Shown: positions 1 to 30,500 of the stretch, in pieces | Layout: each line of letters starts with the position of its first letter | Position numbering within the stretch: position 1 is the first letter of the stretch | Program-made: the position numbers and the translations under genes | The notes under the pieces: model-generated | Told to the model about the DNA's origin: nothing | Databases searched by the model: none | Seen by the model: the letters and a program-made list of their open reading frames with translations, nothing else | NCBI GenBank assembly: GCA_003695605.1 | Contig: RFIK01000006.1 | Location: 1-30,500 of the forward strand | From: Chlorobiota bacterium | GTDB lineage: Bacteria > Bacteroidota > Ignavibacteria > Kapaibacteriales > NICIL-2 | Direction: 5' to 3' | Length of the DNA: 30,500 nucleotides

Positions 1-999
<999 letters not shown>

Positions 1000-1075
1000 T
1001 TGCTTTTTTCTCCTGCCTTTCTACAGGTTGGTTCCAGCGGTGCTCTATCGCCACAACAAAACTATCGGACGCTGT

Positions 1076-1193
<118 letters not shown>

Positions 1194-1204
1194 CCCTCTG
1201 TCAA

Positions 1205-1243
1205 GTGTGGGCTATCGCTCCAGCGGTAGCCCACACGCATTTT
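1205..1243 (+). terminator. rRNA operon intrinsic terminator
   Basis: GTGTGGGCTAtCGCT-cc-AGCGgTAGCCCACAC hairpin followed by GCATTTT; it also lies just past the stop of the convergent gene. Confidence 0.8.
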
Positions 1244-1253
1244 ACTACCCGCC

Positions 1254-2783
1254 TTACTTTCTGATGCTGCCAGTCAGCTTGTATGCCCCTATCCAAAGGT
1301 AATTGGAACTATCCAATACTGTTCCGATCAAGATTCCATCACGAAAATCATGGGGAATGAAATGATTCCCCGCATACAAATCATGCGTGAAGACTGGGCT
1401 GCCGTCCGGCCAACAACAGTGGAGATACTCACGATGCTGAACGCGTGCATCGCTAAAGTCAACTACGCCTTCGGGGTACTCGGTATTCCGATACGGCAAG
1501 AGGAACATCCCGGTTGTCTTGTCGTAGAAAATCTTGCGAAAAGCTATATTTGATACCAACCCATCAAGGGGTGTTCCATCCTTGATAGTTAGTTTTCCGT
1601 TTCTCTCTGGCAGATCCCAAGATGGAACTCGATAGGTATCGGAAAAATGTAGTGGAATGACTTTTATGAGGTTGCCCCTGCGATCCCAGACTCGGAGCGA
1701 CCGACCAAACTGAAAAAGGGATACTGTTGTGCTATCACCATAACAGCCAAAGATAGCACCAAGCCATCGGGAAACTCGGTACTGATAGTAAATGCTATCA
1801 ATGCCACGTCCAATTGCAACAGTTTTACCTGTTATGTCTCCAACCCAGATTGTTGTGTCCTCTGGTGTCAGCAAACGGTGGGGAGACGTTCCACTTCTTG
1901 AAATGTATATTTTCCCATCGCAGTAGCCGCATTCTATGTCGAGGGGTAGCTGGCGCGATAGATAGCTTACATTGTGTAGCGTTGGCTCACCGATCGTGTA
2001 GAGAGCAAGATAGTGGGGATATTCGAAGGTGGATCCACAGATGAGGAGCGACTTTCCGGGTGTATCCCAATCTATTGAACCAATACCCATACAGTGCAAC
2101 GAATCCAATCGAATTGGCGTCCGTGTTCGAATGGTTCCGGTGCTATCAATAATCAACAGCTGGCATTGCGTTCCATTGACGAGGTAAAAACTCTTCCTCT
2201 CGGGACCAACAAGCATTAGTCGTGACCATCCCGACTTTAGCATGTGTCCCGCCGTATCTCGTACAGGAAGTTTCCATAGCAATTCGAAGTACCGCTCAAG
2301 ATCTGTTCGTTCGATCACAACAGTGTTCGCCAGTGAGTCCCGGAGTGAGCGTAGAGTCGTTCCAACAGTTTGTGACGTAGGAGATTCGATTGCTAAGATT
2401 TTACCAACCCTATCAAGAATCAAAATGACTGGGAGCGTTCGGATTTTGTAAAAATTCCGATAGATTTGAAACTCATCTCCCACAATAGGGCACTCAATCT
2501 TTTCCTCTCTGCGAAATGCTTCTGCATCTGATTGAGAAAATCCATCGAGGAAGACAACGTACTCAACCGGATAATTACGCAGCTGTTCGTAGAATTGCTC
2601 AATATTCATCATGCAGATGACACAATTCGAGCGATCGGTGAATACATAGACTCGCATTGCGTAGTCGCTCTGCGGCTTGAGCGGACGCACAGTGTCGCCA
2701 ACGTAAAAATCAGTATAGCGAAGGCTTTCTTGCGAGAAAAGCAACACTCGGACGACCAGGAGGATAGCAAGGATGTGTTTCAT
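1254..2783 (-). CDS. Secreted protein: N-terminal thioredoxin/redoxin (TlpA/AhpC-TSA-like) domain with CxxC, plus a C-terminal beta-rich, probably beta-propeller, region (509 aa)
   Basis: Start moved to MKHILAILL (ATG at 2783), a signal-peptide-like stretch. CVIC at 2613-2624; cis-Pro loop RTLPVILILDRVGKI. The remainder has short beta-strand repeats (LLIIDSTGTI, LRVWDRRGNLIKVI). The propeller call is an inference. Confidence 0.8.
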   Translation of the reverse strand: MKHILAILLVVRVLLFSQESLRYTDFYVGDTVRPLKPQSDYAMRVYVFTDRSNCVICMMNIEQFYEQLRNYPVEYVVFLDGFSQSDAEAFRREEKIECPIVGDEFQIYRNFYKIRTLPVILILDRVGKILAIESPTSQTVGTTLRSLRDSLANTVVIERTDLERYFELLWKLPVRDTAGHMLKSGWSRLMLVGPERKSFYLVNGTQCQLLIIDSTGTIRTRTPIRLDSLHCMGIGSIDWDTPGKSLLICGSTFEYPHYLALYTIGEPTLHNVSYLSRQLPLDIECGYCDGKIYISRSGTSPHRLLTPEDTTIWVGDITGKTVAIGRGIDSIYYQYRVSRWLGAIFGCYGDSTTVSLFQFGRSLRVWDRRGNLIKVIPLHFSDTYRVPSWDLPERNGKLTIKDGTPLDGLVSNIAFRKIFYDKTTGMFLLPYRNTEYPEGVVDFSDARVQHREYLHCCWPDGSPVFTHDLYAGNHFIPHDFRDGILIGTVLDSSNYLWIGAYKLTGSIRK

Positions 2784-2822
2784 TGTAAAACCTGCTGGGG
2801 CATTGCACACTATTCGAAAAGA

Positions 2823-2848
2823 GGAGGGGAGAGATGCCTCTCCCCTCC
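2823..2848 (-). terminator. Intercistronic GC-rich hairpin (partial terminator or mRNA stabiliser)
   Basis: Perfect 11-bp stem GGAGGGGAGAG-N4-CTCTCCCCTCC, followed on the minus strand by TCTTTT, between the small secreted gene and the redoxin gene. Confidence 0.7.
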
Positions 2849-2862
2849 AGGGCCGCGAACCG

Positions 2863-3330
2863 TTATGGTGTGGGGACGAAGACCGTGTATTTGCCGGTGT
2901 CATCAGTCACAATCCCGCCGAGATTGATTGTGATACCGACGAGCTGAGGGTATTCGGTGCACTCGACAATTTCGATTTCCTCAGTCGGTGTAAAGTAGTA
3001 GTTCCGCCCGTCGCGAGTGAATGTGTTCCAGTTACCCTGGCTGTCCTTTACAGACAAGGTGACTTGATCGAGCTGGAGCTCGATTGCGTAGCCGTAAGGT
3101 GGAACAGGGGTGACTTTCCCTTTGACCAGACTTGTGCATGGTTCAACGATGCAATCCACACCCCCATCATAACAACCGTGGTGACGATCGCTCCATGCAT
3201 AGATCCCTGTACCAAGAGGCACTTTCCGATGCACCCAGCAGTCCGTCTCAGCAGATGACAACGTTGTAAGCAGATGCAGCCATGATGTGGCAACAAGAGC
3301 GTACATCGCTAATCCAATGTTAGTTTTCAT
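2863..3330 (-). CDS. Small secreted Cys-containing hypothetical protein (155 aa)
   Basis: Hydrophobic signal peptide ending LSSA; five Cys in the mature part (four clustered near its N-terminus); beta-rich; hairpin directly after the stop; co-oriented with the redoxin gene. Confidence 0.8.
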   Translation of the reverse strand: MKTNIGLAMYALVATSWLHLLTTLSSAETDCWVHRKVPLGTGIYAWSDRHHGCYDGGVDCIVEPCTSLVKGKVTPVPPYGYAIELQLDQVTLSVKDSQGNWNTFTRDGRNYYFTPTEEIEIVECTEYPQLVGITINLGGIVTDDTGKYTVFVPTP

Positions 3331-3490
3331 GATTGATGGAAAAATAGTTGAACATTGTTGAACAAATGAGCAACGATGCGAAAAGAAGACAACTCACTTT
3401 AGAAATGTTCATCAGTGAATCCTGATGCCTTCCCTGATGCGGCGGCGGTCGCTCAGCCAATGGCCAGGGAGAGGGTGTTGATGAGTATGG

Positions 3491-3537
<47 letters not shown>

Positions 3538-3721
3538 AGCTCCTCACCTCGTGGCATTGGCCAATCCCAACAGATACCTACGCTGCGGAGCTGCAAGATA
3601 GGCGCACGAAAAAGGTCAACGGTTAGGCACAACTTGAACATGGCGCTTTAATCTTCCGTTGCTTTTGTGCTCTACAAACTAAATTACAAATTGACAAGAC
3701 AAAAACAAGAAAGCTGCCCTG

Positions 3722-5293
3722 CTAAGTGAATTTGCTCTCTTTGCTGCTCCATCCATTACTACCCAGTGCGGCTACAATCCTATCCTCGATTAGGTGGCGT
3801 ACATCCTGAATATCGCGGTAAAGATACCGCTCTCCCCCACGGTCCGGCACAACGTCTCTGATCGCCGCATAGACCCGCTCCAGCGTCTCCGATGTTCGTA
3901 GTGGCCGCAGAAAATCGAGCGCTCGCGCTGCACAGAGTAACTCAATTGCCAGAACTGTCGTTGTGTTGTTCACGATGCGACGTGCTTTCCATGCAGCGAT
4001 GCTCCCCATCGAGTTGTGGTCCTCTTGGTTGGCGCTGGTCGGAATCGAATCCACACTTGCAGGATGCGCAAGCACCTTGTTTTCGCTAACCAACGCTGCT
4101 GCGGTGTACTGGGCGATCATCATTCCACTTTCGAGTCCAGGGTTCGATGCGAGAAATTTCGGTAACCCGTTGCTGAGCGCACCATTGACCATTCGCTCGA
4201 TGCGCCGCTCGCTGATGTTGGCTAGCTCTGCAACAGCGATCGCCAACGTATCGAGCGCAATTGCAAGTGGCTGGCCGTGAAAATTGCCCCCTTCGAGATG
4301 CTCTCCCTCGGGAAAGATCAGAGGATTGTCATTGGCAGCATTCAGCTCTGGTTCGATAATCGTTCGAACATACTCGAGCGCATCACGGCTTGCGCCATGC
4401 ACCTGTGGCATGCATCGAATCGAGTATGCATCTTGGACGCGTGGATCACCGGTGCGGTGTGATTCCCGAATTTCGCTTCCTGCCATCAGTGCGCGAAGAT
4501 GCGCCGCGACGATTTGCTGTCCGCGCAGCCCTCGCACACGGTGAATACGTTCGTCGAAGGCACGGTCGGTGCTCCGAAGTACATCTGCTGAAAAGGCACC
4601 GGCAACGTCCGCTACATCGGCCAAGTTCAGAGCACGTGCCAATACCAATGCACCGACAGCGCATTGGTACTGTGTTCCGTTGATGAGCGCTAATCCTTCC
4701 TTCGCCTGTAGCTGCACCGGCCGTAATCCCTTCATCGCCAGAACGAGTGCGCTCGGCTCCACGCCGCGCTCAGTAATGCACCGGCCCTTCCCGATGAGTG
4801 CGAGTCCGATGTGAGCGAGCTGCACCAAATCCCCACTGGATCCTACTGACCCTTGTTCAGGAACTGCTGGAATGATACCAGCATTGAACACGTCGATCAG
4901 GTGCTCGACTAATTCGAGCCGAACTCCGGAGTATCCTTTCGCCATCGCGTTAATCCGTAGGAGCATCATTGCACGAACAATCTCCGGCGGTAGGTAGTCG
5001 CCTGCACCTGCACTGTGCGAAATGATCAGATTCTCCTGCAGCGTAGCAACATCCTCGGCTGGAATCGTTACGCTTGCCAACTCCCCAAAACCCGTTGTGA
5101 CGCCGTAGACAACTTCCCCTTGGCTGAGCCATCGCTCGACATGTTGTCTACTTGAGCGAATGCGCTCACGCGCGTCTGGTGCAAGTGCCAGCCGAACGTT
5201 CCCGCTCGCCGCGCGCACAACATCTTCGAGCTTGAGCGAATGTCCATCGAGGAGGAGTGCTTCCACAGTGGTAGTGCTACAGCTGTTTGACAT
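3722..5293 (-). CDS. hutH: Histidine ammonia-lyase
   Basis: VVYGVTTGFG, ENLIISHSAG (SH specificity pair of HALs), GSVGSSGDL (MIO region), QDAYSIRC, GGNFHG, SANQEDHNSMG. Start taken at MSNSC (ATG 5293). Confidence 0.95.
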   Translation of the reverse strand: MSNSCSTTTVEALLLDGHSLKLEDVVRAASGNVRLALAPDARERIRSSRQHVERWLSQGEVVYGVTTGFGELASVTIPAEDVATLQENLIISHSAGAGDYLPPEIVRAMMLLRINAMAKGYSGVRLELVEHLIDVFNAGIIPAVPEQGSVGSSGDLVQLAHIGLALIGKGRCITERGVEPSALVLAMKGLRPVQLQAKEGLALINGTQYQCAVGALVLARALNLADVADVAGAFSADVLRSTDRAFDERIHRVRGLRGQQIVAAHLRALMAGSEIRESHRTGDPRVQDAYSIRCMPQVHGASRDALEYVRTIIEPELNAANDNPLIFPEGEHLEGGNFHGQPLAIALDTLAIAVAELANISERRIERMVNGALSNGLPKFLASNPGLESGMMIAQYTAAALVSENKVLAHPASVDSIPTSANQEDHNSMGSIAAWKARRIVNNTTTVLAIELLCAARALDFLRPLRTSETLERVYAAIRDVVPDRGGERYLYRDIQDVRHLIEDRIVAALGSNGWSSKESKFT

Positions 5294-5509
5294 CGGATAA
5301 GCAAAGATAGCCAGTGTTCTTACCCGAGTTACGGTGGCCACATGTTGCAGATTGGACAGGCTCTTCTTCCACCTGCGAATAAGCTCGGCCAGCGCCAAGA
5401 GAACATTTAGCAAAATGTTGTACAACTATTGCACCGTTGTGTACAGCGGTGGGCTTCAAGTGGTGATAGTTTCGCACTGCGTTTGTTCCACAATCATTCC
5501 AAACCAGTC

Positions 5510-5728
5510 ATGGCCACCAAAGAGCGCTTTACGGTGCGCGGGGCGCACTGCGAAAACTGCATCGCTACAATCGAGCGTACCCTTCGGCGGCTCGATGGTA
5601 TCGTGCACGTAGATGCGAAGCTTCAGCCACAAGCGTTGGTTGAAGTTGAATACGATTCCGACAAAGTCAATCGCGACACCCTCCGTCGCGCGATTGAGCG
5701 AGTGGGGTACGAATTAGTCGCCGAGTAA
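5510..5728 (+). CDS. copZ: Heavy-metal-associated (HMA) copper chaperone (72 aa)
   Basis: GAHCENC CxxC in an HMA fold-length protein; abuts the P1B ATPase; start ATG 5510. Confidence 0.88.
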   Translation: MATKERFTVRGAHCENCIATIERTLRRLDGIVHVDAKLQPQALVEVEYDSDKVNRDTLRRAIERVGYELVAE

Positions 5729-5734
5729 TTGCTG

Positions 5735-7960
5735 ATGGCTGTTGAACATGAGGCTCAGCAAAAACGCACACCGACGGTTGTAGAGACGTTCCCGGTTGTA
5801 GGAATCTCTTGCGCAGCATGCGCACGTTCGATTGAGTCGCTGTCCCGGTCAGTTCCGGGAGTGCAACGTGCAGAGGTGAACGTTGCGACTGCGACTGTAA
5901 CGCTCGAGTACGATCCGTTGGAGGTGCAGCCGGCTGACATTGCCTCTGTCCTTCGCGAATTTGGCTACGATTTGGTGCAGGCAGAGGATACTGCAATCGC
6001 CCTTGCCGATGCTGCACAACGTGAACACCGCTCACTCGACCAGCTCAAGATTCGCACGATAGGTGCTGCGATCGCGACAGTGCCAACGGTCGTGCTGGGA
6101 ATGGGAGCCTGGCATACCCAGCGCTGGGCAATTCTGCTCAGCGCTGCTCTCTCGAGCGCGGTCGTGCTGTATTTCGGACGCCAATTCTTCGTGCGTGCGT
6201 GGTCGCAAATCCACGCACGTGCACTTGCGATGGATACACTTGTTGCGTTGAGCACCGGAATTGCATGGGGATGGAGCCTGGTCGCTGCACTCATACCGGC
6301 ACAACTCCGAGCGTTAGGTATCGAACCGCACGTGTACTTTGAGTCGGCTGCAACGATCGTCACCTTCATTTTGCTCGGGAGATACTTGGAGCAACGCGCC
6401 CGCTTGCAAACAAATGCTGCACTGCTTGCTCTCGTAGAACTCCAGCCACGCTCGGTTCACCTGCATCGGAACGGAGTCCTGACGGACACACCGCTTGCAG
6501 CGGTGCAGCGCGGTGATCACATCGTTGTGCTGCCGGGTGAACGCATCCCCGTTGATGGCGTCGTACTCGACGGACAGTCGTGGGTGGACGAGCAGCTGTT
6601 GAGCGGTGAATCGCTGCCTGTCGCGAAAGCTCAGGGTGATCGGGTCTATGCAGGAACACTCAACGGCGATGGAGCACTTGTCATCGAAGCGCGTGCTGTC
6701 GGTCGTGGAACCATCCTTGGCAGCATTGTTCGTGCGGTCGAGCGAGCACAATCGAGCAAATCACCCACGCAGGAACTCGCCGATCGGATTGCTGCGGTGT
6801 TCGTACCGGTTGTTCTCGCTGTTGCAGCGTTGACCGCAGTTGGATGGATAGTTTTCGCTCCTGACAAAGCCAGCAGCCTTGGTCTGCTTTCCGTAGTATC
6901 GATGTTGATTGTTGCCTGTCCATGCGCACTCGGCCTTGCAACGCCGACGGCGATTGCTATTGCGTTGGGGCGTGCGGCAGAGCAAGGCATTCTTGTCCGC
7001 AATGCACGCGCCTTTGACGTACTCCCGGAGCTTACCCATGTCGTGTTTGATAAGACAGGCACTCTCACGCAGGGGAAACCAACGGTGGTACATGCGACGT
7101 GGTATGTGCCAGAGCTTGAACGTCGAGACTATGCTCGGCTCGTGCGGGCTGTACTCGAGCGGAGTACGCATCCTCTCTCGCTGGCAGTTGCTCAATGGCT
7201 CAATGTGCCTGCGGCGGGTGAATGTACTGTTGAGCAGGTACGAGGGCGTGGTCTTCGTGCGTGGAATGACTCGCATACAATTTTGGTCGGAAATCGCGCG
7301 TGGATGGAAGAGCACAGCGTCGAGCTTTCTGCCGAAAGTCAGGCTGCGGCAACGGAGGTCTTCGTAGCGATTGATGGTAAGCTTCTGCTGGCAGTCTGGC
7401 TGCGCGATTCGATCAGAAGTGATGCACGCAAGGTTGTCGAGTACCTACGCTCACGTGGTACTGCTCTACATCTGGTGAGCGGGGATCGCCGAGATGTGGC
7501 AGAGTACGTTGCAGCAGCCGTTGGCATCGAGCATGTGCTTGCTCCAGCTCTTCCGCAAGAGAAACAAGACTACGTTCGCCGACTCCGCCTGGAGACGAAA
7601 GGCAATGTCGCAATGGTTGGTGATGGGATCAACGACGCGCAGGCGCTCGCCGAGGCTGATACGAGCATTGCGTTAGGGAGTGGTAGTGATGTCGCAGTCC
7701 ATGCAGCGGACGTTACGTTGATCGGGGAGCAGCTTTCCTTACTCATCGTGCTGATACATCTTGCCGAAAGACTACGGCGCATCATCCGACAGAACTTGGG
7801 CTGGGCTTTTCTGTACAATCTTGTGCTAATCCCTATTGCGGCAGGTGCACTCTATCCAATCAATGGTGTGTTGTTGCATCCAATGCTAGCTGGATTTGCG
7901 ATGGCAGCAAGTTCGGTGTCAGTTGTTACCAATAGCCTCCGCTTACGGTACGGAATGTGA
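5735..7960 (+). CDS. copA: Cu(I)-translocating P1B-type ATPase
   Basis: N-terminal HMA GISCAAC, CPC in TM, DKTGTLT phosphorylation site, HP motif, GDGIND hinge, YN and MxxSS Cu(I) ligands. Start is TTG 5729 or ATG 5735. Confidence 0.95.
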
Positions 7961-7971
7961 TGCCTCCATCT

Positions 7972-8017
7972 GCCCCCGCAAGGCATTGCCGAGTGGCGGC
8001 AAATGCCCTGCAGGGGC
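7972..8017. terminator. Long hairpin between convergent copA and sqr (probable bidirectional terminator)
   Basis: GGCATTGCCG pairs with CGGC-A-AATGCC; outer GCCCC/GGGGC stem. Confidence 0.6.
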
Positions 8018-8040
8018 GAGGAGAGAATAGTTCGTCATCT

Positions 8041-9267
8041 TTATCCTTGCATTTTGCCTTTCAAAATCGCATGCCAATAGAGCCGGGGAAGAATTTCCTT
8101 CTTGAGGAGCCACATGCTGAAGCGTTCCTTGCCCTGATCGAAGGGGAAGCTCTCTTGCGGAGTATTGTTGTAGTCGAACTCTGCGAGGATAAGCTTCCCG
8201 TAGCCTGTTATAAGTGGACACGAGCCATAGCCATTGTACCGTTTGGGCGCAGGAAGGGTAGTCGTCTTATGTTCGATGCAGTACAGCAGGTTCTCCACCA
8301 GCACAGGGTTTTGTTTGCGGATCGCTGCACCTGTTTTCGCATTCGGTGTGTTTGTGACATCGCCGATACCGAAGACGTTGGGATAGCGTGGATGCTGGAG
8401 CGTATGTTTATCCACCTCCATCCAGCCGAGAGGATCGTTGGGCACTGCCAGTGGACTACGCTTGATGAAATCGGGTGCGCTTTGGGGTGGCGTTAGATGG
8501 ATCATCTCGAATTCAACGGCGATGCGTTCGGTTGTATCACCGTTCTTTGTCTCGAAATATGCTACTTTTCGCTCTCCATCAACCGCCACACAGTTGTGGT
8601 GAAAATGCAGCCCGATATGGTATCGTTCGCAGACTTTCTTGAGCGCTTCTGCGTACTTCTGAACGCCGAAGATGACGCCACCACCAGAGTAAAAGTGAAC
8701 AGTATTGTCGCCGAGAAGCCCTCGCCGGCGGAAATTATCCGCTGCCAAGTACATAATCTTCTGCGGTGCGCCGCCACACTTGATGGGGGTATTCGGGGCG
8801 GTAAATAGTGCTTTGCCTTTGCCTGTGAAGCTGGCAATGCACTCGTACGTGTAGGGTGCGGTCGTGAAGGTGTAGTTGCTTGTGATCCCGCGCTTGCCAA
8901 GCCACTGCTCGGCGCCTTCGATTTTGTGCCAGTCGAGTTGGATGCCGGGGCAGACGACAAGGTAATCATACGTGTATCGTTTGCCCGAGCGTGTGGTGAC
9001 AGTATTTGAGTCTGGGAGAATTTCTTCGGCGTAGTCTTTGATCCAATCGGCTCGTTTGGGAATGTACTTCGCTTCCGGCTGTACGGTTTTATTGATGTCG
9101 TATGCTCCACCACCAACGAGCGTCCAGGCTGGCTGGTAGTAGTGGTGCTCGCTTGGTTCGATGATACCAATGACGAGCGTGGATTTGCGCCGGAGAAGGT
9201 GGGCTGCAACCGATAACCCTGCATTGCCACCACCGATAATCAACACTTGGTAATGTGTACGCGCCAT
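8041..9267 (-). CDS. sqr: Sulfide:quinone oxidoreductase, type II-like
   Basis: FAD-binding IIGGGNAG, HYYQPAWTLVGGG, CPGIQLDW, redox Cys motifs KCGGAPQKI and GSCPL, GIGD. RBS GAGGT precedes ATG 9267. Confidence 0.9.
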   Translation of the reverse strand: MARTHYQVLIIGGGNAGLSVAAHLLRRKSTLVIGIIEPSEHHYYQPAWTLVGGGAYDINKTVQPEAKYIPKRADWIKDYAEEILPDSNTVTTRSGKRYTYDYLVVCPGIQLDWHKIEGAEQWLGKRGITSNYTFTTAPYTYECIASFTGKGKALFTAPNTPIKCGGAPQKIMYLAADNFRRRGLLGDNTVHFYSGGGVIFGVQKYAEALKKVCERYHIGLHFHHNCVAVDGERKVAYFETKNGDTTERIAVEFEMIHLTPPQSAPDFIKRSPLAVPNDPLGWMEVDKHTLQHPRYPNVFGIGDVTNTPNAKTGAAIRKQNPVLVENLLYCIEHKTTTLPAPKRYNGYGSCPLITGYGKLILAEFDYNNTPQESFPFDQGKERFSMWLLKKEILPRLYWHAILKGKMQG

Positions 9268-9292
9268 CGTGCACCTCACATAGGTTACATCT

Positions 9293-9339
9293 CAAATTTA
9301 CCTTACCTGGCGTAGAAAAAATGTAACATTCGTTACATT
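9293..9339 (-). promoter_or_regulatory. sqr promoter: Crp-family operator AATGTAAC-N4-GTTACATT (9320-9339) and TAAATTTG -7 box (9293-9300)
   Basis: Perfect 8-bp inverted repeat fitting TGTAA-N6-TTACA; an exact TAnnTTTG Bacteroidota-type box lies downstream on the coding strand. Confidence 0.75.
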
Positions 9340-9971
9340 CATCGTGGGAGGTTCTTGATTGTGATTGTTCCTCGATGGATCTCTACTGATCCTTTGCGTT
9401 CGAGCTCTTTGAGCAGGCGGGAGACGACGACACGGGAGGTCCCCAATTCATGCGCTAACTCTTTGTGTGTGATGTGCAGCGTTCGCAGATTCGTTAGTTC
9501 GGCCTTGCGGCGCAGTAAGGCGACTAAGCGATCCGCCAGTCCTGTGAATTTGAACGTTGTGATTAGATCAAGAAGGTCTTGCATGCGCTGGTGGTAGAGA
9601 TACATCAGATGTTCCAGCAGGAGCGCTTGCCGTTGGAGGACAGCGAAAAAATGTTCGAGGCGGATAAAGGCAACTTGGCAGTCTGTTTCTGCAATACTGT
9701 AAAGGCATGAAGGCATATGACGAATTCCTGCCAGCAGTGACATCATGCAGTATTGCTCGGCTTCGAGAAAGTAGAGGACTAATTCCTCTCTCCCATCAGG
9801 AGTGTAGAACACCTTGAGCACACCGCTGAGCACCAGAGGAACGCTCCGTGGGTATTCATTCGGAAGCGTAATCGGTTGGCCAGCTGCGAAATTCTTGATG
9901 ACAGCAGCTCCGAGAAGTTCGTCAACGATATGCGTAGGTAAGTTACTGACTTGTTGTGTATCCACGACCAT
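9339..9971 (-). CDS. Crp/Fnr family transcriptional regulator
   Basis: cNMP-binding-like N-terminus (LVLSGVLKVF) and C-terminal HTH ITHKELAHELGTSRVVVSRLLKELERKG; no FNR N-terminal Cys cluster. Confidence 0.92.
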   Translation of the reverse strand: MVVDTQQVSNLPTHIVDELLGAAVIKNFAAGQPITLPNEYPRSVPLVLSGVLKVFYTPDGREELVLYFLEAEQYCMMSLLAGIRHMPSCLYSIAETDCQVAFIRLEHFFAVLQRQALLLEHLMYLYHQRMQDLLDLITTFKFTGLADRLVALLRRKAELTNLRTLHITHKELAHELGTSRVVVSRLLKELERKGSVEIHRGTITIKNLPR

Positions 9972-9983
9972 TGGCCATCTGCG

Positions 9984-11162
9984 CTAACTGTTGAGGGATT
10001 CGAGAAATGTTGCGACGCGCTCGACGGCTCGTTTTATGTGCTCATCGCTCGTTGCGAAGGACAGTCGAAGGTAACCTGCCATGCCGAACGCCTCACCCGG
10101 GACTGTTGCCACGTAGTAGCGCTCGAGCAACTCGGTGGCAATGTCTGCCGTCGTTCGCTGCTCGGTCAGAAGTAAGCGAATGTCCAACCACACGTAGAAC
10201 GCGCCGTCGGGTGGAAGAGCGCGCACAGCTGGGACCGCAGCGAACAGATCGAGCAGAAGTTTGCGCCGTTGCTCAAAGCACAGGCGCATGTGCTCAACAT
10301 CGGTTGCTGCGTGTTGGAGCGCTGCCAGTGCAGCATACTGCGCTATCGAGGTCGGATTCGATGTATCCTGGCTCTGGACTTTTGCAGCCTGCGCAATGAC
10401 ATGCGCCGGACCGGTCATGAAGCCGATTCGCCATCCGGTCATAGCGTAGGCCTTGGAGCAGCCGTTGACGGTGATTGTGCGATGTGCAACTTGCTCGAAG
10501 GAACCAATGCTTACGTGTCGGGTTGTGTACGTGAGCTTTTCGTATATCTCATCGCTAATGATGTAGCACTCATGCTCGGCGAGCACATCTGCCAGAGCGG
10601 CAAGTTCCTGGCGGGTGTACATCACTCCCGTTGGATTGCAGGGCGAATTGATGATCACGCAAGCGAGACGGTCATCGAAATAGTCGCGAAGGCGCTCAGG
10701 GTGAAGTTTGAAGTTATCGGCCGGCGAAGTTGGGATAACGACTGGCTCGGCACCTGCAAGTGTGACCATCGCTGGGTAGCTAACCCAATACGGCGCAATG
10801 ATGATGACGCGATCGCCTGGATTGCAGATCGCATGGAGTGCATTCATGATGCTGTGCTTCGCACCACAGGAGATGAGCACAGACTCTTCACTTGCGAGCA
10901 GGAGATGATTTTCGGTTCGAAACTTTTCTGCGACAGCGCGTCGGAGTTCAAGGATGCCGGATGATTCGGTATAGCGCGTTTTCCCTTCTTCGATAGCAGC
11001 AATGGCAGCGCGTCGTGCACACTCAGGCGTCGGGAAATCGGGTTCGCCGACAGCGAGCGAGATGACGTCGTGGCCCTCGCGAGCCAGCTGCTTTGCGCGC
11101 GCAGCAATCGAGAGGGTTTGTGATTCGCTGGCTGCAAGAACTCGCTGAGAAAGTTGCCGCAT
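9984..11162 (-). CDS. PLP-dependent aminotransferase class I/II (aspartate aminotransferase-like)
   Basis: GEPDFPTP, NSPCNPTG, SDEIYE, Schiff-base Lys in NGCSKAYAMTGWRIG. Start taken at MRQLSQRV (ATG 11162). Confidence 0.93.
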   Translation of the reverse strand: MRQLSQRVLAASESQTLSIAARAKQLAREGHDVISLAVGEPDFPTPECARRAAIAAIEEGKTRYTESSGILELRRAVAEKFRTENHLLLASEESVLISCGAKHSIMNALHAICNPGDRVIIIAPYWVSYPAMVTLAGAEPVVIPTSPADNFKLHPERLRDYFDDRLACVIINSPCNPTGVMYTRQELAALADVLAEHECYIISDEIYEKLTYTTRHVSIGSFEQVAHRTITVNGCSKAYAMTGWRIGFMTGPAHVIAQAAKVQSQDTSNPTSIAQYAALAALQHAATDVEHMRLCFEQRRKLLLDLFAAVPAVRALPPDGAFYVWLDIRLLLTEQRTTADIATELLERYYVATVPGEAFGMAGYLRLSFATSDEHIKRAVERVATFLESLNS

Positions 11163-11166
11163 GCGA

Positions 11167-13251
11167 CTACGGGAGGATGATGACGCGTTGACGGCCCCTG
11201 CGCCCGTGCACTGCAACGTCGAGCATGTACAGCCCAGGAGCAAGGGAACCGCTCTCGATGCTACACAGCTCACTGCTCGTAGTGGTCTGGAAAGCAAGGC
11301 GACCATCACTCCTCCAGAGTCGAATCGTTGCAGCGTTCCACGTCGGAGGCAGCCATACTGTCAGTGGCTGACCACGCATGCAGGGATGGGGGAGAACGCG
11401 GATGTCCTCCGGAGAGGTTTCTGCTTCGACGCTCAACACCAGCGCACTTGAATCTTTCTGGCAGAGAATTGCATCATCTGGATCGAGTTCGAGCGTGCGC
11501 GGCAAAAAAGGCACCTCCAGCGTTGCAAATTGTTCGCGCGAGGATACAAGCAGCGTCGTATCGTATGCTCCACCAGACCAATACTCCCGTAGCCGCAGCT
11601 GCAATGGCACGACGTAGACGGGAAGGAATGCTGAACTGTCCTGCAACTGCGCAATCCGAACACGGATGTGGTACCCCCTCGCGGTTTGCTCAAGAGCGAG
11701 GAGATCAGCGTGCAGAATCGGATGCCCAATTGCATAGACCCATTGATCAAAAAACGTGCGCCATGGCACAGGCGGAGATGGGACGCGTTCCTGGCAGAAG
11801 CGTACCAAGTCCTCCGTTTCGAGCGACTGGTATGCGAAACGATCGAAGTAGCTGCGGAGCAATCCGAAGAATGTGCTATCGCCAAGCATTGTGCGCATCA
11901 TGTGAAAGATCCAGCCCGCTTTGACATAGGTTGTGCCAGTGTTGAACAGATTGATGCCACTGGTGTTGTACACCGGTGGCTGCGAGCGCGCACCATCGGC
12001 GCGGAGGTAATCGCGATCCCGGCGCGCTGCAAAGTATCTCCGTGCTACCGAATCGCCGTAAGCATATTCAAGCCACAGCCGTTCACTGTACGTTGCGCCG
12101 CCTTCGTTGAGCCAGAGGTCGTTCCACGTTGCGCAGGTAACAAGATCGCCGAGCCAGTGATGCGCCAGTTCGTGTGCGATGACCGTCTCCCACCGCTGAA
12201 TAAGTGCATTGCGGTGATGTGTGGTCATTGTTTGATGTTCCATTGCGCCCATGAAGTATGGGTAGAGCAGCGCTTGCCCGTAGCTGCCAAATGGATACGG
12301 ACGGTAGTGTTGTTCATACGCACGCATCATCTCCTCGGTCACTGCGAGCATCCATGCGGCGTTGTCTGCATAGCTGATTGAGTCGGTCTGCCATAGGTAA
12401 AGTCGCAGAGGGATTGTGCGTACCGAATCGCGTGAGCGATAGCTTCGCTCCAGCGTTGCATAGCGTGAGGCAATCGCGACCATCAGGTAGGTGGAAATCG
12501 GCTCTGCGCTGGTGTAGCGATAGGCTCGAATCTGTGAGTCGTCCCAGTCGAGTGTTACCGAATCAGGAGTGCCATTGGAAAGAGTTGTAAACCCTGGCGG
12601 GGCAAGGATCGTTATTGTCGCCAATGCTTTGTCGTAGGGGCGGTCGTTGCAGGGCATCCACCGTCGCGCACTGTTCGGCTGGCTCATTGTGTACGCGATC
12701 GGGGAAGGCAGCTCGTTGCCAGAATCGTCGTGCCAGTACCGGTTATAACCACCGTATAGCTCTCGGCGCATGGCGGACGCGGAATTGTTGCGATATGCGA
12801 TGGTGACAGCAGCTGTGTCGCCCCGATGTAGTGGGGTGGCAAGCTGCAGCCAGAGACGATCGCCAGTGCGCTGGCTAGTAGGACGCTCAGTGCTCGTGGC
12901 ATGCCAACGATGAATGCTGATCGAATCAACGACAAGTGATGAATCTGCATCGAGTTCGATTGCCCAAAGCTGTGCAGTATCGCATCGAAGGGTGATTGTT
13001 TGAACGCCACGATATTTTCTCAAGGCTTGGCTACTATCAGAGAGAGCAGCCCGCCAGTCAAGAATTAGGTCATACCGCAGCACATCGTAGGGACGTCGGC
13101 TCAGCCAGGTAGCTACTTCAGGGAAACGGGGATGCTCACAAGGCTGAATCTGACTGCTGACACTTGGAAGAGTCTGAGCTTGGGCACGAAACGGGGTCGA
13201 CAGCAGGGCGCAGCAAAGCAGCGCTGAGTAGGCTGAGAGCATGTAGCGCAT
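11167..13251 (-). CDS. M1 family zinc aminopeptidase with signal peptide and T9SS type A C-terminal sorting domain
   Basis: GAMEH, HELAH-x18-E (WLNEG), signal peptide ending AQA-Q, C-terminal domain with LAPGLYML. Confidence 0.92.
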   Translation of the reverse strand: MRYMLSAYSALLCCALLSTPFRAQAQTLPSVSSQIQPCEHPRFPEVATWLSRRPYDVLRYDLILDWRAALSDSSQALRKYRGVQTITLRCDTAQLWAIELDADSSLVVDSISIHRWHATSTERPTSQRTGDRLWLQLATPLHRGDTAAVTIAYRNNSASAMRRELYGGYNRYWHDDSGNELPSPIAYTMSQPNSARRWMPCNDRPYDKALATITILAPPGFTTLSNGTPDSVTLDWDDSQIRAYRYTSAEPISTYLMVAIASRYATLERSYRSRDSVRTIPLRLYLWQTDSISYADNAAWMLAVTEEMMRAYEQHYRPYPFGSYGQALLYPYFMGAMEHQTMTTHHRNALIQRWETVIAHELAHHWLGDLVTCATWNDLWLNEGGATYSERLWLEYAYGDSVARRYFAARRDRDYLRADGARSQPPVYNTSGINLFNTGTTYVKAGWIFHMMRTMLGDSTFFGLLRSYFDRFAYQSLETEDLVRFCQERVPSPPVPWRTFFDQWVYAIGHPILHADLLALEQTARGYHIRVRIAQLQDSSAFLPVYVVPLQLRLREYWSGGAYDTTLLVSSREQFATLEVPFLPRTLELDPDDAILCQKDSSALVLSVEAETSPEDIRVLPHPCMRGQPLTVWLPPTWNAATIRLWRSDGRLAFQTTTSSELCSIESGSLAPGLYMLDVAVHGRRGRQRVIILP

Positions 13252-13285
13252 TGTGGATCGAAATGGAGGAACAAGAACACACGGG

Positions 13286-13293
13286 CAAACTTA
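13286..13293 (-). promoter_or_regulatory. Putative Bacteroidota-type -7 promoter box (TAAGTTTG) for the M1 peptidase operon
   Basis: Exact TAnnTTTG about 35 nt upstream of the ATG at 13251. Confidence 0.5.
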
Positions 13294-13353
13294 GCAAAGC
13301 AGTTCCAACGTGCATGCATCGTGCTCAGTCAAACGTCCCACGGAGCGTTGCCG

Positions 13354-13361
13354 TATTTTTG
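13354..13361 (+). promoter_or_regulatory. Putative -7 promoter box (TATTTTTG) for rpoZ
   Basis: Exact TAnnTTTG about 40 nt upstream of the ATG at 13401. Confidence 0.45.
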
Positions 13362-13400
13362 CAACCAAGTTGGAATGTACCATTTCGCGGCGAGGCTACG

Positions 13401-13721
13401 ATGAACATCAACCACATGAGCTTGGTCAATCCGATTGAAGTCAAGATGAAAGCATCGGCGCAAGGGTCGCTCTACGAAGCGATTGTTGCACTCGGCTTGC
13501 GTGCCCGGCAAATCAATGATCAGATTCGGAACCAGTACCTTGCACGCACCTACGATTTGTCTGAGCGGGAGGAAGACAACGAAACAAGGGCTATCAAGCT
13601 TGAGGTGAGCCGCGAGTTCGACCGCATTCCGAAGCCAACGTTTCAGGCGATGCGTGAGATGTTCGATGACAAACTGCAGTGGTGGTACCCCAATGGAGAG
13701 CAGCCATCGGTGGAAGCGTAG
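13401..13721 (+). CDS. rpoZ: RNA polymerase omega subunit, Bacteroidota/Chlorobi type
   Basis: SLYEAIVALGLRARQINDQI...EVSREFDRIPKPTFQAMREM pattern; conserved adjacency to coaBC. Start is 13401 or 13416. Confidence 0.85.
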   Translation: MNINHMSLVNPIEVKMKASAQGSLYEAIVALGLRARQINDQIRNQYLARTYDLSEREEDNETRAIKLEVSREFDRIPKPTFQAMREMFDDKLQWWYPNGEQPSVEA

Positions 13722-13762
13722 ATAAGTGTTCCTTCTCCCAAGGCGGAATTATACGGTAATTT

Positions 13763-13807
13763 ACGTCCGCTGACTACCGTCGCTGGAGCAGCGGACGTTT
13801 ATTTTGC
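13763..13807 (+). terminator. Terminator-like hairpin between rpoZ and coaBC
   Basis: ACGTCCGCTG...CAGCGGACGT 10-bp stem followed by TTATTTT. Confidence 0.55.
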
Positions 13808-13833
13808 ACTCAATCGGCACTGAACTATCAGCG

Positions 13834-15195
13834 ATGGAGCAACTGCGCGGTAAACGGATCATTGTGGGCGTCGGTGGTAGCATCGCTGCGTATAAAGCAC
13901 CGCATGTGGTGCGCCTTCTCCGGCAGTGTGGTGCCGATGTTCGCGTTGCGATGACGCCGTCGGCTCGGCACTTTGTTTCTCCCATGGTGCTGGGGAATCT
14001 CTCCGGAGAAGCGGTGGCGCTCGAGATGTTCGATGAGCAGATCCAGCACGGCGGCTCCTGGCATATCCACTGGGCGCAGTGGGCAGATGCAATGCTCATT
14101 GCGCCATGCAGTGCACATTTGCTCGGCTCCCTTGCGCATGGCTTGTGCGATTCGGTTGTTGCCTGTCTGGCGCTCGCGCTCCCACGCTCAACGCCGCTTG
14201 TGGTTGCACCGGCAATGGACACAACAATGTGGGAACATCCTGCGACGCAGCGCAATGTAGAGCAGCTCCGTCGCGATGGAGCGACCATCATTCCGCCGGA
14301 GGAAGGCGAGCTTGCCAGTGGACTCTGGGGAGTTGGCCGCATGCCTGAGCCTTCAGTGATCGTCGAGCATCTGGCGTCGGCGGTCTCAGGTGCAGCAATC
14401 GAGGCGTCACGGTTCGTCTCGAGCCGACCGCTGGACGAAACCGTCCGCGCTGATCGCTTGACAGCAGAGATTGCTCTTGCGCAACTGGTGCATGGAGAAC
14501 AGGGGCGACTCGATGGCGTCACAGTACTCATCACTGCAGGCCCGACACGCGAAGCACTCGATGCAGTGCGATTCCTTTCGAATCGGTCATCCGGCAAGAT
14601 GGGGTACGCACTCGCTGAAGCTGCTCGGGATAGGAAGGCACGTGTTGTCCTCGTCAGCGGACCTGTTGCGCTTGATCCACCGCAGGGAGTTGAGCTTGTC
14701 AAGGTTGAAACAGCCCGCCAAATGCTCGAAGCTGTGGAGCGATACCGCGGGCAGTGGAGTATCGCGATGGCAGCTGCAGCGGTCGCAGATTTTATGCCGG
14801 CAACGCCCAGTCCAGGCAAGCTCAAGCGAAACGAGATCGGCGATCGAATCACAGTCGAGCTCGTCCGCACTCCCGACATTTTAGCTGCGTTAGGGCAATC
14901 AAAGCCACCGGATGGTGTTCTTGTCGGTTTTGCGCTCGAAGAGCAGCAGCGGCTCGACGACGGCATCGCCAAACTTCGCGTACGTGGCTGCGATGTTGCG
15001 GTGCTCAATGCACTCGATGCACCCGAGAGCGGCTTTGAGGGAGATTCGAACACGATTACGATCGTGACGTTCGATGGCGATCGCGCAGTTCGTCACTCCT
15101 ACGCGCCGGCCCCGAAGCGCGTCTGTGCAGAGTATGTCCTCGACCATGCAGTACGATTGTTGTACGCCCGGCGAGATACTGCCGGGAGGGTATAA
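13834..15195 (+). CDS. coaBC: Bifunctional phosphopantothenoylcysteine decarboxylase / phosphopantothenate-cysteine ligase
   Basis: GGSIAAYKA, PAMDTTMW, GRMPEP, ITAGPTRE.LDAVRFLSNRSSGKMG, AAAVADF, KLKR, VGFALE. Start ATG 13834. Confidence 0.96.
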   Translation: MEQLRGKRIIVGVGGSIAAYKAPHVVRLLRQCGADVRVAMTPSARHFVSPMVLGNLSGEAVALEMFDEQIQHGGSWHIHWAQWADAMLIAPCSAHLLGSLAHGLCDSVVACLALALPRSTPLVVAPAMDTTMWEHPATQRNVEQLRRDGATIIPPEEGELASGLWGVGRMPEPSVIVEHLASAVSGAAIEASRFVSSRPLDETVRADRLTAEIALAQLVHGEQGRLDGVTVLITAGPTREALDAVRFLSNRSSGKMGYALAEAARDRKARVVLVSGPVALDPPQGVELVKVETARQMLEAVERYRGQWSIAMAAAAVADFMPATPSPGKLKRNEIGDRITVELVRTPDILAALGQSKPPDGVLVGFALEEQQRLDDGIAKLRVRGCDVAVLNALDAPESGFEGDSNTITIVTFDGDRAVRHSYAPAPKRVCAEYVLDHAVRLLYARRDTAGRV

Positions 15196-15247
15196 AACGC
15201 CTTGGCGCCTGAAGAGGCACGTTGCCCATCCTGAGAACACTGAGATG

Positions 15248-16648
15248 TCACCGTGCTGTCGGGTTTGAGTTCATCAGTGCCTCGATGGCATCCGGATGTC
15301 GTGGAAGTCGTGCTGAGAGAATCACCGGTCCGCTGTCGGTGACGAGGATGTCATCCTCGATGCGGATGCCAATGTTCCACCACTGTGCGTCACAGGGGCT
15401 GCCGGGTGGGATGTAGATCCCTGGTTCAACGGTGATAACTGTTCCGGCACGGAGTGGGCCATACGTGCCAGCATCATGGACATCGAGCCCAAGGTAGTGC
15501 GAAGTGCCATGCATGAAGTACCGCCGCACCTCGTTGGGAGATTCGATGATCCCAAGCTCCATCAAGCCGCGCGCGATGACTGATTCGGCGGCGCGATGGG
15601 TCGCGCGGAATGGAGCACCGACCCTGGCGCTGGCAATTGCTGAGTCTTGCGCTTCGAGGACGAGCAGATACAGCTGCCGCTGCTCGGGCGAGAAACGACC
15701 ATTGATCGGGAAGGTACGCGTAATGTCTGCGGTGTACCCGCGGTACTCTGCACCACAGTCAGCAAGGACAAGGTCTCCCGTCCGTGTGGTGCGGCGGTTG
15801 GTTTGGTAGTGGAGGATGCAGCTATTGGGGCCGCTTCCGACGATGCTCGGATAGCCAACATCTTCGGCACCTGCTCGACGGAAGTGATATTCCATGATGG
15901 CTTCGAGATCATATTCTGCCATGCCAGGCTTGGCATTGCGCATGGTTGCCTCGAACGCATCGAGTGTGATGTCAATTGCTTTTTGGAGGAGCCGCAGCTC
16001 ATGAGCGTCTTTGACTTCACGCATTGCAGCGAGCGTCCGAAGTGACGTCCGAACGATCAAACCAGGAAAACGCTCGTGAAGCCAATTGCGAAGTAGTTGC
16101 TCTACCTCGATGCGTGTACCGGCGATTGGGAGCTCTACCGATGATGTCGGCAATCCCGAGGCTATGTAGAGTGTGTCGCGGGTGCGTAGAAGGGAGTCGA
16201 GCACTTCTTTCAACGCAGAATACTCGAGCGCTGGCCGTAGCCCGAGCACACGCTCGGCTTCGGTCGGACCCATACGAATGCCGGTCCACGTTTCGCGATC
16301 GGGGTTGCGGGGCTCGATGAAGAACAGCTCGGTTGAGTGCGTGCGGTTCCAGGTCAATCCTCCTGGAACAAGCAGCAGTGCGCATCGTGGTTCAGTGCAG
16401 CCAGTCAAGTAGAGAAGGTTCGAGTTCTGACGGTATTCGTAGTCTACGTCGTTCTGGCGGTTACGCACGTCGGCGCTCAGGAGGAGGATTGCCGCTCGGT
16501 CAGTGTGCGATGCTACGAGCCGTTGGCGACGTTCTCGGTACACGTCGGGTGGAATACCATCGCTTTCGTATCGCTCATACGGTAGCAGCTGAGCGCAAGC
16601 CTGGCCCAGGAGAAGGAGAGCAAGAACAACTCTGATGTGGAATTTCAT
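15248..16648 (-). CDS. pepP: Xaa-Pro aminopeptidase (M24B) with predicted signal peptide
   Basis: YRQNSNLLYLTG N-terminal domain; metal ligands in DCGAEY, ADITRT, HYLGLDVHD, TVEPG, RIEDD; signal peptide ending ACA-Q. Confidence 0.93.
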   Translation of the reverse strand: MKFHIRVVLALLLLGQACAQLLPYERYESDGIPPDVYRERRQRLVASHTDRAAILLLSADVRNRQNDVDYEYRQNSNLLYLTGCTEPRCALLLVPGGLTWNRTHSTELFFIEPRNPDRETWTGIRMGPTEAERVLGLRPALEYSALKEVLDSLLRTRDTLYIASGLPTSSVELPIAGTRIEVEQLLRNWLHERFPGLIVRTSLRTLAAMREVKDAHELRLLQKAIDITLDAFEATMRNAKPGMAEYDLEAIMEYHFRRAGAEDVGYPSIVGSGPNSCILHYQTNRRTTRTGDLVLADCGAEYRGYTADITRTFPINGRFSPEQRQLYLLVLEAQDSAIASARVGAPFRATHRAAESVIARGLMELGIIESPNEVRRYFMHGTSHYLGLDVHDAGTYGPLRAGTVITVEPGIYIPPGSPCDAQWWNIGIRIEDDILVTDSGPVILSARLPRHPDAIEALMNSNPTAR

Positions 16649-16672
16649 CAGTAATGGTCCGAGCGTTGTTGG

Positions 16673-17410
16673 TTACTGTCGTGCTGCAACGAGCGTTGCG
16701 GCATCGGTGCGTGTGGCTCCCAGCTCCAAGGCGCAAGTGGCTACGCTGCGGAGCGTCGAGCCTGTGGTGAAGACGTCATCAACCAACAAAATTGTAGCGC
16801 CCTGCAGCCCTGCCGCCTGCGAGCCTTGACCGAATGCTCCTTCGGTATTGGTGCGGCGTTCTCCTGCGGAGAGTTTCGTTTGGCTTTGTGTGTAACGGGT
16901 GCGGCGAATGGCATCCGGCAAAACAGGGACGCGGAGGACACGCCGGACTCCTTCAGCGATGGCATCGGCTTGATTGTAGCCACGTTCGCGCTGCCGTGCT
17001 GGATGGATTGGCACCGGAACGATCGCCTCGTACCGCGTGGGTGAAAGCAACTGTACTGCTGCGCCAAGCTCGAGACCGAGTTCAACGCCAACGTGCCAGT
17101 AGCCATAGTACTTGAGTGCGTAGATCAAGCGGAAGAGTCCTGCCTGCCGCGGATCTGCACTCCAGCGTGCTATGACCAGCGACAGCGGGCAATCGTCGAG
17201 ATCACCACTGTGCTCCTGGGCAATGGCCAGTAACTGTTGCGGCGGAGGTGCTGGATGAAGACTATCGAAACATTGCCGGCAGAGGTAGTGCCACTGGGTG
17301 GTGGAAGGTAAAACTGCTCCGCAGAGCATGCACCGCCACGGTACAGCAAAATCGAGCAGGCACTTACCAATCTGCTCGACAAAACGCACGATAGCGCCGA
17401 GCGTAGTCAT
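16673..17410 (-). CDS. comF: ComF family protein (zinc ribbon plus PRTase domain)
   Basis: CxxC...CxxC, VPVPIH..RQRERGYNQA, LLVDDVFTTGST. Confidence 0.9.
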   Translation of the reverse strand: MTTLGAIVRFVEQIGKCLLDFAVPWRCMLCGAVLPSTTQWHYLCRQCFDSLHPAPPPQQLLAIAQEHSGDLDDCPLSLVIARWSADPRQAGLFRLIYALKYYGYWHVGVELGLELGAAVQLLSPTRYEAIVPVPIHPARQRERGYNQADAIAEGVRRVLRVPVLPDAIRRTRYTQSQTKLSAGERRTNTEGAFGQGSQAAGLQGATILLVDDVFTTGSTLRSVATCALELGATRTDAATLVAARQ

Positions 17411-17835
17411 TGACTATCGCCAAGGATCGTTACCACGATTGAGCGTTTGCCAGCGCGCTCCCGGAATTCGCACAGGTAGATGCCTTGCCACCGACCGAGC
17501 GCCATTGCGCCATTGCGAATAGGGATCGAAAGGCTCACGCCAACGAGGACGCTCTTAATATGCGAGGATGCATCGTCGGCACCTTCGATGCTGTGGCGGT
17601 ACAGGCGTACGTCGTCCGGCACGAGCCGCTCGAGATGTTCGCCGAGATCAGCTCGGACGTCTGGATCGGTGTTCTCACCAAGAGTCAGTGCGGCGCTGGT
17701 ATGCTGCAGAAAAAAGTGCGCAATGCCGTAGTCCACTTGGTGCAGCTCTGGAAGTTGCTCGGTAATTGTCTTCGTAATGCAATGCACGCCACGCGGAAAT
17801 GGCCCGAGCACAACGATGCGTTGAATGATACTCAT
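17407..17835 (-). CDS. yjbQ: YjbQ/UPF0047 family protein
   Basis: HTSAALTLGENTDPDV, SHIKS, LGRWQGIYLCEF; 4-nt overlap with comF. Confidence 0.92.
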   Translation of the reverse strand: MSIIQRIVVLGPFPRGVHCITKTITEQLPELHQVDYGIAHFFLQHTSAALTLGENTDPDVRADLGEHLERLVPDDVRLYRHSIEGADDASSHIKSVLVGVSLSIPIRNGAMALGRWQGIYLCEFRERAGKRSIVVTILGDSQ

Positions 17836-17889
17836 CGCAAATGTCAGTGCAAATTGTAGTGAAATTTACGATTTTTGTAATCGTGCACT

Positions 17890-18243
17890 ATGGCGCCAAA
17901 CTTCGACCACCCGACGCGTATTGAGCGGCTCGATGCTGCCACGCTTCGTATTCTCTGGGGTGATGGATTAGATGTCGCAATTCCCCTGGAGGTACTGCGT
18001 CGCCATTGCCCATGTGCGTACTGCAAGGGTGAGCAGGTGTTTGGAACGACAGTACTGGTGCCGCTTGTTCAATTTGCGCCTGGCATGAATGAGCTTGTTG
18101 CACTTGAGCCGGTCGGTAACTACGGTGTTCGCGCTCGTTGGGCCGATGGCCACGACACTGGAATTTACCCGTGGAATCTTTTGCGGCACATTGCAGAAAA
18201 CATGTCGGAGTCCGATACATCAACGCGGAAGAATGAGCAATGA
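17890..18243 (+). CDS. DUF971 / GBBH N-terminal-like small metal or Fe-S binding protein
   Basis: [24 protein letters not shown]...[12 protein letters not shown]. Confidence 0.88.
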
Positions 18244-19910
18244 CGGTAATGGAGCGTACCATACGCGCACCGCGAGGCACAACGCTGCACTGCAAAAATT
18301 GGCAGCTGGAAGCAGCCTACCGGATGATCCAGAACAACCTCGATCCGGACAACGCTGAGCGTCCTGCCGAGCTTATCGTTTACGGCGGAAGTGGCAAAGC
18401 AGCACGCAACTGGGAGTGCTTCGAGGCAATCTGCGCGACGCTTCGCTCGATGGACGAAGACGAAACGCTCTTGGTTCAATCGGGCAAACCGGTCGGTGTG
18501 GTTCGAACGTACCCCGATGCGCCGCGGGTAATCATCGCCAATGCGAATTTAGTGCCGAAGTGGGCAACCTGGGATGAATTCCGGCGACTGGAGGCGCTGG
18601 GCTTGACGATGTATGGACAGATGACCGCCGGCAGCTGGATTTACATCGGCACGCAAGGGATCGTCCAGGGCACCTATGAAACATTTGCCGAGTGCGGGCG
18701 CAAGTACTTCGGTGGGACGCTCCGTGGGCGGTTTGTCCTGACTGCAGGGATGGGCGGAATGGGCGGCGCTCAGCCCTTGGCTGCTACGATCGCCGAAGCA
18801 GCGATCCTCTGCGTGGAAATTGACGAAGAGCGCATCGACCGTCGCATCCGAGATGGATATTGCCAGCATAAGATGTACGACCTCGACCAGGCATTGGCTC
18901 TCTTGATGGAGCATAAAGCAGCAGGGCAGCCGATTTCGATCGGACTTGTCGGCAACGCCGCTGAAATTCATCCTGAGCTTGTCCGGCGTGGTATTACACC
19001 CGATGTTGTTACCGATCAGACTGCAGCACACGATCCGCTCAATGGGTACTACCCTGCTGGGTTGACAAAAGCCGAAGCGGATCTGCTCCGCAGGAGCGAT
19101 CCAGCCGAGTATTTGCGTCGGGCGTATGCTTCGGTTGCCGAGCATGTGCGGGCGATGTTGGCATTCAAGGATCGGGGTGCTGTTGTCTTCGATTACGGAA
19201 ACAACATTCGCGGCGTTGCGCGCGACTACGGCAACGTCGAGCGTGCGTTCGACATCCCAGGGTTTGTACCTGAGTTTATCCGTCCGCAGTTCTGTGATGG
19301 GCGAGGTCCGTTCCGTTGGGTTGCCCTCAGCGGCGATCCAGAGGATATTCGTGTCACCGACGAGGCGATCATGGACCTGTTCCCGCACGACGGGCACCTT
19401 CACCGCTGGCTTCGGAGCGCACAGCGGCACATCCGCTACCAGGGACTACCTGCACGGATTTGCTGGCTCGGCTACGGCGAACGCGCAAAAGCAGGATTGC
19501 TCTTCAATGAACTTGTGCGAAGCGGACAGGTCAAGGCGCCGATTGTCATCGGCCGCGATCACCTCGACTGTGGCTCAGTTGCTTCACCATACCGCGAGAC
19601 AGAAGCGATGCTCGATGGATCGGACGCAATTGCCGATTGGGTGTACTTCAACTTCGCGCTCAATGCAATTGGTGGTGCGACGTGGGTGTCGTTCCATCAT
19701 GGTGGTGGGGTAGGGATTGGCCTTTCGCTCCATGCCGGCATGGTCATCGTTGCCGATGGCACACCCGAAGCAGCACGCCGCTTGGAGCGAGTCCTGACAT
19801 ATGATCCACTGAGCGGGATTCTGCGCCATGCTGATGCAGGGTATGAGCGCGCATGTGCGAATGCCGAACGCTTCGGGATTCGAATTCCTATGCTGGCAGT
19901 GCCGAAATGA
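18240..19910 (+). CDS. hutU: Urocanate hydratase
   Basis: [74 protein letters not shown]. Confidence 0.98.
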
Positions 19911-20169
19911 CATTGCACGTTGTCAACGCATGGCCTCAGGCTGCGTCTAATTGTCTGACTTTGTGTGGCTATGTTTTTCTGGCACAGAATATTCTGGTAA
20001 CCTCAGGAATTCAACGAATCCACGAAACAAAATGGCGCGCAAGCGTGTTACTGAAACTGAAGCTGTTCAACGACTCAATGGAGATACGTGGCATGACCAA
20101 ACTGTGACCATTTCGCGCTCGCGAGAGCGCATTTATGGAAGTGCCACATTTGATCGAAAGGAGCCAGCA

Positions 20170-20775
20170 ATGGACCTGACCAAGCAACTCGAACAACTCT
20201 ACCGCACCGATCGGAAGAAGCTGCTGGGCTTTATCCGACAGCGGGTCAAGACGCAAGAAGAAGCCGAAGACATCCTCCACGATGTGTTCGCGAACGTTCT
20301 TGCAGCAGCGCAGACAGTGGATAAACCAATCGAAAACGTCGCATCGTGGGTATTCACTGCTGTGCGTAACCGCATTATTGACTCGTATCGAAAGAAAAAG
20401 ACCGATGCGTTCTCGGACATGCTCACGCCTTCTCAGGTGGATGAGGGGGTCGAGTCGTTCGAGAACTTCATCGCCGACGAAAGCTACTCACCCGACACAG
20501 AACTCCTCCGCAAGACGATTTGGGAGGAAGTTCAAAAAGGGCTTGCCGAGCTTCCGCCAGAGCAGCGCGAAGTCTTCGAAAAAAATGAGTTCGAGGGTGT
20601 CTCCTTCCGAGAGATGAGTGAAGCAACCGGTGTCAACATCAATACACTCTTGGCGCGGAAGCGGTACGCTGTCCTGCACCTGCGGAAAAAGCTCGGTTAC
20701 CTTTACGACATGCTCAACAACCGCGAAGAGCAGCCTGACGACATCGAAAACCTCGAAACGGAAGTCGAGTCCTAA
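20170..20775 (+). CDS. ECF sigma-70 factor
   Basis: Region 2 (EAEDILHDVF, SWVFTAVRNRIIDSYRKK) and region 4 (LPPEQREVF, FREMSEATGVNINTLLARKRYAV). RBS AAGGAG precedes ATG 20170; an alternative start exists at 20032. Confidence 0.92.
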   Translation: MDLTKQLEQLYRTDRKKLLGFIRQRVKTQEEAEDILHDVFANVLAAAQTVDKPIENVASWVFTAVRNRIIDSYRKKKTDAFSDMLTPSQVDEGVESFENFIADESYSPDTELLRKTIWEEVQKGLAELPPEQREVFEKNEFEGVSFREMSEATGVNINTLLARKRYAVLHLRKKLGYLYDMLNNREEQPDDIENLETEVES

Positions 20776-20803
20776 GCACCTTCTCGAGCGATAGCGTTTG
20801 CGT

Positions 20804-20832
20804 GCGGCACAATGCACTTTGCATTGTGCCGC
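20804..20832. terminator. Perfect 13-bp hairpin between convergent genes
   Basis: GCGGCACAATGCA-CTT-TGCATTGTGCCGC. Confidence 0.7.
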
Positions 20833-20859
20833 TTGTGTATGGAGCCTACTCAAGGGGCG

Positions 20860-21834
20860 CTACAGGTGCCGATTCCGCGTTGCACGTGCCAGAGCGCAGA
20901 GTCTATCACGTGCAGAAGTTGGTGGTAAGTGCGATTCTAACGCGGCGTTTGCAGTGGAGAGATAGTGAGCGATGAGCGACTCGGCATGTTCGAGCGCACC
21001 AAGCCGACGGCACCGTTCTCGCATGCGCTCAATTTCGTCCCTGTTCCTTGGTGGGGTACCAGCGAGGTACATTGCAAATGCAGCGCGATCATCGGGGTCA
21101 GTTGCACAGGCTGCAGCACTCAACGTGGGGAAGGTCTTCTTTCCTTCGCGCAGATCGTGCCCAAGCTCTTTGCCGAAATCTTCTGAGCCGAAGAGATCGA
21201 GAACATCGTCTCGGATTTGGAATGCCATGCCGAGTGCTGTGCCGTAGGTGCGGAGTGCGGTGAGCACATCGTGCGAGGCGTGGGCAACGATTCCCCCAGC
21301 GACTGCTGCAGTTGCAAAGAGTCGGGCGGTTTTTCGCCCTATCATGCGGAGGTAATCGTCCATTGTCACCGATGGTACTGTGCGGAACGCAAGATCCTCT
21401 GCTTGACCGATGCACACTTCCACAAATGCCGAGGAGCACTCCGCCACAAGCTGCCGGCACACCGCAGGGGGATAATGCTCGCTCAGCAGCTGGTATGCGA
21501 TGCCCATCATCGTATCCCCTGCGAGAATTGCCGTTGCATCATCCCAAGCTTGGTAGACGGTTGGCTGGCCGCGGCGCAGTGGCGAGCGATCCATGATGTC
21601 GTCGTGGATGAGTGTAAAGTTGTGGAGGATTTCGATCGCAGCAGCGACGGGCGCTGCATCGGCAGACGTGCTCCCGCAAGCTTCTGCAGCCAAGAGCGTA
21701 ATCACCGGCCGAAGACGCTTGCCGCCACTGGCCAGCGCATAGCGGATAGGCTCGCCAAGGAGCGGCGGCAGTTCGATGCGCTCAAGTGCTCCAGCAAGTG
21801 CGTGCTCAATCGAATCGAGGTAGCGTTGTTCCAT
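20860..21834 (-). CDS. Short-chain polyprenyl diphosphate synthase (GGPP/FPP synthase, IdsA-like)
   Basis: GGKRLRP, FARM HNFTLIHDDIMD (Phe at -5), RRG, KTARLF, SARM FQIRDDVLD. Start taken at MEQRY (ATG 21834). Confidence 0.93.
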   Translation of the reverse strand: MEQRYLDSIEHALAGALERIELPPLLGEPIRYALASGGKRLRPVITLLAAEACGSTSADAAPVAAAIEILHNFTLIHDDIMDRSPLRRGQPTVYQAWDDATAILAGDTMMGIAYQLLSEHYPPAVCRQLVAECSSAFVEVCIGQAEDLAFRTVPSVTMDDYLRMIGRKTARLFATAAVAGGIVAHASHDVLTALRTYGTALGMAFQIRDDVLDLFGSEDFGKELGHDLREGKKTFPTLSAAACATDPDDRAAFAMYLAGTPPRNRDEIERMRERCRRLGALEHAESLIAHYLSTANAALESHLPPTSARDRLCALARATRNRHL

Positions 21835-21839
21835 CGAGG

Positions 21840-22901
21840 TTATTGGTTGTGATGGGGCGGGCGGGTGCGCAAGCGAACCCTCCGGAGGTCGGATACGGTT
21901 CGGGCACCAGAAATGAACATAGCTGCGCGGAGCTGGAGTTCCCAATTGGCAACGTACCGTTCGAGCGCTTCTTCACCGCCATGGTGATAGACCTGCAAGA
22001 GCGGGCGAGCAATGCCGACAAGGTCTGCTCCGAGCGCGATTGCCTTTGCTGCGTCGAATCCGCTCGCTATGCCGCCTGAAGCAATCAGCGTAAAATCGTA
22101 GCTCGATCGCAACGCTGCAACCTCGACGATGCAGTCCGCGGTCGGTATCCCGCAGTCCCACAGTTCTGCAAGCGGATTGCTGTCAGGATCGGTCGAACCG
22201 CGTTTGAGTTCGACGCCTGCCCAGCTCGTACCTCCTGCGCCGGCAACATCAATGTATCGAACGCCCACACGAAGCAGCGACTCGGCTACGCGACTTGAGA
22301 TCCCTGCACCAACTTCCTTGACGATGATCGGTACCGGCAGTGCGACAGCAAGCTCCTCGATCGCTACGAGAACGCCGCGGAAGTGGGGGGTGCCTTCGGG
22401 CTGCAAAAGCTCTTGCAGTGGATTGAGATGGATAGCGAGCGCGTCTGCACCGACAAGGTCTATTAGCGATTCGAGATCCCCAGCTCGAACATCCCGCGCG
22501 AGTTGCGACGCACCGATATTGGCAATGATCGGAACCGAGGGCGCAAGGTCACGTGCAACGCGGAAGCTTTCAAGCTGCTCGTGGCTTTCCAACAGTGAGC
22601 GCATTGAGCCGAGTCCCATCGCCATCTGCCACCGTTGGCACAAGCGCGCCAGTGCAGCGTTGATTACAGTTGCACCGCTATAGCCACCGGTCATGCAGGA
22701 GACGATAAGCGGAAGTCGAAGAAAGTGTCCGAGGAATGTTGTCTGCGGCGTGACCTCCTCGAAGTCGAGCTCCGGCAGCGCAACGTAGTCGAAGTCATAA
22801 CGCTCTAATCCCGTAGTCTTCGAGCGGTAACGGACATCGTCCTCTGTACAGAGCCGGACGTGCTCTTCCTTCCGCGTTGATGGTTGGTTCGATGCAGGCA
22901 T
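21840..22901 (-). CDS. fni: Type 2 (FMN-dependent) isopentenyl-diphosphate isomerase
   Basis: [49 protein letters not shown]. Start taken at MPASN (ATG 22901). Confidence 0.96.
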
Positions 22902-22936
22902 TGTTGCTTCGTCGGTTGGGTGGTGCAAATATGCAG

Positions 22937-22944
22937 TAAGTTTG
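22937..22944 (+). promoter_or_regulatory. Putative -7 promoter box (TAAGTTTG) for pckA
   Basis: Exact TAnnTTTG 36 nt upstream of the ATG at 22980. Confidence 0.55.
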
Positions 22945-22979
22945 TAGCGCGATGTGTTTCACTTTCTCGTTTTTTCGGA

Positions 22980-24584
22980 ATGATCGCCACTGAAGCGCTT
23001 CGATCCGAGCTTGCCTCTATGGGGCTTGTTGGTTTGGGCGAAATCAATCGCAACTGCTCAGTAGCAGAGCTCTACGAACACGCAGTGATCTTAGGGGAGG
23101 CAGAGATCTCGGAACACGGTGCATTGCTCTGCATGACGGCACCGAACACGGGGCGGAGTGCAAACGATAAATTCCTCGTCGAAGAACCTTCGACCAAAGA
23201 ACACGTCTGGTGGGGAAAGGTCAACCGTCCCTTTCCGCCTGAGGCATTCGAGCGAATCAAACACCGCGTCTTTGCATACCTCCAAGGGCGTGATGTGTAC
23301 GTCCACGACTGCTGGGTTGGCGCCGACGCGCGCTATCGCTATGGCGTCCGTGTCATCACCGAGCATGCCTGGCATAGTCTCTTTGCGAAGAACATGTTCA
23401 TCGAGCTTGCCGACGATGAACTCGAAGCGTTCAAACCAGATTTTACCATCATCCACGTTCCTAACTTTCACGCACAGCCGGAAATTGACCGGACAGCTTC
23501 GCACAAATTCATTCTGCTCAGCTTCGAGCAGCGCATGGTACTCATTGGGGGTACTCATTACGGCGGGGAAATCAAAAAGTCGGTCTTTACGATCCTGAAC
23601 TACGTCCTTCCGCTGCGGGGTGTCTTCCCGATGCATTGTTCGGCGAATGTTGGTGCTCATGGTGATGTCGCGCTCTTTTTCGGACTTTCTGGTACTGGGA
23701 AGACGACGCTTTCGACCGACCCTGACCGCCCACTCATAGGGGACGATGAACACGGGTGGAGCGACGACGGCATTTTCAATTTCGAAGGCGGCTGCTACGC
23801 CAAAGTCATCAACCTGAGCCCCCAAGCAGAGCCGCTGATCTACCAAATGACGCGAACGTTCGGTACGATTCTCGAAAACGTCGTCTATGACCCCGAAACG
23901 CGCCGTATTGACCTTGCTGATCAAAGCATCACCGAGAATACGCGAGCATCGTACAAACGGGAATTTCTGCCGAATATCGTTCCCGAAAACCGTGCTGGCC
24001 ATCCGACGAACATTTTCTTCCTCACGTGCGATTCCTTCGGCGTCATGCCACCGATTGCGCGACTGACACCCGAGCAGGCGATGTACCATTTCCTGTCAGG
24101 CTACACGGCGCGTGTTGCCGGCACGGAAGCGGGCGTCAAGGAGCCATCAGCAACGTTTTCGACCTGCTTTGGCGCGCCGTTCATGGTGCATCATCCATCA
24201 GTCTATGCGCACATGCTCCGGGAGCGGATGCTCAAGCACAATGTGGCGGTTTGGCTTGTCAACACTGGCTGGAGCGGCGGTCCCTACGGTGTTGGAAGTC
24301 GCATGAAGATTGCCTATACCCGAGCGCTCCTGCACGCGGCGTTGGACGGGAAGCTCGACGGTGTCGAATTTGTCACCGAGCCGTTCTTCGGGCTCTCAAT
24401 CCCAACTGCTTGCGATGGCGTCCCCAGCGAAATTCTCAATCCCCGCAATACCTGGGCAGATCCGAAGGCATACGACGATAAAGCACAGTATTTGGTCGGG
24501 CTTTTCGAACAAAACTTCGAACAGTTCGCCAGCTACGTCGAGCCGGAAGTGCGCGATGTGCTGAAGGTTACCACTGCACTCTAA
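22980..24584 (+). CDS. pckA: Phosphoenolpyruvate carboxykinase (ATP)
   Basis: [63 protein letters not shown]. Start ATG 22980. Confidence 0.98.
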
Positions 24585-26276
24585 GTGCTGACCGTTCGGC
24601 TTGTCTGCTTGGTGGTGGTCACGGCTGTGGCTGGGTGGTATTCCGGCTGCACACAGCGAGAGCTACGCCACGCTGATACCTTCGTGTACAATGAGCCGAG
24701 CGGTCTTGCATCGCTCGACCCAGCACAGGCAAGCTATCAAGCAGCCTGGTGGGCAGGACTACAGCTCTACAGCGGTCTGGTTGATTTCGATACAGCATTG
24801 CAGATTGTACCGGCGCTTGCCAAGTGGTGGAGCAGCGATAGCACACTTCGGCTCTGGCGCTTTGTCCTCCGCGACGACGTCTGGTTCCACGAGGATCCTT
24901 GCTTCGGGCAGCAACGGACGCGCCGCTGCTTGGCGTGGGATGTTCGCTATTCCATCGAGCGCATCCTCGATGCGCGGACGCGATCGCCGGGTTTGTGGGT
25001 ATTTCTCGATCGAATTCAAGGCGCACACGCTTTCCATGATGCAACACGACGTGGAGAACGTCCTTCCCACTGCGAGGGAATCCGTGTGCTCGATGACACA
25101 ACGATCGAGTTCGAGCTTGTCGAGCCATTTGCACCGTTCTTGCAGCTGCTGGCGATGCCCTATGCATGGGTTGTGCCTCGGGAAGCCGTCGAATACTACG
25201 GCGATCGGTTTGGCGAACATCCAGTTGGGACAGGTCCGTTTCGGTTTGGCTGGTGGAAGCCTGATCGGGAACTGGTGCTGGTGCGGAACGAGCGATATTG
25301 GCGTTTCGATGAACATGGCACCCGACTTCCGTATCTTCGCGCCGTTCGTATCGAGTTTGTTCGGGATCAGCGAACAGAATTTGCTGAGTTTCGGCGCGGG
25401 CGCTACGTGATGCTCGCCAGCCTCGATCCAGCATTTGCCAACGTGCTCTTGAACGAACAGGGTCAGCTTGCACGTGAATACGCTGGGAAGTATCGCTTGC
25501 TCACGGCGCCGGCACTGAGCACGGAATATTATGGCATTTTGCTCGATACGACACTCCCTGCAGGGCGGGAGAGCCCGCTTGCGCGATCGCGTTTGCTACG
25601 GCAAGCGCTCAATTACGCGATTGATCGAGAGCGGATCGTGCGCTACGTCTTGCGGGGGATGGCATATCCAGCGCGCGGGGTACTACCGTCACCGCTGGCA
25701 GGATATTCGGGCGCATGCTATCAGTACGACAGACAGCGAGCACGGATGCTCTTGGCACAAGCTGGCTATCCCGAGGGCCAGGGGTTACCGTTGCTTCGAC
25801 TGGTCATTAGCACAAGCTCGCGAACGCTTTCGATTGCCGAAGCTGTCCAGGAGCAATGGGCAGAACTCGGTGTTCGTGTCGAGCTGCAGCAGGTGGACTT
25901 TCCACGACTGCTCTCGATGGTTCGCAACGGCGACGTTGCACTCTGGCGCACAAGCTGGATTGCAGACTACCCCGATGCGGAAAATTTCCTTGCTCTTTTC
26001 CATAGTCCCAACATTGCACCACGCGGACCGAATACAACGCGGTACCGCAACATGGCTGCGGACGACATCTACCGGCGAGCAATTGCTGCTGCCAACCCAT
26101 TTCTGCGCTCCCAGCTTTACGGGTTGTTTGAGCAACAGGTCGTCGGGGATGCACCGTGGGTGTTCCTCTTTCACGGTCGAATTGTCCGCCTGGTGCATGG
26201 ATTTGTCGAAGGGTTGACCGTTGACCCTCTCGATCGGTTAGTGCTCGAGCGCGTTCGCATCACGCCGAGTCACTGA
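24585..26276 (+). CDS. ABC transporter substrate-binding lipoprotein, family 5 (OppA/DppA-like)
   Basis: Lipobox-like YSGC, SLDPA, LRDDVWFH, HPVGTGPF, LRQALNYAIDRERI, WIADYPDAENFL. Confidence 0.92.
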   Translation: MLTVRLVCLVVVTAVAGWYSGCTQRELRHADTFVYNEPSGLASLDPAQASYQAAWWAGLQLYSGLVDFDTALQIVPALAKWWSSDSTLRLWRFVLRDDVWFHEDPCFGQQRTRRCLAWDVRYSIERILDARTRSPGLWVFLDRIQGAHAFHDATRRGERPSHCEGIRVLDDTTIEFELVEPFAPFLQLLAMPYAWVVPREAVEYYGDRFGEHPVGTGPFRFGWWKPDRELVLVRNERYWRFDEHGTRLPYLRAVRIEFVRDQRTEFAEFRRGRYVMLASLDPAFANVLLNEQGQLAREYAGKYRLLTAPALSTEYYGILLDTTLPAGRESPLARSRLLRQALNYAIDRERIVRYVLRGMAYPARGVLPSPLAGYSGACYQYDRQRARMLLAQAGYPEGQGLPLLRLVISTSSRTLSIAEAVQEQWAELGVRVELQQVDFPRLLSMVRNGDVALWRTSWIADYPDAENFLALFHSPNIAPRGPNTTRYRNMAADDIYRRAIAAANPFLRSQLYGLFEQQVVGDAPWVFLFHGRIVRLVHGFVEGLTVDPLDRLVLERVRITPSH

Positions 26277-26346
26277 CCACCTGTTGTTACGGCTGCCGTA
26301 GCGTCACTGCATCTCGAGCAGGCGATGGCGCGGTGAGCCGGTAACA

Positions 26347-26387
26347 CGCGACAAAAAGTGGCATCTCCGGATGTCGCTTCTGTCGCG
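26347..26387 (+). other. Long RNA hairpin with cUCCGg (UNCG) tetraloop upstream of the NlpC/P60 gene
   Basis: 17 pairs including two G-U wobbles and a 2x1 internal loop; ends 46 nt before the ATG. Confidence 0.55.
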
Positions 26388-26433
26388 ACCAAGAACAGCG
26401 TATGTTTCACCGTTTCGATCGGAGGGCTTGCAG

Positions 26434-27186
26434 ATGCGAGCAGTACTTTGGTTTTGCATGACAGTTGCTCTGGCTGTGCTATGGATAACCGAACCAGCCA
26501 TCGCTGGGCACAGCACCAGGAAAAAAGGAGCAAAGCGCCGTGCTACTGCGCGACTACAGCGAAATACTCAGGGCAAGCAACTTGCACTCGATCTGCTCTC
26601 GACGCAGGCATCGCCGGCGCTGCAAACTCTTGCCGGACTCCATGAGGGGCAAGTCCTCGATGGCGATGATGCCGACGAGGTTGCTCGCGAAGACGATGTC
26701 CCAGTGGACATCGCGACAATTCGCACGCTCTGGATGGCATACGTGGACGGCGAGCAACCACCCTCTGGACTTTCCCAGCGCCAGGTGATGGAATTCATCA
26801 TGGATTGGCTTGGGCGGCCATACCGCTTCGGCGGTAGTAGCGCCGATGGAATCGATTGCTCAGCATTCATTCAAACACTCTTCCACACGTGTGCAGCTGC
26901 GCTTCTCCCAAGAACAGCACAGGAGCAATATGCCTACGGACAACAAGTGCAGCATATCGAAGACCTTCAGTTCGGAGACCTGGTGTTCTTCCACACTCGC
27001 AGCCATGCGTGGGTATCGCATGTGGGCATTTACCTGGGGGATAAACTTTTTGCGCACGCAAGCTCACGGTATGGGGTTACGATTTCCTCGTTGGAGAGCA
27101 CGTACTACAACAAACGGTTCATCAGTGGGCGGCGGCTTACGCTCAGCGACCTCCAGCAACTGGCGCTCCGCTCAGAAGCGCGGTAG
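26434..27186 (+). CDS. NlpC/P60 (C40) cell-wall peptidase with signal peptide
   Basis: PYRFGG...GIDCSAF, GDLVFF, SHVGIYLG, FAHASS (Cys-His-His triad); RBS GGAGG before ATG 26434. Confidence 0.93.
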   Translation: MRAVLWFCMTVALAVLWITEPAIAGHSTRKKGAKRRATARLQRNTQGKQLALDLLSTQASPALQTLAGLHEGQVLDGDDADEVAREDDVPVDIATIRTLWMAYVDGEQPPSGLSQRQVMEFIMDWLGRPYRFGGSSADGIDCSAFIQTLFHTCAAALLPRTAQEQYAYGQQVQHIEDLQFGDLVFFHTRSHAWVSHVGIYLGDKLFAHASSRYGVTISSLESTYYNKRFISGRRLTLSDLQQLALRSEAR

Positions 27187-27250
27187 TTTGGCCTGATGCC
27201 GTAATGCGTTCTATTCGCTGTGAGTGAATGCTCAACTAGCAGCATCAATG

Positions 27251-27880
27251 CTACGCACCGTCAGAATTGCCCCAGCGGGGGGGGGCGGAGACTCCAAGCA
27301 TTTTCCGGAGTTTTGCGATTGCGCGATAGTAGCGTTGGCGGACGGCGTCAACCTTCATTCCGACATGCACTGCGATTTCGGCAAAACTTTTGCCGCTGCA
27401 GTACTCTCGTATGATGTACTGATCGCATTGGGAAAGCTTGCCGAGCGCTTCAGAGATCAAGAGGATGTCCGTGGTGACTTCTGCGTTTGCCGAGCTTGTG
27501 AGTTCAGCGTTGAAGTCTGTCTCGTAGTGAACACGTCGGTAGTGAGGTGTTACTTGATTCGACAGATATGAGCGTGCTGCCTTGATGCAATCGGAAACAA
27601 GAAGATGCAAAAGAGGGCAGGAGCAGTCAGAGCACTGGATGCAACCATGTAAGCAAGTATGGCGCGGGCATGCGATCGCGGGATTTTGTGCCATCGAGCG
27701 CGTTGCGTTCTCGATCCCGACGCAGACGCCTAATCGAACCCAATCTTCGGGGAGTACGTGGTGCCACAAGATTCGCCAGGAGTTGTGGACGACGCCGAAG
27801 ATCCTCCGGTAGTGTTCAGGAGACATCATCAGGCGGTAAAGTGCTTCCCACCGGGCGCGTGTGCAGTTGTCATCACTCAT
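27251..27880 (-). CDS. Divergent ECF-like sigma-70 factor with an internal Cys/His-rich insert (209 aa)
   Basis: Clear region 4 (ALGKLSQCDQYII...GKSFAEIAVHVGMKVDAVRQRYYRAIAKLRKML). Region 2 is only weakly recognisable (PEDWV; LLHLLVSDCIKAARSYL) and flanks CPRHTCLHGCIQCSDCSC. Confidence 0.75.
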   Translation of the reverse strand: MSDDNCTRARWEALYRLMMSPEHYRRIFGVVHNSWRILWHHVLPEDWVRLGVCVGIENATRSMAQNPAIACPRHTCLHGCIQCSDCSCPLLHLLVSDCIKAARSYLSNQVTPHYRRVHYETDFNAELTSSANAEVTTDILLISEALGKLSQCDQYIIREYCSGKSFAEIAVHVGMKVDAVRQRYYRAIAKLRKMLGVSAPPRWGNSDGA

Positions 27881-28229
27881 GACATGGTACTCCGACGATC
27901 ATCCTGCATGACGAAAATACACAACGCACTCTGAGCTATCAATAGCGTATTCCAGCAGGAAAAATTTTTCCATCAGCGTGTCACAACTTGCCGATTTCGA
28001 GTACATGGGATATGGAAGCGCGCAACCATTTGTGCGCTCAGTTTGGCAAAGCGAACCGACTATGGCAAATTGCCGCCATCTTCGTGCTGTGGCAGGGCTG
28101 CATGCACGAGTCCATTGGGCAGAATGTGCGGCGCTGGCTGATGGTGCTTGTGTGTAGGAGTTTCTGCCAGCCGCACCAGCACGGAGAGGCGGGAAAATCA
28201 GGATATTTCACTGCTATTTTGAGACAACA

Positions 28230-28943
28230 ATGTTGCGTAAACTGTGTGTTGCTGCACTTGTTCTTGCATCCGTCGTATCCTCTCAGGCTGGCGAGACAGG
28301 TGCGAAGGCAATTCTCCAAAACGAGAACAACTGCCGGCCTCCGACAATTATCACACTTCCGTGTCTCGGGGGTTGTTACGAATGGTCGGTTCAAGAGGAC
28401 CGCAATTGTGATGGCGTGTACGACTGGATTACAGTGAAGCGATGTGATGGCTCGCTCTGTTCTCAACCGATTCAGTCCGTTGCATATCCGATTGGGAATA
28501 TTGCTGATGGAGTCTTCAGTATCGCGTTTACTTCTTGGCAATGTGCAGACGGACGCTGGCAGTGGCAGCTTGATCTCTTCGACCGTGATTCTTCATTACT
28601 GGCATCGGTGATACAGAGGTGCGGAGATTCTACACCGCAGGTGGTGTACCCTGCACCACCGGTGATAGCTCAGAGCAGCAACGAAGCTGAAACTTCCCAA
28701 GCGCGCATTTTCCCAAATCCGACTACTGGAGAACTTTTGATCACGAATGCAGAAGCGGTGGTAAAGATTGATGTGTATGACAGCAAAGGGCGAAGGATCG
28801 AGACACCGGCCCTCGAGGCACGGAAGGATGGTGAAACGTATGTACTACGACTCTCTGATAGCCTGCCATCGGGTGTTTATCTGCTCGCGATCCATCGAGC
28901 AGGACAAAAGCCAGAATTCGTTCCGTTTGTTATGTACCACTAA
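28230..28943 (+). CDS. Secreted Cys-rich protein with T9SS type A sorting domain (paralog A, 237 aa)
   Basis: Signal peptide; 8 Cys in the N-terminal domain; CTD IFPNPTTGEL...VYDSKGRRI...LPSGVYLL. Confidence 0.9.
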   Translation: MLRKLCVAALVLASVVSSQAGETGAKAILQNENNCRPPTIITLPCLGGCYEWSVQEDRNCDGVYDWITVKRCDGSLCSQPIQSVAYPIGNIADGVFSIAFTSWQCADGRWQWQLDLFDRDSSLLASVIQRCGDSTPQVVYPAPPVIAQSSNEAETSQARIFPNPTTGELLITNAEAVVKIDVYDSKGRRIETPALEARKDGETYVLRLSDSLPSGVYLLAIHRAGQKPEFVPFVMYH

Positions 28944-28956
28944 CTTGGCATTCAAA

Positions 28957-29697
28957 ATGAAACTCTGGTCAAGAGCCATTGCACTTGCGATGATTGCTAC
29001 TGTTCTTGTTGCTGAACCAGCAAAGCCACAGATGTACCAATGGCAGTGCCCCGGACCAAATGGCGGGTGGGGCTGGCAGGTCCTTGAAGATCGTGATGGG
29101 GATGGACGGTATGACTGGGAAACGCGGCATGAGTGTGACGGTTCGATCTGCGAAGGCCCACTTGGAGTTAGCAACAAACGACAAATTGGGTACTTATCAG
29201 GTTGGGTGTCACTCTCGTTTACGCAGCTTGTTTGCGAGGAATCTGTTCCCAATGGGTGGTCCCTCCGTTTATTCGACACCAACGGTCTTCTCATGGGGAC
29301 AGTTGAGCATTCCTGTTCCGATACAACTGCGAAGCTCATTCTCCCTGAAGTTGTGCCGGAGTCCCTCAAAGGAGCAGACTTTCGAAAACGCCAAGCGCTT
29401 GGCCGATACGCATTCGTATTCGAGAATCTCAGCGCGACATGGAATGCTGCTTCTTCGACGCTTGATGTAACATGCCGTGTCAAAATCCCTCTTCCCTTGA
29501 CACTTCGCGTATTGGAGCGGAATCGTGGGCAAGAGGATCGAGTAATTGCAACGGTCGTTACTCCGCAGCCTGTGGTAGGAGAACGTGTCATTCACGTCCC
29601 AGTACCGCCACTGCATTCTGGGATGTACTACTGGCAAGTGATGGCACCGAATGGATCAGCTGTGACAAGTGTATTTACGATCGAGTCGTTGCGATAA
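28957..29697 (+). CDS. Secreted Cys-rich protein with a divergent T9SS-like CTD (paralog B, 246 aa)
   Basis: Start moved to MKLWSRAIALAM (ATG 28957). The N-terminal domain aligns with paralog A; the C-terminus has LHSGMYYWQV. Confidence 0.85.
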   Translation: MKLWSRAIALAMIATVLVAEPAKPQMYQWQCPGPNGGWGWQVLEDRDGDGRYDWETRHECDGSICEGPLGVSNKRQIGYLSGWVSLSFTQLVCEESVPNGWSLRLFDTNGLLMGTVEHSCSDTTAKLILPEVVPESLKGADFRKRQALGRYAFVFENLSATWNAASSTLDVTCRVKIPLPLTLRVLERNRGQEDRVIATVVTPQPVVGERVIHVPVPPLHSGMYYWQVMAPNGSAVTSVFTIESLR

Positions 29698-29734
29698 ACG
29701 GTTCGGAGAGCCGTGCAAAGTTGTTTCACTAATA

Positions 29735-30050
29735 ATGGTGATTGCCATGTTCATCTTGCTCATTGCTCTCATCTTCTCCTTGTGGCAGTCTGAGTTGAGC
29801 AGAGCCACGCAAATCAACTAACCCCGCGGGCTATGGCTGTTGGGCAGCACCGCCTCATGAACCGGGCTTAGTCAAGTGTGAAGGGAATTGTTCGAGAATC
29901 TGTGCTCTCTGTGAACTCGGTGTGTACGGTGGTGACTATCCAGACCGTCTCGTTCTCTTTGATTCGAATGGTGATCCATCATTTGAATCGCAGTGCCGGT
30001 ACATCATGCCAGCATCCGATGGGAACGGGTTCTTCGTTGAATTGCCTTGA
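29735..30050 (+). pseudogene. Frameshifted small secreted Cys-rich protein (signal peptide and mature domain in different frames)
   Basis: ATG 29735 opens MVIAMFILLIALIFSLWQSELSRATQIN* (stop 29819-29821). The +1 frame is open from 29799 to 30050 with six Cys and no upstream start codon; a hairpin follows its stop. Not in the supplied ORF track. Confidence 0.6.
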
Positions 30051-30055
30051 GTAGC

Positions 30056-30078
30056 AGGGGAGCCGATACGGCTCCCCT
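30056..30078 (+). terminator. Intercistronic GC-rich hairpin
   Basis: Perfect 10-bp stem AGGGGAGCCG-ATA-CGGCTCCCCT, 5 nt after TGA 30050. Confidence 0.7.
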
Positions 30079-30111
30079 CTACCTTTCTTGTCCACTACAT
30101 AGGATAGGTCA

Positions 30112-30500
30112 ATGTACAACCAAATGAATGTGCTGAGCGTAGCTTTTACTCTGTCTTTGCTCTGTTCTTCCGCAGCAGCCGTTGAGCACATCTACACTGA
30201 TTCACTCAGGAATAGCATCGTAATATCAAGTCCTATCATGAAGTCGTTTGTAAGTGGCCATGGTACTGCCGCGCCGATTCATGTTGTGTTCTTTATTTCA
30301 CGCCCCCGTGCGTATATCTATGGCGAAGCCTTAGTTGCGAAAACAATTAGCCAGCTGCAGACGTTGGGATTTGATGGTACAATTACCGTCGTGGTTCGTG
30401 GGAGGAGATACTATGCAGACATTGAGTATGTAAGAAGGCAACGCTGGCTGGCGAGAGTGTACATTGATACGTCGGGAAGGCTGCTGGAAGCTGCGAGGAT
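30112..30500 (+). CDS. Secreted protein with a redoxin-like N-terminal fold lacking CxxC; truncated by window end
   Basis: Translated by hand, open to 30500: MYNQMNVLSVAFTLSLLCSSAAA...IHVVFFISRPRAYIYGEALVAKTISQLQTLGFDGTITVVVRGRRYYADIEYVRRQRWLARVYIDTSGRLLEAAR. The strand-helix-strand-helix pattern suggests a thioredoxin fold (inference). Confidence 0.7.
   Translation, partial: MYNQMNVLSVAFTLSLLCSSAAAVEHIYTDSLRNSIVISSPIMKSFVSGHGTAAPIHVVFFISRPRAYIYGEALVAKTISQLQTLGFDGTITVVVRGRRYYADIEYVRRQRWLARVYIDTSGRLLEAAR

Follow-up and report, generated by a model that had tools for sequence, protein, structure and literature searches.

The 30,500-nucleotide stretch of DNA analysed here, referred to throughout as the window, appears to carry, in two divergent versions, a two-gene module specific to the Kapaibacteriales lineage, in which the gene for a small exported protein is followed by a hairpin and by the gene for a thioredoxin-propeller partner, a reading to which we assign a probability of about one half. 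In the proposed layout, a Sec-exported, all-beta small protein with conserved cysteines (A at locus 1, E at locus 2) would be encoded first, followed by a stem-loop and by a large exported protein (B or F). The latter would combine a TlpA-like thioredoxin domain with a six-bladed propeller resembling the DUF4221 and NHL types. The first-pass annotation had proposed that the same three-part cassette occurs twice in this DNA, and several of its claims are revisited below.

Locus 1 encodes a small all-beta protein and a thioredoxin-propeller protein

The features of locus 1, in the order in which they would be transcribed, are as follows.

2863..3330, minus strand: gene A, a 155-aa exported small protein (ORF calling, 32-row family alignment and AlphaFold2)
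2823..2848, minus strand: stem-loop, GGAGGGGAGAG-GCAT-CTCTCCCCTCC, then TCTTTTCG; 11-bp stem and 4-nt loop
1254..2783, minus strand: gene B, a 509-aa exported protein with a thioredoxin domain and a six-bladed beta-propeller (AlphaFold2 and profiles)

ORF calling, the terminator scan and AlphaFold2 bore out all three parts originally described for this locus, namely a 155-aa protein with a signal peptide, an 11-bp hairpin at 2823-2848 and a redoxin-propeller protein. Its neighbours are the 5S/23S rRNA genes and hutH (histidine ammonia-lyase).

The N-terminus of A is a signal-peptide-like segment of about 27 residues, after which AlphaFold2 predicts an all-beta domain of about 128 residues (pLDDT 82.1). 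Within the 32-row family alignment, C53 and C60 vary little if at all, and conservation extends to the C-terminal tail, ...G-x3-V-x-[IV]-P. Neither Pfam nor NCBIfam contains a match to A; the fold search yielded no Foldseek match at E ≤ 0.001 and no clear solved relative, the best VIA match (Z 5.8) being to half of a trypsin-like barrel, and the ESM Atlas supplied a usable neighbour for neither A nor E. A word-indexed protein search retrieved two relatives of B and five of the A profile.

These properties bear on the possibility that the small gene encodes a RiPP- or bacteriocin-like precursor, overproduced through the hairpin, with the thioredoxin-propeller protein acting in its maturation or in immunity. 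The arrangement of a small gene, a stem-loop and a larger gene is the classical one, the small proteins carry conserved cysteines, and the families are multi-copy and fast-diverging, all of which would suit such a system. However, A is predicted to be compact and all-beta over its ~128 residues, without a leader/core split, and its N-terminus reads as a cleavable signal peptide. Moreover, no radical-SAM, cyclodehydratase, lanthipeptide, peptidase or ABC-exporter gene adjoins either locus, and the cassettes of relatives have housekeeping neighbours only. We consider this explanation very improbable. The RiPP/bacteriocin analogy drawn in the first-pass annotation is abandoned on the same grounds, A being a predicted folded all-beta domain and no maturase, protease or exporter adjoining either locus.

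For gene B, the most likely start codon is the ATG at 2783 (MKHIL..., 509 aa), which gives the protein an N-terminal signal peptide or anchor. In the AlphaFold2 model (pLDDT 92.8, pTM 0.88), residues ~40-155 form a TlpA/ResA-like thioredoxin domain carrying C54-V-I-C57. Its elements (E43-49, H55-68, E73-80, H84-93, E100-103, H107-111, E119-123, E128-133 and H140-153) agree with the thioredoxin fold, with its beta-alpha-beta-alpha-beta-beta-alpha core, at a pLDDT of ~90-98, and the CxxC motif of the active site lies where helix 1 begins. Conservation across the family follows the same residues: the CxxC is retained in 93 of 108 rows, its first cysteine in 107 and D103 in all 108. Searched against the PDB, the family profile matched the thioredoxin-like entry 2m72 (E 5e-4), StoA (3erw, E 0.012) and a run of ResA entries (E 0.2-0.7). 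Library models matched B itself below their cut-offs, both for Pfam Thioredoxin_8 (E 0.001; 19.8 bits, gathering cut-off 27) and for NCBIfam ResA (score 17, cut-off 170). Thioredoxin_8 was found at E ≤ 0.1 in 4 of 11 relatives of B (best 1.5e-5), and Pfam Redoxin and AhpC-TSA also match the N-domain of the family.

Residues 164-506 of the model form a six-bladed beta-propeller, for which the best structural match is 3s9j, a DUF4221 protein of Bacteroides vulgatus (VIA Z 20.5, rmsd 3.7 Å over 323 residues). Other propellers followed, NHL at VIA Z ~17-18 and a six-bladed set of NHL, sialidase and PQQ-dehydrogenase structures at Z 16-18. By sequence, B matched no Pfam propeller family at E ≤ 1, and 10 of 11 relatives lacked a Pfam propeller match at E ≤ 0.1, the remaining one giving SdiA-regulated at E 0.056. 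The propeller has almost no invariant residues within the family and gives no catalytic clue. A complex prediction for mature B with mature A (score 0.13, mark 0.32) was counted neither for nor against binding.

Locus 2 contains a frameshifted small gene and a large gene cut by the contig end

The second locus lies on the opposite strand and comprises the following features.

29735..29821, plus strand: 5' piece of gene E, the signal-peptide part (MVIAMFILLIALIFSLWQSEL...), then TAA (alignment with G006)
29799..30050, plus strand: 3' piece of gene E, the Cys-rich mature part, a stop-to-stop frame of 83 codons without a start codon
30056..30078, plus strand: stem-loop, AGGGGAGCCG-ATA-CGGCTCCCCT, then a pyrimidine-rich tail; 10-bp stem and 3-nt loop
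30112..30498, plus strand: gene F, the first 129 codons of an exported protein of ~602 aa, the rest of which is cut off by the contig end

Here the layout first proposed held, and so did the hairpin with its 10-bp stem at 30056-30078 (z -5.2, 0 of 200 shuffles as strong). The '~104 aa protein' named with it turned out to be split by a 2-bp deletion and is intact in G006, a complete genome of the same genus, and the gene for its large partner is cut at the contig end. The two pieces of E occupy different frames and do not form a single open frame in the window; 2 bp are missing near 29797/29798, where G006 carries an extra CA and encodes an intact E of 105 aa. The protein encoded by the 3' piece is 100% identical to that of G006, and the nucleotide alignment reads as five differences, all of them synonymous. 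By this comparison, what looks like an ORF gap at 29735-30050 is a frameshift allele of E of recent origin.

The portion of F present in the window is 98% identical to the full-length gene of G006. In alignment it corresponds to the thioredoxin-like domain of B-family proteins, with ...SRPRAYIYGEA... in place of the CxxC, and none of the five rows of the F family has a cysteine at that position. Pfam and PDB profile searches with the F family gave no significant match; a thioredoxin fold is predicted for F from the hhalign alignment to the B family. The earlier description of this protein as redoxin-like thus applies at most to the fold, the CxxC being absent.

The neighbours of locus 2 are the T9SS cargo paralogues C and D. 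Neither hhalign comparison of E or A with the N-domains of C and D nor BLASTP between D and E or between A and D was significant.

Hairpins recur between the small and the large genes

The locus 1 hairpin begins 14 nt past the A stop codon and ends 39 nt ahead of the B start, and its counterpart at locus 2 begins 5 nt past the E stop and ends 33 nt ahead of the F start. At locus 1, the fold reaches -30.5 kcal/mol across 81 nt (z -1.9) and -25.3 kcal/mol in the best 45-nt window, a value that 0 of 100 dinucleotide shuffles attained. It passes the terminator scan with 11 pairs, 8 of them GC, and the tail TCTTTTCG; judged from these sequence features, the element is terminator- or attenuator-like. 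At locus 2, the hairpin is identical in G006 and equally strong against shuffled sequence in a separate run (0 of 100); the terminator scan passes over it, as the T-tract rule fails. Given this failure, and given that many hairpins of relatives have no clear T-run, the label 'terminator' is not established.

We counted a spacer hairpin as strong when its observed value was reached by at most 1 of 100 dinucleotide shuffles. By this measure, strong hairpins occur in 18 of 21 cassettes with spacers of at least 39 nt (13/15 A/B and 5/6 E/F), counts that leave out one cassette, L045, with a spacer of ~200 nt. The remaining 3 of the 21 longer spacers have no hairpin, and by ORF calls the spacers of eight cassettes are too short. 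As a base rate, 12 of 137 co-directional spacers of 40-125 nt in the window's own genome reach -20 kcal/mol. Across cassettes the hairpins share their position, and their sequences are mutually unrelated. This conservation of position without conservation of sequence makes plausible the idea, put forward at the outset, that the hairpin sets an excess of the first product.

The large proteins of the two loci are related by profile and the small ones are not

Direct comparison by BLASTP was not significant for either pair (A vs E, E 1.6; B vs F, E 0.39), and family HMMs searched against single sequences linked neither E nor F to the A or B families. Comparing profiles, hhalign aligned F (5 rows) with B (108 rows) end to end over 441 columns at 94.8% and E 5e-8, the figure being 82% with B at 10 rows. 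On the strength of this full-length alignment, the B and F families are remote homologues, probably with one architecture.

The kinship suggested for the small proteins did not survive the same comparison. Once the signal peptides were trimmed, hhalign gave A and E a probability of 0.2% (E 0.27), that is, no detectable homology; an untrimmed match at 86% was rejected, being driven by the signal peptides and gone after trimming. The A/B and E/F cassette types may have recruited different partners. Of the resemblances first matched by eye, the CW and (V/L)xxDSxG motifs fell away, 'CW' and 'LSVKDSQG' not being conserved within the A family itself. The similar C-terminal strand persists in the form of a ...[DN]G...h-x-h-P tail, the only motif conserved in both families, albeit without detected homology between them. 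A regular expression for this tail, composed after the data were seen, picks out 17 of the 32 A-type proteins and 5 of the 8 E-type ones, as against 5 of 1,765 crude ORFs of the genome, A being one of the five.

Blank BLASTP and sequence-to-profile searches for A/E and B/F are what would be expected if the resemblance were a coincidence, with locus 1 alone a real cassette and locus 2 an unrelated pseudogene beside an unrelated gene. The frameshift of E in this assembly and the absence of a detectable relation between the small families point the same way. Nevertheless, the profile-profile alignment of F with B is collinear over its 441 columns, G006 has intact copies of E and F in a tandem duplication, both genes are conserved in other genera, the window's genome (G000) and G006 differ by synonymous changes only in the part of E that encodes the mature protein, and hairpins stand in the same place in 5 of 6 E/F cassettes. 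We consider coincidence very improbable.

Cassettes recur, multiply and decay within the Kapaibacteriales

Of 34 B-like loci, 23 have an A-like ORF immediately upstream in the same orientation, and seven of these have two tandem small genes. At the other 11, no recognisable small gene was found upstream (upstream ORFs were read at 10 of them), so the large protein can stand alone. E-like ORFs precede F-like genes in G006, which has two tandem cassettes, and in G003, G002, G126, G065, G005 and G123. Cassettes with this gene order and strand turn up in different families and genera of the Kapaibacteriales, despite protein identities of ~15-25%. The claim that such cassettes recur is thereby upheld by the A/B loci, by E/F pairs in several genomes and by the hairpins of 18 of 21 spacers.

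At E ≤ 1e-3, the B family comprises 332 cluster representatives, a number that falls to 92 at E ≤ 1e-30, and a match at E ≤ 1e-30 is present in 38 of 201 genomes of the order by row count. In a sample of 401 genomes of the phylum, all eight with E ≤ 1e-20 fall in the Kapaibacteriales. Cassettes are multi-copy in hot-spring Kapaibacteria, where the thioredoxin-propeller fusion reaches up to five copies per genome. B itself is absent from all seven other genomes of its genus, and in G007 two clean deletions that hit both genes of the pair have left a relic in which only the hairpin, the final 43 nt of B and the final 145 nt of A survive. Within its own genome, tblastn of A, B, E and F detected no further full paralogue; an F2-like C-terminal fragment lies at the end of contig C225. 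The term 'polymorphic', used in the first-pass annotation, is a fair one for cassettes that come in multiple copies and that may be present in one genome yet absent or decayed in a close relative. Of 22 listed sequencing runs, 20 contain this stretch in whole or in part, 4 of them recorded as RNA.

The same data speak to the simplest alternative, in which the two genes are mere neighbours, the hairpin a full terminator, the large gene served by its own promoter and the proteins only co-inherited. This would account for the small gene missing upstream of 11 of 34 B-like genes, for a locus 1 hairpin that satisfies the terminator consensus, and for small and large families that combine in two non-homologous pairings. 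It sits poorly with adjacency, order and strand that recur at 23 of 34 loci across families and genera at ~15-25% identity, with the distance of only 33-39 nt from hairpin to start codon at the two loci of the window, and with the G007 deletions, which took out both genes of the pair. We judge mere proximity unlikely and prefer the two-gene module.

Dinucleotide repeats lie upstream of several cassettes

One further feature belongs to locus 1.

3491..3536, no strand assigned: compound dinucleotide microsatellite, (GA)8(GT)15 on the plus strand, equivalent to (AC)15(TC)8 on the gene strand

It lies within the hutH-A spacer, 161-206 nt ahead of the A start codon, and is one of only two (AC/GT) sites of at least eight units in the 1.88-Mb assembly. 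Comparable repeats occur upstream of A/B cassettes in G027, G080 and G119; in G027, a (TG)9 tract 49-66 nt upstream of one of its three cassettes is the sole such site in a complete 2.8-Mb genome. Among the other such repeats in these genomes, several precede unrelated exported-protein genes. The window's repeat is a long simple repeat upstream of a gene, as described for phase-variable loci, and on its sequence we regard it as a candidate slipped-strand phase-variation element. Homopolymer runs (A/T9-18) also lie upstream of many cassettes and were not counted as evidence.

A proposed role for the module

Since a promoter would hardly fit into the 33-39 nt from hairpin to start codon, we infer that the small and the large gene are co-transcribed. 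The hairpin would then end or stabilise most transcripts past the small gene, with the consequence that more of the small protein than of the large one would be produced. The propeller may bind the small protein in the cell envelope, and in B-type cassettes the CxxC thioredoxin domain might form, reduce or shuffle its disulfide(s); in the F type, which has lost the redox cysteines, a binding or chaperone role alone would remain. Several cassettes are preceded by dinucleotide repeats, (AC)15(TC)8 among them, which suggest on/off switching by slipped-strand mispairing. The role of the module could be in envelope remodelling, as an exported effector or as a variable surface component.

A bolder version, which we regard as decidedly unlikely in its entirety, would make A/B and E/F undescribed contingency cassettes, in which a microsatellite switches the expression of a fast-diversifying exported beta-barrel protein, produced in hairpin-driven excess over a private thioredoxin-propeller oxidoreductase or receptor. 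The C-terminal strand of the small protein (...[DN]G-x3-h-x-h-P) would dock into the propeller. If true, such cassettes could let the cell alter its envelope, or an effector that it exports, when faced with phage or competitors, and they would offer a first point of entry in bacteria to the function of thioredoxin-propeller fusions, NHLRC2 included.

In the Kapaibacteriales, the thioredoxin-propeller fusion has expanded to hundreds of variants, counted as 332 cluster representatives, and most copies are tied through a structured spacer to a small exported Cys-bearing partner gene, a tie that provides a concrete, testable client-enzyme hypothesis. The F type offers a natural redox-dead comparison to the B type, and the microsatellites a possible regulatory logic for the cassettes. 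In terms of annotation, names become available for two large-protein families and for two small-protein families that had none.

Comparison with known systems

Intercistronic terminator or attenuator hairpins set the ratio of first to later products in operons such as those of bacteriocin and lantibiotic structural genes. The cassettes share with these operons a small first gene, a strong stem-loop and a larger gene on the same strand after a short spacer. They differ in having no modification or export genes and a folded domain as the presumptive first product, and read-through is only presumed.

The exported propellers of Bacteroides with the DUF4221 type of fold, 3s9j (BVU_1028, Z 20.5) and 4raa (BF0058, Z 17.0), both match residues 164-506 of B and are, like B, exported proteins of the same phylum, but they lack a thioredoxin domain and share only 9-12% identity with it. 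We know of no function for 3s9j or 4raa. A full-text literature search found nothing on DUF4221, and nothing relevant was found on thioredoxin in Kapabacteria.

The TlpA/ResA/StoA oxidoreductases resemble the N-domain of B in profile matches, in the conserved CxxC and in export; the B domain differs in being fused to a propeller and in falling below the Pfam cut-off, and neither cysteine is left in its F-type relatives.

Thioredoxin-propeller fusions are widespread, and human NHLRC2 is essential and disease-linked; to our knowledge, no clients of these fusions are known. NHLRC2-type proteins fuse a thioredoxin-like domain to a six-bladed NHL beta-propeller (PDB 6gc1; PMC6107167), the same order as in B, with the thioredoxin-like domain N-terminal. 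The structure was among the Foldseek matches of B (6gc1_D, E 2.1e-9), with a low whole-chain TM-score (0.31/0.29). Differences are nonetheless clear: B has no NHL Pfam match, it lacks the third, C-terminal domain, and it is paired with a small exported protein, whereas NHLRC2 is not known to us to have such a partner. B is, in addition, exported, and in the genomes searched it is confined to the Kapaibacteriales.

Organisation of the two loci

Both the A/B and the E/F cassettes are real, and the features of the two loci and their surroundings in the window are as follows:

1-1001, 3' part of the 23S rRNA
1077-1193, 5S rRNA
from start ATG 2783, minus strand, gene B, 509 aa, beginning 39 bases beyond the locus 1 hairpin
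2823-2848, minus strand, locus 1 hairpin, an 11-bp stem without mismatches around a 4-nt loop
2863-3330, minus strand, gene A, an ORF of 155 aa with a hydrophobic N-terminus
3491-3536, compound microsatellite (GA)8(GT)15, 161-206 nt upstream of A, the sole long dinucleotide repeat in the window
28230-28943 and 28957-29697, genes of two Cys-rich exported proteins that are paralogues of each other (BLASTP E 7e-18)
29735-29821, plus strand, 5' piece of gene E, ending at TAA
29799-30050, plus strand, 3' piece of gene E, in a different frame and without a start codon
30056-30078, plus strand, locus 2 hairpin, a 10-bp stem (z -5.2)
from 30112, plus strand, gene F, with a signal-peptide-like start, truncated by the contig end

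Both hairpins named in the first-pass annotation were found. The one at locus 1 begins 14 bases past the A stop and is followed by TCTTTTCG. As read from the sequence, A likely has its cleavage site near ...LSSA/ET, and the N-terminus of B looks like a signal peptide; a longer frame for B, reaching 2903, would overlap A and is improbable.

The small protein of locus 2, previously described as a single frame of ~104 aa, is broken here into the two frames listed. The complete genome G006, of the same genus, is ~98% identical in DNA in this region and carries an intact 105-aa E ORF, with two additional bases (CA) at the junction of the pieces, and a full-length F of 602 aa. The two genomes share the same mature E protein (100% identity), and all five nucleotide differences read from the alignment of this part are synonymous, which argues that the E family is under constraint and that the split allele is either a recent event or an assembly error.

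The window spans an entire contig, and the assembly it comes from is fragmented (240 contigs, 1.88 Mb, 86% complete). Source names attached to protein relatives point to a member of the Kapaibacteria (Kapaibacteriales) living in hot springs. G006 has a tandem duplicate, E-F-E2-F2, and at a contig end of our genome (C225:5797-6369) a second gene, of F2-like type, is represented by its final 191 codons, with 66% identity to G006 F2 and 38% to F. The tandem array is probably present in our genome too, broken by assembly; E2 was not found in its assembled contigs.

Among the neighbours, a GC-rich 14-bp stem-loop (1205-1236) lies between the 5S rRNA end (1193) and the B stop (1254), and, flanked by these two converging genes, could act as terminator of both. 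The protein of 28230-28943 bears a T9SS C-terminal sorting domain (Por_Secre_tail, E 4e-8), and its G006 counterpart apparently forms two separate ORFs; profile comparison detected no relation of either Cys-rich paralogue to E or A.

Recurrence and phylogenetic range

The first-pass view of the loci as recurring cassettes holds for both types. When A and B were searched in 40 relatives, they were neighbours, with order and strand kept, in five other genomes, some of these cassettes having two small genes. The B profile (108 rows) retrieved 332 cluster representatives at E <= 1e-3 from 1.84 billion proteins, nearly all of ~500 aa among the 150 listed. By row count, 38 of the 201 genomes of the order have a B match at E <= 1e-30, and a single genome can carry as many as five. 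Across 401 genomes sampled from the phylum, matches at E <= 1e-20 occurred in eight, all of them Kapaibacteriales.

E/F pairs are less common: F-like matches occur in 13/201 genomes. Besides G006, the pair was found in G003 and G002, and E-like ORFs lie 5' of F-like genes in G126, G065, G005 and G123 (HMM E 2e-10 to 3e-6), so the E family extends past the genus.

These data bear on the rival explanation that the small and large genes are merely independent neighbours. An A-like ORF stands immediately 5' of the B-like gene at 23/34 loci (HMM E 4e-8 to 1e-54), seven of them with two such ORFs; at the other 11 no A-like ORF was found upstream, and the 10 of these inspected have unrelated upstream genes.

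In locus L036 (G108:C2, 1348-4508), a single A-like gene is followed by a head-to-tail pair of B-like genes (554 and 499 aa). The B profile also weakly matches (E 1e-6 to 1e-8) long proteins in open frames of 588-762 aa (e.g. G056:C2:129456, G179:C4:403864, G070:C13:6539), which other searches place in neither B nor F and which may be further branches of the thioredoxin-propeller superfamily.

The spacer hairpin

Spacers between small and large genes were extracted from 22 A/B and 7 E/F cassettes; 8 of these cassettes did not enter the hairpin test, as their spacers were shorter than 25 nt or their ORF calls overlapped. Among the spacers of at least 39 nt, 18/21 (13/15 A/B, 5/6 E/F) form a stem-loop matched by at most 1/100 dinucleotide shuffles. 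The stems, of 9-14 bp, are entirely different in sequence from one another, and only some are followed by a T-run. As a base rate, -20 kcal/mol is attained by 12/137 co-directional spacers of 40-125 nt in our genome, and by both window spacers (-25.3 and -20.3). Set against this rate, the frequency of strong hairpins identifies the hairpin as a conserved component of the cassette, which may terminate, attenuate or stabilise its transcript.

The large proteins B and F

The AlphaFold2 model of B (108-row alignment, pLDDT 92.8, pTM 0.88) predicts a thioredoxin fold at residues about 40-155, with C54-V-I-C57 opening the first helix, and a six-bladed propeller at residues 164-506. Against solved structures, the family profile gives weak, consistent TlpA/ResA/StoA-like matches (best E 5e-4); it also matches Pfam Thioredoxin_8, Redoxin and AhpC-TSA, the window protein itself falling below cut-off. 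In the family alignment, CxxC is present in 93/108 rows, its first Cys in 107/108 and Asp103 in 108/108. The modelled propeller is structurally closest to the DUF4221 protein BVU_1028 (3s9j; Z 20.5, rmsd 3.7 A, 323 residues), followed at Z 17-18.5 by NHL domains, sialidases and the Bacteroides exported protein 4raa; Foldseek matches of the model include NHLRC2 (6gc1), a Trx-NHL protein. Hardly any propeller position is invariant across the family, a pattern more in keeping with a platform for binding than with an enzyme.

A further rival holds that the two loci resemble each other by coincidence. Pairwise and profile-to-sequence tests found no relation between B and F; profile-profile comparison of five F-type proteins gave a probability of 82% with 10 B rows and of 94.8% (E 5e-8) with 108, the latter over 441 collinear columns that start in the thioredoxin domain and reach the final blade. 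We accept B and F as remote homologues of common architecture, as judged from these alignments. F-type proteins are ~100 residues longer and read ...PRxF... at the CxxC site of B, with Cys there in 0/5 rows. Of the redoxin-like protein once proposed for locus 2, this leaves at most a redox-dead thioredoxin-like domain.

The small proteins A and E

A is predicted to form an all-beta domain of 11 strands (32 rows, pLDDT 82), with no clear relative among solved structures. Across its family, two cysteines six residues apart stand out (C53, C60), of which one is invariant and the other almost so; in the C-terminal part, the block EYPxLxGvxvxLxGxxvxxxGxxxVyIP is conserved. Proteins of the E family (8 rows) are smaller, ~80 aa when mature, and their conserved blocks are unlike those of A (C-x-G-x-C...CA-x-I and YPDxLxLYD-x-G). 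A RiPP-like system, the remaining rival, has the order of small gene, hairpin and large gene in its favour and the predicted fold of A against it.

The supposed kinship of A and E found no support: with the signal peptides in place hhalign reports a probability of 86%, after their removal one of 0.2% (E 0.27), and homology is undetectable. As for the motifs matched by eye, 'CW' and 'LSVKDSQG' are unconserved in the A family, and the sole feature conserved in both families is the extreme C-terminal tail. A post-hoc regular expression for this tail matches 17/32 A-type and 5/8 E-type proteins versus 5/1765 crude ORFs of the genome; we regard it as a lead, not as evidence.

Loss and decay

B is absent from all seven other genomes of the genus (0/7). 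Between hutH and the 5S rRNA, G007 retains 43 nt from the end of B, abutting the hairpin, and 145 nt from the end of A, at 87% identity; aligned to window 1-5118, this locus (L012, G007:C1:1815836-1818976) lacks positions 1297-2804 and 3008-3610 through two clean deletions. The remnant indicates that the A/B cassette is ancestral at this site and dispensable. Decayed copies were also seen elsewhere: an A-like gene of G018 has an in-frame TAA (L002, G018:C101, 316-720), and in L057 (1269-2784) a B-like gene is split into ORFs of 79 and 433 aa.

Repeats upstream of the cassettes

The repeat upstream of A is one of two (AC/GT)>=8 sites in the whole assembly. The complete genome G027 has just one site of this kind, found 49-66 nt 5' of one of the A/B cassettes there; one of two sites in G080 and one of five in G119 are upstream of an A/B cassette, and G010 has (GA)10 about 700 nt upstream. 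The remaining sites precede unrelated exported-protein or lipoprotein genes. This placement suggests possible slipped-strand phase variation of exported-protein genes, A/B cassettes included. Tracts of (AC)n at C216:187-204 of our genome and in L083 and L084 lie just 5' of Cys-rich exported protein or lipoprotein genes, which suggests that phase variation may extend to more envelope genes of the Kapaibacteriales.

Proposed function and comparison with known systems

A dedicated exported pair is the best-supported model, drawn from the order of the genes, the size of the spacer, the domains present and the conserved cysteines. Most transcripts would end or be stabilised at the hairpin, giving the small protein in excess; it would be bound by the thioredoxin-propeller protein, which in B-type units would also act on the disulfide of the small protein.

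A full-text search of the open-access literature returned, in its listings and abstracts, no description of such a cassette. B resembles NHLRC2 in its domain pair and DUF4221 in its propeller. By sequence, B matched the family models of neither, and no small partner gene was noted for either in the sources consulted. The known kind to which the cassettes would belong is that of extracytoplasmic thioredoxin fusion proteins.

What the first reader, a model, noticed from the sequence alone, without database searches (positions are those of the whole stretch)
27251..30500. Candidate undescribed extracytoplasmic module: Cys-insert ECF-like sigma divergent from Cys-rich T9SS paralogs, a small disulfide-rich secreted protein and a redoxin-like gene
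Seen in sequence: a sigma-like gene with 11 Cys lies 349 bp from, and divergent to, a run of four co-oriented genes. All four have signal-peptide-like N-termini: two paralogs sharing a Cys-rich domain, a frameshifted 6-Cys mini-protein, then a hairpin and a redoxin-like gene. No anti-sigma gene is visible. Established: ECF sigmas often control adjacent genes, T9SS CTDs route proteins to the cell surface or medium, and periplasmic redoxins manage disulfides. Inference: a metal- or redox-gated sigma drives export of a family of disulfide-stabilised effectors (signals, adhesins or antagonistic proteins) plus their folding or immunity partner. I recognise no named system with this layout.
Basis: partly seen in the sequence, partly recalled or inferred. 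Interest (0 to 1): 0.8.

Follow-up and report, generated by a model that had tools for sequence, protein, structure and literature searches.

The report
Orphan sigma beside leader-controlled secreted-protein genes
One genus of hot-spring Kapabacteria has a small accessory locus where a fast-evolving, cysteine-studded sigma-factor-like gene sits beside genes for secreted cysteine-rich proteins. Each operon there is headed by an undescribed ~125-nt RNA hairpin; the locus is real and unnamed, but narrowly distributed and of unknown function.

Summary
The interpretation needs revision.

**Last gene.** The "redoxin-like gene" is the first 129 residues of a ~602-aa secreted protein cut by the contig end. 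It has a thioredoxin-fold domain that has lost its CxxC, plus a six-bladed propeller.

**Conserved core.** The core is not sigma plus T9SS paralogs. It is a small Cys-rich secreted protein, a terminator-like hairpin, the Trx-propeller protein and a Kelch propeller. Distant homologues share this core, and sister species keep it in the same slot without any sigma.

**Small gene.** The window's copy is broken by a 2-bp deletion that relatives lack.

**New here.** A ~125-nt covarying RNA hairpin precedes every small–big and paralog operon, with or without the sigma. Rfam has no match.

**Sigma.** It has a clear σ4 and a divergent σ2 carrying a four-Cys insert. It occurs in only 8 clusters among 5.8 billion proteins, always at this slot. 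In sigma-bearing loci a promoter-like block appears upstream of each leader.

**Reading.** Most likely the sigma was recruited late as a regulator of a leader-controlled secreted cassette. Metal or redox gating is untested.

**Earlier notes.** Scan notes on this window already flagged the Cys insert, the frameshift and a second cassette.

The parts
27251..27880 (-). Orphan ECF-like sigma gene: 209 aa, 11 Cys, monocistronic, no anti-sigma
   Evidence: Sequence family hits: Pfam Sigma70_r4_2, E=5.2e-7, 29.7 bits against a cut-off of 25.7. No Sigma70_r2 hit. TIGR02937 scores 36.8 bits, below its 42.9 cut-off. Structure: AF2 model pLDDT 75.6 with a sigma2-like helix order. VIA-align gives whole ECF sigmas at Z 8.7-9.3 and sigma2-only chains at Z 6.5-6.8. 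Selection: dN/dS 0.37-0.56 among close relatives.
27617..27670 (-). Cys-rich insert (residues 71-88) between sigma region 2.2-like and 2.3/2.4-like helices
   Evidence: C71, C83, C88 and C98 are invariant, and C75/76 is conserved with a one-residue shift, across 9 family members down to 49% identity. In the model this is a low-confidence loop, residues 65-88.
27914..27942 (-). Sigma-70-like promoter match (TTGATA-17-TATTTT) just upstream of the sigma gene
   Evidence: Consensus scan only, 9 of 12 positions. The number of such matches is no higher than in shuffled sequence. Weak.
27980..28008 (+). Bipartite promoter-like block, GTCACA...GAGTACATGG, readable as TGTCAC-N17-TACATG
   Evidence: Found 59-61 nt upstream of the hairpin in 9 of 9 leader copies from sigma-bearing loci and 0 of 3 copies from sigma-less genomes. 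The pattern was defined post hoc, and the sigma-bearing loci are related to one another.
28069..28196 (+). Conserved ~125-nt extended hairpin: the 5' leader RNA of the par1 operon
   Evidence: Covariance model R1. Twelve distinct copies were scored. On 11 distinct sequences, 94.2% of cells pair against 78.8% in shuffles; 30 of 40 pairs show double changes against 13.2±2.5; slid controls give 5-9. The + strand folds at -69 kcal/mol (z -4.8) and the - strand at -47 (z -2.1). No Rfam match.
28230..28943 (+). par1: secreted protein with a ~100-aa, 4-Cys N-domain holding an EDRxxDGxYDW motif, plus a T9SS type A C-terminal domain (residues 160-225, window 28707-28904)
   Evidence: Pfam Por_Secre_tail E=4.3e-8. 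Only 2 other clusters in 5.8 billion proteins. Alignment A14 shows 4 invariant Cys. The SprA translocon is present in this genome.
28957..29697 (+). par2: paralog with the same N-domain and a divergent C-terminal region with no detectable CTD
   Evidence: BLASTP against par1 gives E=7e-18. No Pfam or NCBIfam hit. dN/dS 0.16-0.21.
29735..30053 (+). Small Cys-rich secreted protein gene (smallA), broken by a 2-bp deletion near 29797
   Evidence: An intact 105-aa orthologue exists in G013. Contigs of runs X3, X5 and X16 carry the extra CA, while X2 matches the window. Family alignment A13 has three invariant Cys and a C-terminal LP.
30057..30077 (+). GC-rich hairpin plus T-rich tract between the small and big genes (terminator or attenuator-like)
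   Evidence: A strong hairpin lies at the same position, with unrelated sequences, in 6 of the 7 small-big junctions folded. In the seventh, L024, the minimum-energy fold differs although its stem sequence matches L010's.
30112..30500 (+). N-terminal 129 aa of the ~602-aa secreted Trx-like/six-bladed-propeller protein (bigA), cut by the contig end
   Evidence: 98% identical to the full-length P0007 of G013. AF2 model pLDDT 82. The best solved match for the propeller is 3s9j (DUF4221), Z 20.9. AFDB hits are thioredoxin/TlpA-propeller proteins. The CPRC motif survives only in distant members.

Best explanation
This is a lineage-restricted accessory locus of a hot-spring Kapabacteria genus. It sits in a fixed slot between an NlpC/P60 gene and sucD.

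**Core cassette.** The old, conserved core encodes secreted proteins in this order:
- a small Cys-rich protein (about 80 aa mature);
- a terminator-like hairpin, which probably lets the small gene be expressed in excess;
- a ~600-aa protein with a thioredoxin-fold domain (CxxC lost here) and a six-bladed propeller;
- a Kelch-type propeller.

A pair of paralogs joins this core. They share a 4-Cys, calcium-loop-like domain, and one of them carries a T9SS sorting domain.

**Leader.** Each operon is preceded by a ~125-nt covarying RNA hairpin. I read it as a shared 5' leader acting after transcription starts, through stability, processing, or binding of a factor or ligand.

**Sigma.** In one subclade an orphan ECF-like sigma with a four-Cys insert in sigma2 was inserted divergently. 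At the same time a new bipartite promoter-like block appeared upstream of every leader copy. I infer that this sigma now transcribes these operons.

**Shown:** gene anatomy, folds, synteny, the RNA structure and its distribution.
**Inferred:** the sigma-promoter link, the attenuator role, and any metal or redox sensing by the insert.
For: **Core cassette.** The small gene lies directly upstream of the big gene in homologues that are only 21-31% identical. A Kelch-like gene follows in L010, G013, G011, G014 and L029. A hairpin sits at the small-big junction in 6 of 7 cassettes folded.

**Fold of the big protein**.

**Leader.** It is present upstream of small-big and of par1-par2, in genomes with and without the sigma. 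Covariation and strand asymmetry support an RNA structure.

**Sigma.**
- It is found only at this slot, in 10 of 10 loci.
- Its frame is intact everywhere, and dN/dS is below 1.
- It has a sigma4 domain and a sigma2-like fold.
- The promoter-like block is found in 9 of 9 leader copies from sigma-bearing loci, including second copies that are not next to the sigma gene, and in 0 of 3 copies from sigma-less genomes.
Against: - Sigma region 2 is not recognised by any sequence method, and the structural Z of 6.5-6.8 is modest for a helical domain.
- The cassette and the leader work without the sigma in G011 and G014.
- The promoter-block pattern was defined after seeing the alignment, and the sigma-bearing loci form a related group, so the 9/9 against 0/3 contrast is not independent evidence.
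- No transcription start is known. The 'RNA' libraries that hold the locus also hold contigs of 25-54 kb, so DNA carry-over cannot be excluded.
- Genes in the locus are broken in several strains: smallA here, par1 in G013, bigB in L018. This suggests relaxed selection.
- The function of every protein is unknown.
Confidence: 0.55

Rival explanations
1. The sigma-like gene is a bystander. It is a fast-evolving orphan regulator, or a degenerate sigma-like protein, that landed in a variable slot. The secreted operons are driven by housekeeping promoters and controlled only by the RNA leader.
For: The cassette and leader exist without the sigma in the same slot. dN/dS for the sigma is 0.37-0.56, against 0.03-0.14 for the adjacent NlpC gene. 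Sequence methods detect no sigma2. Contigs break at this locus in several assemblies, so the region is variable.
Against: The sigma never occurs elsewhere, in 10 of 10 loci. The upstream block is conserved even in leader copies several kb from the sigma gene, and only in sigma-bearing genomes. The Cys motif and sigma4 are invariant down to 49% identity.
Confidence: 0.22
2. A metal- or redox-gated sigma without an anti-sigma drives export of disulfide-stabilised effectors together with a periplasmic redoxin that folds them or protects against them.
For: There are four to five invariant Cys in the sigma2 insert and no anti-sigma. Cys-based on-board sensing has precedent in CorE-type ECFs (PMC8999054). 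The secreted proteins have invariant Cys. The last gene has a thioredoxin fold.
Against: The Trx domain has no CxxC in this lineage; it reads PRAFIYGE where distant members have CPRC. The known Cys sensors are C-terminal extensions plus a linker CxC, not a sigma2 insert (PMC8999054). The four Cys could simply be a structural zinc site. The sigma is dispensable for the cassette in sister species.
Confidence: 0.13
3. The conserved 250-nt spacer is a DNA-level element, such as operators or an inverted-repeat binding site, rather than a structured RNA.
For: It lies in a promoter region. The two most conserved 7-mers (GTGCGGC and GCCGCAC) form an inverted repeat.
Against: Many G-U pairs would be A-C mismatches on the other strand. 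The sense strand folds 22 kcal/mol better than the antisense strand. Thirty of 40 pairs show double changes that keep pairing while the sequence drifts. The arms are about 45-100 nt apart, which does not suit dimeric operators.
Confidence: 0.08

Closest known systems
Group 4 (ECF) sigma-70 factors, e.g. SigR, SigE, BldN, SigH, SigL
   Same: About 200 aa and two helical domains. A clear sigma4 helix-turn-helix. Helix order in the N-domain matches sigma2. Whole-chain structural matches are all sigma factors.
   Different: No sequence-detectable region 2. It falls below the TIGR02937 cut-off. An 18-24-residue Cys-rich insert sits between the 2.2-like and 2.3-like helices. There is no anti-sigma. 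The family is tiny, with 8 clusters.
CorE-like metal-sensing ECF sigmas (ECF44/ECF238) and OrbS with an on-board iron sensor (PMC8999054; PMC9023288, title and abstract only)
   Same: A sigma without an anti-sigma that carries its own cluster of cysteines. This is the mechanistic analogy for on-board sensing.
   Different: In CorE the sensor is a C-terminal Cys-rich domain plus a CxC in the sigma2-sigma4 linker (PMC8999054). Here sigma4 ends about 14 residues before the C-terminus, and the Cys cluster lies inside sigma2.
TlpA/thioredoxin-domain + beta-propeller proteins (AFDB clusters A0A1M3KXH7, A0A7X7IQD9). From my own knowledge, the Trx-NHL architecture of NHLRC2.
   Same: An N-terminal thioredoxin fold followed by a six-bladed propeller. 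Distant family members keep a CPRC active site. The same window holds a second such protein with CVIC at 1254-2783.
   Different: There is no CxxC in the window's lineage. No Pfam or NCBIfam family covers the protein. It is paired with a small Cys-rich protein and a Kelch propeller.
DUF4221 six-bladed propeller (BVU_1028, PDB 3s9j)
   Same: It is the best solved structural match for residues 203-602: Z 20.9, 311 residues aligned, rmsd 3.6 Å, about 4 Z units above the NHL propellers.
   Different: 10% identity, no Pfam hit, and an extra Trx domain. The function of DUF4221 is itself unknown; no paper in the library mentions it.
T9SS type A C-terminal-domain cargo proteins
   Same: par1 and its orthologues pass the Por_Secre_tail model, and the genome encodes SprA.
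   Different: par2, the small protein and the big protein have no detectable CTD. The N-domain matches nothing known.
Structured 5' leader RNAs (riboswitch-like or protein-binding leaders, 5' stabiliser stem-loops)
   Same: It lies upstream of coding genes in the sense direction. Its helices covary. The apical loop and a 3' internal loop are highly conserved and could pair with each other.
   Different: No Rfam family matches. There is no terminator or RBS-sequestering helix. It is restricted to one genus. Any ligand or partner is unknown.

Membership tests
ECF (group 4) sigma-70 family | Region 4 (sigma4) helix-turn-helix | tested here: met
   Pfam PF08281, 29.7 bits against a cut-off of 25.7. 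Structural matches to sigma4 domains give Z 8.2-9.2 at rmsd 1.0-3.9 Å.
ECF (group 4) sigma-70 family | Region 2 (sigma2) recognisable by sequence (PF04542 or TIGR02937) | tested here: not met
   No PF04542 hit. TIGR02937 scores 36.8 bits against a 42.9 cut-off and covers only residues 103-195. hhalign against a canonical ECF of the same genome aligns sigma4 only.
ECF (group 4) sigma-70 family | Sigma2 fold in the N-terminal domain | tested here: inconclusive
   The AF2 helix order fits. SigR N-fragment gives Z 6.8 (78 aa, rmsd 3.5) and SigE NTD gives Z 6.5 (80 aa). These values fall within the range the tool calls common for helical proteins.
ECF (group 4) sigma-70 family | Binds core RNA polymerase and directs promoter-specific initiation | not testable with these tools
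   Needs biochemistry.
CorE-like ECF (ECF44/ECF238) | C-terminal Cys-rich domain plus a CxC in the sigma2-sigma4 linker (PMC8999054) | tested here: not met
   There is no C-terminal extension. The conserved Cys lie at 71, 75/76, 83, 88 and 98 (in sigma2) and at 161 (in sigma4).
T9SS type A CTD cargo | Por_Secre_tail / TIGR04183 domain at the C-terminus | tested here: met
   par1 scores 33.8 bits on Pfam (cut-off 27) and 29 bits on TIGR04183 (cut-off 23). par2-type proteins have no hit; only the 4 par1-type members of the 8 scanned match.
Thioredoxin/TlpA-like redoxins | Thioredoxin fold | tested here: met
   The model shows beta-alpha-beta topology over residues 56-172. Top AFDB clusters are thioredoxin/TlpA-propeller proteins. 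Family members give weak AhpC-TSA and Redoxin hits. hhalign aligns the window's CVIC redoxin with this region.
Thioredoxin/TlpA-like redoxins | CxxC active site | tested here: not met
   The window and G013 read PRAFIYGE at the active-site loop. CPRC is present only in distant members P0019, P0020, P0023 and P0026.
DUF4221 propeller family | Match to the family's sequence model | tested here: not met
   No Pfam hit for P0007, P0008 or P0009. The resemblance is structural only, Z 20.9.
Any Rfam RNA family | Covariance-model match | tested here: not met
   No match at E<=1 in 27700-30500 on either strand.

The most novel reading that the evidence does not exclude
The ~125-nt hairpin, with its invariant apical loop pairing to an invariant 3' internal loop, is a new class of ligand- or protein-sensing leader RNA. 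It acts together with an anti-sigma-free sigma whose sigma2 carries a zinc/redox-sensing Cys4 insert at the -10 recognition region. The two form a two-layer switch for a secreted cysteine-rich protein and its catalytically dead Trx-propeller partner.
Probability: 0.12. Interest if true: 0.75.

Novelty: new variant of a known kind. Interest (0 to 1): 0.5.

Why it matters
**Sigma.** If it is active, it would be the first ECF-type sigma with a cysteine cluster built into sigma2, the domain that melts the -10 element. Known on-board sensors sit in a C-terminal extension, so this would extend how anti-sigma-free sigmas can be controlled.

**Leader.** The hairpin is a well-supported new RNA motif. 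It is small enough for direct probing, and it marks a regulon of otherwise unannotatable secreted proteins.

**Cassette.** The small-protein/Trx-propeller/Kelch cassette recurs in distant metagenomic lineages. A second, CxxC-bearing version lies in this same window. The locus therefore offers a natural comparison of redox-active and redox-dead forms of one uncharacterised extracytoplasmic system.

**Limits.** The distribution is narrow, at one thermophilic genus, and no function is known.

Tried and rejected
- **Complex prediction.** Complex prediction on mature smallA with bigA gave no verdict (score 0.00, partner pLDDT about 25). This is evidence neither for nor against binding.
- **par domain.** The protein-atlas search on the par1 N-domain gave no usable hit.
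- **Rfam.** Nothing matched in the region.
- **Family scans.** Pfam and NCBIfam found nothing for par2, the small proteins or the big proteins. The one exception is a sub-threshold CxxxC-repeat hit (TIGR04117, E=0.0068) on one small protein, which I take to be compositional.
- **Literature.** No paper mentions DUF4221.
- **Expression.** Two metatranscriptome libraries hold contigs over par1, par2, small and the start of big. They also hold contigs of 25-54 kb, so they cannot show transcription, starts or strand.
- **Promoter scans.** Sigma-70 consensus scanning found no more sites than in shuffles. I could not assign a Bacteroidota-type -33/-7 promoter with confidence.
- **Wider searches for the leader.** DNA and covariance-model searches found nothing beyond the genus: 16 genomes of the family and 149 other genomes of the class.
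- **Pseudogene reading of the sigma.** Rejected, because the frame is open in all loci and dN/dS is below 1.


Full report
**Setting**

The window is an entire 30,500-bp contig (C116) of a fragmented MAG: 1.87 Mb, 240 contigs, 86% complete. Close relatives carry source names such as Candidatus Kapaibacterium sp., Kapabacteria bacterium KatS3mg040 and bacterium HR20. The runs that hold most of the stretch are a hot-spring and a microbial-mat metagenome, and hot springs predominate among the other holders. The finding occupies the last 3.25 kb, so its last gene is cut by the contig end.

**Checking the observation**

All the described features are present.
- The sigma-like ORF (27251-27880, minus strand) has 209 residues and 11 Cys. 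It is followed by a convergent NlpC/P60 gene, so it has no operon partner and no anti-sigma.
- Across a 349-bp spacer lie four co-oriented genes:
  - par1 (28230-28943);
  - par2 (28957-29697), whose N-domain is 38% identical to par1's, E=7e-18;
  - a small gene split between two frames (29735-30053);
  - an open frame from 30112, preceded by a GC hairpin with a T-rich tail (30057-30077).
- A complete genome of the same genus (G013) has an intact 105-aa small gene. The window lacks two bases (CA) near 29797.
- Contigs of three other public runs carry the CA. One DNA run, possibly the source sample, agrees with the window. The break is therefore a real strain variant or a shared assembly feature, not the ancestral state.

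**The last gene**

The 129 residues are 98% identical to the start of a 602-aa protein in G013. No Pfam or NCBIfam model matches it. An exhaustive HMMER scan of 1.84 billion representatives found only 29 relatives.

An AlphaFold model built on 18 of them (pLDDT 82, pTM 0.83) shows two domains after a signal peptide: a beta-alpha-beta domain (residues 56-172) and a six-bladed propeller (203-602).
- The propeller's best solved match is the Bacteroides DUF4221 protein 3s9j (Z 20.9, 311 residues), ahead of NHL propellers at Z about 16.8.
- The best AlphaFold-DB clusters are thioredoxin-domain or TlpA proteins fused to propellers.
- In the family alignment, four distant members carry CPRC exactly at the thioredoxin active-site loop. 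The window's lineage has PRAFIYGE there, with no cysteine.

'Redoxin-like' is therefore right for fold and ancestry. The domain is redox-dead here, and it is only a quarter of the protein.

**What is conserved**

Homologues of the big protein that are only 21-31% identical are still immediately preceded by a small gene of 100-130 aa. The small proteins form one family with three invariant Cys and a C-terminal LP.

A strong hairpin with a T-rich tail sits between the small and big genes in six of the seven cassettes folded, with unrelated sequences. In the seventh, L024, the minimum-energy fold differs although its stem sequence matches L010's. This layout is typical where the first product is needed in excess; that reading is an inference.

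A Kelch-type propeller gene follows the big gene in L010, G013, G011, G014 and a distant contig.

Within the genus the locus sits in a fixed slot: PEPCK, a solute-binding protein, NlpC/P60, then the locus, then sucD, ndk and a Nudix gene.
- G013 has sigma, spacer, par1, par2, smallA and bigA, followed by a second copy of the spacer, smallB, bigB and Kelch.
- L010 and L048 have the sigma divergent to small-big, with no par genes.
- L018 has sigma, par1 and par2, then a spacer copy, then smallB and bigB.
- The sister species G011 and G014 have NlpC followed directly by small, big and Kelch, with no sigma at all. G014 places par1 and par2 after Kelch.
- The window's own genome continues on contig C225, which is collinear with the G013 locus from bigB onward. 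About 3.3 kb is unassembled.

The sigma is thus always next to these genes, but they do not need it.

**The sigma-like protein**

- By sequence only region 4 is recognised (Pfam PF08281, above cut-off). Region 2 is not found, TIGR02937 is below cut-off, and a profile-profile comparison with the canonical ECF of the same contig aligns sigma4 only.
- The model (pLDDT 75.6) has three helices, a low-confidence loop at 65-88, a long helix at 89-117, a linker and a four-helix sigma4.
- All top Foldseek and VIA-align matches are sigma factors. Whole ECF sigmas give Z 8.7-9.3, and isolated sigma2 domains of SigR and SigE give Z 6.8 and 6.5 over 78-80 residues.
- The loop carries C71, C75/76, C83 and C88. 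Together with C98 and C161 these are conserved down to 49% identity.
- Even a profile search of 5.8 billion proteins returns only eight clusters.
- The gene is intact in every locus, with dN/dS of 0.37-0.56 among close relatives. The neighbouring NlpC gene gives 0.03-0.14. It is constrained but fast-evolving.
- Known Cys-based on-board sensors (CorE, CorE2) use a C-terminal domain plus a linker CxC (PMC8999054). A sigma2 insert would be a different design.

**The spacer**

This is the main addition to the finding. About 250 nt of the spacer is 75-84% identical between loci whose flanking proteins have diverged much further. It is duplicated in front of smallB in G013, L024 and L018. One-base indels argue against coding.

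Its 3' half folds into an extended hairpin.
- In the window it spans 28069-28196, at -69 kcal/mol and z -4.8 on the sense strand, against -47 kcal/mol and z -2.1 on the antisense strand.
- A covariance model built from nine copies also finds the element in the sigma-less genomes. In G011 it lies between nlpC and small (67 bits). In G014 it lies before small (38 bits) and before par1 (27 bits). It is also present in L048 (85 bits).
- On 11 distinct sequences, 94.2% of cells pair against 78.8% in shuffles. Thirty of 40 pairs show changes on both sides against 13.2±2.5, and slid controls give 5-9.
- Caveats: the alignment is fitted to the model, and the sequences are related.
- The apical loop (GUGCGGC) and a 3' internal loop (GCCGCAC) are the most conserved segments. 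They are complementary in 74 of 77 cells, with one covarying column, so a pseudoknot is possible.
- No Rfam family matches. The element was not found in the other 14 genomes of the family or in 149 other genomes of the class.

**Link between sigma and operons**

A bipartite block lies 59-61 nt upstream of the hairpin in all nine leader copies from sigma-bearing loci, including copies kilobases from the sigma gene. It can be read as TGTCAC-N17-TACATG and sits at 27980-28008 in the window. It is absent from the three copies in sigma-less genomes, which have A/T-rich sequence there instead.

This is what a sigma-specific promoter would look like. However, the pattern was written after seeing the alignment, and the sigma-bearing loci are kin, so I treat it as a lead rather than proof.

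**Other points**

- T9SS routing of par1 is plausible: its CTD is above cut-off and SprA is encoded in the genome. par2-type proteins lack a detectable CTD.
- The par N-domain has four invariant Cys and an EDRxxDGxYDW motif that resembles calcium-binding DxDxDG loops; that resemblance rests on my own knowledge. It has only two other clusters in the database.
- Genes of the locus are broken in different strains: smallA here, par1 by an in-frame stop in G013, and bigB in three frames in L018. This fits an accessory, variably maintained locus.

**Verdict**

The locus is an unnamed, genus-restricted module. Its solid novelties are a covarying leader RNA and an orphan sigma-like protein with a Cys insert in sigma2. 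Its function, and the sigma's sensing mechanism, remain inference.

Noticed in passing
window 1254-3330 (-): A second cassette of the same design: a 155-aa secreted Cys-rich protein, a GC hairpin with a T tail, then a 509-aa protein with a thioredoxin-like domain that keeps a CVIC motif, followed by a beta-rich region. The Trx assignment rests on weak hits only (Pfam Thioredoxin_8 E=0.001; ResA-like E=0.004). hhalign aligns its Trx region with the big-protein family at 53% probability. The leader hairpin model does not hit upstream of it.
   Followed up: partly
L014:11045-11758 (-) (G013, par1 orthologue): par1 of the complete genome G013 has an in-frame stop (W112 position) in an otherwise 93%-identical gene. 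It is a pseudogene or a sequencing error.
   Followed up: partly
L018:11227-13027 (+): The bigB orthologue in GCA_053494195 is spread over three reading frames, which implies two apparent frameshifts. Only the last 316 aa were called as a gene.
   Followed up: no
window 19951-20775 (+): A canonical ECF sigma lies 7 kb away in a syntenic position in all relatives; the orthologues in L010, L011 and L018 carry Sigma70_r2 and r4_2 hits. It served as the comparator that shows how divergent the finding's sigma is.
   Followed up: partly
window 30500 / L011:1 / G000:C225:6369: Several independent assemblies break within or beside this locus. The likely cause is the duplicated leader and the paralogous small/big genes. 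The region is an assembly hotspot and is strain-variable.
   Followed up: partly
L046:3790-3921 and 7770-7890 (-) (G014): In the sigma-less genome G014 the two leader copies share a further ~130 nt upstream. This includes a GC hairpin (GCGCACTGC...GCGGTGCGCC) and an A/T-rich stretch ending in TACTTTTG, which matches the Bacteroidota -7 consensus TAnnTTTG (from my own knowledge).
   Followed up: no
L030:1036-1746 (+): Upstream of a distant big-protein homologue, the 'small' gene is a 236-aa protein made of four repeats of a YCP...C motif unit. This suggests the small partner can be multimerised.
   Followed up: no

Follow-up and report, generated by a model that had tools for sequence, protein, structure and literature searches.

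A probable, divergent ECF-like sigma factor with a conserved cysteine cluster at the predicted −10 specificity loop

Among the signal transducers of bacteria, ECF sigma factors form a major class, and one gene in the window (the whole stretch of 30,500 nucleotides that was analysed) raises the question of what a dense Cys/His cluster might do inside such a protein. The ORF list and its translation give a 209 aa product, here called P0001, which is encoded on the minus strand at 27251–27880 (stop included), as are all the protein features described below. Residues 71–88 read C-P-R-H-T-C-L-H-G-C-I-Q-C-S-D-C-S-C. The first-pass annotation of this DNA had counted six Cys and two His within these 18 residues, which is correct, and the span corresponds exactly to nucleotides 27617–27670. 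The flanking motifs are also as it had claimed, with PEDWV at residues 44–48 and LLHLLVSDCIKAARSYL at residues 90–106. By itself, the Cys density of the cluster is a poor argument, and conservation weighs more. In a crude ORF set of the same genome, an 18-residue window with at least six Cys occurred in 14 of 2,239 ORFs of 150 aa or longer, and the other Cys-dense ORFs were judged, on their sequence, to be mostly spurious frames. Since such frames are mixed into the raw-ORF background (1.9% Cys), Cys-density statistics are unusable as a test.

By its sequence, the C-terminal half of P0001 is recognisable as a sigma-4 domain, a predicted −35-binding helix-turn-helix at residues 133–195 (27296–27484). 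Pfam PF08281 (Sigma70_r4_2) matched residues 141–191 with 29.7 bits against a cut-off of 25.7, and the family profile retrieved region 4 of Mycobacterium tuberculosis SigL from the PDB (E 7e-7). The general ECF model of NCBIfam (TIGR02937) scored 36.8 bits, which is under its cut-off of 42.9, and covered only residues 103–195. Structural comparison with VIA gave Z 9–10 and rmsd 1.1–3 Å to many sigma-4 domains. The preceding inter-domain linker (residues 120–132; 27485–27523) comprises 13 residues that are modelled as disordered, with pLDDT below 50 at 121–131. It contains no Cys, and the CxC of CorE-type linkers is therefore absent. The last Cys of P0001 is C161, inside sigma-4, and the tail (residues 196–209) is Cys-free. 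From the length of 209 aa and the models, the domain content is a sigma-2-like domain and sigma-4 only, with neither region 1.1 nor region 3.

The sigma-2-like assignment of the N-terminal domain (residues 1–119; 27524–27880) comes from AlphaFold2 models, which were built from a family alignment of nine sequences, mostly close relatives. The whole-protein model had a pLDDT of 78, and a model of residues 1–122 (pLDDT 82, pTM 0.77) folded into four helices, at residues 2–18, 21–39, 45–64 and 89–118. Helix 3 (residues 45–64; 27689–27748), delimited by DSSP of the models, begins E-D-W-V-R and is, from the hhalign alignment, the predicted counterpart of region 2.2 (A-E-D-L-V-Q-E...); E45, D46, W47, V48 and R49 are all invariant in the family alignment. 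Helix 4 (residues 89–118; 27527–27616), supported by the models and by invariant columns, is the predicted counterpart of regions 2.3/2.4. It bears the family signature L-S-N-x3-P-H-Y-R-R and an invariant C98. The usual W-L..I..N...D..R pattern is absent from this helix, which begins P-L-L-H-L-L and has no Trp in P0001 or its orthologues.

At the sequence level, the N-terminal half gave no significant match to sigma-2. Pfam returned no Sigma70_r2 match for residues 1–125 even at E 10, and when the N-terminal profile was compared by hhalign with nine canonical ECFs encoded in this genome and five distant hits, it reached only a non-significant E of 0.065. That alignment was nevertheless colinear: E-D-W-V-R of helix 3 fell on the A-E-D-L-V-Q motif in region 2.2, and helix 4 matched 2.3/2.4. 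The first-pass annotation had conceded that its region 2 alignment was weak; this stands for the sequence signal, but the modelled fold is sigma-2-like. Its expectation of a sigma-2 helical bundle in the N-terminal half was borne out by the four AlphaFold2 helices, for which most of the best structural matches are sigma-2 domains. When the N-terminal model was compared with 48,161 PDB chains by VIA-align, 28 of the best 50 matches listed were sigma-2 domains. The best was the N-terminal domain of SigE (Z 7.2, rmsd 3.0, 79 of 80 residues aligned), and others included an N-terminal fragment of SigR (Z 6.7, 78 of 78 aligned), Bartonella RpoE (Z 6.6) and SigH (Z 6.5). These sigma-2 matches cover their whole targets. 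Although Z scores of 5–7 are middling for helical bundles, the excess of one fold family among the matches to this model has no other easy explanation. When only the N-terminal model was submitted, Foldseek found region 2 of sigma-32, sigma-28 and sigma-E at TM 0.43–0.46, with E values of 1 or worse throughout, so the sigma-2 assignment leans on VIA-align. With the full-length model, Foldseek retrieved ECF sigma factors across both domains at probabilities of 0.99–1.0.

In a complex prediction, the sigma-2-like domain together with residues 235–345 of β′ from its own genome (the clamp coiled-coil) scored 0.46, and the best control scored 0.00. Among solved complexes, 58 of 80 reach the mark used for such scores, and among mismatched pairs 2 of 110 do; only 7 of the 80 solved complexes, and both mismatches, reach it at scores of 0.60 or below. 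The runs agreed in at least 0% of contacts, and the partner pLDDT was at least 64. The prediction gives weak support for a putative binding of the sigma-2-like domain to the β′ coiled-coil; since a structure of sigma-2 with this coiled-coil already exists, the pass may stem from resemblance to solved complexes. Taking the evidence on both halves together, we consider P0001 probably a genuine, if highly divergent, ECF-like sigma factor.

In the models, helices 3 and 4 are joined by an enlarged loop (residues 65–88; 27617–27688) that has no secondary structure and a pLDDT of 53–65. This is the position of the ECF specificity loop. The sigma-2 of M. tuberculosis SigH is a compact four-helix domain in which residues 72–79, as the specificity loop, precede the last helix (PMC6411747). 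The SigH loop closes round the flipped-out T-9 of the −10 element, and W81 of the last helix stacks on the base (PMC6411747). P0001 lacks counterparts of such conserved aromatic and polar residues for −10 binding where its helix 4 begins. It is disordered in the DNA-free holoenzyme, and its conformation is induced by promoter DNA (PMC6411747). Since residues 65–88 of P0001 occupy the same topological place as this loop, the initial placement of the Cys cluster at the −10 recognition loop was right, as judged from model topology against SigH 72–79. The P0001 loop is 24 residues long, compared with 8 in SigH, and a 17-residue insert makes up its C-terminal end, directly ahead of helix 4.

Comparison with relatives suggests how the loop became enlarged. 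P0008, at 39% identity, has a clean gap of 17 residues exactly at the Cys cluster, and it is taken to be the orthologue because its gene lies in the same order, PEPCK – SBP_bac_5 – NlpC/P60 – sigma. A distant relative, P0028, likewise has a short loop that lacks the insert, as do canonical ECF sigmas. As it is missing from P0008, P0028 and canonical ECFs, the Cys segment is, on these sequences, most simply explained as a derived insertion that was gained in the P0001 clade. The gene order is kept in five other contigs, and the frame and synteny of the sigma gene are maintained in at least six assemblies.

The family in which the insert occurs is tiny. Relatives were sought by word-index searches and by an exhaustive HMMER search of 1.84 billion representatives, which together found about ten members; a deep alignment is consequently out of reach. 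Six are close homologues at 68–77% identity (one annotated as bacterium HR20 and another as Candidatus Kapaibacterium), P0007 is a homologue at 51% and P0028 stands at about 22–29%. Among 201 genomes of the class, matches were confined to the window's own genus, in which the complete genome of a sister species (G051) carries the insert. Family DNA was also found in hot-spring and microbial-mat metagenomes. The family thus consists of one genus of hot-spring and mat bacteria, with homologues labelled Kapaibacterium, and a few metagenome relatives.

Within the insert (residues 71–88; 27617–27670), protein and codon alignments separate a fixed core from variable positions. C71, P72, H78, Q82, C83 and C88 are invariant in all eight insert-bearing homologues (51–100% identity). 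All eight also have a Cys at 75 or 76: where position 76 is Ser, position 75 is Cys, and since C75 is present wherever C76 has been lost, this looks like compensation. The remaining ten of the 18 positions all vary through non-synonymous changes (codon alignment of the eight sequences). For example, C80 is replaced by Phe in half of the insert-bearing sequences and C86 by Val, Ala or Thr in the others, including Thr in a closely related strain from a mat metagenome. H74 of the window is not shared, as all other insert-bearing sequences have a His at 73 instead. Where the window has G79, all orthologues carry Asp, as do the four sequencing runs compared. The conserved unit is therefore C-x3/4-C-x1/2-H-x4-C-x4-C, with C-P at each end and a core of C71, C75/76, H78, C83 and C88. 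A lack of Cys conservation in homologues was one of two points on which the first-pass annotation had said its proposal would fall, but the homologue alignment shows the core Cys to be kept. Of the eight Cys and His residues it had counted, four Cys and one His are conserved among the homologues, whereas C80, C86 and the second His are not.

Four Cys and one His stay fixed amid freely changing non-ligand positions, so that selection appears to act on the ligand-like residues. The conservation pattern points to metal-ligand residues, and four thiolates and one imidazole within 18 residues are the signature of a putative metal site. Searches for a known motif gave no significant result. A Pfam scan of residues 60–100 found no zinc-finger or other match, a PDB sequence search with residues 62–96 returned only a chance match to eosinophil cationic protein (E 0.26), and the PDB profile search gave non-significant matches to the RING region of TRIM31 (E 3.7–5.8). 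The spacing of the insert, C-x3/4-C ... C-x4-C, also differs from the C-x2-C (or C-x2-H) of a classical zinc knuckle.

How does this arrangement compare with known sigma factors? In common with SigH, SigL, Escherichia coli sigma-E and Streptomyces coelicolor SigR, P0001 has the order sigma-2, linker, sigma-4 in about 200 aa, a modelled four-helix sigma-2 with a loop between helices 3 and 4, and a sigma-4 that is recognisable in sequence. Unlike canonical ECFs, its sigma-2 is unrecognisable to Pfam and hhalign, no Trp opens helix 4, the loop has 24 residues rather than about 8 and bears a Cys4-His cluster, and no anti-sigma gene lies nearby. A phage-encoded divergent ECF-like sigma reportedly has a conserved four-Cys module between its two domains; that is an inter-domain site, in contrast to the sigma-2 specificity loop of P0001.

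Sigma factors with Cys elements of their own provide the closest comparisons. CorE and CorE2 of Myxococcus xanthus (ECF238, formerly ECF44; related groups are ECF287 and ECF288) represent a type of ECF sigma that lacks an anti-sigma and carries its own Cys-rich metal-binding element (PMC8999054, PMC7826278). P0001 resembles them in having a Cys-rich, putatively metal-binding element of its own and no adjacent anti-sigma gene. However, the Cys-rich domain of the CorE type is C-terminal, as the first-pass annotation had stated (PMC8999054, PMC7826278). CorE has a Cys-rich C-terminal extension and a CxC in the linker, whereas the C-terminus and linker of P0001 are Cys-free and its cluster is inside sigma-2, and no sequence relationship between the two proteins is detectable beyond sigma-4. 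OrbS of Burkholderia cenocepacia, an iron-starvation ECF, uses its own Cys as a built-in anti-sigma and Fe(II) sensor; the Cys cluster of OrbS lies at the C-terminus, and its binding to the RNA polymerase core is blocked by Fe(II) (PMC9023288). The P0001 cluster is instead in the −10 reading loop. In M. tuberculosis SigK (ECF19) and in ECF57, a redox-sensing role has been proposed for conserved Cys pairs in the sigma domains (PMC7826278, PMC8999054), but these are single pairs whose disulfide lies inside one domain or links two, rather than a compact Cys4-His loop insertion. The sigma-intrinsic Cys elements that have been described are thus C-terminal extensions, the linker or single disulfide pairs (PMC8999054, PMC7826278, PMC9023288), and in our searches of the literature we came across no report of a Cys cluster within the specificity loop of sigma-2. 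Most likely, P0001 is a sigma factor of the ECF type whose on-board Cys module occupies a previously undescribed position.

We propose that P0001 is a divergent ECF sigma factor with a metal-chelating knuckle, most likely for zinc, in its −10 reading loop, and give this reading a probability of roughly 50%. A 17-residue module would have been inserted at the end of the sigma-2 specificity loop, right before helix 4, where it would fold into a compact knuckle around a single chelated metal ion, which would most probably be Zn(II). The −10 reading loop may be enlarged and pre-organised by this knuckle, which would confer a private −10 specificity. To recognise and melt promoters, P0001 would then need the knuckle to be intact, reduced and metal-loaded. 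For P0001, the binding of a metal, the kind of metal, RNA polymerase binding and DNA contact are features that we infer, and any use of the site as a signal input would be too.

A more tentative reading is that the cluster is an on-board redox or metal switch, in which the Cys4-His site acts as a sensor that remodels the specificity loop and replaces an anti-sigma. Thiol oxidation, loss or gain of Zn, Cu or Cd, or the assembly or loss of a small Fe–S cluster could be the input that turns −10 recognition and melting on or off. A His combined with Cys spacings of 4–6 residues is reminiscent of how ligands are spaced in Rrf2-type and SoxR-type Fe–S regulators. The genomic neighbourhood is in line with such a switch, as there is no adjacent anti-sigma gene. 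The first-pass annotation had argued that none would be needed, and none was found next to the sigma gene or at any syntenic locus, nor was there a co-oriented partner gene; the downstream neighbour, an NlpC/P60 peptidase gene, is convergent with the sigma gene. Upstream, a small ORF rich in Cys and His (a 73-aa gene call at locus L006) was considered as an anti-sigma and rejected, since its frame is not conserved between orthologues. Past the intergenic region upstream of the sigma gene are divergent genes for secreted proteins, and the Cys-rich nature of these also favours a switch. In the window they are two paralogues that share a Cys-containing domain, the first with a T9SS sorting tail, and the corresponding divergent gene in a relative encodes a 99-aa Cys-rich secreted protein.

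The divergent intergenic region itself (349 bp; 27881–28229) is presumed to hold promoters; the bacteria of the window belong to a group with promoters unlike the sigma-70-type consensus. By DNA alignment among the insert-bearing orthologues, its conservation is close to that of the coding sequence, which has about 80% identity. Rfam gave no match in the 349 bp, and no reading frame there is conserved between orthologues. One metatranscriptome run yielded a single 221-nt contig over 27558–27770, at a depth of 2.25 and with the rest of the gene uncovered; this lone RNA-library contig establishes neither transcription of the sigma gene nor its absence.

Two further points favour the switch. Five conserved soft ligands lie in a loop of the kind that is shaped by promoter DNA (PMC6411747), and sigma factors that sense through their own Cys do exist, namely CorE/CorE2 (PMC8999054) and OrbS (PMC9023288). 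However, a constitutive structural zinc site would fit the data equally well, and the orthologue P0008 presumably works without any insert. Most Cys4 sites are structural zinc sites, which also counts against a sensor, and thermophiles often add such sites to stabilise loops. In addition, for orphan ECFs transcription is often the only level of control (PMC8999054). Overall, we regard it as doubtful that the −10 specificity loop itself is a redox- or metal-sensing Cys4-His module (zinc or Fe–S) whose signal acts on promoter melting.

It is unlikely that P0001 is not a sigma factor at all, but a regulator that binds DNA through a sigma-4/LuxR-type helix-turn-helix and has an unrelated helical sensor or oligomerisation domain, with a zinc finger, as its N-terminal half. 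The first-pass annotation had kept a sigma-4-only regulator with a zinc finger as its fallback, and we find this less likely than a sigma factor. In its favour, sequence methods detect sigma-4 only, N-terminal homology to sigma-2 is non-significant and support from the predicted β′ interaction is weak; P0028 has a further match to GerE/LuxR, and one source labels it MalT-like. Against it, the domain order, linker and 209-aa size are ECF-like, most listed matches of the N-terminal model are sigma-2 domains covered in full, and the whole-protein Foldseek matches are ECF sigmas over both domains. The E-D-hydrophobic-V start of helix 3 is colinear with the region 2.2 motif, and the protein language-model neighbours of P0001 are divergent sigma-70/ECF clusters. 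Lastly, that the insert is functionless or decaying, a tolerated loop expansion whose Cys are kept only through close kinship, might be suggested by the restriction of the family to one genus among 201 class genomes, a frameshift near the 5′ end of the P0007 gene (locus L029) and the low confidence of the modelled loop, but it is very improbable given that four Cys and one His are fixed while non-ligand positions are free down to 51% identity, that C75 is present where C76 is lost, in a compensation-like manner, and that frame and synteny are kept in at least six assemblies.

These conclusions concern a small family from uncultured hot-spring and mat bacteria, for which statements on function are inferences, and the syntenic, insert-less orthologue P0008 offers a natural control for the function of the insert. 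If the specificity loop of P0001 does act as a sensor, the signal would bear on promoter melting rather than on sigma availability, an anti-sigma would be unnecessary, and this would be a mode of sigma control without described precedent. It is the specificity loop of sigma-2 on which the orthogonality of ECF sigmas in synthetic circuits depends. A metal module in this loop, if our reading is true, would represent a new route to −10 specificity through a rigid, metal-organised reading head, or else a new regulatory logic that couples a signal directly to DNA melting.

The gene for the divergent ECF-like sigma factor (27251-27880, minus strand) lies downstream of a 349-bp divergent intergenic region (27881-28229), which in close orthologues is conserved to about the same degree as coding sequence. 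No reading frame within this region was conserved across orthologues, and a search of it against Rfam gave no match. Two independent assemblies (loci L022 and L024, positions 1-144 in each) both end exactly 144 nt 5′ of the start codon. This coincidence is a hint that the position may hold a repeat or vary between strains.

Within the Cys/His insert of the sigma factor (residues 71-88), the window differs from all other sequences compared at residue 79. At window position 27645, the codon for this residue is GGT (Gly79); Asp (GAT) is found in all four sequencing runs compared and in all orthologues. Gly79 reflects either variation between strains or a mistake in the assembly of this MAG. P0007, a 51%-identical homologue bearing the insert (L029, 2651-3465), has a truncated gene call: the sequence for the N-terminal part exists, but the gene is broken by a stop and a frameshift. 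Either the gene has become a pseudogene or the metagenome contig was misassembled there.

The genome encodes at least 10 sigma-70-family genes above the TIGR02937 cut-off, at least one of which is longer than an ECF sigma factor. They include a canonical ECF sigma factor in the window itself (19951-20775, plus strand; TIGR02937, 74.8 bits), which opens with two plus-strand rRNA genes, the 3′ part of a 23S (1-1001) followed by a 5S (1077-1193). Elsewhere in the genome, a second sigma-like ORF (locus L021, G000:C150:3412-3735, plus strand; a 209-aa open frame) matched TIGR02937 only in its C-terminal part (positions 56-165). The N-terminal half of this ORF has diverged and contains Cys (P-P-A-E-W-H-E-V-F-C...). 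The ORF could be a short-loop member, distantly paralogous, of the unusual sigma family.

On the other side of the intergenic region, and transcribed away from the sigma gene, are two tandem paralogues on the plus strand (28230-28943 and about 28960-29697; 38% identical across 100 residues, E = 7e-18). Both have the same N-terminal domain, which contains Cys, and the first ends in a T9SS sorting domain. Relatives have other genes in this divergent position: one encodes a different secreted protein, small and rich in Cys (L006, 4353-4652), and another has a T9SS-tail-like ORF (L007, 4542-4919). The tandem paralogues are candidate targets of the sigma factor.

Follow-up and report, generated by a model that had tools for sequence, protein, structure and literature searches.

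The prfB gene (RF2) is expressed through a programmed +1 frameshift. In E. coli, short ribosomal hops carry translation over stop codons between matched codons, and gene 60 of T4 is translated by bypassing. Frameshift pseudogene alleles that segregate among intact copies are a further point of comparison. The locus analyzed here lies at the end of a 30,500-nt stretch of DNA, the window, taken from a Chlorobiota bacterium (contig RFIK01000006.1, positions 1 to 30,500), and it has some likeness to each of these systems. As in prfB, an in-frame stop is followed by a C at a point where the frame could be regained by a +1 shift; as in the E. coli hops and T4 gene 60, candidate take-off and landing codons (AAC/AAC) bracket the stop. 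With segregating pseudogene alleles it has in common one small indel, an early stop, intact close relatives and a lack of later substitutions; nothing essential differs in this case, and the gene here is also unannotated. The locus very probably belongs with the latter: it would be a genuine gene for a Sec-exported, beta-rich and disulfide-bearing protein of ~105 aa, recently inactivated by a real 2-bp deletion (Table 1).

Table 1. Features of the locus and its immediate surroundings, in window coordinates.
Feature	Coordinates	Strand	Remarks
Two co-oriented paralogous genes	28230..29697	+	28230-28943 (T9SS sorting tail); 28957-29697
First 21 codons, ancestral frame	29735..29797	+	hydrophobic, signal-peptide-like N-terminus MVIAMFILLIALIFSLWQSEL
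2-bp 'CA' deletion site	29797^29798	+	codon 22; from DNA alignments with intact alleles
Out-of-frame tail SRATQIN	29798..29821	+	premature stop TAA 29819-29821; includes the AAC-T-AAC string
Stranded gene remainder, ancestral frame	29799..30050	+	mature beta-rich domain, ends TGA 30048-30050
G+C-rich hairpin directly 3' of the stop	30051..30082	+	terminator-like, without a clean U-tract
Start of partner gene	30112..30498	+	truncated where both window and contig end; ~610-aa exported protein

The initial annotation had proposed that a gene missed by the ORF track lies hidden here, with its signal peptide and its mature domain in two different frames, and both frames are as it described them. 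The frame that opens at ATG 29735 has 28 codons (product MVIAMFILLIALIFSLWQSELSRATQIN) and is terminated by the premature TAA. In the +1 frame, a TGA at 29796-29798 precedes an open stretch that runs from 29799 to the final TGA, the earliest ATG, GTG or TTG within it being a GTG at 29922. When the bases AACT are taken as a single step, the two halves join into a fused product of 104 aa, matching the ~104 aa anticipated for a repaired frame; intact alleles encode 105 aa. The proposed pairing of a signal-like N-terminal segment with a Cys-containing mature domain was also supported: the remainder of the gene encodes six Cys, a YPD motif and a C-terminal LP. The gene is unannotated because neither half passes the ORF-length filter.

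The fused 104-aa product was searched against 41 related genomes, a check that had been suggested along with the gene itself. Among them G006, a complete genome in a single contig from the genus of the window's organism, has an intact ortholog; it is an uninterrupted protein of 105 aa, 92% identical to the fused product, and aligns over residues 1-104 with no stop (E = 2.3e-65). The same gene is uninterrupted in G006 and in three independent assemblies. Between the window and G006 there are seven substitutions in the gene, of which six are synonymous in the repaired frame. Codons 1-21 differ by A4T only, and downstream of the break all five substitutions are synonymous in the repaired frame (0/5 and 1/5, respectively, in the other two frames). 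The coding signal of the proposed frame is thus far beyond chance, and these data show that purifying selection has kept acting on the repaired frame until now. Together, the intact ortholog and the synonymous substitutions establish that the gene split over two frames is real. We also considered GTG 29669 as an upstream start and rejected it, all five substitutions in the extension being non-synonymous in the DNA alignment with G006; in the overlap with the upstream gene (29669-29697), the two substitutions relative to G006 are synonymous in the frame of the upstream gene.

DNA alignments with the intact alleles locate the lesion precisely. Intact sequences read GAGTTG-CA-AGCAGAG, in which CAA encodes Gln22, and the window reads GAGTTG-AGCAGAG. 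The frameshift called by the initial annotation therefore stands as a break in the frame; its nature and position do not, since the change is a 2-bp deletion rather than a one-base insertion within 29799-29819. The deletion lies just outside that interval, ~20 nt upstream of AAC-T-AAC, and itself created the TGA at 29796-29798 that closes frame B. The bases now read as the out-of-frame tail encode ...KSTN... in intact alleles. The 2-bp gap is the sole indel in the DNA alignment of the window with G006, a single 2-nt gap is the only difference between the window and L027, and only this one indel separates the window from three intact sequences over 0.8-1.3 kb.

The closest intact allele, that of ERZ795043, is the same as the window at all 316 nt apart from the 'CA' and thus 100% identical over the stranded remainder. 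As no further change has accumulated relative to this allele, the break is very recent and the deletion allele very young. Recent pseudogenisation, one of the explanations put forward initially, was the right one. Translation from ATG 29735 would leave the ancestral frame within the end of the signal peptide and stop at the premature TAA after 28 residues, so that the mature domain (29799-30047) would not be made.

An assembly indel had been offered as the other simple explanation, with the 2-bp gap arising while the MAG was put together from the intact DNA of the organism. The window's genome is indeed a fragmented MAG (1.88 Mb in 240 contigs, 86% complete; the window is contig C116), and a second assembly from the same species group, GCA_017880035.1, has 34 gap openings in 2.2 kb, showing that artefacts occur in such material. 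We compared Logan contigs of four runs over 29300-30400, these being assembled contigs and not raw reads. The contigs of X1 (study P1, depth 16) and X2 (study P2, depth 19), from different studies, span the entire 1.1 kb gap-free and carry the same deletion, each with four substitutions relative to the window that are unlike between the two, although X1 or X2 might itself be the sample from which the window was assembled. The 'CA' is present behind 29797 in X3, a microbial-mat metagenome, and in X6, a metatranscriptome (RNA) library, as well as in ERZ795043 (a 332-kb contig with a coverage of about 2073) and SRR20853578. The site, GTTG^AGCAG, lies in no homopolymer or simple repeat, and over 0.8-1.3 kb one indel is all that the window shows against the three intact sequences. 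An artefact is for these reasons highly improbable. Because the deletion recurs, outside any homopolymer or repeat, in two or more further data sets put together by a different assembler, we conclude that it is a real segregating allele and not an error of this assembly. Intact and deletion alleles both come from the same kind of habitat, hot springs and microbial mats.

In a word-indexed protein search, the sole matches were the protein itself and a 69-aa fragment, P0008. The latter was considered as a second frameshifted allele and set aside as uninformative, its source being the assembly with the 34 gap openings. This public MAG (GCA_017880035.1; locus L026, JAEDZT010001858.1) represents a strain near-identical to that of the window, and many of the short 'genes' of L026 are indel artefacts, which calls for caution with protein databases. 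A separate observation concerns the distribution of strain variation. In X6, the most divergent of the runs compared, the C-terminal end of the upstream gene (29349-29611) accounts for 18 of the 25 differences from the window, and the small gene has none over its 316 nt. Strain variation has a local hot spot here, beside an unusually invariant gene; the ERZ795043 contig terminates at about 29687.

The initial annotation had also raised, as a speculative alternative, that ribosomes might hop over the stop at AAC-U-AAC. In this case, the frame would be restored in the seven-codon overlap (29799-29819), either by a tRNA-Asn hop from AAC 29816-29818 to AAC 29820-29822 over the U of the UAA, or through slippage by +1 at the stop codon, and the deletion allele would still yield a full-length exported protein. 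The geometry is indeed there: a matching AAC stands on each side of the first base of the in-frame UAA (29819-29821), and a C follows the stop. Moreover, the altered residues fall in a variable region just past the signal peptide, so that a rescued product could function, and the deletion allele is present in several data sets. Against this, the break lies upstream of the string, and AACTAAC is unchanged in every intact allele (G006, ERZ795043 and others), where it lies in frame and specifies Thr-Asn. Since the string predates the deletion, hopping is not what it evolved for; by our own estimate, the chance of matched codons around the TAA is ~1 in 64.

Nor were stimulatory elements of the known systems found at the junction. 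None of the seven overlap codons (AGC, AGA, GCC, ACG, CAA, ATC and AAC) re-pairs at +1, the sequence upstream of the junction contains no Shine-Dalgarno-like run, and RNA folding at the junction was no better than that of shuffled sequences (z = +0.5 and +1.05). The interruption is not conserved either: G006, ERZ795043, SRR20853578, X3 and X6 are intact, as are the paralogs and other members searched, and the interrupted family members seen elsewhere are only truncated calls from error-rich or variant assemblies; in a further genome of the genus, G007, the gene is lost altogether. The locus thus differs from prfB, with its slippery P-site codon, upstream Shine-Dalgarno-like element and conserved interruption. 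It also differs from T4 gene 60 and the E. coli hops, in that the string in the window arose by chance within the ancestral in-frame sequence and neither a take-off hairpin nor a nascent-peptide signal is evident. We consider a recoded product extremely unlikely. Programmed recoding is unsupported and this is instead an ordinary pseudogene, which removes a tempting claim of recoding; as far as the sequence can tell, low-level spontaneous frameshifting or hopping might still give traces of full-length protein.

The strong hairpin that had been noted immediately past the stop was confirmed, with a predicted energy of -25.4 kcal/mol (z = -4.4, 0/200 shuffles folding as well). It occurs once in the genome and its stem is unchanged in G006 and ERZ795043; a simple terminator scan did not call it.

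The small protein belongs to a rare family of ~100-aa, probably exported beta proteins that has no name. A profile built from five members of the genus gave 21 matches among 1.84 billion (1.84e9) representatives, nearly all of 96-128 aa with a hydrophobic N-terminus, usually with K/R. A search across the taxonomic family located the small protein in 5/7 other genomes of the genus and in 0/9 genomes of three other genera. Window positions 29781-30047, read through the TGA, matched the family profile (A2) with E = 2.8e-33. In the alignment of the family (A4), Cys49 and Cys57 are invariant, a (Y/F)PD motif is present, the C-terminus is typically LP, and Cys36 and Cys88 are mostly present or absent together. 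The frame-B translation of the window has every one of the invariant columns (G45, C49, C57 and D71); what the window lacks is the uninterrupted frame of a functional member, owing to the deletion and the premature TAA. A hydrophobic N-terminal helix is present in 17/17 members of the alignment, consistent with a putative Sec-type signal peptide as judged by inspection and by the family alignment; the window ortholog is without a basic (K/R) n-region.

The AF2 model of the intact ortholog (pLDDT 82, about 90 over the mature domain) is all-beta in its mature part, with a helix at residues 2-17 followed by seven strands. A Foldseek comparison of this model with the PDB gave no match (all E > 1, TM < 0.3), and no Pfam family, NVEALA included, was found at E <= 1 for five family members.

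In G001, G002, G003, G005 and G006 (twice, in tandem), the small gene lies directly upstream of a gene for a homolog of ~600-690 aa of the partner protein, and this adjacency holds in every carrier examined. The partner in the window, as far as it can be read from 30112, is 98% identical to G006 P0012. It consists of a thioredoxin-like domain followed by a beta-propeller, modeled by AF2 with moderate confidence (pLDDT 66), and the model matches beta-propellers, NHLRC2 (6gc1) and the exported Bacteroides protein 4raa. The fold aligns with that of human NHLRC2, which combines Trx-like and NHL domains, and with the six-bladed propeller of 4raa (E about 1e-6, TM up to 0.52 by target). No CXXC is visible in the Trx-like part of the partner; a Pfam search of the partner gave no match above threshold. 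Atlas neighbours of the partner carry Redoxin/AhpC-TSA and NHL/DUF5128 domains. The gene order suggests that the small protein may act with the partner as an extracytoplasmic pair, the small protein working outside the cytoplasm together with the ~610-aa product of the next gene.

Two further pairs deserve mention. At the end of another contig of the window's genome (G000:C225:5797-6369, minus strand), we found the C-terminal end of a second large-partner paralog; this genome probably also has a tandem second small/large pair like that of G006, lost in an assembly gap. Elsewhere in the window, at 1257-3330 (minus strand), a small exported Cys protein (155 aa) is encoded together with a redoxin-propeller-like protein (549 aa), and this pair has its own hairpin at about 2823-2848. 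The 549-aa protein has a weak Thioredoxin_8 match. Homology of the 1257-3330 pair with that at 29735-30500 was considered and rejected (hhalign 1.8% for the small proteins, nothing by blastp for the large), and their resemblance is at best architectural.

The two genes upstream probably share a transcript with the small gene. They are 38% identical to each other (E = 7e-18), and the 28230-28943 gene has a Por_Secre_tail match. The initial annotation had read the LVLFDSNG segment of the small protein as an echo of these two paralogs; this did not hold up as kinship. Compared by blastp with the upstream proteins, which share an EDRxxDGxYDW domain, the small protein gave only this 8-residue match (E = 0.12 and 3.6), and hhalign of the small family against the paralog domain returned a probability of 0.3% (E = 0.2).

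Some features of this upstream region were noted in passing. The TGG at 28563-28565 of the 28230-28943 gene is TGA in its G006 ortholog (L011, about 9400), which is split into two ORFs. The T9SS-tailed gene is thus intact in the window and broken in G006, the reverse of the pattern seen for the small gene. Just before gene 28230 there is a ~260-nt non-coding element that is conserved (27965-28228, plus strand). G006 has exactly two copies of it, one before the ortholog of the 28230 gene (88%) and one before the second small-protein gene (81%); as the genes that follow these copies are unrelated, what was duplicated is a promoter or leader. RNAalifold predicted a long stem in the element (CCGCCATCTTCGTGCTG / CAGCACGGAGAGGCGG), the copies varying too little for covariation. 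The element is absent from G002 and G003, and an Rfam search over 27000-30500 gave no match.

The small gene has been lost in another way elsewhere in the genus. In G007, another complete genome of the genus, the large gene is kept and the small gene (about 350 bp) has been cleanly deleted, as shown by comparing L028 (G007:C1:2109800-2114500) with L017 from G001, a close relative; the flanks are retained. Gene loss is evidently frequent in this accessory cluster, in keeping with a recent knockout that the lineage of the window tolerated. Since hot-spring populations contain both frameshift and intact alleles, and the gene has been deleted in a sister species, the small protein would be dispensable under some conditions.

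One may ask whether such a loss was selected or even switchable, the knockout being favoured or toggled in part of the population rather than decaying neutrally, for example if the exported protein were a target or a costly shared good. At least three haplotypes or data sets, each a little different, carry the deletion, the whole gene was deleted independently in G007, and the TGG-to-TGA nonsense change in the neighbouring gene of G006 adds to the frequent inactivation in this accessory cluster. However, the site has no repeat tract that would allow reversible switching, the independent samples are few, and common descent accounts for the co-occurrence of the deletion haplotypes with no need of selection. 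We regard selected or switchable loss as very unlikely. A broader reading places the locus in an undescribed two-gene extracytoplasmic module restricted to this hot-spring genus, whose small subunit would be lost repeatedly because its loss is advantageous in part of the population, e.g. by escape from something that targets the exported protein. Repeated loss is suggested by the frameshift allele being common to several data sets, together with the clean loss in G007. In a lesser variant of the same proposal, the frameshift allele would be leaky through the AAC-to-AAC hop. We consider this module reading unlikely, and a recent inactivating deletion in a genuine gene remains our preferred explanation.

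For annotation, the recent inactivation means that ORF-length filters miss the gene, which should be recorded as a frameshifted pseudogene with its lesion at 29797^29798. For the biology, it is an example of a loss-of-function allele of very recent origin that exists side by side with intact copies in natural populations of thermophiles. More generally, the locus points to a rare, unannotated family of small, probably exported proteins that accompany a Trx-like/propeller protein.
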